From Nitrososphaerota archaeon (GTDB taxonomy: Archaea > Thermoproteota > Nitrososphaeria_A > Caldarchaeales > Wolframiiraptoraceae), in NCBI GenBank assembly GCA_021159365.1, contig JAGGRY010000036.1, positions 4,840 through 68,839 on the forward strand: DNA of 64,000 nt. The letters are read 5' to 3'. The position numbers and the translations under genes were made by a program. Below, one piece after another: positions 1 through 64,000 of the stretch. Position 1 is the first letter of the stretch; the number at the start of each line of letters is the position of its first letter. Below the pieces are notes generated by a model that saw only the letters and a list, made by a program, of their open reading frames with translations, had not been told where the DNA came from and made no database searches.

Positions 1-326
1 GCCACCAAAGGCTTAGCGTTCGTCAAGGCCTTCAAGATGCTGGATTTACCCGAATTTGCCGCGCCTATGAGAGCTATTTGAGCCGCACCCTCCTTAGGTA
101 TGGAGAAGTAGTCTCTTCTACTTGGTTTCGCCGCCGCCTTCCGCTCAGCCATTCTCCTAAGCTCTGAGATCCTCCTCCTAATTCTACCTCTGAGCTTCTC
201 AGTTCCCTTATGGGCTGGAATTAGGCTAAGTGCTTCTTCTAATGCTTTGATCTTACCCTCAATAGTCTTCGCAGCCTGATACTTAGCTAAAGCCTTTTGA
301 GCCTCGGCTGGGAGGTTCGCCGGCAT
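1..326 (-). CDS. DRG/Obg-family GTP-binding protein, N-terminal part (truncated by window edge)
   Basis: Own translation of minus strand from ATG (complement of cat at 324-326): MPANLPAEAQKALAKYQAAKTIEGKIKALEEAL...KEGAAQIALIGAANSGKSSILKALTNAKP. It has a P-loop GxxxxGKS after a helical N-terminus, as in archaeal/eukaryotic DRG GTPases. Not in the ORF track because it runs off the window. Confidence 0.6.
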   Translation of the reverse strand, partial: MPANLPAEAQKALAKYQAAKTIEGKIKALEEALSLIPAHKGTEKLRGRIRRRISELRRMAERKAAAKPSRRDYFSIPKEGAAQIALIGAANSGKSSILKALTNAKPLV

Positions 327-368
327 CCCAATTAACTCATTACAATTCTAAGATAAATGGATGAATCC

Positions 369-1607
369 CTAGGTTAGATAATCTATCGCCGCGCCGAGAT
401 ATACTTTCGCAGCGTTTATCAAGTCCTCGACCTTCACCCTCTCATTATAGCCATGAATTCCCTCCATCTCCGCCGGACCATAATGGATTGTGGGAATATC
501 TGCTTTCCTAAAGTGTCTAGCGTCGCTTGAAGCCCACTCCAAGAACGGTTTTGGATCAATTCCAATGATCTCTTTAACATTCTTCTCGACCACTTTTACG
601 ATCTCTGAACTCGGCGCGGTGTAGTTCGGTTCACCGGCGCTGGCGAACTCTACCTCTCCATATTTCTCGACGATCTCCCTTATCTTTGATGTGATCTCAG
701 CCGCCGATAGCCCTATCGGGACTCTAACATCTATCTCCAACTCACATCTATCTGGAATGATATTCACCTTTGTTCCGCCTTTAATTATCCCGAAGTTTAT
801 GGTCGGGTGATCTATCGCCTTACTCGCTTCACGCGACACGGATTTCTCCAATAGATTCCTCGAATACTCGGCCACATCAAGTAGATCTTTCGGAAGCTCC
901 GCCTTCATCTCCGTTATCTTCATGAGTTCGCGGATCAGGTTCACGGACTTCACTATCGCGTTGTCCCCGATGAACGGTGATAGGCTTCCATGACCGGGAA
1001 TACCCTTGACGATTATCTTAGCCCAGATTGCTCCCTTCTCTCCAATATTTATCAGATCCATCCCAGTTGGCTCGGCGATCAAGACCGATGATCCCAAGGC
1101 TTTTCCTTTCTCGACTAGGTAAGCGGCTCCATGGGTTCCTCCAGTCTCTTCATCCGCGACGCATACGAGCTTCAATCTCCCCTTCAATCGATCCTCAAAC
1201 TTGACGAGCTTCTTGAACGCGTAGATTATTCCAGCTAATCCGCCCTTCATGTCAGACGCCCCTCTCCCATATAGATATCCATCTCGAACCTCTCCTGAGA
1301 ATGGATCAAAGCTCCACCTAGATCTATCCCCTATCGGAACCACATCGAGGTGGCCATTCAAGACGAGAACTCTATCAGATCCCTTCTCACCTATCTCCGC
1401 TATGAGGTTCACCTTCTTCTCAGCCGGCTCGCATAATTCGACGGTTACACCCTCTTCTTCGAGATAATTCTTCACGAACGCTGCAATCTTACTCGTGTCT
1501 CCAGGTGGATTCACGCTGGGAATCTTGATGAGCCTTGAAGCGAGCTCAACGACCTCCTCTTTATGAAAATCTTTAAAGACTCTTTCCTTAAACTCGCCCT
1601 CGCCCAT
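369..1607 (-). CDS. M20-family metallopeptidase/deacylase (ArgE/DapE/LysK-like)
   Basis: 412 aa with motifs LNGHLDVVP, GRGASDMKGG and ADEETGG, typical of peptidase M20 / acetylornithine deacetylase-like enzymes. Confidence 0.8.
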   Translation of the reverse strand: MGEGEFKERVFKDFHKEEVVELASRLIKIPSVNPPGDTSKIAAFVKNYLEEEGVTVELCEPAEKKVNLIAEIGEKGSDRVLVLNGHLDVVPIGDRSRWSFDPFSGEVRDGYLYGRGASDMKGGLAGIIYAFKKLVKFEDRLKGRLKLVCVADEETGGTHGAAYLVEKGKALGSSVLIAEPTGMDLINIGEKGAIWAKIIVKGIPGHGSLSPFIGDNAIVKSVNLIRELMKITEMKAELPKDLLDVAEYSRNLLEKSVSREASKAIDHPTINFGIIKGGTKVNIIPDRCELEIDVRVPIGLSAAEITSKIREIVEKYGEVEFASAGEPNYTAPSSEIVKVVEKNVKEIIGIDPKPFLEWASSDARHFRKADIPTIHYGPAEMEGIHGYNERVKVEDLINAAKVYLGAAIDYLT

Positions 1608-1729
1608 CTCAGCTCAAGTCGAATATGTCTGCCATGAATATAACTTTAGGGCTGAGCCGCGCAAATTTCTTCGACTAATTTTAAACATGATAATCTTTAA
1701 CATCTAGCGATGTTTCTTCGAAGTCGGGG

Positions 1730-3610
1730 ATGGCGTTAAGAAAACTGATGGAAGAGGCTGAGAAGCTCTTAAGATCGGCGGGAGTAGAGGAGCCTAAGAT
1801 AGAGCTCTCGAGAGATCCCAGATATGGGGAGATCTCATCTCTAGCGGCATTCGAGCTCGCGAAAAAGCTCAAGAAGTCTCCGAATGAAGTAGCATCAGAG
1901 ATCGTCGATAGAATTAGATCCGAGCAAATGGAGCTCGTGAAAGATGTTGAAGCTGTTAGAGGATATATCAACTTCAAGGCCAATTGGATAAAATACTCAG
2001 AGGAGATCTTGAAGGAGATCTTAGAGAAGGGTGAGAGATATGGATCGACCGAGATAGGAGCTGGGAGGAAGATCATAATCGAGCACACGAGCGTGAATCC
2101 GAATAAACCTCTTCACGTTGGACATGCGAGAAATACGTGTTTGGGGGATTCCCTAGCTAGAATTCTGAGATTCATAGGATACGACGTAATCGTCTTGAAT
2201 TACGTAGATGACAGTGGAGCTCAGATGGCGGATCTAATCCTAGGATTCACAGAGCTCGGATATCCTCTAGACCCACCGGAAGAGATGAGGTTCGACGAAT
2301 ACTGTGGAGACATCGTCTATGTTGAGGTTTCGAAGAAGGTTGAAGAAGATGAGAATCTCGCGGAGAGGAGGAGGAAGATTGTGGAAGAGATAGAGTCTGG
2401 GAGGGGAAGATGCTATGAATTGAATAAGAAGGTTGTCGAAAGAGTTTTGAGGGATCAGATTAAGACTTGTTGGAGATTAGGCGCAACCTACAATATACTG
2501 AACATGGAGAGCCAGATAATATCGCTCAATATCTGGAATGAGATCTTCGACAAACTCAAGGAGAAGAAGCTCGTTTATCGCGCCGAAAGCGGGGCGAAAG
2601 CTGGATGCTGGCTTCTAGATCTCTCTAAACATCCAATCCTCTCAAAGGAAGGTGATGAAGTCTTGGTTAGAAGTGATGGGACGACGACTTACGTCGCCAG
2701 AGATATAGCTTATGCCGCTTGGAAGCTCGGCGGAACGAGTAAGGACTTCAAGTACTCTATCTGGGGAGCGAATCCAGATGGCGGGAAGATCTACATAACC
2801 GATGAAGCTGGAGATATTGAACTCAAGATGGGAGAAGTCGACCGAGTGATCAACGTCATAGATGTTAGGCAGAAGAGGCCTCAAGAGATCGTGAAATACG
2901 CGTTAAAACTACTCGGATTGAGATCTGAGAAATACGTCCATTACGCGTATGAGATCGTGGCCCTCAGTAGGAAAGATGCTGAGAGACTTGGATATTGTGT
3001 TGAACGTGGAGAAAAGGTCGTTCATATGAGTGGGAGAAAGGGATTATACATCAAGGTCGAAGAAATGCTCAACATGTTAAAGGATAGAGCTCTAGAAGAA
3101 GTGAAGAAGAGGCATGAAGACTGGAGCATGGAAAAGATGATATCTGTTGCGGAGAAGATAGCGGTCGGAGCATTGAGATACGCATTGATAAAACCCGACA
3201 TCGATAAATTGATAGTCTTAGACACCGATGAGATCCTAAGACTTGAAGGAGATACAGGCCCATACCTCCAATACTCCTATGCCAGGGCTTGTAGAATTCT
3301 GGAGAAATCCGAAGATGAGCCGTCGACTAAACCTCCAGCGGAGCCTCTCGAGGCTGAGAAGAGATTATTGAGGAGGATGGCGATTCTTCCAAAGATATTA
3401 TTGGAGTTCGATGAGAATCTATTGATTAAGCCCATAGCAAATTATGCATATAGGCTTGCATCAGATTTCAACGACTTCTATGAGAAGGCTCCGGTTCTCA
3501 AGGCTTCAAAAGATGTTAGAAGATTTAGGCTCGGAATAGTCATGGCGTTTAAGGTAACGTTGGCTAATGTTTTGAGGCTTCTCGGAATTCCATTGATGGA
3601 GGAGATGTAG
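1730..3610 (+). CDS. argS: Arginyl-tRNA synthetase
   Basis: 626 aa. Class I HIGH-type motif (PLHVGHARN), an Arg-tRNA synthetase N-terminal domain and a C-terminal anticodon-binding DALR-like region (RYALIK...). Confidence 0.9.
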   Translation: MALRKLMEEAEKLLRSAGVEEPKIELSRDPRYGEISSLAAFELAKKLKKSPNEVASEIVDRIRSEQMELVKDVEAVRGYINFKANWIKYSEEILKEILEKGERYGSTEIGAGRKIIIEHTSVNPNKPLHVGHARNTCLGDSLARILRFIGYDVIVLNYVDDSGAQMADLILGFTELGYPLDPPEEMRFDEYCGDIVYVEVSKKVEEDENLAERRRKIVEEIESGRGRCYELNKKVVERVLRDQIKTCWRLGATYNILNMESQIISLNIWNEIFDKLKEKKLVYRAESGAKAGCWLLDLSKHPILSKEGDEVLVRSDGTTTYVARDIAYAAWKLGGTSKDFKYSIWGANPDGGKIYITDEAGDIELKMGEVDRVINVIDVRQKRPQEIVKYALKLLGLRSEKYVHYAYEIVALSRKDAERLGYCVERGEKVVHMSGRKGLYIKVEEMLNMLKDRALEEVKKRHEDWSMEKMISVAEKIAVGALRYALIKPDIDKLIVLDTDEILRLEGDTGPYLQYSYARACRILEKSEDEPSTKPPAEPLEAEKRLLRRMAILPKILLEFDENLLIKPIANYAYRLASDFNDFYEKAPVLKASKDVRRFRLGIVMAFKVTLANVLRLLGIPLMEEM

Positions 3611-3612
3611 AT

Positions 3613-4203
3613 TTACTCTATCTGAACCTTGAATCCCTTCCTTTCTTCTCCAGCCTTCTTCAAGACGACTTCTAAAACTCCATTCTTATAGGATGCCTTA
3701 GCGCTCTTCGGATCGACCTTCGCAGGTAGATCAACTTCCTTGTAATATTTCCTCTGCGGTGTATCGACTGAGATTATCAATCTATCCTCGGTTGCGTTGA
3801 GGTTTATGTCCTTCTTCTCAACCCCTGGAACCTCTGCGACCACCTTCACCACATCCTCTTCCTCATATACATCGACCAACGGCTCCCTAGCCTCGGTTAA
3901 TTCAACCATCTCAGGTCTTCCTCTAGGAGGTCTAATGTTCCCGAACTCCCTTATGATAGGCTTGCCATCAGGCCCAATCCTTATCGAATATCCATAGACT
4001 ATTGGCCCAAACTCTCTGACTATTCCCCTATCGGTTCTCCTTTCCCTGATCAAGCTCTTTGGAAGCTCTCGCTCAAGATCCTCAAAAGACTTTGAGAACA
4101 TCTCGTCGAGCTCCCTCATCATCCGCTCCATCTCCTCGAAGATCCTTGAGAATGGTGAACGCCTCCTCCACCTATCCCAACTCATAACACGAATACACCT
4201 CAA
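3613..4203 (-). CDS. Small heat-shock protein, Hsp20/alpha-crystallin family
   Basis: The C-terminal alpha-crystallin domain pattern (VDVYEEEDVVKVVAEVPGVEKKDINLNATEDRLIISV...ASYKNGVLEVVLKK) is classic sHSP. The start codon is uncertain. Confidence 0.85.
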   Translation of the reverse strand: MRCIRVMSWDRWRRRSPFSRIFEEMERMMRELDEMFSKSFEDLERELPKSLIRERRTDRGIVREFGPIVYGYSIRIGPDGKPIIREFGNIRPPRGRPEMVELTEAREPLVDVYEEEDVVKVVAEVPGVEKKDINLNATEDRLIISVDTPQRKYYKEVDLPAKVDPKSAKASYKNGVLEVVLKKAGEERKGFKVQIE

Positions 4204-4222
4204 GACAAATAGATTCTAGGAC

Positions 4223-4507
4223 TTATATAACCATATCCCTAGAATAGCATCGAGCCAACAATTTCTCCATCTTCGAGAAGAATTCGTCAACCCTTCTCAA
4301 AAACTCCCTCGCCTCATCCTTGCTCAGCTCTTGGCTGAAGACGTAGAGCTGTGTCCTACTAGGCCCACGATAACCTATTCTGGCGAATATCGTGATTCCA
4401 TACTCTTTCTTGATCTTCTTCACAAGCCTATCCCATAACTTCTCATTAAAGTTCCCTATCTCTCCCGTGAGTTTATCCTTGATCTCATCTAGAGATGGTG
4501 AGACCAT
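4223..4507 (-). CDS. Hypothetical small protein (94 aa)
   Basis: Clean ORF with no recognisable motif. Co-oriented with hsp20. Confidence 0.4.
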   Translation of the reverse strand: MVSPSLDEIKDKLTGEIGNFNEKLWDRLVKKIKKEYGITIFARIGYRGPSRTQLYVFSQELSKDEAREFLRRVDEFFSKMEKLLARCYSRDMVI

Positions 4508-4572
4508 CGCGGCATCAACACACTCCCTTAGAGCTGATACATTTTAGAAGGAAGTTATTAATTTTCAAAAAG

Positions 4573-4647
4573 CGGGCCCGGTGGGATTTGAACCCACGAT
4601 CTGCGGCTTAGGAGGCCGCCGCCTTATCCATGCTAGGCCACGGGCCC
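4573..4647 (-). tRNA. tRNA-Arg (anticodon CCU)
   Basis: The reverse complement folds as a cloverleaf: GGGCCCG-TG-GCCT..AGGC-G-GCGGC-CTCCTAA-GCCGC-AGATC-GTGGG-TTCAAAT-CCCAC-CGGGCCC-G. Anticodon loop CU-CCU-AA. No encoded CCA. Confidence 0.9.
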
Positions 4648-4678
4648 ATTAGATCTTAAGCTGATTCACCTTATATTT

Positions 4679-5374
4679 TTACCTTGTTGATTTTTCCTCA
4701 TGTATTTTTAAGCTTATGATCTCCGTTCTCGGTATCCATCTTAAGATGTATGCTGGGAGGTCGTAGAATTTGACGCATCTGAGGAGTATTGCTGAGTCGC
4801 TGGTCATGACCACTTGCTTAAATCTCTGGAGCTGTGAATCAACGTTTTTCGTTGTCTCGGCGTTTCCGGCTAATCCCACTTTCCCAAAGAGTCGTCTCAT
4901 GTGGCCAGCTATCTCACCGCTTCTACTTATCTGACTTTCAAATAATATCTTCGCGGATGCAATCTCCAATTCCTTTAACGCTTTGAGGAGTAGCTTTAAT
5001 GCTTCATCGGTTTTCTCTGTGAGCTTGTATTTTCCATGGATCTCTGAGAAGTCTCTGAGAACTCCGTCATCGCACAGGATCAGTGGCTCACCTCTAAGCA
5101 TGGTCTCAATCGTGTTCATCACGTTGAATCCATCGATCAAGACGTGCTCCTTCCTTAGATCCTTGGCCATCAATCTCTTCGAAGTTATTTTTTCCACATC
5201 GCTGGACGAGTATATCGATCTATAGAGGATGGATCTCTCAGCCCTATTCAACCTATATTTGTCTCCCACAAGCTTAAGTGACGAAGATCTGTTATATCCT
5301 CTATCGAGTAGGTATCTTAGATCTCCTCCAGCCTCGGCTAAAATCTTAAGTCTCTCAAGCGAAATTGTGTTCAT
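4679..5374 (-). CDS. Conserved archaeal hypothetical protein (possibly DUF434-type N-terminus with a PIN/NYN-like C-terminal half)
   Basis: 231 aa. N-terminal LRYLLDRGYNRSSSLKLVGDKYRL resembles my memory of DUF434. It overlaps the leuS stop by 4 nt (ATGA), suggesting co-transcription. The family assignment is not verifiable here. Confidence 0.4.
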   Translation of the reverse strand: MNTISLERLKILAEAGGDLRYLLDRGYNRSSSLKLVGDKYRLNRAERSILYRSIYSSSDVEKITSKRLMAKDLRKEHVLIDGFNVMNTIETMLRGEPLILCDDGVLRDFSEIHGKYKLTEKTDEALKLLLKALKELEIASAKILFESQISRSGEIAGHMRRLFGKVGLAGNAETTKNVDSQLQRFKQVVMTSDSAILLRCVKFYDLPAYILRWIPRTEIISLKIHEEKSTR

Positions 5375-8250
5375 TCCGCATATATCCCTGGTCTAAGCGG
5401 CAAGGCCGATGAAGCCTTCTTCTTAGGATCATAGAGGCCTTCTTCATCCTCGGAGTGCACCTCGAATTCTATACCCAACTCGCTCGTCAAGAACTCTGAC
5501 GCGGACTTGTAGATGTCAAGTTCCCTTTCAGCCGCGGCCATGAGATCTTCAAATCGATAATTCTGGATTAGTGATGAAATGTTTTCGATCATGAGCTTCG
5601 CGAGATTTGCGGCGATCTTCTTGAGCTCCGGCTTATTCGAGATGATCCACTTAATCAGCTCTCCGATCTCTCTGCTTCTTCCCTCTTTTAACAGATTTAG
5701 GGTTCTTTCGAGTAGACCGCGCTTCCAGTCTGACGCTACATAGATGTATACTTTTTTGGGCTTCTCCTTAATCACGTTGATTATGCTTCTAATATCTTCC
5801 ATTAATCTCATGATGAGTTCTTCAGCTAGCTCAGCTTCAGGATTGATCAGTTCTCCCCTCGGAGCTGGCCATTTCTCAACCGAGACGAATCCACTTTTTC
5901 CGAGGATGCTCCAAGCTTCCTCCGCCGTGAAGGGGATGAATGGTGCTAGAAGTTTTATCCATGTCTCGATGAATTCTCTCCCAATCTTACTGATTGAGCC
6001 GCCGGTTCTCCTGATATACCATCTCCAATCGTTATATAGGCCGTAGAGGGCGTCGTGGAAGGCTTTCCTCGTTTTGAGGTTCTCCATCCACTCGGTTATG
6101 TTCTCGATTCTTCTCTGAAGTCTTGACATAAGCCATGAATCAACCGCATTTTCTTCGACGAGTTCAGCCGAGGCAACCTCTCTAACGATTCTCAAAAGCT
6201 GATTTATCATATTCTTTATTTCTATCGCATTTCTCTCCCTCCAATCTGGATCGTCGAGATCTTCTGCGGCTAGGAGTAGGGTTGCTCTCGTCACGTCTGC
6301 GCCATACTTCATTATCGCCTTCTTTAATGGGATGAAGTTTCCCCTGCTCTTAGACATCTTTTCACCCTCGATGTTCACCATTCCATTAACTCCCACGCCC
6401 CTTGGCCAATGTCTTTCCTCGAAGATCGCGACGTGATTGAATATGTAGAAGGTTAGGTGGTTTGGAACGAGTTCTTTCGCCGAAATTCTCATATCAACTG
6501 GATACCAGTATAGGAATTCCTCCCTCATCTTCTTCAACAAATCTACATCAACGCCGACTTTCTTCGCGACTTCCTCTACATTGCCTAGTCCTAGGAAGAC
6601 ATAGTTTAGGACATCTAAGGTTAATTGATCCGGCTTGATGAGATTTAGATTTGGATATTTGCTTATCGTGTAAAGGGCTGGATAGAGCGTTGAGTCGCTC
6701 AAGGTTTCGACGATCCATTCCGGATCCCATGGAAGCCTAGTTCCCAATCCCGTCTTTCTCGTACACGCCCAATCTCTAAGCCAATCGACCACGTTGAGGA
6801 ACCATTGTCTAGCTTCCTCTGGATAGATCTCCATCTTCATCAGATGTTTTCTTACCTTTTCCTTCCATTCTGGATCGGAATATCTTAGAAACCATTGATT
6901 CTCCACTATCTTAACCACGTTCTCGGTTCCACATCTACATACAACCTTCTCTGGAAGCTCCCACATAATATCCCCTAATCCCAACTCTATTAGCTTGGCC
7001 TTCACCAGGTCTCTGGCCTCATTCACACTCTTCCCGGAATATTCTCCGCAATTTTCCTTCATGATTCCTTCATGGAATTCTTTAGAGTATATGGTCTTGG
7101 TCGCCTCCTCAAGCCTCGAATCGGTATCGGTCTTTATTCCAAGTCTCTCAACTTCCTCAACCGCCGGATAATCACCGTATCCTGGAACCCTGATTATCGA
7201 GATAGGCTTAATCTTCTCAACGATTTCCTTTAATCCATATCTCCTCAATCTCTCCTCATTGGATCTCAACGCTATAACTCCGGCGTAATCGTAGGGGGCG
7301 TGGGCTGGAACGCTGTAAACAACTCCGGTTCCAAAGTTCGGGTCAACTAAATCTGCTGGAAGTATTGGAACGGGCTTTCCGATTAAAGGGGCTTCCGCAT
7401 ACTTTCCGATGAGATCCTCGGGCTTCACGGATCCCAAGATCTTTACATTCTTTTGTTCCCTCAATTTCTCGGCAGCCCTCTTCGAGACAATATACTTCTT
7501 TCCATCAACTTCCGCTAATGCGTATTCATGATTTGGATTGATCCAGATGTTCGTCACTCCGAAGACTGTTTCAGGTCTAAGAGTTGCGGCTGCTAGATAT
7601 GCGTCGTTAAACTTGAAGAGGACTAATACATATTCTTCAGGCGACACACCTTCTCCAATGAGTCTATCATGGTCTCCGGTCGCGCTCTTACAGTTCGGAC
7701 ACCAAACCACTGGATGCTTGCCGATGGCTACGTATCCGCGATTCTTCAAGGTTATGAATTGCCATTGAATGAATCTGCTATAATATGGATGTAGGTCTGT
7801 TGTGTAGAATTCTCTCCTCCAGTCAACGGAGAATCCCATGGCGTCGACTACAACCTTATTCTCTTCTGTGTAGTATTTTGTCACGAAGACTGGGTCGGTG
7901 AATTTTTCCAAAAGCTCCTCTGGGACGCCATCTATCTCAATGAGCATTCTCCTGATGGATTCGTCTCCCCGCTTCAATCTCTCAGAAGTCCCGGCCACAG
8001 CCTCTCCAGTCCAATGCCAAGCCCATGGAAACAGCACATTATAGCCTTGCATCCGCTTGAATCTCGCATAGGCGTCTCCCCTCGTATAGGTGAATCCATG
8101 GCCTAGGTGGAGTGGTCCATTCTGATATGAGTAGGGGACGCAGATGAAGTATTTCGGCTTAGATGGGTCTGGATCTGCTTCGAAGATCTTCGCCTCCTTC
8201 CATCTCTTAATCCACTTCTCCTCATAATCTATTGGAGACCTAGTCTCCAT
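5371..8250 (-). CDS. leuS: Leucyl-tRNA synthetase (archaeal type)
   Basis: 959 aa. HIGH-type motif (PLHLGHGFTY), KMSKS present (GEKMSKSRGN), and a large CP1 editing insertion. Confidence 0.92.
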   Translation of the reverse strand: METRSPIDYEEKWIKRWKEAKIFEADPDPSKPKYFICVPYSYQNGPLHLGHGFTYTRGDAYARFKRMQGYNVLFPWAWHWTGEAVAGTSERLKRGDESIRRMLIEIDGVPEELLEKFTDPVFVTKYYTEENKVVVDAMGFSVDWRREFYTTDLHPYYSRFIQWQFITLKNRGYVAIGKHPVVWCPNCKSATGDHDRLIGEGVSPEEYVLVLFKFNDAYLAAATLRPETVFGVTNIWINPNHEYALAEVDGKKYIVSKRAAEKLREQKNVKILGSVKPEDLIGKYAEAPLIGKPVPILPADLVDPNFGTGVVYSVPAHAPYDYAGVIALRSNEERLRRYGLKEIVEKIKPISIIRVPGYGDYPAVEEVERLGIKTDTDSRLEEATKTIYSKEFHEGIMKENCGEYSGKSVNEARDLVKAKLIELGLGDIMWELPEKVVCRCGTENVVKIVENQWFLRYSDPEWKEKVRKHLMKMEIYPEEARQWFLNVVDWLRDWACTRKTGLGTRLPWDPEWIVETLSDSTLYPALYTISKYPNLNLIKPDQLTLDVLNYVFLGLGNVEEVAKKVGVDVDLLKKMREEFLYWYPVDMRISAKELVPNHLTFYIFNHVAIFEERHWPRGVGVNGMVNIEGEKMSKSRGNFIPLKKAIMKYGADVTRATLLLAAEDLDDPDWRERNAIEIKNMINQLLRIVREVASAELVEENAVDSWLMSRLQRRIENITEWMENLKTRKAFHDALYGLYNDWRWYIRRTGGSISKIGREFIETWIKLLAPFIPFTAEEAWSILGKSGFVSVEKWPAPRGELINPEAELAEELIMRLMEDIRSIINVIKEKPKKVYIYVASDWKRGLLERTLNLLKEGRSREIGELIKWIISNKPELKKIAANLAKLMIENISSLIQNYRFEDLMAAAERELDIYKSASEFLTSELGIEFEVHSEDEEGLYDPKKKASSALPLRPGIYAE

Positions 8251-8350
8251 TCAATCCATCACCCAAAGCGCTCAAACCAAATGAATCGAGGGCCATATTT
8301 AAGCAAAGCAAGACTATAATTTAACAACGATAAACTTTAGCCGAAGAAGA

Positions 8351-8425
8351 GGGCCCGTAGCCTAGTTTGGATATGGCGCCGGCCTTCGGAGCCGGAGGTC
8401 CGGGGTTCAAATCCCCGCGGGCCCA
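8351..8425 (+). tRNA. tRNA-Arg (anticodon UCG)
   Basis: Cloverleaf GGGCCCG-TA-GCCT..-CCGGC-CTTCGGA-GCCGG-AGGTC-CGGGG-TTCAAAT-CCCCG-CGGGCCC-A. Anticodon TCG. Confidence 0.9.
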
Positions 8426-8438
8426 CTTAACTTCTTCT

Positions 8439-9899
8439 TTAGGGTTTTAGTCCTGTCAGTAGCTGGCTTGGTGGATGAGGCCATTCACCTCTTCCATCCC
8501 AGATGCTTAGGAGGATGAAGGTTCTAGTTAGCATGCTATGATTCCAGTCCGGCATCCTCCAGTAGACGTCGAGTTCGACTAGATATGTTCTTTGATCAGC
8601 ATTTTGAGGGGCTTTAATCGATAATGGCACGTTGATCGATGAACCATTTTTAGCTACCGCCTCGGAAGGGGGAGATACCAGCTCCTTTGGAATGCCTTGA
8701 TCTCCAAGCGGATCAACTACCTCAAAGCTCAGAATAACGTCGGAGACGATGTTGATTGGTTTAATCTCTAGATCTATCTTACCGGACTCCCCGGGCTTAA
8801 CGATGACGACGTTTTCGATTATCAGCGGGAAGCATGAGAGCCGTATTATAGGCTTGATCAAAGAGTCTTCAGGTGGAGGGAACTCGTATGCGAACTTAGG
8901 GCATACCGTGATCGTCATGTTTTCGACCTCCAGATTCTCCGCCGAGCTGTAGTTTAATCTGGCGAAGACCGTTTGCCACTTCATACTCGGTAGCGTTGTG
9001 TAGTAGGTTGCGGCCGCCACTTCGCCCGTCTCGGCATCCACGAGAAAGCTTCCAACAGGATATGTCAGGTTTCCATTTCTGATATTTTCCCCAGAGAGTA
9101 TAATGAACCAATAGAGCCTATACTTGTTGATGAATTTCGGATCGACTGGGCTTTGTAATAATAGGTTCTTCGCGTCCGGGCTTATCCTCGCTATCCTGAG
9201 ATCTATTAACCTGACTGCGCCTTTCCTGAGAAGCTGGACTGGGATATTTGGGATATTCGATGATCTCAGGATCTCTATGGCTTGGGATGAGTTTATTCTT
9301 AGGTTGAAGCTCGCGTTACTTGGCGGGAGATCCTCCTCATACTTAGATACCTGCCTTGCTACGCCTTTGAAAGCGTCCACGGTTACCTCGATATCCGAGT
9401 AGTCTCCAAAGCCTCCCCAGATCCAATATCCCTTAAATGTCCTGACGAAATGGAGGGACCAAGTCGGCTCAATCAGTAGGCTTCCATTGACTACGTGGCC
9501 TGGGCTGAAATATGCGCTGACGAGCTTATAGTTTTGCGGAGTTATATTCGCGGCCTTGGAGGCGATCTCTAGGGCTTCCTCTAGATCTATCGCGGGCATC
9601 TTAAGATAGCCTAGCCGGTAGTGGATGGGGTGGTCGCCGAGATAATGATAGGATACCGTGTAGTTTGGGCTTTGAGGGTTCCAGCTCATCCTCGGATAGC
9701 CGAGCTCCTCGTAGATTTCTCCAACATCTAGGAAGCCAGCTACATCTTCGCGGGCTTCTTGGGAGCTCATCCGGCTTACACTGCTGGTTTCCGAAGGCGG
9801 CTGGCTGGTTGGTGATTGGGTTAAGCCTAGGTAGAGGATTGAGATTGTTGATAAGGTTATCAGCAGAACGATGAGTAAAGTCCACCTCGCCCTCATCAC
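8439..9899 (-). CDS. Secreted or membrane-anchored hypothetical protein (486 aa)
   Basis: N-terminal signal anchor (WTLLIVLLITLSTISILYLGL) followed by a Ser/Pro-rich linker. Many N-x-S/T sequons (NYT, NGS, NAS, NSS, NLT, NYS, NMT, NHS). No catalytic motif recognised. Confidence 0.55.
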   Translation of the reverse strand: MMRARWTLLIVLLITLSTISILYLGLTQSPTSQPPSETSSVSRMSSQEAREDVAGFLDVGEIYEELGYPRMSWNPQSPNYTVSYHYLGDHPIHYRLGYLKMPAIDLEEALEIASKAANITPQNYKLVSAYFSPGHVVNGSLLIEPTWSLHFVRTFKGYWIWGGFGDYSDIEVTVDAFKGVARQVSKYEEDLPPSNASFNLRINSSQAIEILRSSNIPNIPVQLLRKGAVRLIDLRIARISPDAKNLLLQSPVDPKFINKYRLYWFIILSGENIRNGNLTYPVGSFLVDAETGEVAAATYYTTLPSMKWQTVFARLNYSSAENLEVENMTITVCPKFAYEFPPPEDSLIKPIIRLSCFPLIIENVVIVKPGESGKIDLEIKPINIVSDVILSFEVVDPLGDQGIPKELVSPPSEAVAKNGSSINVPLSIKAPQNADQRTYLVELDVYWRMPDWNHSMLTRTFILLSIWDGRGEWPHPPSQLLTGLKP

Positions 9900-9969
9900 T
9901 CGATAAGGCGAGGCTCTTGAAGTTAATGCTATGCTTTTGAACGGTTAGTTCGACTCTTAGAACCGGCGC

Positions 9970-10455
9970 ATGTATGTAAAGGGTTATATACAAGATGTAA
10001 AGTATTCTTTACAGGTGATAGGGGTGGAGAGGATCAGACTCCTCTGGTTTGCGTATTATCTTGCGATAGTTCTTATGGGCGCATTTGTGGGGGCTTTCGC
10101 CGCGTTGGGCGACCTGTTCTCAGCTCTGCTCAGCTCTGTCTTCGGAGCGGCCGTCCTCATCCTATTGAACAGAGCGATCAGGAGGGAGGCTGCTAGGGGA
10201 GAGATGGTTCTCTACGATGAACGATACTTCAAGATTCGAGAGAAGTCCGGAAGCCTCGCTTTTAGGGCCACAGTTACCCTGCTCTGCTTAATGCTTCTAT
10301 CTCCATGGATTTCCGCGTACATCCTCCGCAGCCAGCAGCTCGCCAACATCTTTAACGCGTTGCTTCCCGGCACGGGGCTCGCATTAGCGATACTCGTGTT
10401 AGCGTATTATGCTGCCTACGTTTATTACTCCAAGTTTAGGAGCGTGGAGGGCTGA
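9970..10455 (+). CDS. Small polytopic membrane protein (DUF2178-like), partner of the downstream XRE regulator
   Basis: There are 3-4 hydrophobic segments. The real start is probably GTG at 10024 (preceded by GTGATAGGGG), because the annotated 5' end overlaps the TATA/inverted-repeat region. Confidence 0.6.
   Translation: MYVKGYIQDVKYSLQVIGVERIRLLWFAYYLAIVLMGAFVGAFAALGDLFSALLSSVFGAAVLILLNRAIRREAARGEMVLYDERYFKIREKSGSLAFRATVTLLCLMLLSPWISAYILRSQQLANIFNALLPGTGLALAILVLAYYAAYVYYSKFRSVEG
9984..10013 (+). promoter_or_regulatory. TATA-like box (TTATATA, 9984-9990) followed by inverted repeat TGTAAAG-TATT-CTTTACA (9996-10013)
   Basis: Read directly from the sequence. A third TGTAAAG copy lies at 9975-9981. 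The site is just upstream of the membrane-protein/XRE-regulator pair. Confidence 0.45.
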
Positions 10456-10464
10456 GTCTTCGGG

Positions 10465-10680
10465 ATGATAGTTAGGAACAGGCTCAGGGAGTTCAGAGCT
10501 AGGTATAGGATGACTCAAGAGGAGCTTGCGAGAAGCGTTGGGGTTACGAGACAGACGATAATCGCGATCGAGAATGGGAAATATCTCCCATCTCTGAAGC
10601 TCGCCTTCAAGCTCGCCAAAGCATTCAACGTTAAGATAGAAGACCTGTTCGAGTACAGAGAATCCGAGGATGATGAGTGA
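10465..10680 (+). CDS. XRE/Cro-C1 family helix-turn-helix transcriptional regulator
   Basis: 71 aa. [39 protein letters not shown] is a textbook HTH_3 motif. Confidence 0.85.
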
Positions 10681-11085
10681 TCAGCTCTTTCGAATAGGGA
10701 TGAGGCAGAGAAATCTCAAAGTTCTTTCACCAACGTTGATAAATGAATGCCTTAAGTTTGGCGGGACATAGATCGCGTAACCTGCTTCGAGGATTTTCTC
10801 TTCATCTCCGAGAACGAGCTTGCATTTTCCATCTAAAATGAACACCTCATGCTCCCATGGATGATCATGTAGAGGCGTTCTCCCTCCAGGCTCAATCTCA
10901 AAGAGCCTCATGGCAAAATTCGGCGCCCCATCATCTTTAGATATAAGCCATTTCACCCAAGTCTTTTCCGCTCCTCCTTCCTTTACCTCTGAGGCTTCTA
11001 CCTCCGATATGTGGACGACTTTATACTTGGAATCATCAACCATGTCGTAATTCTCTAGAACTCTAAGATAAAAACTCTCAGCCAC
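10681..11085 (-). CDS. Cupin-domain protein
   Basis: Cupin motifs PLHDHPWEHEVFILDG and YVPPNLRHSFIN. Confidence 0.75.
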   Translation of the reverse strand: MAESFYLRVLENYDMVDDSKYKVVHISEVEASEVKEGGAEKTWVKWLISKDDGAPNFAMRLFEIEPGGRTPLHDHPWEHEVFILDGKCKLVLGDEEKILEAGYAIYVPPNLRHSFINVGERTLRFLCLIPIRKS

Positions 11086-11102
11086 CCGACCTACCTTTCA
11101 CC

Positions 11103-11789
11103 ATGAATCATAGGTTTTTATCGAGCCCGATTTTACGTCAATATGTGAGTTTTAGGATCTTCGATGAACTCTATCTGAGATATGACGAATGGTATAAGAG
11201 AAATCGCGTGATCTTCGAATGCGAGCTCAAGGCTCTCAAGATGTTGAAGCCGAGTGGAAGAGGATTAGATCTCGGAGTTGGGACAGGCGTCTTCGCAAGC
11301 GAGATCGGAGCGGAGTTTGGAATAGATCCCGCCTTGAATCCGCTTAAGCTCGCTAAGAGCAGGGGCGTCGAGGTGATTCAAGCGATGGGAGAATATCTGC
11401 CGTTTAGAGATAAGTGCTTTGACTACATATTGATCGCCTTAAGCATCTGCTTCTTCGATAATCCGATGAGCGTCTTGAGGGAGGCGAGAAGATGCATGAA
11501 GGATTCTGGGAAAATTATAATCTGCGTGATCTTGAGGAATTCCAGTTGGGGAAGACATTACGAGATGCTTAAGGAGAAAGGACATGACTTCTATCGTTAC
11601 GTCAATTTCTATACAATTGATGAGATTAGGGAAATGTTAAGCTCCGTGAAGTTATCCATCGAGAAGATCTATGCGACCCTCAGCTATACTCCTGAAGATG
11701 AGCCCATAATAGAAGAACCATCTGAGGAAATCGATGAGAGATCGTTTGTGTGTTTATCGGCGATACCGGAGTCTCGTTGCGAGCGTTAA
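11103..11789 (+). CDS. Class I SAM-dependent methyltransferase
   Basis: Motif I LDLGVGTGVF plus a methyltransferase type-11-like core. Substrate unknown. Confidence 0.7.
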   Translation: MNHRFLSSPILRQYVSFRIFDELYLRYDEWYKRNRVIFECELKALKMLKPSGRGLDLGVGTGVFASEIGAEFGIDPALNPLKLAKSRGVEVIQAMGEYLPFRDKCFDYILIALSICFFDNPMSVLREARRCMKDSGKIIICVILRNSSWGRHYEMLKEKGHDFYRYVNFYTIDEIREMLSSVKLSIEKIYATLSYTPEDEPIIEEPSEEIDERSFVCLSAIPESRCER

Positions 11790-13087
11790 AGGTAGTCTTC
11801 GAGATGGGGATACTTTCTCTTCAATAATCTCTCATATTCTTCCTCCGATACCATTCTCCCATAAACTCCATCATATCCAGGGATGATCTTTAATCTCCCA
11901 GTCCTCATTTTCATGATCAGTTCCGCGACCTTGAGGTTCGCTGTCTTAGCTATCTCCCTTGGATCCGCCTCTAAGAGAACATGAAACTCTGTTCCAAACC
12001 TGCTTACCAGCTTATCGTAGATGTTCCAGATCTTCTTCGAGTTCAACCTCGTCTCACTTCCACCACTCAGCCCCAGGCTTTGAGCTATTATCTCCTGAAG
12101 TGGTATTAGGTGGATGAAGTCCTTGGCGTTACTCGGCCTATATCCTCTAGGCTTATCCGCGAGTTCCTCAACCCTATCGTCAACTCCCTTCGTTAAAGTT
12201 CTTCCACAAACTGGGCACTTATAATTTAGCTTTCTAGCCTCTTCGGGTGGAATTGGGCCAAAGTTACAGTTTCTGTGACCTGACCAATGATATTTTCCAT
12301 AGGCTGGCGGAACCTCTATCGTCATCAAGACCTTGCTTTCTTGATCTCCCCAGACTATCGCCTCATATAGCTCCATGTAATTCGGCTTTCTAAGATTGAA
12401 GATCACGGCCTCTCTCCCAAGCCTATATGGATACGGGCTATGTGAATCCGATGAGCTTAGAATAGTTAAGTTGTTTAGCCAGCTTACCCTCCAATTCATC
12501 GGTGGATCGCTACTAAGACCGGTCTCGATAGCATAGATGTGCTTAACCTGATCTTCATAACATTCCTCTAAGCTGTCAACACCTCCCCTTGCTCCAAGCA
12601 TGCTCCACCAAGGCGTCCAGATGTGAGCTGGGAATATCAGATTCCTCCAATCAAGTTCTATTACGATCTCGACGAGTTCGGATGGTCTCATGTTTAGGAG
12701 AGGTCTCCCATCAGCCGAGACGTTCCCAAATCTGCTCAACCTGTCTGAGAGCTGTTCCGCGACTTCGAGGTTCGGCATCAAGATTACGTGATGAATTCTC
12801 CTAGCCTTTCCCATGTATTCGTGAATTGTCGCTACCTCGGTTTGAGCGATGAAGTAAACCTCTCCACCCATCTTAGGCTTATAGAATCCCGTCTCACCGA
12901 TAGGCTCCAAATCTCTCTTGAGTTCCTTGAGCCAGCTTGGATGAAGAGCATCTCCTGTTCCGAGAAGATTTAGTCCTTTAAGTTGAGCGAAGCTCGTGAG
13001 CTCTGGTATATTCATTCTCTGCGAGGTTGCTCCAGAATACTTGCTATGTATGTGTAGGTCTGCGATTATCTTCAATCCTCTTTCCAT
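11786..13087 (-). CDS. PHP-domain endonuclease Q-like protein (EndoQ / TIGR00375-like)
   Basis: N-terminal ADLHIHSKYSGATS PHP motif, an internal CPVCG zinc finger and a length near 430 aa. The ORF track starts at 13126. The ATG at 13087 (MERGLKIIADLHIHS) avoids overlap with the upstream gene. Confidence 0.65.
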   Translation of the reverse strand: MERGLKIIADLHIHSKYSGATSQRMNIPELTSFAQLKGLNLLGTGDALHPSWLKELKRDLEPIGETGFYKPKMGGEVYFIAQTEVATIHEYMGKARRIHHVILMPNLEVAEQLSDRLSRFGNVSADGRPLLNMRPSELVEIVIELDWRNLIFPAHIWTPWWSMLGARGGVDSLEECYEDQVKHIYAIETGLSSDPPMNWRVSWLNNLTILSSSDSHSPYPYRLGREAVIFNLRKPNYMELYEAIVWGDQESKVLMTIEVPPAYGKYHWSGHRNCNFGPIPPEEARKLNYKCPVCGRTLTKGVDDRVEELADKPRGYRPSNAKDFIHLIPLQEIIAQSLGLSGGSETRLNSKKIWNIYDKLVSRFGTEFHVLLEADPREIAKTANLKVAELIMKMRTGRLKIIPGYDGVYGRMVSEEEYERLLKRKYPHLEDYL

Positions 13088-13091
13088 CCTC

Positions 13092-13661
13092 CTAGATCTC
13101 CCAACTCCATCTAACAACCTTCGCAAGCCTATATGCCGCTCTAGAGATTAGGGCTGGATCCATATTTCTCCACTCGATTATCTTCTCCTCTACACTCTTC
13201 TCAAGAACCGTGAATCCCTCAGAACTTAGCTTGAATTCTATCGAGGATGCTATCTCCTCAACCTCTTCCTTACTCCTAACTCTTCTAATTCCTTTCTCGG
13301 TTATCGCCCCGAACATGAATTGTAATTCAACTATTCTATCTTCAACCCTCTTGTGTAAAACTCTTGACGGTAGATATTCTCTCTCAATTTCCTTAAGGAT
13401 CATTTGGAGCTTAGTCAAATCTTCTGCTTTAACCCTAAATCTCACAGATGGAAGCTTTTCATGGACCACGAAGTATCCTAGATAGATTTGAAGACCTCCT
13501 TCAAATTCCGGCCCTCTTCTCGATATTCCATAGATCAATAATTCCTGGCCCTCTCTTAGGAGGAATCTTTGACTGAGCTCCGCTGGTATCGTTATCACGA
13601 GGCTGTTTCCGCTCCGCCTTATCGCACCTCTAAAGACTACGGTATCCTCAATCCAGCTCAT
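13092..13661 (-). CDS. Hypothetical protein with AbrB/SpoVT-like N-terminal domain
   Basis: RSGNSLVITIPAELSQRFLLREGQELLI resembles a swapped-hairpin AbrB/MazE-type DNA-binding fold. The rest is uncharacterised. Confidence 0.4.
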   Translation of the reverse strand: MSWIEDTVVFRGAIRRSGNSLVITIPAELSQRFLLREGQELLIYGISRRGPEFEGGLQIYLGYFVVHEKLPSVRFRVKAEDLTKLQMILKEIEREYLPSRVLHKRVEDRIVELQFMFGAITEKGIRRVRSKEEVEEIASSIEFKLSSEGFTVLEKSVEEKIIEWRNMDPALISRAAYRLAKVVRWSWEI

Positions 13662-13782
13662 CTTACCTAAATCCTCTCCAAATCTTATTCAATAGAGACA
13701 CGTATTTAAGCTTGGATTCCCGACTCATAAGGTAAAGCCTTTAAAACCAGGAGTTAAGGAAATTTTCAGAGAGGGCTGAACC

Positions 13783-14724
13783 TTGCTCTTGGCATCGATC
13801 GACGCGCGATCCGAGGATGAATTACTCTGGCTTCTCAGATATAAGACTAGGAGGAAGATTATCTTGGCCATAGGTGATGCTGGGAAGATTAATGCGACGG
13901 CTCTCAGAGATAGCTTGAAGATAAGCACTGGATCCCTTTATTACAATCTGAGACAGCTTAGGAGATTTGTAACCCAAGATAATGATAGAAATTATATCCT
14001 CACAGAAGAAGGATTAAAGGTCTATAAGGTGTTGAAGGAGAAGGGCACGATATCATCATCCGATCTCATCAGCGAGAAACCTCAAGGAATATTCATGAAG
14101 ATCCTTCAAGGGATCTTCTTCCCCCTATGGCTCTACAGCCCACTCTATGAGCGGATCGGGGTCACAATACTTCTCCCAACCCTCTCCTTCATCCTCTCCT
14201 CAACCCTCCTGATCTATAGTAGGCGTAGGACATTTCTCCTGCACTTCTATGAGACAGCTCCAAATCCGCTCGAGATAATTGGATCATATCTGCTAAACGT
14301 ATTCATCCTATACGGCTTAATCACCATTCTATCCATACTATTTTCGGGAACCCTGTTTCGGAGATCTGAAGGGGAATCGTTGGCTGATAGGGTGAGGCTG
14401 GTTGCTCTGGCATCAGTCCAAGACGAGTTGAAGTTTTTGCTCTCGCTCTTCGTCGCCCTCCTCCCCCTAATGTTCTATCCAGCGATACTCTCCGTTGATA
14501 AGCTCTTCCACCTCTCCATAATCCCGCCCAAGGGGACGCCATTATACTATCAGGTTAGAGATGCCCTCCTGATAATTGCTCAGGGAATAAGTTTACCGTT
14601 CCTGACGGCCTTAACCGCCTATGGTAGAAGGCTCAGCGGAACCGTGGCCGCCCTAGTCATACTCATATTATTCTTCATATCATACATTTTCTATCAGATG
14701 CTGACCATCGGCGCGATCACTTAA
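13783..14724 (+). CDS. Winged-HTH (ArsR-like) domain fused to a polytopic membrane domain
   Basis: N-terminus RRKIILAIGDAGKINATALRDSLKISTGSLYYNLRQL, then about 6 hydrophobic segments. There is no in-frame ATG near the 5' end (TTG start in the ORF track). Confidence 0.5.
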   Translation: MLLASIDARSEDELLWLLRYKTRRKIILAIGDAGKINATALRDSLKISTGSLYYNLRQLRRFVTQDNDRNYILTEEGLKVYKVLKEKGTISSSDLISEKPQGIFMKILQGIFFPLWLYSPLYERIGVTILLPTLSFILSSTLLIYSRRRTFLLHFYETAPNPLEIIGSYLLNVFILYGLITILSILFSGTLFRRSEGESLADRVRLVALASVQDELKFLLSLFVALLPLMFYPAILSVDKLFHLSIIPPKGTPLYYQVRDALLIIAQGISLPFLTALTAYGRRLSGTVAALVILILFFISYIFYQMLTIGAIT

Positions 14725-15028
14725 CGGTCATCTCGACCGAGACATCTTCGGGGATCTGGATCCTCATTATCTGCCTCATAACCCTTTGATCCGTTATCTG
14801 GAGATCTATTAATCTTCTATGAATTCTGAGTTCATGCTTTCTCCACGTGTGAGTTCCCTCGCCGCATGGAGACTTCCTAACCGGAACTATTAATCTCCTC
14901 CTAGGAAGGGGTATTGGACCCGAGATCTTCGTCCCAGTCTTTAACGCTATCTCCTTGATCTCAGAGCATACTCTCTCGATCTTCTCTAAGTCCGTGCTCG
15001 TGAGCTTTATCCTGACATTCGTCGGCAT
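14717..15028 (-). CDS. rps10: 30S ribosomal protein S10 (uS10)
   Basis: 103 aa. RIKLTSTD...GPIPLPRRRLIVPVRKSPCGEGTHTWRKHELRIHRRLIDL is the canonical S10 pattern. Confidence 0.92.
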   Translation of the reverse strand: MPTNVRIKLTSTDLEKIERVCSEIKEIALKTGTKISGPIPLPRRRLIVPVRKSPCGEGTHTWRKHELRIHRRLIDLQITDQRVMRQIMRIQIPEDVSVEMTVK

Positions 15029-15167
15029 CCCGATCCCGAAATGAGGATTTAAGAGTTCTATTAAACGATTTGGTCTCGAGATTCATTTATCTCCAAACTC
15101 CTTGAGGGATTGCGCTGAAGCCTCTATATACCGCGCTACTCTATAGGTATGGGCTTAGGGGTGGAAC

Positions 15168-15722
15168 TTGCTTAAGATCGCCCTAGATCTCGACGGGGTC
15201 TTGGCGGATACGATGAGGCTATGGATTAAACTGTGGAAGCGTAGAACTGGGCAGATAATAGAATTTGAGGATCTAGATGAATGGGACTTCTGGAAAAGAC
15301 TTGGGATAAGTGAGGGAGAGTTCATGGATGTGATGAATGATGCATGGAAGCTTTGGAAGATTATGCCACCAACTGAAAACTCGCTCTCAGAGAAGGTGAA
15401 GGAGATCAAGAAGTTTGGGAAAGTCGACATAGTTACTGCGAGACCTAGGGTGACTGAGAGATATGTTCTGAACTGGTTAAGACTTCATGAGATCCCATAT
15501 GATGAATATGTTTGGATTAGGAGTTGTCGAGAGAAGCCGAGTCTAAACTATGATGTCTACATCGATGATTCTCCCCTAATAGTTGATGGATGCATGAGGA
15601 GAAGAAAGCTGCTCATACTCTATGATAGGCCATGGAATAGGCAGATTCAGGAAAACGTTCACGTTAGGAGGATAAAATCACTTAGTCAAGTCTCCGAGAT
15701 CCTCAGGGGGCTTAAGGGATGA
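15168..15722 (+). CDS. HAD-superfamily 5'(3')-nucleotidase-like hydrolase
   Basis: HAD motif I IALDLDGVLAD and a C-terminal YIDDS motif. Resembles the NT5C-type family. Confidence 0.55.
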   Translation: MLKIALDLDGVLADTMRLWIKLWKRRTGQIIEFEDLDEWDFWKRLGISEGEFMDVMNDAWKLWKIMPPTENSLSEKVKEIKKFGKVDIVTARPRVTERYVLNWLRLHEIPYDEYVWIRSCREKPSLNYDVYIDDSPLIVDGCMRRRKLLILYDRPWNRQIQENVHVRRIKSLSQVSEILRGLKG

Positions 15723-16225
15723 GAGTTAACTATCTCAGTAAGAAGGAAACCTCACTGCTGGCCAATAGGATAAGATCACTGTATTGGGGTGACGTATTGA
15801 GAGGAAAGATAAGGAATGCTGTAGAGATAAGGGAAAATGGGATAAAGCTTTACAGGATAGGCGAGCTCATAATCGGGGAGATTAATGATAAACTCTATCC
15901 GGTAATCCATGAGAGAAATCAGGAGGTATTAAACAAGTTACCCGCAATAATAGTGGATATGGGAGCAGTTCCACACATAGTTAATGGAGCAGATGTGATG
16001 AGGCCGGGAATTAAAGAGTTTAGAGGAGAATTTGATGAAGGCGATTTGGTGGTCGTTAGAGATGAGAGAAATCTTAAGCCGTTGGCCGTGGCTATCACCC
16101 TAGTAGGGCTTGAGGAGTGTAAGGCCATGGAGAGAGGGAAGGTGGCGAAAAATATTCACCATGTAAATGATAAGATTTGGAAACTGATGAGAAAGATAAG
16201 ACATATACTTGAACGAGAACTTTAA
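15719..16225 (+). CDS. PUA-domain RNA-binding protein
   Basis: 168 aa. GADVMRPGI and VVVRDERNLKPLAVAITL are typical PUA signatures. Start overlaps the upstream stop (ATGA). Confidence 0.7.
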   Translation: MRVNYLSKKETSLLANRIRSLYWGDVLRGKIRNAVEIRENGIKLYRIGELIIGEINDKLYPVIHERNQEVLNKLPAIIVDMGAVPHIVNGADVMRPGIKEFRGEFDEGDLVVVRDERNLKPLAVAITLVGLEECKAMERGKVAKNIHHVNDKIWKLMRKIRHILEREL

Positions 16226-17382
16226 CTCCTAATCTTCAGGAGGAATAGAACTCCGATTAGGTTTATTAAAGAACCTATCCAGAAGATGCCTAAAACCTCC
16301 ACGTAATTGTAGAGGATTCCGGCGATCATGGGGCCTGGAATGCTAATTATGCTCGTTATAAGATCCAGTGATCCTATTATCGCCCCAACCCCTCTTCCAT
16401 TCGCGATCTCGGCCAAGATCTTCCTCCTGGCCGGCATATCCATCGAGCTTACGATACCCATGAAGATCGCTGAGACGATTATTATCGCAAAGTTCCATGA
16501 GTATGCGTAGAACATCCATGAAGCGAAGGATGTTATAAGATGCCATGTCAAGATTCCTTTCCCTCCAATTTTATCGGTTAAAATGCCCCAGAGAACTGTG
16601 GTGAAGACCATTGATAAAGTCCAGGTGGAGTTGACGATACCTATTCCATAGTCGCTTAGCCCCAGATCACTTGCGTGAACAGAGATAAATGGGAAGAGTA
16701 TGTTGAAGCCCATGGCGTGAAATATCAAGCCTATCGATAGGGATCTGAAGTTCTCATCCTCTACTAGAAGACTTTTTATGCTTAGAGAGCTGCCTGGGGA
16801 ATCGGTTGAGCTTTGATCGCCTTTGAGTAGAATCGTTGGTATGATGGCTAAGAACGACATTATAGATGATAGGAGAAATAATATGTTGCTCCCGAATAAT
16901 TCCTTAACCGATCCGCCTACAAAAGATCCTATTACGTCTCCGAGTAATCCTCCGGATAAGGCTATTCCATAGACAACTCCTGCTCTCTTAACGCCTCCCT
17001 TTTCAACGGTATAAGCCGTAACTGAGACTATGAATGATCCATAACCCATTCCAGAGATGAAGCATGCAACTGAAAGGATTATTGGATCTCTCGTATAAGC
17101 CATTATGATCACGGAGAATCCCATCAATATCAGGCCGAAGGCCATGACTTTCCTTCTACCGAATCTATCGGATAGTCTTCCAGCCGGGAGGACGCTGACA
17201 GCATAAGACAAATTATATAGAGTCATTATAACTCCGAGAACCTCGCCGCTGAGCATGAGATCCTTGATCAGATACTTTCCAAAGAGAGAATACCAAAGCC
17301 ATGTACTACATTCGGCTAAGAGATATGCAAGGGTTGAGAAGCCTGCAGCCGATAATGCGCTGGTGAAACTCTCCGTGCTCAA
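16222..17382 (-). CDS. MFS transporter
   Basis: 386 aa with about 11-12 TM segments. The loop motif GRLSDRFGRRKV is the MFS signature between TM2 and TM3. Confidence 0.85.
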   Translation of the reverse strand: MSTESFTSALSAAGFSTLAYLLAECSTWLWYSLFGKYLIKDLMLSGEVLGVIMTLYNLSYAVSVLPAGRLSDRFGRRKVMAFGLILMGFSVIIMAYTRDPIILSVACFISGMGYGSFIVSVTAYTVEKGGVKRAGVVYGIALSGGLLGDVIGSFVGGSVKELFGSNILFLLSSIMSFLAIIPTILLKGDQSSTDSPGSSLSIKSLLVEDENFRSLSIGLIFHAMGFNILFPFISVHASDLGLSDYGIGIVNSTWTLSMVFTTVLWGILTDKIGGKGILTWHLITSFASWMFYAYSWNFAIIIVSAIFMGIVSSMDMPARRKILAEIANGRGVGAIIGSLDLITSIISIPGPMIAGILYNYVEVLGIFWIGSLINLIGVLFLLKIRS

Positions 17383-17436
17383 ATCAACCTATTGAGACCG
17401 CTAAAGGGGTAGAATTTGAAGATGCCGAACCCCCTT

Positions 17437-17748
17437 TTATCCCGTCAGTATTATCGGTCTACGTTCAACTAGTGCTTGGATGAGTTTTCTCCTACCGCTA
17501 TCTAGAGCTCTCCAAAGAGTTCCACGTGAGATCTTCATGAGCTTAGCTGCTTCCTCCTGAGTTCTTCTCTCAAGATAGACCAGTCTCAAGGCCTCGAACT
17601 CATCTGGTCTAAGATAGATTGGCGGAGATGGAAGCGGATTTCCCAAATCGTCTAGTGGTGCGAAGAAGAGCTTTCCCAACCCTATTCGAATAAATCTATC
17701 TTTAGGGGGTCTGCCTCTTCCATGAACTCTCCAACGCCACCTTGGCAT
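17437..17748 (-). CDS. DUF134/UPF0251 family DNA-binding protein (sigma-70 region-4-like HTH)
   Basis: MPRWRW..GRGRPPKDRFI...LRPDEFEALRLVYLERRTQEEAAKLMKISRGTLWRALDSGRRKLIQAL matches the UPF0251 pattern as I recall it. Confidence 0.8.
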   Translation of the reverse strand: MPRWRWRVHGRGRPPKDRFIRIGLGKLFFAPLDDLGNPLPSPPIYLRPDEFEALRLVYLERRTQEEAAKLMKISRGTLWRALDSGRRKLIQALVERRPIILTG

Positions 17749-17772
17749 TCAAGATAAAATCTCTTATTTGGA

Positions 17773-17808
17773 GTTTATAAAGTGAATCATACTAATGTGC
17801 GATCGCAC
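17773..17808. promoter_or_regulatory. Palindromic TATA element TTTATAAA (17773-17780) plus a perfect 14-bp palindrome TGTGCGATCGCACA (17795-17808)
   Basis: Read directly from the sequence. The site lies in the 99-bp divergent spacer between the DUF134 gene and the low-complexity/NifX/MinD operon. The palindrome sits where the + strand transcript would start. Confidence 0.5.
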
Positions 17809-17847
17809 AAAACTTAAAGCCACCTTCGATGTCTTAACTTGGGGTGA

Positions 17848-18075
17848 ATGCTAGTGGGATACCCATACAGGAGATATTGGAGATACCCATTTTACCCGAT
17901 GCCACTCTATCCGCCGTTCATGCCGCCATATCCGCCAAGCCCAGAAGATGAGCTTAGAATGCTGGAAGACTACAAGCGCGAACTCGAGGCTGAACTCAAG
18001 GATCTTGAGGAAGAGCTTAAGAGCGTTGAGGCTAGGATTGAGGAGCTGCGGAAGACGCTTGGCCAAAAGGGATAA
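17848..18075 (+). CDS. DUF5320-like small protein: Pro/Tyr/Arg-rich N-terminus plus coiled coil
   Basis: GYPYRRYWRYPFYPMPLYPPFMPPYPPSPEDEL then a heptad-rich EELK coil. A GGGGTGA SD-like sequence precedes it. GTG at 17854 may be the real start. The DUF5320 name is from memory. Confidence 0.6.
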   Translation: MLVGYPYRRYWRYPFYPMPLYPPFMPPYPPSPEDELRMLEDYKRELEAELKDLEEELKSVEARIEELRKTLGQKG

Positions 18076-18116
18076 AGGTTAAATTTTGAGCAATATCACA
18101 AAAATGGTGAGAGAAG

Positions 18117-18428
18117 ATGGGATGGGGTTGGAGAGGTAGAGGTTGGGGATGGTGGTCTCCCTGGCCTGGAAGAGGACCATTCAGCTACCTACCACCATGG
18201 CTTAGACCAGGCTGGCTCTTCGGGAGAGGAGCATGCTGGTGGCTATTCGGCGCTCCATGGGGGCTAAGATGGTGGCTGCCATGGATCTATGGATATTATC
18301 CGTGGTATAGCTACTGGTGGCCATACCCGTGGACAGCCTATCGCTACTACCCATGGACTGCATACGGTTATTATCCATGGATGATGTACGGCTATTCGCC
18401 ATATGCTTATCTATGGCCGTACTACTGA
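18117..18428 (+). CDS. Extreme Trp/Tyr/Pro/Gly-rich low-complexity protein (103 aa)
   Basis: By manual count: 21 W, 19 Y, 15 P, 15 G, 7 R, and no D/E/K. Tandem YYPWTAY units. A GGTGAGAG SD-like sequence lies 5 nt upstream of the ATG. Same strand and tight spacing with its neighbours. Confidence 0.6.
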   Translation: MGWGWRGRGWGWWSPWPGRGPFSYLPPWLRPGWLFGRGACWWLFGAPWGLRWWLPWIYGYYPWYSYWWPYPWTAYRYYPWTAYGYYPWMMYGYSPYAYLWPYY

Positions 18429-18446
18429 TTCTGAGGTGGAATAGGA

Positions 18447-19193
18447 GTGTGGTGGGGCTACCCAGGCTATTGGAGAACACCGCCTATAACTCGGCCTCTA
18501 TCGCCTGAACAGGAATTGGATTGGCTTGAGTCCTATAAACGAGGGCTAGAGGATGAGATAAACCGTATTAAGGAAGAGATTAAGAGGGTTGAGGAGGAGA
18601 TTGAGAGATTGAAGAAAGAGATCGAATCCATGCCTCCCGAAGTCCAGCAACCTTCACCAACCTATCCTCCAGCTTATCAGCCAGCTCCCATGCCTGGATA
18701 TGGAATGGAGTATCAGCCAATGTATATGCCTGGACCGGGCTATGGCATGGGTTGGGGCCGTAGGATGGGTTGGGGTAGAGGGATGGGTAGAGGATGGGGA
18801 GCTATGCCTCCAGCAGCTGCACCTCAGATGCCTCAGCTACCTCCATTAAGATCTGGAGTCAAAAGAGTTGTCGCCGCCGTCGAGGATAATAATGGATTAG
18901 ATTCTAGGATCTCTTCAAGGTTTGGTAGGGCGCCTTTCATGGCGTTCGTCGATGTCGCGGATGGAGAAGTCAAGGCCGTTAACATAATTCCAAATCAAGC
19001 AGCTAATCTCCCAACAGGAGCTGGAATAAGTGTCGCCCAATGGGTTATCTCTGCTCAAGCAACCGATGTAATCGCGCCATATCTTGGACCGAATGTCTCA
19101 ATGGTCTTCTCGCAGGCAGGTCTAAGAGTTCACTCGACTGAGCCCTTAATTCCCTTGTCAGAAGCTTTGAGAAGAGCTGGATTCATAAGATAG
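18447..19193 (+). CDS. DUF5320-like N-terminus (aromatic, coiled coil, Gly/Met/Trp-rich linker) fused to a NifX/NifB-type dinitrogenase FeMo-cofactor-binding-like domain
   Basis: N-terminus MWWGYPGYWRTPP..SPEQELDWLESYKRGLEDE is paralogous to ORF 17848. The linker is GYGMGWGRRMGWGRGMGRGWG. C-terminus KRVVAAVEDNNGLDSRISSRFGRAPFMAFVDV...GAGISVAQWVISAQATDVIA matches the Nitro_FeMo-Co-type pattern. GTG start with a GAGGTGGA SD. Confidence 0.7.
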   Translation: MWWGYPGYWRTPPITRPLSPEQELDWLESYKRGLEDEINRIKEEIKRVEEEIERLKKEIESMPPEVQQPSPTYPPAYQPAPMPGYGMEYQPMYMPGPGYGMGWGRRMGWGRGMGRGWGAMPPAAAPQMPQLPPLRSGVKRVVAAVEDNNGLDSRISSRFGRAPFMAFVDVADGEVKAVNIIPNQAANLPTGAGISVAQWVISAQATDVIAPYLGPNVSMVFSQAGLRVHSTEPLIPLSEALRRAGFIR

Positions 19194-19195
19194 TC

Positions 19196-20077
19196 ATGGA
19201 GATCGTTGTCGCCAGCGGAAAGGGTGGAACCGGCAAGACATTCCTAGCATCAAACTTGGCCATATTGATCGATGAGAAGCTCGATGGAGTCGTGGCCGCG
19301 GACGCAGATGTGGAAGCGCCAGATCTAATCCTGGCAATGGGAGGAGAGAAGAGGCTCTTAAAGAGTAGGGAGATCTGGGAGTCCATGAAGGCATCCATAA
19401 ACTACGAACTCTGCAATAGGTGTTTGAAGTGCATTGATGTATGCATGTTTGATGCAATAAGATTAGTCGATGGCAAGCCTAAGATCGTCGAAGAATTCTG
19501 CGAGGGATGTGGAGCATGTGCCCACGTATGTCCAGTGAATGCGATAAGCTTCAGGAAGGCTAAAACCGGTAGAATTTACTCTGTTGAAACCATGGCCGGC
19601 GTGAAGACCACCACAGGAGATCTAGAAATAGGTGGAAGAAATACTGGAGAACTCGTCTACCTCGTTAGAGAGGAAGCGAAGGAGTTCGCGAGAAAAGATC
19701 ACGTGAAGAATATAATCATAGATAGCGCTCCTGGAATAGGATGTCCCGTGATCTCAAGCCTATCCGGAGCAGATCTATTGATAATCGTGGTCGAGCCGAC
19801 CCCGCAGTCCCTCACGGGAGCTAAGAGGCTGTTAAAGGTCGCTGAATCGTTTAAGATGAAGGTAACCTACGTCGTGAATAAATTTGATCTAAATGAAGAG
19901 TTCCTCAAGACGATAGACTCCGAGCTTGGATTAGAATGTGTTGGGAAGATACCATACGATTCAGAAGTTCCATCATCATACTCGATGATGAGGCCGATGG
20001 CGATATATGGAATGGATACGAGAGCTGGAAGAGCGTTAAAAGAGGTATTTGAGAGCTTAGGGAGCTGGATAACTTGA
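19196..20077 (+). CDS. MinD/ParA-type P-loop ATPase with inserted 2x[4Fe-4S] ferredoxin domain
   Basis: Deviant Walker A ASGKGGTGKT. Two Cys clusters: CNRCLKCIDVC and CEGCGACAHVCP. Confidence 0.85.
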   Translation: MEIVVASGKGGTGKTFLASNLAILIDEKLDGVVAADADVEAPDLILAMGGEKRLLKSREIWESMKASINYELCNRCLKCIDVCMFDAIRLVDGKPKIVEEFCEGCGACAHVCPVNAISFRKAKTGRIYSVETMAGVKTTTGDLEIGGRNTGELVYLVREEAKEFARKDHVKNIIIDSAPGIGCPVISSLSGADLLIIVVEPTPQSLTGAKRLLKVAESFKMKVTYVVNKFDLNEEFLKTIDSELGLECVGKIPYDSEVPSSYSMMRPMAIYGMDTRAGRALKEVFESLGSWIT

Positions 20078-20958
20078 CCGAGATAATCTCAGTCGCAGGC
20101 GGGAAAGGTGGAACAGGAAAAACACTAGTCGCAGTCAACTTAGCATACATGTTAAATCAGGATCGCAGAACTCTCCTAGTTGACGTCGACGTCGATAACC
20201 CTTGCACGAGATCCTTCTTCGAGGTGAGGCAACTATGGGAGAAAAAGGTGTTAGAGTTCAGGCCGAAGATAAACCAAGATCTATGCAAGCTCTGCGGAAT
20301 ATGTGTAAGAAACTGTCCAGAACACGCCTTAGTAATGATTCCGGGAAAACAGGTGATGTTGGTTGAAGAGCTGTGCGCTGGATGCGGAGTGTGTAGACTT
20401 GTATGTCCCTTTAACGCGATCGAGGAATCATGGATTGAAGGAGGAGTCGTTAAGGGATATGAGACCGAAGATGGAATTGATCTAGTCGTCGGAGAGCTTC
20501 AGCCAACCTGCAGGAGAAGTCCGGTGATGATCTTGAAAACCCTGAATGTCGTGAAGGACCTCATAGAAAAATACGAGTATATCGTCATGGACGCGCCTCC
20601 CGGAGCGGATGCAGGAATATACTCGATAATGGATTATTCTGAGACTATCTTGGCCGTGACCGAGCCGACGCCCTTAGGTCTCATGGATCTTAAGAAGATC
20701 TATAGACTGTATCAGAAGTTCTTTCATGGTAGAAAGAGATTCATGGTGATCATCAACAAGTATGGCCTACCCGGCGGCTCCGATCAGGAGACGAGGAGAT
20801 TTCTTGAGGAAAATGGGATAGCTTGGACTACCATACCATACGATGACTTAATTGTGCGAAGCTATATCGCCGGAGAACTCATAGTAAAGGCTCATCCTGA
20901 TTCGAAGGCGGCCAGCTCCCTCAGAGGGGTCATCAAATTGCTGGGGAAGGAGATATAA
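20074..20958 (+). CDS. MinD/ParA-type P-loop ATPase with inserted 2x[4Fe-4S] ferredoxin domain (paralogue)
   Basis: AGGKGGTGKT, with clusters CKLCGICVRNCP and CAGCGVCRLVCP. Overlaps the upstream stop by 4 nt. Confidence 0.85.
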   Translation: MTEIISVAGGKGGTGKTLVAVNLAYMLNQDRRTLLVDVDVDNPCTRSFFEVRQLWEKKVLEFRPKINQDLCKLCGICVRNCPEHALVMIPGKQVMLVEELCAGCGVCRLVCPFNAIEESWIEGGVVKGYETEDGIDLVVGELQPTCRRSPVMILKTLNVVKDLIEKYEYIVMDAPPGADAGIYSIMDYSETILAVTEPTPLGLMDLKKIYRLYQKFFHGRKRFMVIINKYGLPGGSDQETRRFLEENGIAWTTIPYDDLIVRSYIAGELIVKAHPDSKAASSLRGVIKLLGKEI

Positions 20959-20984
20959 GGTTGAAGTCCTTTAGATTCTGAGGA

Positions 20985-21212
20985 TTGAGCCGTAAAAAAG
21001 CTGTCAAGTTGAAGATAGTCGATCATAGACACTGCTTGACATGCGGTAAGGCGATTCCACCTGATAAGGAGTTTTGCTCAGAGGAATGTAGGAAGAAGTA
21101 TGAACGGGCGAGGATGAGGGAGGAGAGGGTGAAGAAGATACTCTGGATAATGTATGCTGTGATGATAGGTTCTCTTTTAATTGTGATCGTGCTTAGGACG
21201 ATGATTCACTAA
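20985..21212 (+). CDS. Small Zn-ribbon protein with C-terminal TM helix (DUF2116-like)
   Basis: CLTCGKAIPPDKEFCSEECRKKY followed by the hydrophobic ILWIMYAVMIGSLLIVIVL. Confidence 0.5.
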   Translation: MSRKKAVKLKIVDHRHCLTCGKAIPPDKEFCSEECRKKYERARMREERVKKILWIMYAVMIGSLLIVIVLRTMIH

Positions 21213-21787
21213 TAAGGTCTATCCTTAAGCTTAAGCAGATATGCAATGAAGTTCGTGGATAAGTGAAGTATCGCCGTGATGACTAGGATGCAGGCCAGGC
21301 TTACAGGGTTAAACCAATCTGGAACTCCATAAATGGCCGCTGATATTATTAGGGCGATTATGAGGAAGCCGAGTTGATCCAATCCAGGAGCCGGATCCCC
21401 CCTCTTCAATCCAATTCTCCTCTTGAGGAATGAGCCGAAGATATCTCCGATCATCGCGCCCATACTCAAGATTATAGGCTCAGAGATGGATCTAAACCCT
21501 CCAAGATTTCCAGCTAAATACAAGATCACTCCGATTAGAGTTCCTCCAGCTATCCCGGAGAAAAGGCCTTCCCATGTCTTTCCATCTCCTAAGATCCTCC
21601 TCCCATCCCATGCAAATCTACGCCCATCTATCGGGGTTGTCTTCTTCAGAATTCTGGAAAATGGAACAGGTGTAGCATTAGCCACGTATACGGGGAGAAT
21701 GTAGAGGAGCGCTGCTAGAATTTTTTCGAGCATTCTTACCATGACTCGATTCCAGATCGACCTCTTAAATCCTACTCTAGAAGTCAA
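21209..21787 (-). CDS. carS: CDP-archaeol synthase (CDP-2,3-bis-O-geranylgeranyl-sn-glycerol synthase)
   Basis: LPVYVANATPV...PIDGRRFAWDGRRILGDGKTWEG...GDIFGSFLKRRIGLKRGDPAPGLDQLGF matches the CarS/DUF46 signature. Confidence 0.8.
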   Translation of the reverse strand: MTSRVGFKRSIWNRVMVRMLEKILAALLYILPVYVANATPVPFSRILKKTTPIDGRRFAWDGRRILGDGKTWEGLFSGIAGGTLIGVILYLAGNLGGFRSISEPIILSMGAMIGDIFGSFLKRRIGLKRGDPAPGLDQLGFLIIALIISAAIYGVPDWFNPVSLACILVITAILHLSTNFIAYLLKLKDRPY

Positions 21788-21858
21788 GTTCTCTGAGTAA
21801 CTCGTGAAGACTCTCCAAGAATATATGCCTTGAGTCTAAAAGAGGAGAATTTATTGAG

Positions 21859-22449
21859 ATGCAACACGGCTTGGAGATCGTGCGATGGAAGTTTTGGAAG
21901 AGAGATGAAGTGAAGGTTGTAAAGCCTTTGCCTAGGAGGATAGATGAGTTAACCGTAAGACTTGAGAACATAAGAATGAGGCTTAAGAGAAGGATAGATG
22001 AGCTTAAGCTCAGGGATAGGGAACTCTTTGAGCTGACGGTTAAGGCGAAGATGGAAAATGATCTTGAGAAGGCTAAGATCTATGCCAACGAGTTATCCGA
22101 GTTGAGAAACATGCTGAAGAGAACCATTTACAGCGACCTACTCCTCGAAGGAGTCATAAACAGGATTCAGATAATTAGAGAGTTGGATGAGGTTGGAGAT
22201 GTGATAGCCCCCGTTAGAGAGGTCTTGATGAGCATAAGAGGAAACCTGAGGGGAATCGCTCCAACGATCTCGCAGTCGATCTCAAACATAATAGACTCCG
22301 TTGAATCCCTCTCATATGAGCTTGGAACTATGAGCGATGTCTATATTCCTGAGAGAACTTTAAGCGGAGACGCTGAAAAGATTCTGGCTGAAGCGAGCGC
22401 GGTGGCGTCTCAAAGAGGGAGGAGAGAAGATGAACTTAGGACTGTTTAG
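21859..22449 (+). CDS. ESCRT-III/Snf7-like protein (CdvB paralogue without winged helix)
   Basis: 196 aa, all-helical. It has an N-terminal basic hairpin (RLKRRIDELKLRDRELFELTVKAKMENDLEKAKIYANELSELRNMLKR) and an acidic C-terminus, the typical ESCRT-III core layout. Confidence 0.65.
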   Translation: MQHGLEIVRWKFWKRDEVKVVKPLPRRIDELTVRLENIRMRLKRRIDELKLRDRELFELTVKAKMENDLEKAKIYANELSELRNMLKRTIYSDLLLEGVINRIQIIRELDEVGDVIAPVREVLMSIRGNLRGIAPTISQSISNIIDSVESLSYELGTMSDVYIPERTLSGDAEKILAEASAVASQRGRREDELRTV

Positions 22450-23110
22450 TGAAATCTCTCAACGCTTTCTTTGATAGCATATCAGCTCTTCTCAATGCTT
22501 CAGGATATCTTAATCCAAGAATGGAGACTATCTCAGGAATCTGATCCACATCAACCATGTATCCCGGACTGGCGTAGAACTTCCTCGAACCTTTAGGCTT
22601 AAACCAGTATCCGAGAGCCTCTCCCCTAACAAATACCCTTCCAAATATTTCTCCAAGTTCTTCCTCGCCCACTAGAAGAGATTTAGCTAAGCCTATCGCC
22701 GGCTTATCTAAGATGAATCCTAGGAAGACCGCGAGCCCCATCCTTCTCGGATGGAGAATTCCATGAGCGTCAACGAGCAATAGCTGCCAATCTTCAAACT
22801 CTTTAACAAGTTTAAGCATCGGCGGCCCCTCTCTAAGGAATAATAGTCCAGGAACATATGGATATGGAGGCTTGCATATCATGGTCTTTTCATCCATGAC
22901 TTCGCCTCTCCTGAGGCTCCACTTAACGGCGGCCACGGCCATCAACTCTCCTCGATATGCTGCATCTACGGAAACTATGTTTTCAAGGTCATCGGGTCTT
23001 AATCTTTTCTCAATCTTTAAAGTTCTTCCAATAGCCTTCTGTAAATCTATGAAGAATTCTTCGAGTATCTCATTCCGCTCCATCTTCACAAAATCATTTA
23101 ATGAATCCAT
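22436..23110 (-). CDS. nfi: Endonuclease V
   Basis: VSVDAAY..., LLVDAHGILHPRRMGLAVFLG and YASPGY match the EndoV catalytic motifs. Confidence 0.85.
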   Translation of the reverse strand: MDSLNDFVKMERNEILEEFFIDLQKAIGRTLKIEKRLRPDDLENIVSVDAAYRGELMAVAAVKWSLRRGEVMDEKTMICKPPYPYVPGLLFLREGPPMLKLVKEFEDWQLLLVDAHGILHPRRMGLAVFLGFILDKPAIGLAKSLLVGEEELGEIFGRVFVRGEALGYWFKPKGSRKFYASPGYMVDVDQIPEIVSILGLRYPEALRRADMLSKKALRDFTKQS

Positions 23111-23130
23111 ATTTATCTTAGTAAATCCTT

Positions 23131-24246
23131 ATGAGCTCCTCAGCCCAAGTATTTGATGATATGAAGATAGCGATAATGAGCAGATGGAATGCGACGTGTG
23201 GCGTAAGCCTTCACGCGGAGATCATCGGTAGAAAATTCAGAGAACTCGGACACGACATCATAGTCTATGCTCCAACCCTCGAATCCGCGGACACCGATTG
23301 GCATCATAGGCATATAGATGTAATCGATGAACCGTGGGTGCATAGAGTTTTCGAGGAGACCGATGAATATCTCTATCCAGCTGGAGGGAGTATAAGATCG
23401 GAAGAGCTCCTCGAAGATGATTACGACGCATTCATCCTCGAATCGGTCGTCAGATTTCCCGTTAACGAGTTTAAGAGAATCGCGTCAAAGATCAAGAAGA
23501 AGGCTCCGCTAATACTTGTGATGCATCTCGGATATATACGGGATGTGGATCCATTTATGGAGATAGATTGGGATAAAATTGTGGTCTTCGACAGCAGATA
23601 TGTCAAAGAGATACTCTCGACTTATGGACGAAGAGTTGAGGAGAAGATAGTTGAGATCCCTTATCCATGCCCAATCTTTGACGACGTGAAGCCAATTAGG
23701 CTAAAATCTTTAGAAGATGTTTTCCTCTTCTTCACATTTGGTAGACAGCCTGTAAGGGAATATCTCGACTATGTTCGCGCTTTAAGAAGACTCTCCGAGA
23801 AATACGATTTCAAATATCTGATTATTAGGAGTGATCGTGGACTGCCATTTAGAGATAGGTGGATAATTCAGAGATGCGAGAGGCCTGAGATGAAGATGAT
23901 ACATCGATATCTAAGAGGCTCGGATGTTCATCTTCTTCCAAAAGGCGATACTAGGGCCGTTGTTATCTCCTCAACTCTCGCTCAAACGATTTACTCCGGA
24001 GTTCCCATAGTCGTCCCAGATACACGGCACTTTGAGCTTATACCTGTTGACGAGAACGGATTTGGCCCGGTAGTGAAATACAGGATTGGAGACACTCATG
24101 ATCTTGAGAGGAAGTTGTCGATCTTGATGGAAGACGATGATCTCAGGAGAAGGATTTCAAAGATGGCGAGGGAATACGCCAAAAGATATAGTGATGATTT
24201 TGTCGCTAAGAAGTTTTTGAACCTGATTAAATCTTTAGGAGTTTGA
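23131..24246 (+). CDS. GT-B fold glycosyltransferase (GT4-like)
   Basis: MKIAIMSRWNATCGVSLHAE N-terminus, with a C-terminal half showing a sugar-donor-binding-like pattern. The likely real start is the ATG at 23161. Confidence 0.5.
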   Translation: MSSSAQVFDDMKIAIMSRWNATCGVSLHAEIIGRKFRELGHDIIVYAPTLESADTDWHHRHIDVIDEPWVHRVFEETDEYLYPAGGSIRSEELLEDDYDAFILESVVRFPVNEFKRIASKIKKKAPLILVMHLGYIRDVDPFMEIDWDKIVVFDSRYVKEILSTYGRRVEEKIVEIPYPCPIFDDVKPIRLKSLEDVFLFFTFGRQPVREYLDYVRALRRLSEKYDFKYLIIRSDRGLPFRDRWIIQRCERPEMKMIHRYLRGSDVHLLPKGDTRAVVISSTLAQTIYSGVPIVVPDTRHFELIPVDENGFGPVVKYRIGDTHDLERKLSILMEDDDLRRRISKMAREYAKRYSDDFVAKKFLNLIKSLGV

Positions 24247-24248
24247 TA

Positions 24249-25343
24249 TCAGTAGATTCTACCCTTATCGAGCTCCGCCATCAAGTTGTTTAATGAGAGT
24301 ATTCCCAGCCCGATCATATAGTCCGCCGCGCCATAGCTTATCACTATTTCATCCTTGCTTATCTTAACTGCTCCACATGGAAAGATCGTTAGAGGCCTAT
24401 CCCCGATCAATTCGTAAGGCGTGGTCGGCTCCATTATATATCTGGGAGTGACCGCTTCTAAGACGACTTCATGATCCGATAATGAAAGCTGAGCTGCAAA
24501 GACCCTATACGCTAACTGTTCTTTATCGGTGGCGTGGATCAGGGTTATGAGCTTCTTATCTCCGATGTTTACGAGCGGGGTGGCCCATCCAAGCTTACCC
24601 TCAAATGGCATTAAGTCAAGTACCTCGACGGCATTATCGATCTCTACTTCTTCGACTTTCATTCCGCCCATTGATAAAATCTTTGGATCGAGCTTGCTTA
24701 TCATGAGCCTCGTGGTGTCATCGATTAAATGAGGTCTATGGAGGAAGTAGAGTTTTCCATCCCCCATCTCATGAAGAAAGGCGTCTTTATCCGTTATTAT
24801 TCTGCCGAAGACCTTCGCAGACGGTATGAGTACGAAGCGCTTAATCCAATTCTTGAGATCCTCATCATAGACCGCCGTCACGGGCACAGTCCTATTCACC
24901 CTGATTGGGGAGAAGTAGTTTATCGATCTACCGGTATAAGTCATATACAGCTTGCCGCGGACCTTGTAGACTCTTGGATCCTCAGTTCCCCAAATATCAT
25001 ACTTCGTCGATGGATAGATGACTATTCTCCCGACATAGCTATTCATGTTGACGTATCCGTTGAAGAGGTCGTGGAGCGGGACCTCAACCTCAATTATGCT
25101 GCTGACATACATGTAGTATCCGAGGATCATTCTAGCATAGAGCTTTAGAGTCTCATCCTTTTCCTCGTAGACCACGCTTGCGTTGAAGGAGGTTATCGGA
25201 TGACTTACAGGATAGTTGTGAATGGTTATCCTATTGGGGCTTATCACTCCGAATCTTCCAACAATGTCCTCGGTCTCATTCTTCCTAATCTTTTTAGCCT
25301 CTTCAAACCCGGCAGCTCTCTTAAATCTAAGACTAGAGATCAC
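24249..25343 (-). CDS. GH130-like glycoside phosphorylase/hydrolase (DUF377-type beta-propeller)
   Basis: WGTEDPRVYKVRGKLYMTYTG and the repeated blade pattern resemble GH130 (PH1107-related glycosidase). Confidence 0.55.
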   Translation of the reverse strand: MISSLRFKRAAGFEEAKKIRKNETEDIVGRFGVISPNRITIHNYPVSHPITSFNASVVYEEKDETLKLYARMILGYYMYVSSIIEVEVPLHDLFNGYVNMNSYVGRIVIYPSTKYDIWGTEDPRVYKVRGKLYMTYTGRSINYFSPIRVNRTVPVTAVYDEDLKNWIKRFVLIPSAKVFGRIITDKDAFLHEMGDGKLYFLHRPHLIDDTTRLMISKLDPKILSMGGMKVEEVEIDNAVEVLDLMPFEGKLGWATPLVNIGDKKLITLIHATDKEQLAYRVFAAQLSLSDHEVVLEAVTPRYIMEPTTPYELIGDRPLTIFPCGAVKISKDEIVISYGAADYMIGLGILSLNNLMAELDKGRIY

Positions 25344-25432
25344 TGCCTAGCCACAGACCATATCCGATGGCTGTCACTCTATAAATTTTTCCACCAACAA
25401 TTTTTTAGCCTCGTAACCAACTCCTTTCATGG

Positions 25433-26452
25433 TTGAGTAGGTATAGGATAGATCTTGAAAAAATCGAGGAGTGGATTAAGGCCAAGGGATTTAGGAAGAT
25501 CTTGATCCAAGCTCCTCCAGGCTTATGGCCAGAGGCGGTGAAGGTCTCGGAATTTCTAAAGAAAAATGGTATTGAGGCGATAATTCATGGAGGTAGCTGT
25601 TGGGGCGGATGTGATGTAGCGTATCTCGAAGCCAAGTCTTTGGGACTCGACGCGATAATCCACATGGGGCATTCGAGGTTCTTGGAAAGAGATGAAGTCC
25701 CAACCTATTATCTCGAATGTAGATATGTGGATCCGGAGCCGCTTAAATCACTGCTAGGAGAGATCAAAGATCGGTTAAGTGGATGTAAGAGAATAGGGGT
25801 GGGCTTAACCGTTCAATGGCTCGACTTCCTAGACGAGCTTCTAATGAGGTTACGGAATCTCGGATTCGAGCCATATATCGGCGAACCTGTAGGAGTCTTG
25901 AGATATAGGGGACAGGTGCTGGGATGTAGCTATCACTCTCTTTTAAAGCTTGAAGAGCTGGTGGACTGCTATCTAGTGATTGGAAGCATATTTCATGGCC
26001 TTGGGCTGGCGATCCAAACGAGAAAACCCACCTATGCAGGAGACCCGCACACTCAAAGAGTCGTAAATCTCGAGGAGAGCGTTAAAAGTCTCTTAAAATC
26101 CAGATATAGCTATATTCAAGAATTCAAGAGAGCACGGCGAATTGGAGTGCTATTAAGCGTTAAGCCTGGTCAAAAGAGAGTTAAATTAGCCGTGGAGCTC
26201 AAGAAGATAATTGAAGAGGCTGATAAGATCTCGGAGATCGTGGTGGTGGATGACGTAAGGGAAGATTATCTACTGGATCTCCCACATGAGGCCTTCGTGA
26301 ACACCGCTTGCCCAAGGCTCTCGATAGAGGATCAGGAGAGATTGAGGAAGCCTATCCTGCTACCCATGGAGGTGGCCGTTGCTCTTAATAAGGCGAGTTG
26401 GGAAGAGATGATCCGAACTCCAAGATATATGGCCATGGAGATACCTTTATAG
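25433..26452 (+). CDS. dph2: Diphthamide synthesis radical-SAM enzyme Dph2 (2-(3-amino-3-carboxypropyl)histidine synthase)
   Basis: 339 aa. KILIQAPPGL...GGSCWGGCDVAYLEAKSLGLDAIIHMGHSRF...NTACPR parallels archaeal Dph2. Confidence 0.8.
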   Translation: MSRYRIDLEKIEEWIKAKGFRKILIQAPPGLWPEAVKVSEFLKKNGIEAIIHGGSCWGGCDVAYLEAKSLGLDAIIHMGHSRFLERDEVPTYYLECRYVDPEPLKSLLGEIKDRLSGCKRIGVGLTVQWLDFLDELLMRLRNLGFEPYIGEPVGVLRYRGQVLGCSYHSLLKLEELVDCYLVIGSIFHGLGLAIQTRKPTYAGDPHTQRVVNLEESVKSLLKSRYSYIQEFKRARRIGVLLSVKPGQKRVKLAVELKKIIEEADKISEIVVVDDVREDYLLDLPHEAFVNTACPRLSIEDQERLRKPILLPMEVAVALNKASWEEMIRTPRYMAMEIPL

Positions 26453-26536
26453 CTTCACGTTATGGCGGAAGAAAATTAGATCACGATTGGGGGAATAGCT
26501 TATAGATAGAAAGTGTTGAAGATATCTTGAAGTGAG

Positions 26537-27115
26537 ATGGTATTCTTAAAGGACGGCGAACTGGCATCCCCTGGAGAGCCCATATGCGTTACAGAAGAGT
26601 ATATGCCTGGAGAGAATGTGAGGCTCGATAAGGGAGGAGTCGTGGTCTCGATCCTCAGGGGTAAAGTGAGCTATGATCATGAAAGAAGGATTGTGAGAGT
26701 TGAGCCTCTTAAGCTCGTTGAGAAGCTTAAGGTCGGCGATAAAGTATTAGTGGAGGTCAAGGAAGTTCAAGATAAGATAGCGATAGCTAACATATTATCG
26801 ATTAATGGAAGACTTGTCAAGCATCCGAAGACGGCGGTCATCCTTCCAAATCCGGGGATGAAGAAGACCATGGATCAATATGTTGGGATAGGGGATCTAG
26901 TTGTGGCCTCGGTGGTGACGACCTTTATGGGAATCATAGGACTGTCTATATGGAGGCAGGACCTAGGAGTGGTGTTGGCGAGATGTAACAAGTGCTCCGG
27001 AATGCTAAAGAAGGTTAGGAAGAGGTTAATCTGCGTGAGATGTGGGAAAGGGGAGAAACGTAAAATAGTTCCACAATACGGTAGCATAGCATACTTAATC
27101 TCCATAATGGGGTGA
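26537..27115 (+). CDS. csl4: Exosome complex RNA-binding subunit Csl4
   Basis: N-terminal PGEPICVTEEYMPGENV, a central S1-like domain and a C-terminal zinc ribbon CNKCSG...CVRCG. Confidence 0.8.
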   Translation: MVFLKDGELASPGEPICVTEEYMPGENVRLDKGGVVVSILRGKVSYDHERRIVRVEPLKLVEKLKVGDKVLVEVKEVQDKIAIANILSINGRLVKHPKTAVILPNPGMKKTMDQYVGIGDLVVASVVTTFMGIIGLSIWRQDLGVVLARCNKCSGMLKKVRKRLICVRCGKGEKRKIVPQYGSIAYLISIMG

Positions 27116-27119
27116 GGAG

Positions 27120-27395
27120 ATGGAGCTCAGGATAATAAGAGTTAGGGATGACTTCTTGGAGCTTGAAGCCCTGGAGGAAGATCCAGCCTTCTTCGATTCC
27201 CTAAGCGAGCTAATTCAAAAACTGGATGGAGTGGAGTATGCTGGGATAACGATAGAGCATCCATTAACGAAGAAGATAATCATGCGCGTCAAAACGAATC
27301 CCTCAAAGATAAAGGCTGTGGACGCGGTAAAGAGATCGATTCAAGAGCTAAAGGGGATCTCTGAAGAGCTTAGAGAGGCCTTCGAGAAGCTTTAG
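27120..27395 (+). CDS. rpoL: DNA-directed RNA polymerase subunit L (Rpo11)
   Basis: 91 aa. LELEALEED...GVEYAGITIEHPLTKKIIMRVKT matches the Rpo11 pattern. Adjacent to csl4, as in the archaeal exosome superoperon. Confidence 0.75.
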   Translation: MELRIIRVRDDFLELEALEEDPAFFDSLSELIQKLDGVEYAGITIEHPLTKKIIMRVKTNPSKIKAVDAVKRSIQELKGISEELREAFEKL

Positions 27396-27454
27396 TCATA
27401 GAGCCGTTTTAAGAGCATCTAATGTTATAATGTGAGATCTTTAAAGATTATTGG

Positions 27455-28162
27455 ATGACCGAGGTGTTCGTTGGAACATCGGGTTGGATGTATGATTGGA
27501 ATAGAGGTGGGTCATTTACCTGGTATGTCGAAAACTCTAAGCTCAACGCGGTCGAACTAAACGCATCATTCTATAGGTTCCCATATCCATCTCAAGTATT
27601 GGGCTGGGCTAGGAGAAGTCGAAGATTAAGGTGGTCTGTGAAGGTTCACAGGTCCATAACTCATATGAGAAAGCTTTCGGAAAAAGCCGTCGAGACTTGG
27701 AGAAAGTTTAGTAAGCTCTTCAACCCACTAGATGAGCACATAGACTTCTATCTCTTCCAAATGCCTCCAAACTTCTCCGCAACGGATGCAAACCTAGATA
27801 GAGTCTCCAACTTCATAAAGATGACAAATCTTGGGAGGAGATTCGCGATAGAGTTCAGGCATCCAACCTGGTTTAAGCCAGAATTATCAGAATTCATCTC
27901 GAATCTCGGAGCAGTATATGTTTCCGTTGATTCCCCGATAATCACGTGGATCTCCTCGAGTAATGGTATAATCTACTTGAGGATGCATGGCAGGACTGAT
28001 TGGTATGCTCATGATTACTCTAGGCTTGAATTGGAGAAGATCGTGGAAGAGATGACCGCCTATCAGCCTATGAAGATCTACGTCTTCTTCAATAATGACC
28101 ACTGGATGCTTCAGAACGCCAGGCTCATGCTTAAGATCATGAGAGGGAGGTTTCTTAAATGA
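27455..28162 (+). CDS. DUF72 family protein
   Basis: VGTSGWMYDW N-terminus and the FEFRHPTW motif are typical of DUF72. Confidence 0.75.
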   Translation: MTEVFVGTSGWMYDWNRGGSFTWYVENSKLNAVELNASFYRFPYPSQVLGWARRSRRLRWSVKVHRSITHMRKLSEKAVETWRKFSKLFNPLDEHIDFYLFQMPPNFSATDANLDRVSNFIKMTNLGRRFAIEFRHPTWFKPELSEFISNLGAVYVSVDSPIITWISSSNGIIYLRMHGRTDWYAHDYSRLELEKIVEEMTAYQPMKIYVFFNNDHWMLQNARLMLKIMRGRFLK

Positions 28163-28248
28163 TCTCCATAAAAGCCTGTCACTCCAATATAAATAGAGAG
28201 AGAGTTAATTAACCGGCTCTCCCAGCGATTAGTGGGTGGTAGGGGAGG

Positions 28249-28578
28249 ATGGAGTTCTGCCCTAAATGCGGCAAGGTCATGGTCCTGAAGAAGAAATCTG
28301 AAAAGATCGTCTTAGTGTGCCCTAGATGCGGATATCAGAAACCCGTCAAAGATAAGGTGATATACACCAAGGTTCCGAAGAAGAAGGTTGAGGAGATAAC
28401 AGTTATAGAGGAAGGTGAGGAGAGCAAGGTCTTACCGACGACGACCGATGTTATATGTCCGAAATGCGGAAATAGAGAAGCGTATTATTGGGCGGTTCAA
28501 ACGAGGTCTGCCGACGAGCCCATGACCAGATTCTTTAGATGCACGAAATGCGGATATACTTGGAGGGAATACGATTAG
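28249..28578 (+). CDS. tfs: Transcription factor S (TFS) / RNAP subunit M-like
   Basis: N-terminal Zn ribbon FCPKCG..CPRCG. C-terminal TFIIS-type ribbon CPKCGNREAYYWAVQTRSADEPMTRFFRCTKCGYTWRE. Confidence 0.9.
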   Translation: MEFCPKCGKVMVLKKKSEKIVLVCPRCGYQKPVKDKVIYTKVPKKKVEEITVIEEGEESKVLPTTTDVICPKCGNREAYYWAVQTRSADEPMTRFFRCTKCGYTWREYD

Positions 28579-29315
28579 CATAATAGGATATATGATCTCT
28601 TCAGGGTTGGGGGTAGATTCATCTTCTTAAGGTAATCTTCTCTCGCTGAAACCATGAATATCCCTACTAGCTCATGCCTCAATCTCGTTAAGATCTCCAT
28701 TAAAGAGTTGAAGAATTGAGGAGTTGGAGAATGAGAAGCGATCGCGAGGATGCTCTCCTTCCTCCGATTCCTCCTCAATACAAGCCAATACGATTTTGCA
28801 TGCATCCCTCCATGATCTGTGAAGATTATTGGTATGGATTCTCCGTTAAATGCGATGGGTTCGTTCGCTATTATGTGAAGCGGCCTTGAAGTCATGGTTG
28901 AGAGATATGATGCTAATGGTATGCTTAATAGATCTAGGGAGAGAAAGGATGTCACCTTCATTCCCATGAACTCGTTGAGGACATGAGCTCCAAGAACCTT
29001 AATTATATTGGGATCCAACATCACGCGAGAGAGATCTGAATAATCTTTTCCACCCCCAATATTCTGGGCTATTAAAGATGAGATATTTATATTCGCTAAA
29101 AGATTCTTCAAGAGCTTCTCAGTCCTACTCCGTTTCGGTATGGTCTTTCCGGTTAAATATCTTGTTAAGGTGGAGACCGGGAATCCCGTAATGGTTGAGA
29201 GCTTCCTATAATTATACTTGGTCTTTAAGATTTTGAGAAGATCCACCGCTATTAGCCGCCCCTCCTCCTCAAGGTTGAGGATCAACCTATTGGTTCTTTT
29301 AAATACTTTCGCCAT
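28575..29315 (-). CDS. HTH-domain protein with a phosphoribosyltransferase-like C-terminal half (putative regulator)
   Basis: N-terminal YRKLSTITGFPVSTLTRYLTGK HTH. The C-terminal half is an alpha/beta region loosely resembling type I PRTases. Weak assignment. Confidence 0.3.
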   Translation of the reverse strand: MAKVFKRTNRLILNLEEEGRLIAVDLLKILKTKYNYRKLSTITGFPVSTLTRYLTGKTIPKRSRTEKLLKNLLANINISSLIAQNIGGGKDYSDLSRVMLDPNIIKVLGAHVLNEFMGMKVTSFLSLDLLSIPLASYLSTMTSRPLHIIANEPIAFNGESIPIIFTDHGGMHAKSYWLVLRRNRRKESILAIASHSPTPQFFNSLMEILTRLRHELVGIFMVSAREDYLKKMNLPPTLKRSYILLC

Positions 29316-29451
29316 GATTCAGGTCAGTTAACGATTTGGTTAAAGATAAGCCTTACAGCTCGAAAAACGTCGAAATCATACCTAGAAAATCCGACAACAA
29401 GATACAAACCAAATACAAAAGAAATTAAGGATCAAAAACTGATGAATAAAT

Positions 29452-29526
29452 GGGCCCGTGGCCTAGCATGGATAAGGCGCCGGCCTCCGGAGCCGGAGAA
29501 CCCGGGTTCAAATCCCGGCGGGCCCG
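29452..29526 (+). tRNA. tRNA-Arg (anticodon CCG)
   Basis: Cloverleaf GGGCCCG-TG-GCCT..-CCGGC-CTCCGGA-GCCGG-AGAAC-CCGGG-TTCAAAT-CCCGG-CGGGCCC-G. The 5' half is nearly identical to the tRNA-Arg(CCU) at 4573-4647. Confidence 0.9.
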
Positions 29527-29547
29527 AATACTTCCGTAATTTTTTAG

Positions 29548-30318
29548 TTAGATTTTGGATCCGTGGATTGTTTTTACTAGATGTTCAAGGGTTTCTGCGA
29601 ATAACTTTTTGCGGTGGGCTGAAACCAGTTTTATGTCGAGTTCTTCGCAGGTCTTCGATAGATAATCAGCTTTCTCGTAATTCATGACTAAGATTAAGTG
29701 CGGTATCCCTGAATCCACCTTTTTGACGGCGATTGAGAGTATGTCGGAGATATAGTCTATTGGTCTCAAGAACGGTTTAGATGAATTCGTCAAGCTAAAT
29801 TTGATGATTATCTCAGGCTTTTCCTCCTCAGACAACCACACCGCGAAGTCCCAGCGATGAACCGCTCCAGAGGCGCCCTTCACCTTATAATCTCTTACAT
29901 ATCTTAATCCAAGTTTTCTAAGCGTGTCGTCGGTGTGGTCTATCCAAGAGTTTAGGTTTATGGGTGGTGGAAGCTCTCGTTCAATTTGAACACTTCTTTC
30001 AATTCTCTTAGATGTAACTTCTTTGATTCTCGCTATATGTCCACAATTATGACAAACTCTTATAATGACTTTCCGATAATCCACTTGTTCCTTCATGAGC
30101 TTTCTACCACATCTTGGACACATGAAGTTGTTAAACTCAAATGTGGTGATGGATGCTGTATATCCACAAGATAAATGCTCTATACACACCGCGTCGCTCA
30201 CATCGGTTGACCCGCAGATCTCGCACGCAGGCATAGAATCTCTCGGAGTGCCCTCGACGATCTGGCTCTCGCCGACGCTAAGGTCCGAGTCGCTGGATGA
30301 TTGACCAGTTTCAAGCAT
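29548..30318 (-). CDS. Multi-Zn-ribbon protein with uncharacterised alpha/beta C-terminal domain
   Basis: 256 aa with an acidic, Ser-rich N-terminus. Cys pairs are CEIC, C-x5-C, CPRC and CHNC. The C-terminal domain contains WDFAVWLSEEEKPEIIIKF, a weak PD-(D/E)xK-like pattern. The stop lies 22 nt from the tRNA 3' end. Confidence 0.5.
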   Translation of the reverse strand: MLETGQSSSDSDLSVGESQIVEGTPRDSMPACEICGSTDVSDAVCIEHLSCGYTASITTFEFNNFMCPRCGRKLMKEQVDYRKVIIRVCHNCGHIARIKEVTSKRIERSVQIERELPPPINLNSWIDHTDDTLRKLGLRYVRDYKVKGASGAVHRWDFAVWLSEEEKPEIIIKFSLTNSSKPFLRPIDYISDILSIAVKKVDSGIPHLILVMNYEKADYLSKTCEELDIKLVSAHRKKLFAETLEHLVKTIHGSKI

Positions 30319-30428
30319 TATTCAACATATTCTTGCTTCGTCAAATATTAGCCTCTATGCGACATTGTTTAAAAAATGCCCAGATTTTTTATAAAAATGT
30401 TAAATACTAGTATCGCCCATATTAAGGC

Positions 30429-30569
30429 ATGAGCGTTAGGGAATTTGCCCTAAAGATCGGGTTGACCAAGGAAGAGCTGATCCTAATACTGATCCAAGCA
30501 GCGATCGTCGGAGTCTTTCTAGCTCTAGGGATAGGGAAGACGGAGCCGCTCGATAAGCTTCCTCATTAA
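30429..30569 (+). CDS. Possible 46-aa small membrane protein (below ORF-track cutoff)
   Basis: Own translation: MSVREFALKIGLTKEELILILIQAAIVGVFLALGIGKTEPLDKLPH. It sits in the AT-rich spacer, and its 3' end overlaps the stop of the convergent gene. There is no other support. Confidence 0.25.
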   Translation: MSVREFALKIGLTKEELILILIQAAIVGVFLALGIGKTEPLDKLPH

Positions 30570-31630
30570 ACCCTGCCGCCGAATAATTGAATCTTCTCCA
30601 TTATTTTTTCTATACCAAGCTCGTAGGGATTTAGCCAGCCGATTCTCGCATTAAATAGATTGTGGGGAACGGTGAAGCTTAGGGTGTTCTCCATATCTAG
30701 GAAATCGAGGCATTCAACCTTCACTCTCTCACTAATATACCTAATCATTTTGTACAATCCTATGGATGGAGCTAGCGCCAATCCGAGATATTCATCCTCC
30801 ATCGTTCGAATCTCAGCGTAGGTGAATGGCACATTAATGATCGCCGACCTAGCATCCTCGACATCCAGAGCTTTTACAAGTATTGGGGCTGAAATCAGAT
30901 CTGGATTCCAGCGGGGAACCCACATCACTGAATACATGTAGATGGCTTTTGCAATATGTTCAAAATGCCTCTTTACGGTTTGCCTCGTTAACTTAAGCTT
31001 TCTCGCCAGATCTATATACTTGATGAAGGCGTCCTTCTCAAGTTCTTTGAGTATTAGGAGGTCTATCTTATCTATCCTGGATAATGGGTTTACGTCTTCA
31101 TAAATCTCTGGGATCGAGAACTTCTTTTCAAACCAATTCTGCTTCCATACACCTCTCTTAAAGTCGAAGCTATCGACTCTGAAGGGAAGAACTCTCATAT
31201 ATAGAAGCTTCTTTACGGAGTAATCGTCTATGATCTTTACGGATTTAAGGCTGTCAAGAAATGCGATAAAATCATCCGAATATTTCGGGGGCACTGTGAA
31301 GATCGCTAAGAATTTTCTTTCTTTCATTAGGTAAGTATAATATCTTAGGTAAAATAATTCCCCGAACATGCTTAATAATCCACTCATATATCTCGGTGAG
31401 AGACGGCTTTCCAAGATCACCATATATCTCTGAAGCCCAAGAACCCCATGATTTATCGCGACCGCTATTGTGAATCCTAGTTTCGGCAACCTCTTCTTTA
31501 ATATATACCTCACGGTCGGAATGGGGACCTTTGTCCTCCTAGAGATCTCCGAATAGGAGGGCCCACATTCCATTAAGGCCTTAACTACCTTAGCGGCAGC
31601 CTCCATATCTGATAAAATGGAGTGGGTCAT
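30566..31630 (-). CDS. Double winged-HTH transcriptional regulator-like protein
   Basis: Two HTH segments: GPSYSEISRRTKVPIPTVRYILKK near the N-terminus and IKYIDLARKLKLTRQTVKRHFEHI mid-protein. The remainder is unassigned. Confidence 0.5.
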   Translation of the reverse strand: MTHSILSDMEAAAKVVKALMECGPSYSEISRRTKVPIPTVRYILKKRLPKLGFTIAVAINHGVLGLQRYMVILESRLSPRYMSGLLSMFGELFYLRYYTYLMKERKFLAIFTVPPKYSDDFIAFLDSLKSVKIIDDYSVKKLLYMRVLPFRVDSFDFKRGVWKQNWFEKKFSIPEIYEDVNPLSRIDKIDLLILKELEKDAFIKYIDLARKLKLTRQTVKRHFEHIAKAIYMYSVMWVPRWNPDLISAPILVKALDVEDARSAIINVPFTYAEIRTMEDEYLGLALAPSIGLYKMIRYISERVKVECLDFLDMENTLSFTVPHNLFNARIGWLNPYELGIEKIMEKIQLFGGRV

Positions 31631-31716
31631 TTAATAAAAAGGTTTAGTTTTCGCTCCAGAGACGAACATTTTTCTACTATTTTAATGGGCTTTTCGATAA
31701 TTCATCATGTGGTGGA

Positions 31717-32766
31717 ATGGAGCTTATAGTAAAGACGCCTCTTGGCCTTGAAGAGGTTGCTGCGTCTAGGGTGCTTGAACTCGAACCAGACGCTAGGCTC
31801 GCGGTTAAGCCTAAAGGACTTGGAGGGCTGATAATAATCGAGTCATGTCCTGATAGATCTAAGCTCATGGAGAAGATTCTCGACGAAGTCCCCGAAGTCG
31901 AGAAGGTCATCCCGGTCGAAGCAGAGGTAGAAGCGAAGATGGATGAGATTGAAGAGGCTGCTAAGAGGTTGGCCATCGAGAGATTGAGATCTGATCAGAG
32001 TTTCGCCGTTAGAACCGTTAGGAGGGGTAGCCATGACTTTAGGAGCGTGGATGTGAATATTAGGGTTGGAGCAGCAGTTCAAGAGGCTGTGGGCTCGCCC
32101 GTCGACCTCGACGACCCAGATAAGATAATTCAAGTTGAAATAATTTTCAATAAAGCTGCTTTAGCGATCCTTGATGGCAGCTCTGAGTGGAGAAAGATGG
32201 GGTTCGGGAAGAGGCCTTCAACAAAATTCTTCGAGAGGATCTCAATCGTCCAGATGCCATATCTTGGATCCATGGAAGGTGCAAAGGAGATTGGAAGGAG
32301 GATTGGGAGAGCTGTTCAAGCCTATGAAGTTAAGGAGCTGGTCATAGCCCCAAATAAGCCTGTAAATGCCTTCGAGCTCGCCTCCTTTATCAATGGAGTA
32401 TGGGAAGGGATAGAGTCGAGATTTAAGATTCAAAAGAGGAGTTACGGTAGGATTGTTAAGAGAATCGAGGTCTATGTTCAAGACTTGTATCAACTCGTAA
32501 GGGAGAGGAGGGGAGAGCCGATCATAGTCTTCGAGCCTGAAGGTCTTCAGCTGAGAGACGCCGCGATCAAGCTCAAGGAGATTATATTGAGATCTAGGAG
32601 GGTGAGTTTTCTCTTCGGATCTAGGGAAGGGATACCTAAAGGCATATACAGGCTAGCTGATCTAGTCATAGATCTAGCTCCAGCGATAACTCTTCCAACG
32701 GAGGTCGCGGCTCCAGCGGCTTTAACGGCGATCTATACAGCGTTAAACATGATGAACCTTGTATAG
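31717..32766 (+). CDS. THUMP-like N-terminal domain fused to a SPOUT-class methyltransferase-like C-terminus (putative RNA methyltransferase)
   Basis: The N-terminus is a ferredoxin-like/THUMP-type pattern with FAVRTVRRG. C-terminal SFLFGSREGIPKGIYRLADLVIDLAP...AAPAALTAIY resembles the SPOUT knot motifs. Confidence 0.45.
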   Translation: MELIVKTPLGLEEVAASRVLELEPDARLAVKPKGLGGLIIIESCPDRSKLMEKILDEVPEVEKVIPVEAEVEAKMDEIEEAAKRLAIERLRSDQSFAVRTVRRGSHDFRSVDVNIRVGAAVQEAVGSPVDLDDPDKIIQVEIIFNKAALAILDGSSEWRKMGFGKRPSTKFFERISIVQMPYLGSMEGAKEIGRRIGRAVQAYEVKELVIAPNKPVNAFELASFINGVWEGIESRFKIQKRSYGRIVKRIEVYVQDLYQLVRERRGEPIIVFEPEGLQLRDAAIKLKEIILRSRRVSFLFGSREGIPKGIYRLADLVIDLAPAITLPTEVAAPAALTAIYTALNMMNLV

Positions 32767-32809
32767 CTTTATCCTCATTAAGGGGTGAAAGTTCTCTGAT
32801 TGAAGAAAG

Positions 32810-33346
32810 ATGGAGAAGATAGTCTCCAGTAAGACGCTTTATAGGGGAAGACTCCTCGATCTGAGGTTGGATGAAATTCTATTATCAAACGGGAGGAAAG
32901 TTAGGAGGGAGATAGTAATCCATCCTGGAGCATCCGCGATCTTACCGATAATAAAGCCTGGAAAGATCCTCATGGTGAAACAGTATAGACATCCAGTCGG
33001 TGAAGTTCTCCTAGAGATCCCTGCTGGAACCCTTAAACCCGGCGAAGATCCGATGACATGTGCGGCCAGGGAGCTCGAAGAGGAGACGGGTTATCGCGCT
33101 GAGAAGCTCATTCATCTAGTCACGATATATCCCACTCCAGGTTATAGTAGCGAGATCTTACACATCTATTTAGCAAAGGATCTGAGGAAAGGGGTTCAAG
33201 CCCTTGAAATAGATGAGAATATTTCGGTTATTGAGATGACCTTTGATCAAGTACTGGAAGGAATCAAGGATGGAAAGATTAGAGACTCTAAGACGATAGC
33301 GGCGATCTTATACTACCTCATCTTCGTCGAGGCTCGTCGTGTTTAA
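32810..33346 (+). CDS. NUDIX hydrolase (ADP-ribose pyrophosphatase-like)
   Basis: Nudix box GTLKPGEDPMTCAARELEEETGY. Confidence 0.85.
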   Translation: MEKIVSSKTLYRGRLLDLRLDEILLSNGRKVRREIVIHPGASAILPIIKPGKILMVKQYRHPVGEVLLEIPAGTLKPGEDPMTCAARELEEETGYRAEKLIHLVTIYPTPGYSSEILHIYLAKDLRKGVQALEIDENISVIEMTFDQVLEGIKDGKIRDSKTIAAILYYLIFVEARRV

Positions 33347-33389
33347 ACCTGAGCATATAGAAGAGTAACGCTATGAATTCTTCCATTTT

Positions 33390-34397
33390 TCATCTGAAAT
33401 GTTCATAACCTCTCCTCTCCACTGTTACATATTCTCCAAACCATTTCACCTCGATAATCTTCTCCTCAATCACCCTCCCTATTGGGATCAGACTTCCCCC
33501 GACGCTCTCAACGGATTTTAACGCATCTTTAAACATCTTCGGCTTAACTGTGACTACCAGCTCATATTCCTCTCCTCCATGAAAGACTAGATCAAATAGA
33601 TCTACATCGAATCTTTCAGCATATCTTCTCGCGTCGTCATCGATCGGCGGATCATCGATCCTAAATCCATATCCATTTAGATCCATTAAGGTGTGGAGAG
33701 TCTCAGAGAGGCCATCACTCGAATCCATGGAAGCGGTTAACGCACTGGACATCGCGAGGGCGATTCCTTCCTCAACTCTAGCTCTTGGTCTCAGAAACTT
33801 CTCGATAACCTTCTCTGCCACCGCTTCCCCTCTAAAGTTGTTGAGGAGCGCGTGAAGTCCAGCGGCTTGAGCTCCAAATCTCCCCGTAACGGCGACTATA
33901 TCTCCAGGCCTCATCCCGATTCTCGGAACAGGGTTCATGGCCTCTGCCAAGCATATGACATCTATTACAAGCTCCTTTCCCTCATTTGTGTCTCCGCCGA
34001 CTATCTTTCCACCATAACCTTTAGCCGCTTCCTCGATTCCCTTCCAGAGTTCTTCGAACTCATCGAAGAGCATCTTTGATGGAAGTGCCAGGGATATGAG
34101 ATAGGCTATCGGCTTCCCACCCTTGGCGGCTATATCGCTTGTAGTCGCGGTCACAGCCTTATATCCAACATCTCTGAAACTCATCCCAGGTGGAATATCG
34201 GTTGATTCTAAGAGCATATCGGATGAAAATATTATCCTATTGCTTAAGATCATGTCGACGGTATCGTCTCCCGGCGGTAGGAGGGAGCCGTTGAGCTGCT
34301 CAAGCCTATCAATCACATACTTTAGAATATATCTCTCGCCGAGATCTCCTAAACTCCTCAATCGAGAAGCCTCCTGAAGAAAGTCTTTACACACCAT
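33390..34397 (-). CDS. thiL: Thiamine-monophosphate kinase
   Basis: AIR-synthase-related fold. Motifs LPPGDDTVDM, TATTSDIAAKGGKP and MDSSDGLSETL. Confidence 0.75.
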   Translation of the reverse strand: MVCKDFLQEASRLRSLGDLGERYILKYVIDRLEQLNGSLLPPGDDTVDMILSNRIIFSSDMLLESTDIPPGMSFRDVGYKAVTATTSDIAAKGGKPIAYLISLALPSKMLFDEFEELWKGIEEAAKGYGGKIVGGDTNEGKELVIDVICLAEAMNPVPRIGMRPGDIVAVTGRFGAQAAGLHALLNNFRGEAVAEKVIEKFLRPRARVEEGIALAMSSALTASMDSSDGLSETLHTLMDLNGYGFRIDDPPIDDDARRYAERFDVDLFDLVFHGGEEYELVVTVKPKMFKDALKSVESVGGSLIPIGRVIEEKIIEVKWFGEYVTVERRGYEHFR

Positions 34398-35116
34398 TCG
34401 GCATAGGAGATGATCTCGTTTTTACCGAGCTTCGATTCACCGCTTCTCCTCGGCATGAACTTTAACGGATACTCGACTATCTTGCAGTCCGCCCTACTCA
34501 ATAGATAAAGTAATTGAACTTGAAAGACGTATCCAGATCTGAGTTCGGTTAACTTATCAACAACTTTTCTCAATGACTCCGCCCTAATCGCCCTAAATCC
34601 TGAAGTTAAATCACTTAGCTTGATTCCAGTTGAAATTCTTGCGAGAAGATTCGCAGATCTACTTATCAGAACTCGGGTCAAAGATCCATCAACCCATCCT
34701 CCGCCCTCAATATATCTTGAAGCCACCACCACGTCTGCTCCAAGCCTCTCAGCATATTCAAGCATTTTGACAAGCGTTTCAGGCGGATGACTACCATCCG
34801 CATCCATTTCACAGATGTACTTTGCCCATGGATGTCTCATGAGGGCATGTCTGAATCCATCTATATATGCCGACCCTATGCCGAGCTTCTTCGGCCTCCT
34901 AAGGACCTCGACTCCACCGCCTCTCTTAGACCCGATCTCTTCCGCAACTTCCGCCGTTCCATCAGGACTCGAATCGTCAACTATCAGCGCCAAAGCTCTC
35001 CAACCCGCCTTCTCCAAAGAATCCAAAAGCCTTGGAAGAAGCCATCTAACATTCTCCGCCTCCATATAGGTTGGGATGACGACGACCACCACGATAAGCT
35101 CAAGGATAAAACACAA
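34358..35116 (-). CDS. GT2 polyprenol-phosphate glycosyltransferase (Dpm1-like)
   Basis: VVVVIPTYMEAEN, IVDDSSPDGT and CEMDADGSH (DxD) motifs. Confidence 0.8.
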   Translation of the reverse strand: MCFILELIVVVVVIPTYMEAENVRWLLPRLLDSLEKAGWRALALIVDDSSPDGTAEVAEEIGSKRGGGVEVLRRPKKLGIGSAYIDGFRHALMRHPWAKYICEMDADGSHPPETLVKMLEYAERLGADVVVASRYIEGGGWVDGSLTRVLISRSANLLARISTGIKLSDLTSGFRAIRAESLRKVVDKLTELRSGYVFQVQLLYLLSRADCKIVEYPLKFMPRRSGESKLGKNEIISYAEWCVKTFFRRLLD

Positions 35117-35156
35117 TTTAAAAATAATATAATACCGAGAAATCGTTAAAAACGAA

Positions 35157-35229
35157 GCCCCGGTAGCTCAGCGGGTAGAGCGGCGGCCTCGTAAGCCGCA
35201 GGCCGCGGGTTCAAAGCCCGCCCGGGGCT
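35157..35229 (+). tRNA. tRNA-Thr (anticodon CGU)
   Basis: Cloverleaf GCCCCGG-TA-GCTC-AGCGGGTA-GAGC-G-GCGGC-CTCGTAA-GCCGC-AGGCC-GCGGG-TTCAAAG-CCCGC-CCGGGGC-T. Confidence 0.9.
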
Positions 35230-35308
35230 CATCCAAGAAATTTTGTGAGCATGAGGATCGATGTGATTTTTATGAATCTAATCATTCAATAAGAGAGCAT
35301 TTGAGCAA

Positions 35309-36052
35309 ATGCCTTTATTGGGTCTTTATGATTTATGTTTAAATGCGCTTTTCTGCACAGTTTCTTGGATGCGGTTAAGGTTGGGTAAATTCATCCTGTT
35401 GGCTATGACGATCTTAATGCTCTATATCTTACTTGTTAACGGTTTTCCAGTCTTTATGAAGTTCTTTAAGAGGCCTGATGGAATCCATCCAAATCCTGTG
35501 GTCGAGCTTCAGATAGAGTGTGCTGATGGATCATACATGATCGTGAGAGGTAATAGTTCTCGAACCCCATGCATGGTTAAACGAGTTTTTCAGCTAATCG
35601 TGATCCTGTTAAACAATAGCAGCGAGCCCAGCGTCAGAGATGTTGAAACAGCCTCTGGAGCGTTGATCATATTGAATGGAGGCAGGATTACAGGATATGA
35701 GCTAGAGGGATTCAATAGCATAATAGGAGTAACGGAAGAAGGCGAACTAGTCAACCCGATTGGCTCGAGGATAATTGAAGTCCTCTCTAGACATATTGAC
35801 GGCTGGGCCAAGAAGATGGTGAAACTGAATGTAACCGTGAATGAGGATACAAGTATAATTCAGATAAGATTTAGGGGCTGGATAATCGACGAAGATGATG
35901 AGGTTTGGAACCCCGTAGACAAAAATAAGGAACATTACTATGCTAGGGATCCGCCTGAAGATCCCGTTGAGAATCCACCCGATTCGAGATGGAGTGGAAG
36001 AGACTTCCTAAGATACAAAACATATACGTTTCAGGTTCAAGTTATTCGATGA
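35309..36052 (+). CDS. Hypothetical membrane-anchored/extracellular protein
   Basis: Signal anchor KFILLAMTILMLYILLV. The probable real start is the ATG at 35369. No recognisable domain. Confidence 0.45.
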   Translation: MPLLGLYDLCLNALFCTVSWMRLRLGKFILLAMTILMLYILLVNGFPVFMKFFKRPDGIHPNPVVELQIECADGSYMIVRGNSSRTPCMVKRVFQLIVILLNNSSEPSVRDVETASGALIILNGGRITGYELEGFNSIIGVTEEGELVNPIGSRIIEVLSRHIDGWAKKMVKLNVTVNEDTSIIQIRFRGWIIDEDDEVWNPVDKNKEHYYARDPPEDPVENPPDSRWSGRDFLRYKTYTFQVQVIR

Positions 36053-36058
36053 TTTCCT

Positions 36059-36907
36059 CTAATGCGGTGTTATAATTCCCAATACTCCGATCGCGATCGT
36101 GACCGCGGCTAAGATCAGGGTGAATAGATAAGTCTTTAACCTCTCTGATAGTTTTAGGAGACTTGATATCATAAATAACGATACGATTACCGCTGTGAAT
36201 GAGGATATAGTCAAGACGATTATGTTCGACTCCATGAGAATCGGCATGGCGGCATATGAGTAGATTATCCCGCCGATCGTTGCAGGTATTCCCATTAAGA
36301 AGCTCAGCTTTAAGGAGTCTCTCGAACCATGGCCCAAGAGGATGAGAGTAAAGATCGTTATCCCGCTTCTACTTATCCCTGGGAGAGCTGAGAACCCTTG
36401 CGCAAATCCCGCCAACATCGCATCCATGAGATCCACCTTCATCTCTTTTACTTCATCAACTCCTCCACCCATTCTAACTCTAAGCCAAGTGAAGATCGTG
36501 GTTAAGAGGAAAAGGAATCCCATGGCGATCATCGCGGCGTTCTCATCAAATGATATGAGTTCTCTCGATACCTGTGCTAGCGGAACAGCGACCAACCCAG
36601 TAACTACAGTGGAGATTACGAGAAACTTGAGAAGAGCAAATCCCTCTCGAGATCTCTTCGGAGATCTTATCGATGAGATTATTTCAAGGATCTCTCTCCT
36701 GAAATAGATTATTGCGGCCACCGCGGTTGCACCATTTATCGCCAGCCCCATGAGATATGCGGTTGAGGCTTCAAATCCATAAGTAAGGAGTATTAGGAGG
36801 ATGAGGGTTTTGCTGCTGACTGGAAGCCACTCGGTTACTCCTTGGATCAAGCCCGCTAGAAGTGCGGCCAAGAGCTCTTGGCTCAAACCCATGAATTGGA
36901 GATTCAT
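36059..36907 (-). CDS. uppP: Undecaprenyl/polyprenyl-diphosphatase (BacA/UppP family)
   Basis: GLIQGVTEWLPVSSKT and PGISRSG motifs. Polytopic. Confidence 0.85.
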   Translation of the reverse strand: MNLQFMGLSQELLAALLAGLIQGVTEWLPVSSKTLILLILLTYGFEASTAYLMGLAINGATAVAAIIYFRREILEIISSIRSPKRSREGFALLKFLVISTVVTGLVAVPLAQVSRELISFDENAAMIAMGFLFLLTTIFTWLRVRMGGGVDEVKEMKVDLMDAMLAGFAQGFSALPGISRSGITIFTLILLGHGSRDSLKLSFLMGIPATIGGIIYSYAAMPILMESNIIVLTISSFTAVIVSLFMISSLLKLSERLKTYLFTLILAAVTIAIGVLGIITPH

Positions 36908-36970
36908 ATCACACTATTTAGGGAATTTCGCTCAAAACTCTAAGCTAAATCCGTAGCTCATCGAGGAACT

Positions 36971-38158
36971 TTGAAATATTCTCATGACAAAGATAGCCTG
37001 GAGATGCTCATAAGACTTCCTAGAAGAGTTTCGGAGAAGGAGTGCGTCGTCTGTGGCAGGAGATCAAAGCTTATCTCAAACTCCATCAAGGTGTGCGTTG
37101 ACTGCTTGAGGGAGAAACCTGAAAAATCGTTAATGTATTCGATGAAAACTCATGAAGAGATTAGGAGAAGATTCGGGCTTCCGCCAAGTCCCCCTAGATC
37201 GAAAGATGGCGTCAAATGCAATCTATGCAGTGCTGAGTGTATGATAGGGGAAGGCGAGAGAAGCTATTGCGGATTAAGGGAAAATAGGGGTGGAAGGCTA
37301 TTCTCAATGGTTGACGCCGAAAACGCATTACTCCACTACTACCTCGATCCCCATGTCACGAACTGCTGTAATGCCTGGTTTTGCCCAGCTGGAACCGGAT
37401 CCGGATACCCGAATTATGCCGTTAGAGACGGCCCTGAATATGGCTACTATAATCTTGCCCTATTCTTCTATGGATGCAGCTTTGACTGCCTCTTCTGCCA
37501 AAATTGGAGTCATAAGAATTTGAAGGATGCGGAGAAGGTTCATGTGAGGGAGATCGTGGATCTAACCCTGAGAGATGGGAGGATAACTTGCTGGTGCTGG
37601 TTCGGTGGGACTCCTGAACCCCAACTTCCATTCGCGATAAATGCTTCGAGACTCATCCTAGAAGAGAAACCAAGGAATAGGATCATGAGAATATGCTTTG
37701 AATGGAATGGGTCTGGAAACCCGAGTCTCGTTAAGAAGGCGGCTGAACTATCATTTGAGAGCGGAGGAAACATAAAATTCGATTTAAAAGCTTTCACTCC
37801 AAGTGTTCACATGGCCTTAACTGGAAGAGATAATAAACGGACATTTGAGAACTTCGAATTAATCTATCGAGAATTTTATGAGAAGAGGAGGGATGTTCCA
37901 GTTTTGGCCGCCACGACTCTCCTCGTCCCACATTATGTTGATGAGTATGAGGTTTCAAGGATAGCTGAATTCATAGCGAGCCTAGATCCAGAGATACCAT
38001 ACAGTCTTCTAATATTTCACCCAGACTTCATGATGAATGATGTGACGGTGACTCCGAAAGAACAGGTTGAGAACTGCTATAGAGCTGCGAAGAGATATTT
38101 GAAGAATGTGAATATAGGGAATATCGCCTTACTAGGACTTGCTGAGGCTGGATTATAG
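36971..38158 (+). CDS. Radical SAM protein (PflA/AmrS-like activase family) with N-terminal Zn ribbon
   Basis: CxxxCxxC cluster motif [13 protein letters not shown]-terminal CVVCG...CVDC. Confidence 0.7.
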
Positions 38159-39292
38159 TCCCCAGCTAACTGGAACGAATCTATAGTCGCTCATGAATCC
38201 GGGCGGAGGTCTACCGTAGATCGCTATCGGGTATCCGCAGAACTTACACCTATTCTTATCATCTAGATTCCATGAGAGGATGTCGAATCCATGTCTCTCA
38301 ACCACCACCTTACCGCATTCAGGGCAATATGTGCTCTCATATGGATGGCCTGGAACATTTCCGATATAGACATATTTCATGCCTTCTTCCTTAGCGATCT
38401 CATAATGCTTCTCAAGAGTCTTAACGGGGGTTACCGGGAGATCTAGAAGCTTATAATCTGGATGAAATCTGAGGAAGTGGATCGGAATATCTGGGCCAAG
38501 ATTGTCATAGATCCATTTCACGAGCTTTCTCGCAGCATTCAAATCGTCTCCGATTCTCGGAACGACCAAATCCGTTATCTCAATGTGGATATTCGTCTTA
38601 TCCCTTATCTCAAGAAGCGTCTGGAATATCGGCTCAGGGCTTGGAACACCAGCAAACCTTCTCAAGAAATCTCTATCAGCATTTCCCTTAAAGTCCACGG
38701 TCGCGGCGTCGAGGAAATCTTTCGCCTCATTAACTGATTCAGGTGTCCAGTAACCATTTGTGACGAATACATTTACCAAGCCTTCTCTTCTCGCTATGAC
38801 TCCGACATCGTGAGCGAATTCCATGAAGATCGTCGGCTCATTATAGGTGTATGCGATTCCATGACTTCCATGCTTCTTAGCCATCTTAACGATCATCTCA
38901 GGGGTGACATCCACGCCCTCAACCTTCCTCCTCTGACTGATATCATAGTTTTGACAATATTGGCATGCCCAATTACATCCAGTAGTAGCTATGGAGAAGA
39001 CCTTGGATCCAGGCGCAAAGTGGACTAAGGGCTTCTTCTCAATTGGATCTACGTGGGCGGTGATTATCTTTCCATAAACGAGCAGGTAAAGGGTTCCATC
39101 CACATTCATCCTAACACCGCAAAATCCAACTTGGCCGGGCTTAAGCCTACAATATCTTGGACAAGCCTTACACATGACCACCTTATCTCCAATCCTCTCG
39201 AAGAGCCTCGCAGGCGCTCCAGTGACTTTCATATTCTCATCTCGTTTCAACATCTTTAGCAGACCATATAAGGCTTTTGATTCGAGGATCAT
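38153..39292 (-). CDS. AmmeMemoRadiSam-system-type radical SAM enzyme (AmrS-like)
   Basis: [21 protein letters not shown], then [16 protein letters not shown]-terminal CPECG...CKFCG ribbon. Confidence 0.65.
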
Positions 39293-39747
39293 TTAAATCC
39301 TCGGAGACCCGATTATCGACGATCTTGAAGGGAGTTTACCTACTATTGTTAACGGTTGGACGCGATCTGAGAATACGGGTTGGATCTTTAGGAGTCATCG
39401 AGTTTAAGAAAGGTTACTACATCTATGTCGGATCAGGTCAAATGAATCTCGAGAAGAGGATTCAAAGACACAAGAGAAAAATCAAGAAGGTTAAGTGGCA
39501 TATAGACTACTTAACGACGAACAGCGACGTCAAAGTCATAGAAGCGGCGGCATACGATTTACCGAAAAAATATGAGTGCATGCTTGCAGATATGCTAAGG
39601 AGTATGATGTTCAAACCCATCAAGGGCTTTGGATCAACTGATTGCAAATGTATCTCGCATTTATATGAGATTGATAGAGATTTCGATCAAATAATCGATG
39701 AAGTCTCGGATAAAGTTCGCATTAAGCCCATAAAACTGGATCCATGA
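39277..39747 (+). CDS. DUF123 / GIY-YIG superfamily nuclease-like protein
   Basis: GVYLLLL...[35 protein letters not shown] matches the DUF123 pattern (GIY-YIG-like core with WHIDYL). Confidence 0.65.
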
Positions 39748-39749
39748 AC

Positions 39750-39959
39750 TCATCTCTTCCTTCTGCCTCTTGTAGATCTCTTTGAAATCTTCTCAATTAT
39801 CATCCGAGAATTATTTACGTCAACCGATATCGCGAGCTCATCCCCCTCCTTAAACGGAAATTGACTATCATGTGCGAGTTTGGCCGGTATGTGAATGTAA
39901 TAATATTCGTTACCACTTACATGAATCTTCTTCCTCAGATGACTCTTTGCCTTTAACAT
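39750..39959 (-). CDS. Small AbrB/SpoVT-like protein with basic tail
   Basis: 69 aa. YYYIHIPAKLAHDSQFPFKEGDELAISV resembles a swapped-hairpin barrel. The C-terminus is RSTRGRRKR. Confidence 0.4.
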   Translation of the reverse strand: MLKAKSHLRKKIHVSGNEYYYIHIPAKLAHDSQFPFKEGDELAISVDVNNSRMIIEKISKRSTRGRRKR

Positions 39960-40102
39960 CTCCGCTCGCCTCCTATATGGTGGGGAGATTGATATATAAA
40001 AATTATTGATAAAAAAAGGTTATGATTTTTGGAGAACCAGCTTTAAAGGATTCTGGGAAACCTTTTTATTGCGCTCCCTATCGATTGGATTTAAGCCTAG
40101 AG

Positions 40103-40327
40103 ATGGGAAGAGTTAGGACTAGGAAGGTAAAGGTGCTGGCTAGGGAGATCTTAAAGACATTTCCAGATAGGGTTACAACCGATTTTGAGCTTAATAAGAA
40201 GCTCGTCGGCGAAGTCTTGGTTGGAAGGGTCTCGAAAAAGCTCAGGAATAAGGTGGCGGGATATCTAACGGCTCTCGCTAAAAAGCTTGAGGCCGAGAAG
40301 CGGGAAGCCGAAGAGGTAACCGCTTAA
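40103..40327 (+). CDS. rps17e: 30S ribosomal protein S17e
   Basis: MGRVRTRKVKVLAREILKTFPDRVTTDFELNKKLV is the canonical S17e start. The ORF-track start at 40022 is probably an upstream extension. Confidence 0.85.
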   Translation: MGRVRTRKVKVLAREILKTFPDRVTTDFELNKKLVGEVLVGRVSKKLRNKVAGYLTALAKKLEAEKREAEEVTA

Positions 40328-40329
40328 AT

Positions 40330-40701
40330 ATGGGGATTACGGATGATCGATTGCCCGATGATGAGGATGACCTGCGCGGAGCATATATGAGGAGGATGCA
40401 CCTCCCTGAGGGTTTGAGGATGAATGGCTCTATCTCGATAAGGTTGATCGGTCTCCTAGGAGATCTTGTTGGAACGAATTCCTTGGAGATCGAGGTTGAA
40501 GGCGAGCTTGGGCTTCTACAAGTCTTAAACAGGCTTCCAGAGGGGCTTAAAAGGGAAGTCTTAGATAAGCTGGGAGAGCCGTCTCCAAGGATCTTAATCT
40601 TGGTTAATGGAGTCGAGGTTACGAGTTTCGGCGATCTCGAGAAGATTAGGGTTGGAGCTGGAGATGAGATAGTTTTAATACCGATAATTCACGGAGGCTA
40701 A
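40330..40701 (+). CDS. Urm1/SAMP-like beta-grasp ubiquitin-fold protein ending in -HGG
   Basis: C-terminal 89 aa: ISIRLIGLLGDLVG...RILILVNGVEVTSFGDLEKIRVGAGDEIVLIPIIHGG-stop. This parallels the Urm1 C-terminus (..LINDxDWEL....L.DGDxIxFxSTLHGG). The N-terminal 30 aa acidic extension may not be translated (internal ATGs exist). Confidence 0.65.
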   Translation: MGITDDRLPDDEDDLRGAYMRRMHLPEGLRMNGSISIRLIGLLGDLVGTNSLEIEVEGELGLLQVLNRLPEGLKREVLDKLGEPSPRILILVNGVEVTSFGDLEKIRVGAGDEIVLIPIIHGG

Positions 40702-41271
40702 ATGTTGAGCCTCACATGCTTTGGGGATAAGTGGGTTATGGCAGGAGTTTGTCGAGGGGTTCGAGGAGAAGTCTTAAGAGATCCCTTAAAAATTCTCGAA
40801 GATCTCAAAGCGTTGGGAGAAGACTTCTCAGCTCAAATCTTCGACGCGGAGCCCATAATCTCGCTAAGGCAGATACATGCAGCTGCGGTTGCGGCCTACC
40901 TCTCATTTAAGGCGGGGGTCAACATATCTAAAAGACTTGAGATAGAGTTTCTCTTGAGACTTGCCGCTGATACTCAAATTGATAGAGCTTTAGAGAAGAT
41001 CGGTGTTAAGCCTAATTCAAAGGAGGTTGGATTCTGCATCTTCGCAGATAATAGGGAAAAGGTGATTGAGGTTGGGAAGGCGGCGCTTAGGATTCTCGGC
41101 GGAGAAGCTCTCACAGACACTGAGCTTGGAGCAGAGGATAGAATAGGGAGCGCCCTTAGGTTCTATGAGATAGATGAATTGGAGCTCGAGAATGTTCAAG
41201 CAGGTTCACGGCTTCAAGCTGCCCTCCTCTTAATCCTTGAGAGGATAGCGACTCTCGATATCAAGCGTTAA
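40702..41271 (+). CDS. cgi121: KEOPS complex subunit Cgi121
   Basis: 189 aa. IISLRQIHAAAVAAYLSFKAGVNISKRLEIEFLLRLAADTQIDRALEKIGV is the Cgi121 pattern. The start abuts the upstream stop. Confidence 0.7.
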   Translation: MLSLTCFGDKWVMAGVCRGVRGEVLRDPLKILEDLKALGEDFSAQIFDAEPIISLRQIHAAAVAAYLSFKAGVNISKRLEIEFLLRLAADTQIDRALEKIGVKPNSKEVGFCIFADNREKVIEVGKAALRILGGEALTDTELGAEDRIGSALRFYEIDELELENVQAGSRLQAALLLILERIATLDIKR

Positions 41272-41898
41272 ATCCAGCTCTTCGCAAACCTCTTTAAGTC
41301 TCTCAATAGTTATCGAGCCTAGTCTCAGAATCTTTAGTCTATCATCGTTCACGAGTTTTATCACGGTTGAAGGTTTACCGGTTAAACATCTTCCACCATC
41401 AATCACCAAATCTACAGAGTTCAATATCTCCTCGTTCAATTCTTGGATACTTTGAGGTGGAGATAGTCCAGAGATGTTTGCGCTCGTCCCGACCAAGAGC
41501 CCTCCTGATTCCTCGATTATGATTAGAGTTTTAAACCATGCAGGTCTCCCAACTCCAACCATTCCATCTTCAGACACGAGCCTTGAACTTCTAAAACTCG
41601 GCTTCGCGTTTAATAAAATGGTTAATTGCCCAGGCCAAAGCTTTGAAGCGATCTTGAATTCGACCTCATTCATCTCAGCGATCTTCTTGATATCGTTAAG
41701 GTCTTTGGCGAGGATGGGCATGGGTTTCCCAGATCTCCTCTTAATTTCATAGACGCGTTTAACCGATTTGTCGTTAAAGGGGTCGCATCCAATTCCATAA
41801 ACGGTGTCTGTTGGAAAGACGATTACTCCTCCTTCTCTGATTATCTTCCCAGCGAGCTTCGCGGAGTGAATCGAAAATTTCAGAATTTTGATTTTCAT
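41230..41898 (-). CDS. sua5: Threonylcarbamoyl-AMP synthase (Sua5/YrdC/TsaC family)
   Basis: GGVIVFPTDTVYGIGCDPFNDKSVKRVYEIKRRSGKPMPIL and GTSANISG motifs. Confidence 0.85.
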   Translation of the reverse strand: MKIKILKFSIHSAKLAGKIIREGGVIVFPTDTVYGIGCDPFNDKSVKRVYEIKRRSGKPMPILAKDLNDIKKIAEMNEVEFKIASKLWPGQLTILLNAKPSFRSSRLVSEDGMVGVGRPAWFKTLIIIEESGGLLVGTSANISGLSPPQSIQELNEEILNSVDLVIDGGRCLTGKPSTVIKLVNDDRLKILRLGSITIERLKEVCEELDLTLDIESRYPLKD

Positions 41899-43073
41899 GG
41901 AAGCGTTCCCAAGGAGGAGTAGAAGGCTTCAAGCGCCGTTCCTTCATCTGCTTCGAAGCCCAGTTTTCTAAGCGTATATGCCAGACCTGTTATCGTGTAG
42001 ACTAGGTATGGTATGTTCGCCGTCATTCCCATATGTCCAACTCTGACGGTCGTGTTCTCAAGCTTACCCATCCCCCTCGCCAAGAGTATGTTGAATCTAT
42101 GAAGCATTTCTTGAATCAATTTTTTAGGCATACCAGATGGAACTTTAATCACAGTTATTGTCGATGAAGCATATTCATCTGGCGCAACGGTCTCCAACCC
42201 CATCGCCCTTACAGCCTCCCTGAAGGCCGCGGCCATCTTTATATGCCTCTCATATCTTTTTTCAAGTCCCTCACTCAAGACTATCTTTAATGCCTCCCTG
42301 AATGCTAGGATTGTATGGGTTGGAACCTCGGTTGGATAAGGTCTGCCGAGCACGCTCCATTTATCGATTGATTCCTTCCAGACTTTTAGGTCTAGGAACC
42401 ATGCCGCAACCTTCCACTTTCTATCTTCTATGATTCTCTCAGCTCTGGGGCTCACGGCCACAGGAGTTATCCCTGTTAAGCCTGAGATCGCCATTCCGCA
42501 GTGGCCTACGCAGTAATCTATGGACCATTCATCAACTCTCAGATCCATTCCGCCGTATGAGGATGAGGCGTCGACCATGAAGAGAGCATTACTATTCTCT
42601 TGAACGACTTTTCCATAGGTCTTAACAGGGTTTCGAACTCCGGTGGATGTCTCGCTATGCATGGTTGCGACCAGATTTACATCTGGATTCTCTTGGAGAG
42701 CAGACTTTAGCTCAGATGGCTTAACTATTTGACCATAATCCGCCTCAACTGTAACCACCTCGCGGCCAAGGTGATGAGCTATATCCACGATTCTCTCTCC
42801 GCAGAATCCATTAACGATCACAAGTAATTTTCCATCAGGTGGAACAAGGTTCGCGATCCCCATCTCCAGAGCAGCTGAATATGGAGCAGGTATCAGGAGG
42901 ATCTCTCCAGATGACCCGAACGGCTTCTTCGCCATCTCCCTAACTTCTTCGAATATCTTCCCCCATCTTCTTCCATAATACGGCATGGGATGCAGGGATA
43001 CGGCTGTCAAGACTCCCGTTGGAACCTCCGATGGCCCTGGAACCATTAATATCGGTCTCTCAACCTTACTCAT
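41895..43073 (-). CDS. Class V aminotransferase (serine-pyruvate / alanine-glyoxylate type)
   Basis: 392 aa. MVPGPSEVP N-terminus and a PLP-fold pattern typical of AGXT/SGAT family enzymes. Confidence 0.7.
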   Translation of the reverse strand: MSKVERPILMVPGPSEVPTGVLTAVSLHPMPYYGRRWGKIFEEVREMAKKPFGSSGEILLIPAPYSAALEMGIANLVPPDGKLLVIVNGFCGERIVDIAHHLGREVVTVEADYGQIVKPSELKSALQENPDVNLVATMHSETSTGVRNPVKTYGKVVQENSNALFMVDASSSYGGMDLRVDEWSIDYCVGHCGMAISGLTGITPVAVSPRAERIIEDRKWKVAAWFLDLKVWKESIDKWSVLGRPYPTEVPTHTILAFREALKIVLSEGLEKRYERHIKMAAAFREAVRAMGLETVAPDEYASSTITVIKVPSGMPKKLIQEMLHRFNILLARGMGKLENTTVRVGHMGMTANIPYLVYTITGLAYTLRKLGFEADEGTALEAFYSSLGTLP

Positions 43074-43177
43074 GTCTTCTCCTACCCTCGTAAATTGTGT
43101 AAGTTCTAGCTTAAAATCCTTCCACGCGTCCCTCCCTATCGAATATTTCGGGGTCTAAATCTAGGATTATCCCAATC

Positions 43178-44029
43178 TTACAGCTCTTTAATAAATTCGT
43201 CGATAAGCTTATTCAGATCACTCGCTCTCTCATAGAGTACTAAGTGGCCCGCTTTCTCCAAGATTACAAGCCTCGAATTTGGCAGTAGCTCATGGATTTT
43301 AATGCTCTCATCCTTCGGCGTTACCTTATCATCTTCTCCCACAATTATCAAGGTTGGAGCATTAACCTCTGAAAGCCAGTTAGATGCATCATAATCTTTG
43401 AAGAACTTCATATATCTGAATACATGAGCTGGAAGGCTCTCAAGATATTCTTTGTTATCTTCAAGGAATTCCCCAAATATTTCATCCGATGTCGATGGAC
43501 TGAAGAATAAGTCTCTATACATCTTCCTCGTAAATGGATTCTCTGTGAAGAATAATCTCCTCCAAAATATCGGCGGAAGATGCCAGATTATCTTGTCGAT
43601 GATGTCAGGTTTAATCTTGACTAGAGAGCCTATCAAGACTAATCCCTTAATGACGTGATCCCTAGCATATGCTTGAGCGACCATGCCTCCAAAGCTGTGA
43701 CCAATTAAAACTGCATCCTCGGCCGAGATATCGAGCTTGCTCATGAGAGATGTAAGGTCATCGAGATAATCCTTCAACGTCACCTCAATAGGTTTATCGG
43801 ATTCTCCGTATCCCCGCTGATCATATGCAATCACCCTATACTTTCCCTCAAAATAACTTATTTGATATTTCCAGTTTGAGATCTGTCCAGGTGATCCATG
43901 GAGGAAGATGATCGTTAATGGAGTTTGATAGCTGTATCTCTTCGACGAATCATATACTCGTATCTTCAAGCCGTTCAACTCGATGAAGAGGAGATTGCTT
44001 TGATCGATTGAAGTTCTCTCACTTGACAT
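43178..44029 (-). CDS. Alpha/beta hydrolase
   Basis: FLHGSPG, the nucleophile elbow GHSFGG, and a C-terminal GH of the catalytic triad. Confidence 0.8.
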   Translation of the reverse strand: MSSERTSIDQSNLLFIELNGLKIRVYDSSKRYSYQTPLTIIFLHGSPGQISNWKYQISYFEGKYRVIAYDQRGYGESDKPIEVTLKDYLDDLTSLMSKLDISAEDAVLIGHSFGGMVAQAYARDHVIKGLVLIGSLVKIKPDIIDKIIWHLPPIFWRRLFFTENPFTRKMYRDLFFSPSTSDEIFGEFLEDNKEYLESLPAHVFRYMKFFKDYDASNWLSEVNAPTLIIVGEDDKVTPKDESIKIHELLPNSRLVILEKAGHLVLYERASDLNKLIDEFIKEL

Positions 44030-44065
44030 GTAGCTGATCTTCGCTTAGGTGGCTTATAGAAGTTT

Positions 44066-44485
44066 CTATTTCTCCATCTCTTTAAGATGCTTTACTATGG
44101 CTTCGTTCGCGAGTTCATCAGCTTCAGCGTTAAGTTCTCTTGGAACATATTTTATCTCAAATTCCTTGAAGTTTTTGAGAAGCTTAACGCATTCTAGGTG
44201 AAGCCTCTTAAGCTTTTCATCCCTAACAGAATATATTCCCTTAACTTGCTTCACTACCAGTTCGCTATCAGAGTATAACTCAACTTTCTCTGCATCCAGC
44301 TGTATGGCTCTTCTCAAAGCCTCGATTAAGGCGTGATACTCGGCTTCATTATTCGTTCCAAAACCGATAAACTTTGAGAGCTTATCCAAAACTCTCCCAA
44401 GCTCGTCCAAGATTATTATTCCAATACCTGATGGCCCAGGATTTCCATGTGAAGATCCATCGAAAAATATCTTCAGAGTCTTCAA
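44066..44485 (-). CDS. rnhA: Ribonuclease HI (type 1 RNase H)
   Basis: FDGSSHGNPGPSGIGIII, NNEAEYHALIEAL, YSDSELVV and NAEADELAN are the DEDD catalytic motifs. Confidence 0.85.
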   Translation of the reverse strand: MKTLKIFFDGSSHGNPGPSGIGIIILDELGRVLDKLSKFIGFGTNNEAEYHALIEALRRAIQLDAEKVELYSDSELVVKQVKGIYSVRDEKLKRLHLECVKLLKNFKEFEIKYVPRELNAEADELANEAIVKHLKEMEK

Positions 44486-44991
44486 GCCGCCTTACTCGCC
44501 GCAAGCTCTCTGATTAAGACCCTATATCTCTTCGGAAGCTTCTTCGCCGCGGTCCTCAAAGCCTTCTTCGCTTCCTCAACCCCATTGCTGTATGTTAGGA
44601 CTCTGAATACAGGTGATCCCTTCCTAACTCTCGCAGCTCTACCAACGGGTTTTCCAAAGGCTCTCCTCATTCCTTCCTGAAGCCTGTCCGCGTGGGCTCC
44701 GAAGATCATCTTATTCTCTCTCAGAACGTGGTGTGGATGGGCTTTAAGCTCTAGGAAGAAATTGTCTCCGCCGAGCTTCGATGTAAGCTGCTTACCTATC
44801 GTGACTCTAGCCGATTCAAGCGCCACATCCCTGACCTGCAGGTCTTCCTCGGCGATCAACAGCAGCTCATGGGTATAGTCCTCTTTATAGGCGCCCATCG
44901 TGTATTTCGCTATCCTAGGCTGAGGAGCTCCATGAATATAATCCTCTCTAGTATATGGCCTCTCAGCAGCCCTCCAATTCTTCGCCTTCAT
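44482..44991 (-). CDS. rpl10e: 50S ribosomal protein L10e (uL16)
   Basis: RPYTREDYIHGAPQPRIAKYTMG ... HPHHVLRENKM pattern. Confidence 0.9.
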   Translation of the reverse strand: MKAKNWRAAERPYTREDYIHGAPQPRIAKYTMGAYKEDYTHELLLIAEEDLQVRDVALESARVTIGKQLTSKLGGDNFFLELKAHPHHVLRENKMIFGAHADRLQEGMRRAFGKPVGRAARVRKGSPVFRVLTYSNGVEEAKKALRTAAKKLPKRYRVLIRELAASKAA

Positions 44992-45024
44992 CTCAATCTC
45001 CCCTCAAAGATCTGATCACAGCAC

Positions 45025-45789
45025 CTATTTAGCCTTCAACTCTAGGAACTTCTCCGAGATGGAGAGTAATTGGGATGGTGTTAATTGGTAAACCCTCTTC
45101 GACAGAAGTTCATTTCCAAAGACTTCGAATAAATCGGCGGCCAAACCCTTCTTTTTCACGAGATCTCTCAAGATGTGCCTTAACCCTTGTCTTCTCCTCG
45201 TGAAGAGGAATTTGATGAACTTCTTAACCTCTTCATCGAGTTTCTGAACATTTTTCTTCCTCTTCATCAAGACTATTACTGAGTCGACTTTAGGCATAGG
45301 CCTGAACAGGTTTCGGGGGATGAATTCGACGATGCTTGAGTCATAGAATAGGTTTGAGAGGAATGATATGTATAGATATTTCATGGAGCCCGGCTTGGCC
45401 ATGAGCTTTGATGCAAACTCCTTTTGAAGCGTTAAAACAATTCTCTCAACACCTTCATAGATCAGCCATTCAAGGAGCTTAGTCGAGATGCTGTATGGAG
45501 GATTTGAGACCACTTTATTGAAGCCGCTTGGCTTAAGCTTGAGAATGTCTCCGACCAAGAGCTCAACATTATCATAATCCTTCAGCCTCTTTCTCGCTTC
45601 ATTCGCCAATTCTCGATCGAGTTCAACCGCTATTACTTTACCAGCTTTCTCGGCGAGTTTTACCGTGAGTTCTCCTCTCCCAGCTCCAACATCCAAAACT
45701 ACGTCATTCTCCGCGACCTCGCCGTATTGAACCATTCTATCGAGAATTTTCTCATCTATTAGGAAGTGTTGGCCGAGTTTTCTCCTCAT
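45025..45789 (-). CDS. ksgA: 16S rRNA (adenine1518/1519-N6)-dimethyltransferase KsgA/Dim1
   Basis: LGQHFLID, LDVGAGRGELT and VSNPPYSIST motifs. Confidence 0.9.
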   Translation of the reverse strand: MRRKLGQHFLIDEKILDRMVQYGEVAENDVVLDVGAGRGELTVKLAEKAGKVIAVELDRELANEARKRLKDYDNVELLVGDILKLKPSGFNKVVSNPPYSISTKLLEWLIYEGVERIVLTLQKEFASKLMAKPGSMKYLYISFLSNLFYDSSIVEFIPRNLFRPMPKVDSVIVLMKRKKNVQKLDEEVKKFIKFLFTRRRQGLRHILRDLVKKKGLAADLFEVFGNELLSKRVYQLTPSQLLSISEKFLELKAK

Positions 45790-46385
45790 ATTGGTGGGCT
45801 CGCTCTTCTGATGGGCTCCCTCACGAATAGCCTATGCCTCTCCTCATGATTCGTGAGCTCTTGGAGGATTCTCTGGACGAGTATCCTGACAGGATCCTGA
45901 ATCTTACCCCTCTTCTTCAAGTCTTCATAGCTTTCGAACGGCTTCATTTCTCTCTCAGCAATGATCTTCAAGGCTATCTTCTTACCTATACCGGGCATAA
46001 GTTCTAACGCGTGCATTCTAGGAGTTACGGGAGTGCATTTATTGAAGAATTCCACAAATCTCTTCTCATTCGACTCAACTATCTTTCTGACGGCGTTCTC
46101 AAGCTCATTCTTCGCATTTTGAGTCAAATCCTCGTAATTTATCCTCCTAATGATCCTCAAGATGCTTCTCGGGACATCCTTGCCTACATAGATCCTAGTC
46201 CCTATTGGGGGCTTATGTTTAGGCGAGACGGCGGCTTCAAGCAGAGTGAAGAAGTCTTCACCTAAGAGCTGAATTATGAGTTCTCCTCGTGAAAGGGTTA
46301 TGTTTGGGAGTTTTGCCTTAAGCTCAGAAGCTGGATAGATGTCTAAAACGTATGCAAAATCTTCATATTTCTTCTGTCTAACCAA
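45786..46385 (-). CDS. DUF655 family RNA/nucleotide-binding protein (OB fold plus HhH)
   Basis: FAYVLDIYP start and the C-terminal HALELMPGIGKKIALKIIAERE helix-hairpin-helix. It holds the conserved position between rpoF and ksgA. Confidence 0.75.
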   Translation of the reverse strand: MVRQKKYEDFAYVLDIYPASELKAKLPNITLSRGELIIQLLGEDFFTLLEAAVSPKHKPPIGTRIYVGKDVPRSILRIIRRINYEDLTQNAKNELENAVRKIVESNEKRFVEFFNKCTPVTPRMHALELMPGIGKKIALKIIAEREMKPFESYEDLKKRGKIQDPVRILVQRILQELTNHEERHRLFVREPIRRASPPI

Positions 46386-46414
46386 AGGCCAACAACTCCA
46401 CAGCTCAGATCAGT

Positions 46415-46774
46415 TTATTCTTCTCCACCCATCTCTAAATACTTCTTGATCAAGTCGATTATCGCCCGCATCTTCTCCTCTGAGAAGAGCAGGAATGAGA
46501 CGAGCCTCTTATATCCGCTGAGTATGGCCCTGAGTTCCTCGATGTGCGTCGGACATATATCGACTATTTGGACAGCTTCTTCCCTCGTAAGCTCGAACTT
46601 CTCCATGAGTTCCTTGATGAGTTTCTCGGCTGCCTCGCTTGGAAGCTTCGAGTACTTCCTAACATAGTTTAAGACTCTGAGCTGCATGGAGTTTAACTCT
46701 TCTTCCCTCTTCTCCATCAACCGTTTAACTTCCGGTAATGAGAGCGGGGTTTGGGATAAGATCTTCTTAACCAT
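46415..46774 (-). CDS. rpoF: DNA-directed RNA polymerase subunit F (Rpo4)
   Basis: 119 aa helical protein (LSLPEVKRLMEKREEE...). It sits in the conserved L21e-RpoF-DUF655-KsgA context. Confidence 0.75.
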   Translation of the reverse strand: MVKKILSQTPLSLPEVKRLMEKREEELNSMQLRVLNYVRKYSKLPSEAAEKLIKELMEKFELTREEAVQIVDICPTHIEELRAILSGYKRLVSFLLFSEEKMRAIIDLIKKYLEMGGEE

Positions 46775-46779
46775 TCTTC

Positions 46780-47079
46780 TCAGCCACCCCAGCTCGATAG
46801 ATGATCTGGCAGAATTGTGAGAATCTTCTGCTTATTTCCAAGCCTAACTCCTACGACATAGGCTCTTCCCCTCTTTCCGAGGATCTCGCCTATCTTCCCA
46901 TGATATCTTCGATGAGGCATTCCCTTATGAACCGCTGGATTTATCTTTATGGCGACCTTATCTCCCACCTTAAATTCTCTTAGATAAATCTCCGGATTAG
47001 GGCCTTGCCTCGAGCCCTTCGGCTTCGTCAACACGTCCCTAGACTTATACCTAAATCCCTTTGATTTCGGCATTCCCAA
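46780..47079 (-). CDS. rpl21e: 50S ribosomal protein L21e
   Basis: MPKSKGFRYKSRDVLTK...FKVGDKVAIKINPAVHKGMPHRRYHGKIGEI pattern. Confidence 0.9.
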   Translation of the reverse strand: MGMPKSKGFRYKSRDVLTKPKGSRQGPNPEIYLREFKVGDKVAIKINPAVHKGMPHRRYHGKIGEILGKRGRAYVVGVRLGNKQKILTILPDHLSSWGG

Positions 47080-47130
47080 CCATTTTTAAGGTATAGGCGA
47101 TTTAAAAAGCTTTAAGAACAGAGCATCCGC

Positions 47131-47760
47131 TCAGCTTCTCGCAAGTTTCTCCTTAAACTTCTTGATGACCGAGCTTAATGAGGGTGGTAGTAAGTTCTCT
47201 TCATCGATCTCGACTTCCTCAATTCTCCTAGGAGTTCCCAAATATTTGAGTTCGACGAGCTCCATTCCCTGGATGGTGCTTTCTAAGACTTTCCTCCTAT
47301 GGATCCCTATCGTGGTTCTGACCTGAACCACTCTTCCTCTTCTATCAAGTCTAAAGACCTTAAACTTTAGATCTCTAAGCTTCCTAGTCTTCGCATAGCT
47401 TACTGGATCCACGACTAATGCGACGGCCTTCGGGAACATCATCTGATACCTCTTCTGAGTCTCGATGTCTATCGCCGATAGAAATAAGCTGAATCCCGGA
47501 TGAGAGTGATACCATCCAACTATGTATAATCCAGGTCTATTTCTCAAAACCCAATCCGCTGCGGCAGCTATCGTATTTTCATCTAGATAGACGAATCCAG
47601 AGGTGGCTCTCTGCGCTCCAGTTACAGCATCCCATATCTCTAAGATGTCATTTTTCTTAAGATATTTTCCTATTAGGAGTCCAGCGACTTCTCTCTCAAG
47701 GTTGCTCAAGGTGTGTTTGATCACTTTCCCGATTGCAAGTGGATAAATCCTCGCCCTCAT
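47131..47760 (-). CDS. JAB1/MPN/Mov34 (JAMM) metalloprotease, Rpn11-like putative deubiquitylase
   Basis: Upstream Glu (EVAGLLIG) and an intact JAMM motif HSHPGFSLFLSAID (H-x-H-x7-S-x2-D). Divergent from the Ub-like gene. Confidence 0.85.
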   Translation of the reverse strand: MRARIYPLAIGKVIKHTLSNLEREVAGLLIGKYLKKNDILEIWDAVTGAQRATSGFVYLDENTIAAAADWVLRNRPGLYIVGWYHSHPGFSLFLSAIDIETQKRYQMMFPKAVALVVDPVSYAKTRKLRDLKFKVFRLDRRGRVVQVRTTIGIHRRKVLESTIQGMELVELKYLGTPRRIEEVEIDEENLLPPSLSSVIKKFKEKLARS

Positions 47761-47895
47761 CTCAACTTATGTTAAACTCTCATGAGGATGGATTTAATGT
47801 TACCTATCCCATTCAACGAGGGTTTACCAAGTAATCTCATGGTATCTTATCGAAGATTTCTCCAGGATTCTTGTAGACTGCCTTACACTTAATAC

Positions 47896-47902
47896 TTATA
47901 TA
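47896..47902 (+). promoter_or_regulatory. TATA-like box (TTATATA) about 40 nt upstream of the Ub-like start codon
   Basis: Read directly. A GGTG SD-like element lies at 47931-47934. Located in the 182-bp divergent spacer between the JAMM and Ub genes. Confidence 0.4.
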
Positions 47903-47942
47903 GAGTGTATCAAAGGGTTTAAGACGGATTGGTGTAGAGCGT

Positions 47943-48179
47943 ATGAAGATAAAGGTTGTCCCCGCAATCGGTGGAGGCAGTCCAATAGAGCTTGAAGTTT
48001 CCCCAACGACCACGATAGGCGCGATAAGGGCGAAGGTATGCGCCATGAAGAGGCTTCCACCGGACACCACCAGATTAACTTATAGGGGTAGAGCGCTAAA
48101 AGATGTTGAAACTCTAGCATCTCTCGGAGTACAGGATGGAGACAAGCTTGTATTGATAACGAGAACTGTTGGAGGCTAG
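47943..48179 (+). CDS. Ubiquitin-like protein ending in -RTVGG immediately before the stop
   Basis: 78 aa: MKIKVVPAIGGGSPIELEVSPTTTIGAIRAKVCAMKRLPPDTTRLTYRGRALKDVETLASLGVQDGDKLVLITRTVGG. It aligns by eye along its full length with eukaryotic ubiquitin (MQIFVKT..ITLEVE..DTI..VKAKI....IPPDQQRLIF.GK.LED..TL..Y.IQ..S.LHLVLRLRGG). Confidence 0.9.
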   Translation: MKIKVVPAIGGGSPIELEVSPTTTIGAIRAKVCAMKRLPPDTTRLTYRGRALKDVETLASLGVQDGDKLVLITRTVGG

Positions 48180-48202
48180 GCTACATCAACATAGATTCAC
48201 TC

Positions 48203-48214
48203 AAAAATATTTTT
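48203..48214 (+). terminator. AAAAATATTTTT element (oligo-T tract) 24 nt after the Ub stop; possible intrinsic archaeal terminator/attenuator
   Basis: Seen in the sequence. Archaeal termination commonly uses oligo-T tracts. It sits in a 125-bp spacer before the E2 gene. Confidence 0.3.
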
Positions 48215-48304
48215 AGGGAAGATATATCTCCAAACAAAGATTACGTGAATATTTCGTGAGAATGATCATTAACGATCCTTTAGGTTAAGGTTAATTACCC
48301 GGTT

Positions 48305-48805
48305 TTGAACCTCTATCTAATGGCTTTGCTGGCAGAACTCCCTGAGCCGCTATGGTATAAGAGGCTCGCGATCGAGTATAAGCTGATACATGAGCATGAA
48401 CCATTATTCGATATAGTTGAAGGTGATTTAACGCACTATGAGGGGGTTCTAATAGGCTCAGGGCTCTATGAAGGTGGATATTTTAGAGTTGAGATAATTC
48501 TATCGAGGAGCTTTCCATTCGTTCCGCCGAAAGTCATCTGGTGGACTAGGATATGGCATCCGAACTTCACCGATGAGGTTCCGGCGAGGATCTGCGAATC
48601 CATCTTTAAGGATGATTGGAAGCCCCCTCTCCACCTGATAACGGTTATAGGGGCTTTGAGAAATCTCTTGAATAATCCGAATCCAGACGATCCATTAAAC
48701 ACGATAGCGGCGATGGAGATGAAGTTTAGGCCAGACATATTTAAGGCAAGGGTTAGGCAATATATTGAGCTCTATGCAAGACCTGAAAAATCGTTAATAA
48801 AGTAA
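48305..48805 (+). CDS. Ubiquitin-conjugating enzyme (E2, UBC fold)-like protein
   Basis: HPN motif (IWHPNF), candidate catalytic Cys in VPARICESIFKDDWKPPL, and downstream LLNNPNPDDPLN, the same order as in eukaryotic UBC cores. The ATG at 48320 is the more likely start. Confidence 0.85.
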   Translation: MNLYLMALLAELPEPLWYKRLAIEYKLIHEHEPLFDIVEGDLTHYEGVLIGSGLYEGGYFRVEIILSRSFPFVPPKVIWWTRIWHPNFTDEVPARICESIFKDDWKPPLHLITVIGALRNLLNNPNPDDPLNTIAAMEMKFRPDIFKARVRQYIELYARPEKSLIK

Positions 48806-48818
48806 AATAGATGGCTTC

Positions 48819-50042
48819 ATGAAATCTAGTCGAATGTCGGGTTCCAATGAGGCTGAGCTCACTGGTGAATTGCTGGAGCGATATGATAGACAACTTAGGC
48901 TTAAGGGATGGGATCAGAAAAAGCTGATGGATTCTGAGGTGATTATAGTTGGCGTGGGAGCGATAGGATGTGAATTGGCCAAGAATCTCACGTTAATGGG
49001 TGTTGGAAAAATAGTCTTGGTGGATAATGATGTAATCGAGTTATCGAATCTGAATAGGCAGATGCTCTTTACAGATTCAGATATTGGGAAACCTAAGGCT
49101 GAGGTAGCGGCTGAAAAGCTCAAGACCATGAATCCATGGGTGAAAGTTGAATCATACTATAGGGATGTTAGAGAGTTCGATCTAAAGTTCTTCGAAGACT
49201 CAAACGTCCTCGTATCATGCCTCGATAACTGGCCCACTAGGAGATGGTTGAACTCGCTCGCCGTTGAGCTCAATAAACCATTCGTCGACACGGCCATGGA
49301 TGGAATGTATGCGAATCTCCAGATAGTCATCCCGGGGAAGACCGCTTGTCTCGAATGTCATGGAGAGGAGCTTATACCGAAAGAGGTTCAGCTCGCTGAA
49401 TGTACCTTGAGGAGAAGGAAGCCTGAAGATTTGCTTAAGGATTTAAAATCCGAGGGAATAGATCTCAGCCTTGAGACTGTTAAGAAGCTATTCGATTACG
49501 GCATAAAGACCATATTTGACATAAAGTATTCTCAAGCGGATATACTCGAAAAACTTGACGATGATTTAAGAAATGTTGTCATGGATCTTCAGGAGAAACT
49601 TAAGCCTAAGATGCCGGCGCTTCAAAGCATCGCTTCCACGGTCGCTGGAATAGCATCAACAGAGATAATCAAGATCCTCCATGGAGAATCTCTAGGAGAA
49701 ATTCTTAATGGTTTACTTGTTTATGATGGATTCAACTCCAAGTTCACAATCGTCGAGCTTGAGAGGAGAGAAGACTGCTTTGTATGCGGAGATTATGTCA
49801 TGGAGAAAGGAGTGGAGTTCAAGGTAAGGCTTGAAGACACGATCATGGAGCTGAAGAAGAGGATAGCTGAGAGATTCGGCTTCCCAGATCCAGAACTATT
49901 ATATAAGAAGTGGAAGCTAAGCGATGAGAAGAAGGTCTCTGAGCTTGGAATCAAGTCCGGGGACGTGATCTATGTCGAGACCAGTAGAAGATATACGCCT
50001 CTCCCACTTAGGATAGAGGTTGAAGAGAGAGTAAACGATTAA
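48819..50042 (+). CDS. Ubiquitin-activating enzyme (E1)-like ThiF/MoeB/UBA-family adenylyltransferase with C-terminal beta-grasp-like domain
   Basis: YDRQLRL, Rossmann GVGAIGCELAKNL, SNLNRQ, Zn-site pairs CLEC and CFVCG. The C-terminal 80 aa (VEFKVRLEDTIMELKKRIAERFGFP...GDVIYVE) looks like a ubiquitin-fold domain. Confidence 0.85.
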   Translation: MKSSRMSGSNEAELTGELLERYDRQLRLKGWDQKKLMDSEVIIVGVGAIGCELAKNLTLMGVGKIVLVDNDVIELSNLNRQMLFTDSDIGKPKAEVAAEKLKTMNPWVKVESYYRDVREFDLKFFEDSNVLVSCLDNWPTRRWLNSLAVELNKPFVDTAMDGMYANLQIVIPGKTACLECHGEELIPKEVQLAECTLRRRKPEDLLKDLKSEGIDLSLETVKKLFDYGIKTIFDIKYSQADILEKLDDDLRNVVMDLQEKLKPKMPALQSIASTVAGIASTEIIKILHGESLGEILNGLLVYDGFNSKFTIVELERREDCFVCGDYVMEKGVEFKVRLEDTIMELKKRIAERFGFPDPELLYKKWKLSDEKKVSELGIKSGDVIYVETSRRYTPLPLRIEVEERVND

Positions 50043-50050
50043 TATAATGG

Positions 50051-50335
50051 TTGAGATCATATCGAATTGATGCGAGATTGGTGAGAAGGCTCATCCTTAG
50101 AGAACCGGTCTGCAAGGGCTTCTGGGATCCATGGCAAGCCGATGAACAGGTCCTAAAGCCTCCGGAGAGACGTAGACCCGAAAGAGTATGCCAGATATGC
50201 TTATCCGAGATAGAGGAAGGCGTTCCCTACATAGAATGTCCACACTGCGGGAACCCGATGCATAAAAGCTGTCTTGAGAATTGGGTAAGAGTTAAGGGCA
50301 ACGTATGCCCAGTTTGCGGCAGACCCTTACCCTGA
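50051..50335 (+). CDS. Small RING-finger protein (candidate E3)
   Basis: CQIC-x12-CPHC-x4-H-x2-C-x11-CPVC (C4HC3 ligand pattern). There is no in-frame ATG upstream of the finger (TTG 50051 or GTG 50081), so the start is uncertain. Confidence 0.7.
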   Translation: MRSYRIDARLVRRLILREPVCKGFWDPWQADEQVLKPPERRRPERVCQICLSEIEEGVPYIECPHCGNPMHKSCLENWVRVKGNVCPVCGRPLP

Positions 50336-50381
50336 ATTATACTTAAGCGTTAGAATTTTCATTAAAAATTGGTGATGAGGG

Positions 50382-50732
50382 ATGGGGGAGGAAGAGGAGA
50401 TAGAGATTCGACCAAGCTATTTGGAGACTCCAGGCGGGAAAAGGGTAGCGACTTACGAGTTTGCAATGAGCTTGGCGAAGGCCATAAAGATAATGTATGA
50501 GGATGATCTCAGTAAGCTTGAGGAGAGGGTGAATAAGTTGGAGGAAGCGGCCAAGATATTCCAAGAATTTGAATCTAGGCTCAGTAATATGGAGAAGTCT
50601 CTCGACGAGCTTGAAAGGAGGCTTGAATTAGATCTCGGAGATATATCAGATAAGCTTTCAGCGTTGATAGACGCTTTTCATGAGCTTGCAGAGAAGGTTG
50701 AGAGATTAGAGGATGTTTTAGCTAGGGGCTGA
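50382..50732 (+). CDS. Coiled-coil protein (116 aa), function unknown
   Basis: A heptad-rich acidic sequence (LEERVNKLEEAAKIFQEFESRLSNMEKSLDELERRLE...). A GGTGATGAGGG SD-like sequence precedes the ATG. Confidence 0.55.
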   Translation: MGEEEEIEIRPSYLETPGGKRVATYEFAMSLAKAIKIMYEDDLSKLEERVNKLEEAAKIFQEFESRLSNMEKSLDELERRLELDLGDISDKLSALIDAFHELAEKVERLEDVLARG

Positions 50733-51555
50733 GAAAGGCTCGACGCATATCCGCTAAGATCCTCTCAAGATTTCCTCTCCTCTCCTCGAGCTCCTTTATC
50801 TCAGCTTCAAGTCTACGCTTTCTCTCGGTTAAGACATTCAATTCTCCCCGCAGTCTGGTAACCTCTTTTTCAAGCTTTTCAGCTTCCATCTCCCTTTCTT
50901 TGAGTTTTGCGATGGCGTCCTTCAGCTCCGCTTCTCTCCTGACAAGTCTTTCCAGTCTTATCTCTCTTAGTCTGAAGTCCCTCAATATTCCTTTGGCTAC
51001 CTCCTCAAACTTGTTCTTCATCTCTTCAAGTCCCTTTAGGTAACGCTCCGAAAGCTCGTTGATCTTACTTTCAAGCTCCATTCTTTTATTTTCAAGGTCT
51101 CTAAGCTCAGCCTCCCTTAGATCCAGTTCTCTCTCTTTTTTCTCAAGTTCATCTCTCCACTTCTTTATCTCCTCGCGCATTATCATCAATTCATCTCTCT
51201 CCTTTCTCAAAGCCTCGATCTGACGTCTAACTTCATCTCTCTCCCTGCTCAAGTTATCGACTATGTCCTTGATTCCCTCTTGAACTGAGAGCAACGTGTT
51301 TTCATAATATCTAACTATAGTCAATTCTTCCGCAACCTTCTCCGCGCTATTGAGGAATGTCTCTAGCTTTGACTTAATTATCTCCGGCTGAGCTGCGACT
51401 TCTTGAGTTAGATTGAGTAAGTTCACAAGCTTATCCTCGATCCTTGAGAGAGATTCATCGAGCTTTGAAGATAACGACTCCTCCAGCCCACCGATCTTCT
51501 CGGAAATCGACTTCTCAAGCTCCTCAAACTTGTCCTTCTTCGTGAAGAGACTCAT
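50722..51555 (-). CDS. Long coiled-coil protein (277 aa), function unknown
   Basis: Nearly continuous E/K/R/L heptads over about 250 aa. Convergent with the previous gene and overlapping it by 11 nt. Confidence 0.55.
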   Translation of the reverse strand: MSLFTKKDKFEELEKSISEKIGGLEESLSSKLDESLSRIEDKLVNLLNLTQEVAAQPEIIKSKLETFLNSAEKVAEELTIVRYYENTLLSVQEGIKDIVDNLSRERDEVRRQIEALRKERDELMIMREEIKKWRDELEKKERELDLREAELRDLENKRMELESKINELSERYLKGLEEMKNKFEEVAKGILRDFRLREIRLERLVRREAELKDAIAKLKEREMEAEKLEKEVTRLRGELNVLTERKRRLEAEIKELEERRGNLERILADMRRAFLSP

Positions 51556-51666
51556 CTTCCCTCAAATCCTAGATTATGAAATATAAAAACTGTTTCCTTA
51601 TGGAGTTTAATGGAACTCTTATAAAAAGCCGTGTAGAAACCCTTCTAGAGAGGTGGAGATGAGAGA

Positions 51667-52398
51667 GTGATAGTCAGCCAAGAGGAGGTTATGGCCAGAT
51701 TCTATAAGGTTGGATCGACTGCGGCGGCGATCGGAGCAATACATATCCTAACCCTATTACTTGCTTGGTACGTTCAAACCGATGCAGGCTCCATAACCGA
51801 GCTTGCTGGATACGTTTTTCCAGAGTCGTTGATGTTATCGCTTATTGGCGGATTGATGGCTGGAATAGGTCTATTGGTAGGCCATATACTCAAGAAGCTT
51901 AAATCCATCAAGTATTCGATTGGAGTTCTCACCGTGATCGGTGGATTGATGGCGATCTCATCCCCAATCTACGTCTATCTTGAACGAATCTTGGCCTTAG
52001 GGATCAAAGGTTATCCAACCATGGGATTCTTCGCCGCGATCTTCACAGGAATAATTCAGCTCGGCATAGGATCTTTAGCCCTCTTAACGCCGATCAAAGA
52101 AGAAGTCGTGCCCATTTCTCAACCGCCAGCCCCGGCTCCGGTTCCAGCGGTCACACCAGCCCCAGCTCAGCCTCCGATTCCAAGAGCTCCCTCTGGAAGG
52201 GGTAGAGGGGCGACTACCAGAATTCTGCCGGCTCCAGATCTTGAAGAAGCTGTCTGCAGTATATGTTATGAGCCTATACCGGTGGGAGAGGCCATGAGGT
52301 GCGCGAACTGTGACGCTGTATTTCATAGAGGATGTATTGAAGCTTGGATGAGTCTTAATGGGACTTGCCCGATCTGTAAAGCGGTCGTCGTGAGTTAG
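51667..52398 (+). CDS. Four-TM membrane protein with Pro/Ala-rich linker and C-terminal RING finger (membrane-anchored E3 candidate)
   Basis: There are 4 hydrophobic segments and a linker PISQPPAPAPVPAVTPAPAQPPIPRAP. The finger is CSIC-x11-CANC-x4-H-x2-C-x10-CPIC, the same ligand spacing class as the small RING at 50051. The likely start is the ATG at 51691, after GAGGAGGT. Confidence 0.7.
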   Translation: MIVSQEEVMARFYKVGSTAAAIGAIHILTLLLAWYVQTDAGSITELAGYVFPESLMLSLIGGLMAGIGLLVGHILKKLKSIKYSIGVLTVIGGLMAISSPIYVYLERILALGIKGYPTMGFFAAIFTGIIQLGIGSLALLTPIKEEVVPISQPPAPAPVPAVTPAPAQPPIPRAPSGRGRGATTRILPAPDLEEAVCSICYEPIPVGEAMRCANCDAVFHRGCIEAWMSLNGTCPICKAVVVS

Positions 52399-52427
52399 CA
52401 TATATTTTGATGTAGCATGAAAATTGA

Positions 52428-53912
52428 ATGGTGCGTGGAGCGATGAGCCAGAGAAGTAAATATGAGCTGGTCATGAGGCTCGCGCTTGAGAGAGGCTTCT
52501 TCATGCCATCATCCGAAATCTATGGAGATGCTCCAGCGGGATTCTGGGACTATGGCCCACTCGGAGTCTCCTTAAAGAATAGATTCATAGAACTTTGGAG
52601 AAGAGAACTCGTTAAGAGGGATGATATGCTTGAGATAGATGGCGCTCAAATACTCTCTAAAAGCGTGTTTAAGGCATCAGGTCATCTCGAGAGCTTTGTA
52701 GATCCGATCGCTAAATGTAGTAAATGTAGGGCGATCTACAGATTGGACAAGTTGATCGAAGAGAAGACTGGAATCCACGTCCCTGAGCGAGCAAGCCTAG
52801 AAGACATGAAAAAGATAATTGAGGAACATGGAATAAGGTGTGGTAGATGTGGAGGCGAGTTAACAGACTTCTCTCATTTCAACATGATGTTCAGGATCGG
52901 AGTCGGCGTGGCCGAGTTGGATGCATATTTGAGACCTGAGACATGTCAAAGCATCTTCATAGATTTCATGAGAATCTATAAGACCATGAGGAGAAAGCTC
53001 CCATTCGCGATAGCTCAAGTTGGAAAGAGCTTTAGAAATGAGATCTCGCCCAGACAGGGGCTTCTACGAATGAGAGAATTCTATCAAGCTGAGATAGAGG
53101 TATTCTTCAACCCAAAAAAGGCGAATGTCTTTGCGAAAGCGGATCCCATCCTAGATTATAAGCTTAGACTGCAGCCGATTGGAGAAGATTCTGTTAAAGA
53201 CATATCGTGTAGGGATGCTTTGAACTCTGGATTGATTTCGAGTAAACTCGTCGCATATTATCTGGCCCTAATCCAGCAATTTTATGAGAAGGCAGGAATT
53301 CCCAGGGAAAAGATTAGACTCAGAGAACTGGATGAAGACGAGAGGGCATTCTACGCAGCTGAGGCTTGGGATCTCGAAGTCGAGACGAGTTTAGGCTGGA
53401 TAGAACTCGTCGCATGTAATAATCGAGGCGAACATGATCTGGGAGGTCATGAGAAGTTGAGCGGTCAAGAGATGACCGTTCTCGATGACGGCGAGAGGGT
53501 TTTGCCAAACGTCTTTGAACTCTCAATGGGAATAGATAGAAGCCTCTACTGCATCTTGGAGAACTCCCTACACCTCGTTAACGATAGAATAGTCCTAAAA
53601 CTTCCTCCATATCTCGCACCTATTCAAGCAGCGGTCTTGCCGCTCTTATCGAGAGAACCTTTCACCGATGAGGCCATGAGTGTTTACCGCTCATTAAAGC
53701 AGGATTTCGACGTGGTTTATGACGAGTCTGGAAGTATTGGGAGAAGGTATGCGAGATATGATGAAGTCGGGGTTCCAATGGATATAACGATAGATCATCA
53801 AACCCTAGAAGATAAAACTGTCACGATTAGGTTTAGGGATTCAACGATTCAGCTCAGAGTTCGAGAGAGCGATTTGAGGAATTTCCTAAGAGATCATCTC
53901 AAAGTTGGATGA
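52428..53912 (+). CDS. glyS: Glycyl-tRNA synthetase (archaeal/eukaryotic alpha2 type)
   Basis: 494 aa with class II motifs: FRNEISPRQGLLRMREFYQAE, and GIDRSLY in motif 3. Confidence 0.9.
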   Translation: MVRGAMSQRSKYELVMRLALERGFFMPSSEIYGDAPAGFWDYGPLGVSLKNRFIELWRRELVKRDDMLEIDGAQILSKSVFKASGHLESFVDPIAKCSKCRAIYRLDKLIEEKTGIHVPERASLEDMKKIIEEHGIRCGRCGGELTDFSHFNMMFRIGVGVAELDAYLRPETCQSIFIDFMRIYKTMRRKLPFAIAQVGKSFRNEISPRQGLLRMREFYQAEIEVFFNPKKANVFAKADPILDYKLRLQPIGEDSVKDISCRDALNSGLISSKLVAYYLALIQQFYEKAGIPREKIRLRELDEDERAFYAAEAWDLEVETSLGWIELVACNNRGEHDLGGHEKLSGQEMTVLDDGERVLPNVFELSMGIDRSLYCILENSLHLVNDRIVLKLPPYLAPIQAAVLPLLSREPFTDEAMSVYRSLKQDFDVVYDESGSIGRRYARYDEVGVPMDITIDHQTLEDKTVTIRFRDSTIQLRVRESDLRNFLRDHLKVG

Positions 53913-53957
53913 AAATACTTATAAGAGCTACTCCATAATTTATTGGTGGATTAGCTT

Positions 53958-54623
53958 ATGGCATTGCCTCGCGATAGAGAGGAAGATTTCAGAGTTACGA
54001 TCTTAACTCTAATACAAGATCAGATGAGGAAGGTGGTTGATGGATATAGGACTCTATTAAACATGTTGGAAGACTTCACCGACGGCGCGAAAACTGAGAA
54101 ATTAGAAGAATATTACGACAAGATATTGAAGAACGATGAATCTGCGAAGGAGACGAGTCTAATGATCGAGCGTGAGATAAATAATGTTGGAGCCCTCCTA
54201 ACCGATAGAGAAGGATACATTAGGCTCATGACGGAGATAGATAGGGTTTCGGACATAACTGAGGGAGCGGCATTTAGGCTCCTCAGCCTCAGCAAGATGA
54301 AGGCGAAGTTCGGGAAGAGTTTAACCCAGAAATTCCTCCAGCTCGGCGAAATAGTTCTAACAGCTCTTCTAAGGGCTAGAGAGGCTCTCCTCGCATCAAC
54401 TCTGGATGAGGCGACCTTCCATCAAAAGATTAAGGAAGCTGAGGAATATGAGAAGAAGGCGGATGAACTTTACAGAGTGATCGACTTGGAACTGCTTCAA
54501 AGCAATCTGAAGATAGCTCCGCTCTTATTGAGCAGAGAGGTCGTTGAACTAATCGAAGATATCGCAGATAGGGCTGAGAGGATCGTCGATATCCTGCGAG
54601 CGATCTCCATAACCGTCTTCTAA
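53958..54623 (+). CDS. DUF47/PhoU-like helical protein
   Basis: 221 aa all-helical protein with a two-repeat layout resembling the TIGR00153/DUF47 family. Weak assignment. Confidence 0.4.
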   Translation: MALPRDREEDFRVTILTLIQDQMRKVVDGYRTLLNMLEDFTDGAKTEKLEEYYDKILKNDESAKETSLMIEREINNVGALLTDREGYIRLMTEIDRVSDITEGAAFRLLSLSKMKAKFGKSLTQKFLQLGEIVLTALLRAREALLASTLDEATFHQKIKEAEEYEKKADELYRVIDLELLQSNLKIAPLLLSREVVELIEDIADRAERIVDILRAISITVF

Positions 54624-54633
54624 GGAGAAGGCC

Positions 54634-55191
54634 ATGTCACTCTCGAACATAATTAAGGCGGAGATTGTCCAAGACACAATAATAGTCTGGAATATAGAGG
54701 ATGGCAGAGAGCTTTACAGAGAGGGATTTTATGGAAAACCATTGGGAATAGCTAAGCCGAAGACGGCGGATTTCGACGCTCCATTAATCCTAGACATAAT
54801 TGAGGCGGTCTACTTGGTGGAGAAGGGAAGAATTGAAGTTTATCGAAATGAAAAAAGGCTAAGCCTCGAGGAGCTCATGGAATATGCTGAGAAAAATTAT
54901 GAAAGATTCAAGGAGAGATATCTAGTCTATAAAGATCTGAGGGAGAGGGGATTCGTGGTAACTCCTGGAATAAAGTTTGGAAGCGATTTCGCCGTCTATA
55001 AGCTTGGACCAGGCTTAGAGCACGCCCCATTCATAGTTCAAGTTAAGACTCCATCTGAAAATATCTCAGCCCTAGAGATAGTTAGGTCTGGAAGATTGGC
55101 AACAACGGTTAGAAAGCACTTCACAGTCGCTGTCGCCGATTCAAGTTCTGGTAAGATAGGGTATTTGTTGTTTGAGTGGTGGAGAGCTTAA
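54634..55191 (+). CDS. endA: tRNA-splicing endonuclease
   Basis: YLVYKDLRERGFVVTPGIKFGSDFAVYK...HAPFIVQVK carries the catalytic Y/H/K context of EndA. Confidence 0.85.
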   Translation: MSLSNIIKAEIVQDTIIVWNIEDGRELYREGFYGKPLGIAKPKTADFDAPLILDIIEAVYLVEKGRIEVYRNEKRLSLEELMEYAEKNYERFKERYLVYKDLRERGFVVTPGIKFGSDFAVYKLGPGLEHAPFIVQVKTPSENISALEIVRSGRLATTVRKHFTVAVADSSSGKIGYLLFEWWRA

Positions 55192-55244
55192 AGCTGAGAC
55201 TTCATGTTATCTGAGATTGTTCAAATGGTTAAAGGGAGCTGGGA

Positions 55245-56045
55245 TCAAGACTGGTTAAGCTTCTCCGCGATCTCCCTTGCCCTCCTCGTGGCCGCCTCAA
55301 CCGCCTTCATCATAGCAGTCCTAATGCCTCCCTCCTCGAGATAGAAGATACCCTCGATCGTCGTTCCCCCAGGCGTTAGAACCATCTCCTTAATCATGGC
55401 TGGATGAAGCTCTGTATCTAAGATCATCTTTGCAGTTCCATAAATCGTGTATGCTGAGGATATGTAGGCGAGGTCTCTCGGTAACCCAACCTTCAACCCA
55501 GCATGGGCCATGGCCTCGATCATGATTGCGACGTAAGCTGGTCCGCTTCCACTTAAGGCCGTGACGGCGTCCATTAAACTCTCATCTACCTCCATGCAAT
55601 ATCCCATCTCGCTGAAGAGTTCTCGAACAAGATTGATGTCCTCCTCCGTGATTTTAGGCCCTCTCGAATATGCTATGAATCCGGTCTTAACCTTCAAAGC
55701 TATGTTGGGCATCGCTCTCACGATCTTTGCCTCTGGAGCAAGCTTCTGAAGTTTTGAAATGGAGATCGCGGCCGCAACCGAGATCAATAACTTATTTCTT
55801 AAGAGATCTGAGACCTCGTTCAAGATTTCCGGAACCTTATATGGCTTAACCGAGATGAAGATTACATCCGATTCTTTAGCAACCTCCCTATTCATCCTAG
55901 TCAGTTTAACTCCAAGTTTTTCGAGATCCCTAACCTTCTCAATTTTCCTCCTCGAGGCTATGATTTTGTATTTTCCAGTTTCCGCTAAGACTTTTGCAAT
56001 CGCGGATCCTATCTGCCCGGCTCCGATGACCCCTATCGTGAGCAT
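55245..56045 (-). CDS. proC: Pyrroline-5-carboxylate reductase
   Basis: IGVIGAGQIGSAIA Rossmann motif and a C-terminal GGTTIEG motif. Confidence 0.88.
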   Translation of the reverse strand: MLTIGVIGAGQIGSAIAKVLAETGKYKIIASRRKIEKVRDLEKLGVKLTRMNREVAKESDVIFISVKPYKVPEILNEVSDLLRNKLLISVAAAISISKLQKLAPEAKIVRAMPNIALKVKTGFIAYSRGPKITEEDINLVRELFSEMGYCMEVDESLMDAVTALSGSGPAYVAIMIEAMAHAGLKVGLPRDLAYISSAYTIYGTAKMILDTELHPAMIKEMVLTPGGTTIEGIFYLEEGGIRTAMMKAVEAATRRAREIAEKLNQS

Positions 56046-56078
56046 GTGGTGATGAGGTTTAATCGGCTATAAAAAGCA

Positions 56079-57176
56079 TCATATTAGCTGGACGTCTATC
56101 AAGAGCTTTCTCGCCTCAATTGGATCGAGCTTCCGCTTATGAAGTATGGTATATCTATTCGGCCTGATCTTCCAAGCCTCGACCATCGCTTGAACCATTA
56201 AATCCTCGGGTATCTCGGCGTCTTTGAGGGTTAAGGGTATTCCAGCTCTCTCCATCAGGATCTTGATCTTCATCCAATCATATTCACCCTTCCACCAATT
56301 CTCATTATATCTCTCATGATGGAGGGCCATGGGTAAAGCTCCTAAAGCGCATTGAATTCCATGAGGCACCCTTCTCTTCAAGTTCATGTCGAGATAATGG
56401 CTGATGAGGTGCTCACTTCCAGACGCCGGCCTCGATGATCCGACGAGCATCATGGCGACTCCAGAATATACCAATCCCTCGGCTAGGCGTTCAATCTTCT
56501 CAAATGCATCATGTATCTCAAGTGCCTCAACTATCAATCTAAGCGATTTGAGGATGAATGATTCAGCGGTCTTACAATATGGTTCGCCGAGTTCATCTCT
56601 CCCAAGCTGCCAATCCTTTAAGGAGACTATCTTTGCGATTAAGTCCCCGAATCCTGAAGCCTTCAAGAATCTCGGAGCATTCGATAAGATTGATGGATCG
56701 ATCAAGGAGATTATCGGCGGCCTCGTCCTCTTCGAGATCCTCTTTCTGCCGCTGAATAGGGAGACTGTTGGGGAAGCTATTCCATCATGAGATGGCGAGG
56801 TTGGGATCGAGATGAAGGTTGCTCCAGACTTAAACGCCGCGTATTTTGCGACATCTATGACTGTTCCTCCCCCAACCCCAACTATGGTCTTAAACCCTTT
56901 AACTCTCTGAGACTTCTCCTCAGCTTCCTCATAGGTTGGTCCTTTGACGAAGAACCCTCCACCCTTCAGGATTTTTTGAACGAATTTTCCGGCGACCTCG
57001 TATGTCACCTTATCATAGAAGATTGCGAAGGGCTCCTCAACTTCTTGTTCCAAGACGTATTCCAGCAATTCCCTAAGCGGTCCGATAATAACCTCCTTTA
57101 GGGTTCTATCATGCTCGAATCCGCAGCCACATTCTTCCGATGAAGGCAGCCTGTCGCCGAATCTAAGAATTCTCAA
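56079..57176 (-). CDS. egsA: Glycerol-1-phosphate dehydrogenase [NAD(P)+]
   Basis: GVGGGTVIDVAKY, PTSPSHDGIASP and a His cluster (SEHLISH) of the iron-type ADH-like G1PDH. Confidence 0.85.
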   Translation of the reverse strand: MRILRFGDRLPSSEECGCGFEHDRTLKEVIIGPLRELLEYVLEQEVEEPFAIFYDKVTYEVAGKFVQKILKGGGFFVKGPTYEEAEEKSQRVKGFKTIVGVGGGTVIDVAKYAAFKSGATFISIPTSPSHDGIASPTVSLFSGRKRISKRTRPPIISLIDPSILSNAPRFLKASGFGDLIAKIVSLKDWQLGRDELGEPYCKTAESFILKSLRLIVEALEIHDAFEKIERLAEGLVYSGVAMMLVGSSRPASGSEHLISHYLDMNLKRRVPHGIQCALGALPMALHHERYNENWWKGEYDWMKIKILMERAGIPLTLKDAEIPEDLMVQAMVEAWKIRPNRYTILHKRKLDPIEARKLLIDVQLI

Positions 57177-57319
57177 TCCAAGCCAAGCCCAATACTTGAT
57201 ATGATAAAATCTTTTCCCTTCAGCTTCTCCTCGTGGATTTTAAGTCAATTATGGCCATAGATGATCGCTCAAAAACGTTGAAATACTCTAATATGAGCCT
57301 TTAAGGAGAACTCCCTTCC

Positions 57320-58180
57320 ATGAGAAGAGAAATAGTGATAAATATCTTAAGACCAAATTTATCTCAGTGTTATGAGATGCCCAAGCGCGTCGTGATTAAG
57401 GAGCCATCGGATGAAGAGGAGGAGGGGAAGAAGGAGCTAATAATAGAGCCGGTGGAAGAGACGGTTAAAGAAGAGGCTAAGGAGGCTACGGTGAGGCCGT
57501 CGATCACCGAGAAGGAGAGAATTCTCGAGGAAGCATCGGTTGAAGCCGAGGCAGCCTATGAGACGGTCATGGATAAGATAGATGAACTCAAGATCAGGGA
57601 GAAGGTGACTCAACAGAGATTTATGCAGCATCCAGACATGACCTTATCGATCTTAAAGAAACTGATCCAGAAGTGGGATGCACTTAGAGAGGATTTAATT
57701 AAGAATATCCAAGAAGCTCTAGAGAAGTATGGGAGACTGAAGTCTCTTCTAGAGGAGAGATTCTCATCTATAGAGGAGGAATTATACGAGAATCAAGTTG
57801 AACTCGATGTCTTACACCAACGCGAGGAACAGGGAAAACCCATCTCAGTTTCGAAGAAGGAGGAGCTTGAGAACCTGATCCCAGCTCTCAGGGAGAAGAT
57901 GGCTGAGATCGATAGAAAGATTAAGGAAATTGAAAAGAAGATGGATGAGCTCAGACACATAGCAGATAACATATACGATGAGACATCATACAAAGAATTG
58001 TCTGAGAAGTTGCTGGGTCAGATCATCGAGGTGGGGTATAGCAGATGGGGCGAGGAAGCGGATATGCGGGTGAGGTATCTTATAGGCGAGATAGCTCAGC
58101 GTGAGGGGATTCCGAGAGAATATGCGACGATATATCTATGGAAGCAGTGGAGAGAGAAGCAGCCGACGAGCACCGAGTAA
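57320..58180 (+). CDS. Acidic coiled-coil protein, function unknown
   Basis: 286 aa, Glu/Lys-rich heptads, with a C-terminal Trp-containing globular tail (YSRWGEEADMRVRYLIGEIAQREGIPREYATIYLWKQW). Confidence 0.45.
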   Translation: MRREIVINILRPNLSQCYEMPKRVVIKEPSDEEEEGKKELIIEPVEETVKEEAKEATVRPSITEKERILEEASVEAEAAYETVMDKIDELKIREKVTQQRFMQHPDMTLSILKKLIQKWDALREDLIKNIQEALEKYGRLKSLLEERFSSIEEELYENQVELDVLHQREEQGKPISVSKKEELENLIPALREKMAEIDRKIKEIEKKMDELRHIADNIYDETSYKELSEKLLGQIIEVGYSRWGEEADMRVRYLIGEIAQREGIPREYATIYLWKQWREKQPTSTE

Positions 58181-58184
58181 AGGG

Positions 58185-58580
58185 TTATCCGACTAGCGGC
58201 CTAAACTTGTATCCATACTCTATTATCCCACTTTCTCCATCTTCCCTAATCTTTCTGAGAACGGCTTCAACCCTAGCTCCATCCTTAAGCTCATCTTGGC
58301 TGAAATCGGTTAGCTGGGCGAGTATTCTCGTTCCATCATCGAGTTCCACCAATCCTATTAAATATGGAGCCTTATCCTTGAAATCCGCTGGAGCAATCTT
58401 AACGACCGTGTAGGCCAATAGCTTCCCAGTCTTCGGAAGCTCAACTTCCCTAAACCCTCTTGATCCACATCTCTTACATACGAGAGGCTTGAAGTGATGG
58501 AATGCTCCGCAGTTAATACATCTCCATCCAACAAGCCTATACCTGAACAGCTTATTCCTCCAATATCTTGGAACTCTCAT
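58185..58580 (-). CDS. DUF35 Zn-ribbon/OB-fold protein (scaffold of the archaeal thiolase/HMG-CoA synthase complex)
   Basis: CINCG...CKRCG rubredoxin-like ribbon followed by an OB fold. It is the last gene of the HMGCS-thiolase-DUF35 operon. Confidence 0.8.
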   Translation of the reverse strand: MRVPRYWRNKLFRYRLVGWRCINCGAFHHFKPLVCKRCGSRGFREVELPKTGKLLAYTVVKIAPADFKDKAPYLIGLVELDDGTRILAQLTDFSQDELKDGARVEAVLRKIREDGESGIIEYGYKFRPLVG

Positions 58581-58594
58581 CTCTTGATCCCCTC

Positions 58595-59758
58595 CTAGAG
58601 AGCCTTCAATAGAGTTACTATCGCCGTCGCCCCAACACCTCCCAGCGACTGAGCCATGCCGACCTTAGGAGAATCTACTTGATTCTTTCCAGCTCTCCCC
58701 GTGAGCTGTAGATGGAGTTCAACTACTTGATAGACTCCTGTGGCCCCGAATGGGTTTCCTCTAGCCTTTAATCCTCCAAAGGTGTTGTATGGTAGTCTTC
58801 CACCTAAGTCAAATTCTCCATTTATCGCGAGTTTACCTGATTCACCCGGCTCCGCGAATCCACTCGATTCCAAGGAGATCGCGGCCATTATTGAAGTTGC
58901 ATCATGTACCTCTATCAAATCTACATCCCCTCGATCAACCTTCGCTTCATCTAAAACCTTATTCACGGCCACACCGAGAGATTGAAATCTTAACGGATCC
59001 TCTCGCTCAAACGGCGTCATGAAGTCTGTGGCGGAGGAGATGTAAAGTTCTGTCTTCGGAGCCTTGATCTTTGACTTAAGCTTCTCGCCAATTAAGACTA
59101 TCGCCGCTGCCCCATCTCCAACACCGCTTACCTCGAATCTTCTAAGAGGCTCGGAGATATATGGTGATGATAGGATTTTCTCTAAGCTCACCTCGAATGG
59201 ATATTGTGCATGGGCGACTCCCTTGGCGTGTTTATGGCTTAGCATCGGGAAAACCGCGATCATATCATCTTTAACCCCATAATGCTTCATGTATAGTTTA
59301 TAGAGTAATGCATTGATCGAGTAGAAATCCGCACCTATGAATCCTTCATACTCCTGCCTCTCACCCATCAGGAGAGCCGATGAAACCTCCTCAGCCAATC
59401 CATCTGAGAGTTTCTCACCTCCAACGATCAAGACTGCATCAGCTTTTCCAGAAGCGATCTCCAGGGCTCCGGCGTGAATTGCGGCGGCTCCAGAGGCGTT
59501 CGCTGCCTCAACTCTATATGCTGGAGTTCCAACCATTCCGAGATCCTCTGCGATTATCGCTCCCAGATGGGCTTGCTCTTGTAGAAATTCTCCAGCCATG
59601 TTTCCGACATAGATCGAGTTTACCCGAGTTAAGCCAGAATCCTCTAAGGCTTTTAGAGCTGCTTCAACCATTAATTGCTCTAATCCTCTATCCCAATGTT
59701 CTCCAATCTTCGTTAACCCAACTCCAGCGACATAGATTTTTCCCAATTTCATGCTCAC
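58595..59758 (-). CDS. Acetyl-CoA acetyltransferase (archaeal thiolase)
   Basis: 387 aa thiolase-like fold ([15 protein letters not shown], a C-terminal GGVGAT-type motif). Overlaps the HMGCS stop by 4 nt. Confidence 0.85.
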
Positions 59759-60804
59759 CTCAATCTAAGTTTTCCCCTAAATTTAGCATAGCTGGCATAA
59801 TCTATGTAGATCTTCCTCTCGATGAAGTCCTTGAGTTTAGGCGCTCTATCTCTCTTCTCCTCGATTCCATCTAAGACTCTAAGAATATATGCGTCGCTCC
59901 CAGCCCCGGATCCGAATGATGCAAGGAGAATGGCGTCTCCAGGCTTTGCCTCATCTAAAACTCTAACCAAGCCTAGGAGACTTGTGGCACTATAAGGATT
60001 TCCCAAGAATCCTGAGATCAATCCAGATGAGACTTTCTCTCTTTCAAGCTTCAAGGCCTTTGCAACCGCTAACGGGAACTTCACATTAGGCTGATGAAAG
60101 ACGAAGTAATCTATGTCCTTAATCGAGTATCCCTCATCATTTAAGAGCTCGTTAATCGATCCCAGAATATGTCTGAAATAAGCAGGTTGACCGGTGAATC
60201 TCGCAGCATGGCTGGGATAATTTTCACTCTCTCTTCTCCAGAAATCCGGTGTATCGGTTACATATGAGTTCCAAGCCTCAATTGAGGCCACAGCATCATC
60301 CGTCAATCTCCCAATTAATAGCGCCGCGGCTCCACTTGCCGCCGTATACTCTAATGCATCTCCAGGTCTTCCTTGAGCGGTATCCGCTCCTATCGCCAAA
60401 CCATATTCTATTCTCCCACTCTCAACTAGTCCAGTTATCAATTGGATCGCCTCGGTTCCAGCCTTACACGCGAACTCTAGATCCGCTGCTAAGATGTTTT
60501 GACCGGCTCCGATGGCCTCAGCCACGATCGTCCCAGTCGGCTTTACGGCATAAGGCTTAGACTCGCTTCCAACATGTATTGCCCCAATCTTCTTAGGATC
60601 TATCCCAGCCCTCTTAACGGCGATCCTAGCCGCTTCAACAGCCATAGTGACCGAGTCTTCATCCAAGCCTGCGACCGCCTTCTCCTCTATTGGGAGTTCC
60701 TGTTTTTCTCTTCCCCAAAGCCTTCCAATCTCCTCAGCCCTAATCCTATATCTAGGAACATAGCCTCCATAGCCTTGTATCGCCACACCGTTCAGCCTTA
60801 CCAT
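59755..60804 (-). CDS. Hydroxymethylglutaryl-CoA synthase
   Basis: 349 aa. The FACKAGT active-site Cys context, FHQPN and [10 protein letters not shown] motifs match archaeal HMGCS. Confidence 0.85.
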
Positions 60805-60860
60805 TTTTCAAGGGATTTTTAGCCGCGGATCTCTTTAAATGTTTTAACGAATCTCTTAAC

Positions 60861-60870
60861 GTCAATTGAC
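60861..60870. promoter_or_regulatory. Perfect 10-bp palindrome GTCAATTGAC in the HMGCS/Lrp divergent spacer
   Basis: Read directly. A TTTAAAT TATA-like element lies at 60833-60839. Confidence 0.3.
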
Positions 60871-60936
60871 GAATAGGGAGAAGCCGCATCAGATTGGAGG
60901 AAGCTTAAGTTGATGGAGAATCTCATTTAAGGATAG

Positions 60937-61395
60937 ATGAGAGAGAGCAGGGGACTTGATGAAAAAGATCTGAAGATTCTAAGGGCATTAGAGTTCGATT
61001 CATCTAGGAGCGTTAGGGAGATCGCGGAGGAATTAGGTCTACCTAGGACGACTGTTCAAGAGAGGATTAGCAGGCTTAGGAGATTGGGCGTGATCAGGAG
61101 ATTTACGATAAAGGTCGATAAGTCCAAGCTTGGGAAAGAGGCGACCGCGTTCATCTTAGTATCCTTCATGCCTGGACCTCAGATCTCTCAAAAGATGCTC
61201 GCTCATCAAATCTCCATGCTCCCAGACGTTGAGGAAGTCCACCTAATCTCAGGTGAATGGGATATCTTGGTAAAGGTTAGAGGCTCCTCGATGAAGGAGA
61301 TAGGTGAACTCGTGATCGAGAGAATTAGAACTATGGATGGAGTCGCGAGAACCTTAACCTGCACGGTCTTCTACACCGCTAAAGAAGATCCATAA
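60937..61395 (+). CDS. Lrp/AsnC family transcriptional regulator
   Basis: LDEKDLKILRALEFDSRSVREIAEELGLPRTTVQERISRL HTH plus a C-terminal RAM domain. Confidence 0.88.
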   Translation: MRESRGLDEKDLKILRALEFDSSRSVREIAEELGLPRTTVQERISRLRRLGVIRRFTIKVDKSKLGKEATAFILVSFMPGPQISQKMLAHQISMLPDVEEVHLISGEWDILVKVRGSSMKEIGELVIERIRTMDGVARTLTCTVFYTAKEDP

Positions 61396-61502
61396 AAGAC
61401 GGAGATTACTGGAAACATACCATAAAATATCTCAAAGTATTTCATCCGTCTCCAATTATGCTTAGAGATTTAAAGAGCTACTCACGTCCTCTAACTTGAG
61501 CT

Positions 61503-62627
61503 ATGAAGGAGCTTGAGAGACTTGCCGCTGAACATGCGAGGGCAGCCGTTAGACTCGACAAGGTTGGGATGAAGAAGGAGGCTGCTCAAAAATACAAGGA
61601 AGCGATTAGGCTCTTATCGAGGTTAATCGAGCTCACCGATGATTCTATGATGAAGCAGATCTATATGGAGAAGAAGGAGCAATATGAGAGGAGGATAAAG
61701 GACTTAACCGAATCAGTTTATGAAGGATTTCGAGAACTCAGCAAACAGGTTAAGGAATCCGGTTTCGCAAAGGATCTAATCGTCGAGAATCCTCCGCCGA
61801 TAACTTGGGATGACATCATAGGGTTAGATCACGCGAAGAGGGCGATAAGGGAGAGCATAATCTATCCGATGAAGAGGCCGGACCTATTTCCCCTAGGATG
61901 GCCACGGGGGATCCTCTTATTTGGACCACCTGGATGCGGGAAGACGATGTTGGCGGCGGCGGTGGCGAATGAGATCGACGCGGTCTTCATGCATGTTGAC
62001 GCCTCTGTGATCATGTCTAAGTGGCTTGGAGAATCCGAGAAGAATATATCGAATATCTTCAAATCTGCTAGAGAATATGAGGCTCAGGGAAAGGCCGTCA
62101 TAATCTTCATGGATGAGATAGATTCCTTAACGGCGGCGAGGTTGAATGAGGTCGGCGGAGAGGCGAGGGCGAGAAACCAGCTGATAAAGGAGATGGATGG
62201 ATTATTCGATAAAGGTAAGAATACTAGGATCTATGTCCTCGCAGCGACGAATAAGCCGTGGCTCCTCGATAAACCATTCATCAGGAGATTCCAGAAGAGA
62301 ATATTCATAGGTTTACCCGATTATGAGGCAAGGTTGAAGATGTTTGAATACTATGCTAGAAAACTTGATTTAGATGGGAATGTCGAATTCGGGGAACTTG
62401 CGAGGATAACGAACGGATACTCTGGAGCAGATATCTACAATATCTGCATGGAAGTCCAGATGAAGGTTGTTAGCGAGTTCTTTGAGGAAGGGAGTGGAGA
62501 TGAGGGGAAGCCTAGGAAGATTAGGATGGAAGATTTCATGGAGATCATTAGGAAGAGGAAGCCGAGCGTTGATTTAGAATCCATGGAGAAGATGCTTAAA
62601 TGGGCTTCGAAGTATGGGACATCCTGA
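61503..62627 (+). CDS. cdvC: Vps4-like AAA+ ATPase with N-terminal MIT domain (CdvC)
   Basis: MIT-like helices (AAQKYKEAIRLLSRLIELT), Walker A GPPGCGKT, Walker B IIFMDEID, and a C-terminal Vps4 helix. Confidence 0.88.
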   Translation: MKELERLAAEHARAAVRLDKVGMKKEAAQKYKEAIRLLSRLIELTDDSMMKQIYMEKKEQYERRIKDLTESVYEGFRELSKQVKESGFAKDLIVENPPPITWDDIIGLDHAKRAIRESIIYPMKRPDLFPLGWPRGILLFGPPGCGKTMLAAAVANEIDAVFMHVDASVIMSKWLGESEKNISNIFKSAREYEAQGKAVIIFMDEIDSLTAARLNEVGGEARARNQLIKEMDGLFDKGKNTRIYVLAATNKPWLLDKPFIRRFQKRIFIGLPDYEARLKMFEYYARKLDLDGNVEFGELARITNGYSGADIYNICMEVQMKVVSEFFEEGSGDEGKPRKIRMEDFMEIIRKRKPSVDLESMEKMLKWASKYGTS

Positions 62628-62632
62628 CTCCT

Positions 62633-63367
62633 TTATCCAACGAGCTGAATCAGACCTTTTTGCTCAAGCCTCTTCAAAACATCTCTAATCTGATCCTCAT
62701 TTAATCCAAGTTCTCTGGCGCATCTCTTGAGATCGAGTTCCTCATCACTGGCCGAGATATATGAATAGACGAGCTTCTCCTCTTCACTGAGCTTTGGAAC
62801 ATCTGGGAATGCATCCTTAACTCTTTCAGCGGCCTTCTTCTGAGCTTCCTCTAAGATCTTCGACGCCTCGGCATCCAACTCTTTAGGAACCTGAACGATC
62901 TCTTCTCCAGCCTCAGACATGGATGTGAAATCCTCTATACATGATGCTAGCTCCCGAAGACTTTCAGCCGCCTCTGGAGCAACGCCTCTCACCTCGTCCT
63001 CAACCTCCGCCACTAACGAGATCAATGGAATCAGGAGTCCTAGAACATCGCTTATCTCGAGAATAGTCTCGAGTCTGAGCTTGACTTGTTCGAGGACTAG
63101 TTGGGTTTTAACTATTATTCCCGCTAATCTCCTTATTTCGGCGATCTCTTCGGCGTAGATTGAAGCCCTATTCTCATCTCCATTCATTAACGCTTGAACT
63201 ACTTCTTCAAAGTATTCCTTACTCCTTGCCACCATTTCACCATATTTTGATCTGAGCTTTATTATCTGGGCGCTTAACTGGTTGAGCGAATGCTCAAGTT
63301 TTAGCTTAAGTCTTTCTCTCGCCTTCTCGTCGAACAGTGATTCATCGAAATCTCCCTGATTAACCAT
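62633..63367 (-). CDS. cdvB: ESCRT-III homologue with C-terminal winged helix (CdvB)
   Basis: An ESCRT-III helical core followed by LVYSYISASDEELDLKRCARELGLNEDQIRDVLKRLEQKGLIQLV, a wH domain as in crenarchaeal CdvB. Confidence 0.8.
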   Translation of the reverse strand: MVNQGDFDESLFDEKARERLKLKLEHSLNQLSAQIIKLRSKYGEMVARSKEYFEEVVQALMNGDENRASIYAEEIAEIRRLAGIIVKTQLVLEQVKLRLETILEISDVLGLLIPLISLVAEVEDEVRGVAPEAAESLRELASCIEDFTSMSEAGEEIVQVPKELDAEASKILEEAQKKAAERVKDAFPDVPKLSEEEKLVYSYISASDEELDLKRCARELGLNEDQIRDVLKRLEQKGLIQLVG

Positions 63368-63484
63368 CTCTGGATTGATGAACTGAGATAGGATATTTTA
63401 TTCCTTTCTAAACGCGAATTCGTCTTAAATCTTATGAGAATTCATGCGAAATACCCCGCACATATCATCATATTGCCTAGATCC

Positions 63485-63497
63485 ATTTGATCAAAGA
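63485..63497. repeat. ATTTGATCAAAGA, copy 1 (contains the perfect palindrome TTTGATCAAA)
   Basis: Read directly. An identical 13-mer recurs at 63684-63696. Both lie in the 358-bp non-coding region upstream of cdvB. Confidence 0.6.
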
Positions 63498-63683
63498 GTT
63501 GCCGTGGATTCCCTGCTCAACTTAACTTGACGGTTTCTTCTCTTCGATTCTCCTCGACTTATGATGCCCTAATCTACAGCTCTGGCCAACAATTTCGCCT
63601 ACCTCTTCCTTCGATAATTGTTGCGAATAAGCGGATATCTCTAATGGGGTTTCTCTCGCGCCTTATCTCTTTTCTACCGACAA

Positions 63684-63696
63684 ATTTGATCAAAGA
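63684..63696. repeat. ATTTGATCAAAGA, copy 2
   Basis: Identical 13-mer to 63485-63497. Confidence 0.6.
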
Positions 63697-63725
63697 TGGT
63701 GAAGGATGTTCTAAAGATTTTGCAG

Positions 63726-64000
63726 TTAGCCTCTCAGCCCGAAGACAAGCTTCGTCTCTCCCAGCATCTTTAATGGCATCTCCCTAACTTTCACAACTAT
63801 CGGTAGATCATTCACTATTCTCCCGATCATTAGACAGTGTCGAGGTGGAAGAGCTTTAGCTATAAGCTTCACGGTGTCTGAGTCTATTCTCGCGGTCTTT
63901 GAGATGTAATTTAAATCCGATTCATTTGTGAAGTTGAATAGGAATATGTTATCCGCTTGCCTATAGATCGTCTCTGGAATCGTATCGGGTTGATTCGTTA
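63726..64000 (-). CDS. C-terminal fragment of a HerA/FtsK-type (DUF87-like) P-loop ATPase (truncated by window edge)
   Basis: Own translation of the minus strand: ...TIYRQADNIFLFNFTNESDLNYISKTARIDSDTVKLIAKALPPRHCLMIGRIVNDLPIVVKVREMPLKMLGETKLVFGLRG-stop (TAA, complement of 63726-63728). It resembles the C-terminal sensor/arginine region of HerA-like ATPases. Tentative. Confidence 0.4.
   Translation of the reverse strand, partial: TNQPDTIPETIYRQADNIFLFNFTNESDLNYISKTARIDSDTVKLIAKALPPRHCLMIGRIVNDLPIVVKVREMPLKMLGETKLVFGLRG

What the first reader, a model, noticed from the sequence alone, without database searches (positions are those of the whole stretch)
51667..52398. Second, membrane-anchored RING-finger paralogue 1.3 kb downstream of the ubiquitin operon
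ORF 51667-52398 (likely start ATG 51691 after a GAGGAGGT SD) has four hydrophobic helices and a Pro/Ala-rich linker (PPAPAPVPAVTPAPAQPPIP). Its C-terminal finger is CSIC-x11-CANC-x4-H-x2-C-x10-CPIC. The small soluble RING at 50051 has CQIC-x12-CPHC-x4-H-x2-C-x11-CPVC. Both therefore share the same unusual C4HC3 ligand order and near-identical spacing, which argues they are paralogues.

A polytopic membrane protein carrying a cytosolic RING is the architecture of eukaryotic membrane E3 ligases (the ERAD/MARCH type). I do not recall such a membrane-tethered E3 being described as part of the archaeal Ub cassette.
Basis: partly seen in the sequence, partly recalled or inferred. Interest (0 to 1): 0.8.

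Follow-up and report, generated by a model that had tools for sequence, protein, structure and literature searches.

The report
Membrane-anchored RING ligase beside archaeal ubiquitin operon
Next to the eukaryote-like ubiquitin operon of this hot-spring archaeon is a conserved gene for a four-helix membrane protein whose cytoplasmic tail ends in a RING finger. It is most likely a membrane-bound ubiquitin ligase, a type well known in eukaryotes that I could not find described for archaea.

Summary
ORF 51667-52398 (+) encodes a 243-aa protein with four hydrophobic helices, a disordered Pro/Ala-rich tether of about 45 residues, and a C-terminal RING (Pfam zf-RING_2, E=2.9e-10). One correction: translation starts at GTG 51667, not ATG 51691.

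The finger aligns without gaps to eukaryotic RING-H2 E3s (Arkadia, RLIM, RNF38, RNF165, Hrd1). Ligand 4 is not the usual His. It is a Cys three residues upstream of C3, and the operon's small RING shares this change.

The protein belongs to a family I found only in Caldarchaeales (Aigarchaeota). In most lineages the gene order is JAB | Ub-E2-E1-srfp-cc | cc | TM-RING-GlyRS. Some lineages have lost the link to Ub/E2/E1 or to srfp. At least three assemblies with an unlinked copy still appear to encode the E2.

The charge bias of the loops and the AlphaFold model both put the RING in the cytoplasm.

Novelty is tempered. The C4HC3 spacing was published for the C. subterraneum srfp in 2011, and Fuchs et al. 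(2018) mention "a second E3 protein" next to that operon. I found no description of its membrane domain. E3 activity, the E2 partner and the substrates are inferred, not shown.

The parts
51667..52398 (+). TM-RING gene, 243 aa, GTG start, stop codon included
   Evidence: ORF. Family alignment A1 and start-codon comparison across 30 loci.
51619..51627 (+). TATA-box-like TTATAAAAA, 48 nt upstream of the GTG start; candidate promoter of the TM-RING gene
   Evidence: A TTTATAA(A/G)-type element sits about 38-48 nt upstream of the start codon in nearly all related loci. Function inferred.
51650..51658 (+). Shine-Dalgarno-like GAGGTGGAG, 8 nt before the GTG start
   Evidence: Sequence. GGAG/GGGG-rich stretches lie at the same place in homologous loci. 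Function inferred.
51712..51780 (+). TM helix 1 (about residues 16-38), with near-invariant His26 and Trp34; the most conserved segment
   Evidence: Hydropathy, AF2 helix 5-31, mean pairwise identity 0.56.
51763..51807 (+). Short beta-hairpin in loop 1-2 (residues 33-47), predicted to lie outside the cell
   Evidence: AF2 strands 33-39 and 42-47. The loop averages 0.27 K/R and 2.2 D/E per sequence.
51826..51894 (+). TM helix 2 (about residues 54-76), followed by the K/R-rich cytoplasmic loop KKLKSIK
   Evidence: Loop 2-3 averages 2.3 K/R in 7 residues across the family.
51916..51984 (+). TM helix 3 (about residues 84-106), with invariant Ser99 and near-invariant Pro100 and Tyr102
52021..52092 (+). 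TM helix 4 (about residues 119-142), with invariant Gly120
52093..52236 (+). Disordered Pro/Ala/Thr-rich cytoplasmic tether (residues 143-190)
   Evidence: pLDDT below 50 for residues 147-179. Length 31-78 residues and mean identity 0.23 across the family.
52255..52377 (+). RING finger, C197 to C237, followed by Lys238 at the linchpin position
   Evidence: Pfam zf-RING_2. PDB sequence hits to Arkadia, RLIM, RNF38, RNF165 and Hrd1. RING-only AF2 model at pLDDT 89, with Foldseek hits to RING-E2 complexes.
50722..51555 (-). cc277: conserved coiled-coil protein, transcribed divergently from the TM-RING gene
   Evidence: Conserved at this position in nearly all loci (alignment A6). No informative family match.
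50382..50732 (+). cc116: conserved small coiled-coil protein directly after the small RING gene
   Evidence: alignment A7. No informative family match.
50051..50335 (+). srfp: small soluble RING finger protein, last gene of the Ub operon and paralogue of the TM-RING finger
   Evidence: Pfam zf-RING_2 at 38.8 bits and Prok-RING_1 at 30.1 bits (cut-off 29.1). BLASTP against the TM-RING gives E=1e-8.
48819..50042 (+). E1-like enzyme (ThiF domain plus C-terminal ubiquitin-like domain)
48305..48805 (+). E2-like enzyme (UQ_con), the presumed partner of both RINGs
   Evidence: The partnership is inferred.
47943..48179 (+). Ubiquitin gene, ending in GG followed directly by the stop codon
47131..47760 (-). 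Rpn11-like JAB/MPN deubiquitinase
52428..53912 (+). Glycyl-tRNA synthetase, the most constant neighbour of the TM-RING gene. Listed as context, not as part of the system.
   Evidence: A TATA-like element lies in the 29-bp gap here and in several related loci.

Best explanation
The gene encodes a membrane-embedded RING-type ubiquitin ligase.

**Architecture (shown or predicted here)**
- The N-terminus is in the cytoplasm.
- Four helices form a compact bundle with a short hairpin on the outside.
- A flexible Pro/Ala tether of about 45 residues then holds a C-terminal RING in the cytoplasm.
- The RING is a RING-H2 derivative. Site 1 is C197, C200, H220, C223. Site 2 is C212, C215, C234, C237.
- C215 sits at the canonical C3 position. 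C212 replaces the canonical His at ligand 4.
- The finger keeps the residues that eukaryotic RINGs use to dock an E2: Ile199, Trp227 and Pro235. It also keeps a Lys at the linchpin position that activates E2~Ub.

**Proposed mechanism (inferred)**
1. The RING binds the Ub-charged E2 encoded 3 kb upstream.
2. It promotes transfer of ubiquitin onto lysines of membrane or membrane-proximal proteins.
3. Substrates are chosen by the conserved membrane bundle, or by the two coiled-coil proteins that nearly always lie between it and the small soluble RING.
4. The soluble srfp would serve cytosolic targets and the TM-RING membrane targets.

E2 pairing, catalysis, substrates and their fate are all inferred.
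For: **RING identity**
- zf-RING_2 matches in all 22 diverse family members.
- The finger aligns without gaps to Arkadia (E=1.8e-9), RLIM, RNF38, RNF165, ZNRF3, RNF13, Hrd1 and gp78 RINGs.
- The RING-only AF2 model has pLDDT 89. Its best Foldseek matches are RING domains crystallised with E2 or E2~Ub: 6w7z, 5d0k, 6w9d and 5zbu, at rmsd 1.7-2.8 A over about 47-60 residues.

**E2-docking residues**
- Trp227 is invariant and Pro235 and Lys238 are at least 90% conserved among the 40 closer members.
- Ile199 is at least 90% conserved in the broader alignment A2.

**Topology**
- The N-tail and loop 2-3 each average 2.3 K/R. Loop 1-2 averages 0.27.
- The model's 4-TM bundle with an outside hairpin gives weak matches to claudin/TARP tetraspans, which are N-in/C-in.

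**The membrane domain is constrained**
- TM helices have 0.40-0.56 mean identity and the RING 0.48. The linker has 0.23.

**Link to the Ub system**
- The order JAB | Ub-E2-E1-srfp-cc | cc | TM-RING is found in Wolframiiraptor, Geocrenenecus, Terraquivivens, Pelearchaeum and Caldarchaeum loci, down to 34-38% identity.
- srfp-cc-cc-TM-RING stays together in four lineages where Ub/E2/E1 is no longer upstream.
- Assemblies with an unlinked TM-RING still encode the E2, judged by close protein accession numbers.

**Precedent**
- The paralogous srfp of C. subterraneum is an experimentally shown E3 (PMC5654768).
Against: - No experiment or complex model ties this RING to the E2.
- The gene has its own TATA box and is transcribed divergently from cc277, so it is not in the Ub operon transcript.
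- Its most constant neighbour is GlyRS, a housekeeping gene. Part of the synteny may therefore be inherited gene order rather than functional linkage.
- In Calditenuaceae-type loci it stands with GlyRS alone.
- A MAG labelled C. subterraneum has Ub-E2-E1-srfp-cc-cc with no TM-RING in the 2.7 kb before the contig ends.
- Two distant members lack the E2-docking Trp (P0045, P0052).
- From memory of Burroughs et al. 2011, which I could not read here: not all prokaryotic RINGs act in ubiquitin pathways.
Confidence: 0.65

Rival explanations
1. It is a non-catalytic partner or membrane receptor. The TM-RING would pair RING-to-RING with the small soluble srfp, as BARD1, Bmi1 or MdmX do with their partners. 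It would thereby bring the active srfp-E2~Ub complex to the membrane or regulate it, with little ligase activity of its own.
For: Two paralogous RINGs are kept in one conserved block, srfp-cc-cc-TM-RING, even where Ub/E2/E1 has moved away. Distant members lose the docking Trp or the linchpin Lys, ending CP-x-C-G instead.
Against: Most members keep the full E2-docking set of Ile, Trp, Pro and linchpin Lys. Calditenuaceae-type loci keep the TM-RING with no srfp nearby. The model shows none of the flanking helices that typically mediate RING dimers.
Confidence: 0.12
2. It is a membrane zinc-finger protein with a role outside ubiquitylation, for example a scaffold or signalling protein. Its place beside the Ub operon would then be inherited gene order.
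For: The strongest linkage is to GlyRS, not to the Ub genes. The gene has its own promoter. From memory of Burroughs et al. 2011, prokaryotic RING and treble-clef fingers have non-Ub roles.
Against: I found the family only in the Caldarchaeales, the archaeal order in which this eukaryote-like Ub system was first described. Its closest finger relative is an experimentally proven E3 (PMC5654768). The E2-docking residues are conserved. Co-occurrence with the E2 holds in the unlinked cases I could check.
Confidence: 0.18
3. The ORF is spurious, or the Cys/His pattern is a chance match or a PHD-type or other treble clef rather than a RING.
For: The spacing C-x2-C-x4-H-x2-C formally fits the PHD consensus. 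Weak Pfam PHD and C1 hits appear.
Against: There are about 50 sequence clusters of full-length homologues with a conserved reading frame. PHD scores 18.2 bits, below its cut-off of 24, and C1_1 scores 22.4-22.5 bits, below its cut-off of 26.5, while zf-RING_2 passes. All of the best sequence and fold matches are RING E3s.
Confidence: 0.02

Closest known systems
Small RING finger protein (srfp, CSUB_C1477) of the Caldiarchaeum subterraneum Ub operon (Nunoura 2011; Hennell James 2017)
   Same: Same ligand order and spacing, C-x2-C-x11-C-x2-C-x4-H-x2-C-x10-C-x2-C. Same relocated ligand 4. Same order of archaea and same locus. Reciprocal HMM scores of 39-47 bits.
   Different: srfp is a soluble protein of 66-94 aa and the last gene of the operon. 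This protein adds a conserved 4-TM bundle and a long tether, and has its own promoter. Only srfp has been tested biochemically.
The 'second E3 protein' adjacent to the C. subterraneum operon (Fuchs et al. 2018, PMC6043591)
   Same: Very probably the orthologue. A Caldarchaeum sp. locus has a 229-aa TM-RING in exactly that position.
   Different: [quoted passage not shown] I could not retrieve the C. subterraneum genome to confirm that the two are the same gene.
Eukaryotic RING-H2 membrane E3 ligases (Hrd1/synoviolin, gp78/AMFR, RNF13 and ZNRF3 of the PA-TM-RING group)
   Same: Membrane anchor plus a cytoplasmic RING-H2-type finger. The finger aligns to their RINGs (Hrd1 E=1.5e-6, ZNRF3 6e-8, RNF13 1.6e-7).
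   Different: The membrane domains are unrelated: 8 TM in Hrd1, a single TM plus a luminal PA domain in RNF13/ZNRF3. Ligand 4 is Cys, not His. No partner such as Hrd3 or Der1 is evident.
MARCH / viral K3 RING-CH (RINGv) ligases
   Same: Small membrane proteins with a C4HC3 finger that target membrane proteins.
   Different: The RINGv spacing (C-x-C-x(4-8)-H, as scanned) is not met. Pfam RINGv does not match this protein. In MARCH the RING is N-terminal to two TM helices, whereas here it is C-terminal to four. K3 is only a marginal hit (E=0.0066).
Pfam Prok-RING_1 (PF14446; Burroughs, Iyer and Aravind 2011)
   Same: A prokaryotic RING family found in Ub-type gene neighbourhoods. The window's srfp passes its cut-off, and 10 of 22 TM-RING family members match at E<=1e-3. 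From memory, the Pfam entry says the bacterial versions carry TM helices.
   Different: The window's TM-RING itself does not reach the model. The family here is archaeal, with a conserved 4-TM bundle. I could not read the 2011 paper to compare architectures.
Claudin / PMP22 / TARP-gamma tetraspan fold
   Same: A four-helix bundle, N-in and C-in, with beta strands in the first outside loop. These are the best Foldseek hits for the full-length model.
   Different: The match is weak (E about 1e-3, TM-score 0.42-0.54, 14-19% identity) and may only reflect general 4-helix packing. There is no sequence relationship.

Membership tests
RING finger (Pfam zf-RING_2, PF13639) | Profile score above the curated cut-off | tested here: met
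   40.7 bits against a cut-off of 27.3, E=2.9e-10. All 22 diverse family members match.
RING finger | Eight Zn ligands with cross-brace spacing, and the RING fold | tested here: met
   Eight invariant ligands. AF2 RING model at pLDDT 89, with best fold matches all RING E3 domains. Zinc binding itself was not tested.
RING E3 ligase (functional class) | E2-docking surface: hydrophobic residue in the C1-C2 loop, Trp on the helix, Pro in the C7-C8 loop, basic linchpin residue after C8 | tested here: met
   Ile199, Trp227, Pro235 and Lys238 align with the corresponding residues of Arkadia and RLIM and are conserved. Trp is lost in 2 distant members.
RING E3 ligase (functional class) | Stimulates Ub transfer from a charged E2 | not testable with these tools
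   Needs biochemistry. No multimer modelling was available.
RING-H2 subclass (C3H2C3) | His at ligand 4 (C-x-H-x2-H) | tested here: not met
   The canonical H4 column holds Ala217. A Cys three residues before C3 takes its place (alignment). It is a derivative, not a canonical member.
RINGv / RING-CH (MARCH, K3) | C4HC3 with C-x-C-x(4-8)-H spacing (the pattern scanned) and a match to PF12906 | tested here: not met
   The spacing here is C-x2-C-x4-H. There is no PF12906 hit for this protein at E<=0.1.
PHD finger | C4HC3 and a profile match to PF00628 above its cut-off | tested here: not met
   18.2 bits against a cut-off of 24. Sequence and fold neighbours are RING E3s, not PHDs.
Prok-RING_1 (PF14446) | Profile match above its cut-off | tested here: inconclusive
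   The window protein does not match. 10 of 22 family members match at E<=1e-3. The srfp passes, at 30.1 bits against 29.1.
ERAD-type ligases (Hrd1, gp78, Doa10) | Homologous multi-spanning membrane domain | tested here: not met
   No Pfam domain in residues 1-190. The listed Foldseek hits of the full model are almost all claudin/TARP-type tetraspans, and none is an ERAD ligase. Only the RING is similar.
Archaeal Ub cassette component | Consistent gene neighbourhood with Ub, E2, E1 and srfp | tested here: met
   Adjacent in about 19 distinct complete loci across at least five genera. Exceptions.
Archaeal Ub cassette component | Co-occurrence with Ub/E1/E2 in the same genome when unlinked | tested here: inconclusive
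   Accession numbers lie close together in several assemblies, for example MCS7117185 (TM-RING) and MCS7117315 (E2), and MDW8073226 and MDW8073130, whose clusters both list an 813,701-bp longest contig. This is indirect, and whole genomes could not be scanned.
Cytoplasmic orientation of the finger | N-in/C-in topology | tested here: met
   Prediction only. K/R bias 2.3 (N-tail) and 2.3 (loop 2-3) against 0.27 (loop 1-2). There is an even number of TM helices.

The most novel reading that the evidence does not exclude
Caldarchaeales have a membrane arm of their eukaryote-like ubiquitin system. A polytopic RING ligase would use its conserved 4-TM bundle to recognise membrane proteins. With the operon's E2, and perhaps the two co-conserved coiled-coil proteins, it would mark those proteins for extraction and proteasomal degradation or for sorting. 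That would be an ERAD/MARCH-like pathway in a TACK archaeon. It would show that membrane-tethered ubiquitylation does not require eukaryotic endomembranes and could predate them.
Probability: 0.3. Interest if true: 0.8.

Novelty: new variant of a known kind. Interest (0 to 1): 0.55.

Why it matters
Work on the archaeal ubiquitin cascade has dealt with one soluble RING and artificial substrates. Natural targets are unknown.

A second, membrane-embedded RING conserved across the order points to the membrane as a place to look for real substrates. It also gives a simple prokaryotic model for how membrane E3 ligases select clients.

A 2026 review of ER, mitochondrial and chloroplast ubiquitin pathways (PMC13328587) credits archaea only with Cdc48, the 20S particle and a primitive ubiquitin cascade. 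It mentions no membrane ligase.

Relatives are now in culture: Wolframiiraptor gerlachensis (PMC9246946) and Calditenuis (PMC12979851). The idea can therefore be tested.

Tried and rejected
**Readings rejected**
- *ATG 51691 as the start.* Rejected from homologue alignment and codon comparison.
- *PHD, RINGv or C1 identity of the finger.* Rejected on Pfam scores and on sequence and fold neighbours.
- *Homology of the membrane domain to known E3 membrane domains.* None found. There were only weak claudin/TARP-like fold hits, no Pfam domain and no NCBIfam model.
- *An operon with GlyRS.* Doubtful, because a TATA-like element sits in the short gap in several loci, including the window.

**Searches that led nowhere**
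- *Function of the two coiled-coil neighbours.* Pfam, NCBIfam and PDB profile searches gave only generic coiled-coil matches.
- *A locus scan with the most diverse alignment (A2).* It failed for lack of a conserved stretch. The narrower A3 pattern worked but could not reach the most divergent subfamily. Those loci were fetched one at a time instead.
- *Reading Burroughs et al. 2011 (PMC5938088).* Not held. Statements about it rest on memory and on a review's summary.
- *Whole-genome presence or absence of Ub/E1/E2.* Could only be approximated through accession-number proximity.
Full report
**1. What is in the sequence**

The window carries a eukaryote-like ubiquitin cluster. In order:

| Gene | Coordinates | Strand |
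|---|---|---|
| Rpn11-like JAB protease | 47131-47760 | - |
| Ubiquitin | 47943-48179 | + |
| E2 | 48305-48805 | + |
| E1, with a C-terminal Ub-like domain | 48819-50042 | + |
| Small RING protein, srfp (94 aa) | 50051-50335 | + |
| Coiled-coil protein cc116 | 50382-50732 | + |
| Coiled-coil protein cc277 | 50722-51555 | - |
| The ORF in question | 51667-52398 | + |
| Glycyl-tRNA synthetase | from 52428 | + |
| PhoU_div protein | 53958-54623 | + |
| tRNA-intron endonuclease | 54634-55191 | + |

Homologue names place the organism among Wolframiiraptor-like Caldarchaeales (Aigarchaeota).

**2. Check of the observation**

The 243-aa product has four hydrophobic segments, at about residues 16-38, 54-76, 84-106 and 119-142. 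It has a Pro/Ala-rich stretch. It has the finger C197-x2-C200-x11-C212-x2-C215-x4-H220-x2-C223-x10-C234-x2-C237. The srfp has the same ligand order with x12 and x11 spacers.

These are the only two such motifs in the window. Pfam zf-RING_2 matches both above its cut-off. BLASTP between them gives 33% identity over 60 residues, E=1e-8.

- The residues IVSQEEV before the proposed Met are conserved as protein.
- The "Met" is Ala, Thr, Leu, Val or Ile in homologues, and the codons there cannot initiate.
- The real start is GTG 51667. It is preceded by GAGGTGGAG (51650-51658) and a TATA-like TTATAAAAA (51619-51627).
- A TATA-like element recurs about 38-48 nt upstream of the start in nearly all related loci.
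- The gene therefore has its own promoter, divergent from cc277, and is not part of the Ub operon transcript.

**3. The family**

A word-indexed search found 39 full-length homologues at 48-93% identity. A profile search of 1.84 billion representatives found about a dozen further full-length clusters at E=1e-63 to 1e-28. After those, the hits match the RING alone, and 121 of the 149 hits listed carry only the RING-H2 pattern.

Where sources give a name, the organisms are Aigarchaeota, Caldarchaeales, Calditenuaceae, Pelearchaeum and Wolframiiraptor, plus one bin labelled WOR-3 that is probably mis-binned. The proteins are machine-named "RING finger protein" or "hypothetical protein".

All members share the architecture: a conserved N-tail, four TM helices, a variable tether of 31-78 residues, and the C4HC3 finger. 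The TM helices have 0.40-0.56 mean pairwise identity and the RING 0.48. The tether has 0.23. Near-invariant polar or helix-breaking residues sit in the membrane part: His26, Ser58, Ser99 and Pro100, and Gly120. The membrane part is therefore more than a passive anchor.

**4. Structure and topology**

AlphaFold2 with the family alignment gave a mean pLDDT of 83.9. The model has:
- helices at 5-31, 52-75, 78-109 and 119-140;
- a beta hairpin at 33-47 in the first loop;
- a disordered stretch at 147-179;
- a well-defined finger.

Across the family the N-tail and loop 2-3 each average about 2.3 Lys/Arg. Loop 1-2 averages 0.27 and is acidic. By the positive-inside rule this gives N-in/C-in, which places the finger in the cytoplasm.

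Foldseek of the whole model found only weak matches to claudin and TARP-gamma tetraspans (E about 1e-3, TM-score about 0.5). Those proteins have the same topology and an outside sheet in loop 1. I treat this as a description of shape, not as homology.

**5. The finger**

PDB sequence search aligns the finger without gaps to RING-H2 E3s:

| Structure | E-value |
|---|---|
| Arkadia | 1.8e-9 |
| An Arabidopsis RING protein, AT5G66160 | 9.5e-9 |
| RLIM | 2.6e-8 |
| ZNRF3 | 6.3e-8 |
| RNF38 | 6.5e-8 |
| RNF165 | 7.3e-8 |
| RNF13 | 1.6e-7 |
| Hrd1 | 1.5e-6 |
| gp78 | 3.3e-5 |

In those alignments Cys215 occupies canonical C3. The canonical His4 column holds Ala217. Cys212 lies three residues upstream and supplies the missing ligand. 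The finger is thus a RING-H2 derivative. It is not a RINGv or a PHD, and both were tested and rejected.

A RING-only model (pLDDT 89) best matches RINGs crystallised with E2 or E2~Ub: RNF12-Ube2d2, RNF165-UbE2D2-Ub and RNF13-E2~Ub. Ile199, Trp227, Pro235 and a Lys at the linchpin position are present and conserved. They are the E2-docking and activating residues of eukaryotic RINGs, by established knowledge of RING-E2 complexes.

**6. Are the two RINGs paralogues?**

Both families carry the relocated ligand without exception: 33 distinct srfp fingers and 33 distinct TM-RING fingers from the loci.

| HMM built from | Scored against | Median bits (range) |
|---|---|---|
| srfp fingers | TM-RING fingers | 47 (40-52) |
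| srfp fingers | 137 best non-family hits (mostly RING-H2) | 35 (maximum 48) |
| TM-RING fingers | srfp fingers | 39.5 |
| TM-RING fingers | the same 137 hits | 37 |

(All.) The 137 comparison sequences were selected for similarity to the TM-RING profile, so the comparison is conservative. Together with the shared rare character, a paralogue relationship is well supported, though a 45-residue domain cannot prove it.

**7. Gene neighbourhood**

I compared 44 loci with tblastn and with the gene calls.

- **Complete order.** JAB | Ub-E2-E1-srfp-cc | cc | TM-RING-GlyRS occurs in about 19 distinct loci. They span Wolframiiraptor, Geocrenenecus, Terraquivivens, a Pelearchaeum-related group, the P0043 group and Caldarchaeum sp. 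(L043, a 229-aa TM-RING). TM-RING identity falls to 34-38% in these. The genes upstream of JAB differ between these groups.
- **srfp-cc-cc-TM-RING without Ub/E2/E1 upstream.** L004/L005, L032, L035 and L036.
- **E1-srfp-cc-cc-TM-RING without Ub or E2 upstream.** Geocrenenecus huangii, L019.
- **Split by an IS-flanked inversion.** In L038-L040, srfp-cc-cc is separated from TM-RING-GlyRS.
- **TM-RING-GlyRS alone.** Calditenuaceae-type loci L033/L034.
- **Ub operon without the TM-RING.** One MAG labelled C. subterraneum (L041) has Ub-E2-E1-srfp-cc-cc followed by a peptidase gene.

Three points follow.
1. The most constant neighbour is GlyRS. In several loci, including the window, GlyRS seems to have its own TATA in the gap.
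2. The block srfp-cc-cc-TM-RING is more persistent than its link to Ub/E2/E1.
3. Adjacency to the Ub genes is the rule but not universal.

For assemblies with an unlinked TM-RING, protein accession numbers show an E2 in what is almost certainly the same assembly:
- MCS7117185 and MCS7117315;
- MDW8073226 and MDW8073130, whose clusters both list an 813,701-bp longest contig;
- MEM0445440 and MEM0445590.

This is indirect evidence of co-occurrence.

**8. Most likely function**

The protein is most likely a membrane-anchored RING E3. It would recruit the locus-encoded E2~Ub to the cytoplasmic face of the membrane. It would ubiquitylate membrane or membrane-proximal proteins chosen by the conserved TM bundle or by the coiled-coil neighbours.

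- Shown or predicted here: domain architecture, fold, orientation, conservation and neighbourhood.
- Inferred: E2 pairing, catalysis, substrates and their fate.

I put this at about 0.65. The rivals are:
- a non-catalytic RING partner or receptor for srfp (0.12);
- a zinc-finger membrane protein unrelated to ubiquitin, whose position reflects inherited gene order (0.18);
- an artefact (0.02).

**9. What is already known**

- Nunoura et al. 2011 (PMC3082918) printed the same C4HC3 spacing for the C. subterraneum srfp.
- Hennell James et al. 2017 (PMC5654768) showed that srfp is an E3. They noted the out-of-register C3/H4 and an extra "C3B" cysteine. Their text and supplement mention no membrane RING.
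- Fuchs et al. 2018 (PMC6043591) state that the operon is "adjacent to a second E3 protein". [quoted passage not shown]
- A 2024 review calls C4HC3 typical of prokaryotic RINGs.
- Genomic surveys of Aigarchaeota/Caldarchaeales and a 2026 review of ERAD-like pathways do not mention an archaeal membrane E3.
- From memory, the Pfam Prok-RING_1 entry (Burroughs et al. 2011) says bacterial members carry TM helices. I could not read that paper.

The gene's existence and the ligand pattern are therefore known. I could not find any of the following described:
- the polytopic membrane architecture;
- the conserved family across the order;
- the persistent four-gene block;
- the GlyRS linkage.

**10. 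Verdict**

This is a real, conserved gene. It is a new variant of a known kind: a membrane-tethered RING E3, here archaeal, with its own type of 4-TM domain. Interest is moderate to good. It is not categorically new. It does give the archaeal ubiquitin field a concrete, testable lead towards natural substrates and towards the origin of membrane-associated ubiquitylation.

Noticed in passing
window 47943-48179: The ubiquitin gene ends exactly at Gly-Gly followed by the stop codon, so the protein is made already mature. The same holds in three Wolframiiraptor-type loci (L001, L006, L016). Other Caldarchaeales loci carry 2-15 extra residues after GG, like the C. subterraneum precursor that Rpn11 must trim.
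   Followed up: partly
window 50382-50732 (+) and 50722-51555 (-): Two coiled-coil proteins of unknown function (116 and 277 aa) converge with an 11-bp overlap. They follow the small RING gene in essentially every Caldarchaeales locus examined. Pfam, NCBIfam and PDB searches returned only generic coiled-coil matches.
   Followed up: partly
L004 3631-5654; also L014, L017, L020: In Geocrenenecus-type loci the GlyRS gene next to the TM-RING is broken into fragments. A second GlyRS, only 51-54% identical, sits beside it. This looks like replacement of the gene by a divergent copy.
   Followed up: no
L038 17462-19761; L039, L040: An inversion bordered by DDE-transposase (IS) genes has separated srfp-cc-cc from TM-RING-GlyRS by about 7 kb, relative to the related locus L032.
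   Followed up: partly
protein P0040 (ENA contig of 10,185 bp): A 307-aa protein whose first 93 residues are 93% identical to the TM-RING N-terminus, followed by a HisKA/HATPase histidine kinase. It is either a real domain swap or an assembly chimera.
   Followed up: no
protein P0049 (JGI contig of 78,711 bp): A Caldarchaeum-like copy with the 4-TM domain intact but a frameshifted C-terminus and no RING. It is either a pseudogene or a sequencing error. Errors of this kind could hide the RING in some annotations.
   Followed up: no
protein P0096 (288 aa, origin unknown): An unrelated membrane protein with two fingers of the pattern C-x2-C-x11-C-x2-C-x4-H-x2-H and extra zinc ribbons. It hints that TM-linked fingers of this prokaryotic type exist outside this family.
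   Followed up: no
L019 4067-6544: In Geocrenenecus huangii the genes upstream of E1 are a HypD-like protein and a MIT-AAA ATPase that looks Vps4/CdvC-like from its sequence. Ub, E2 and JAB are not found within the 6.8 kb upstream.
   Followed up: no
window 52084-52401 (-): A 105-aa antisense ORF overlaps the linker and RING coding region. It has no support and is most likely spurious.
   Followed up: no
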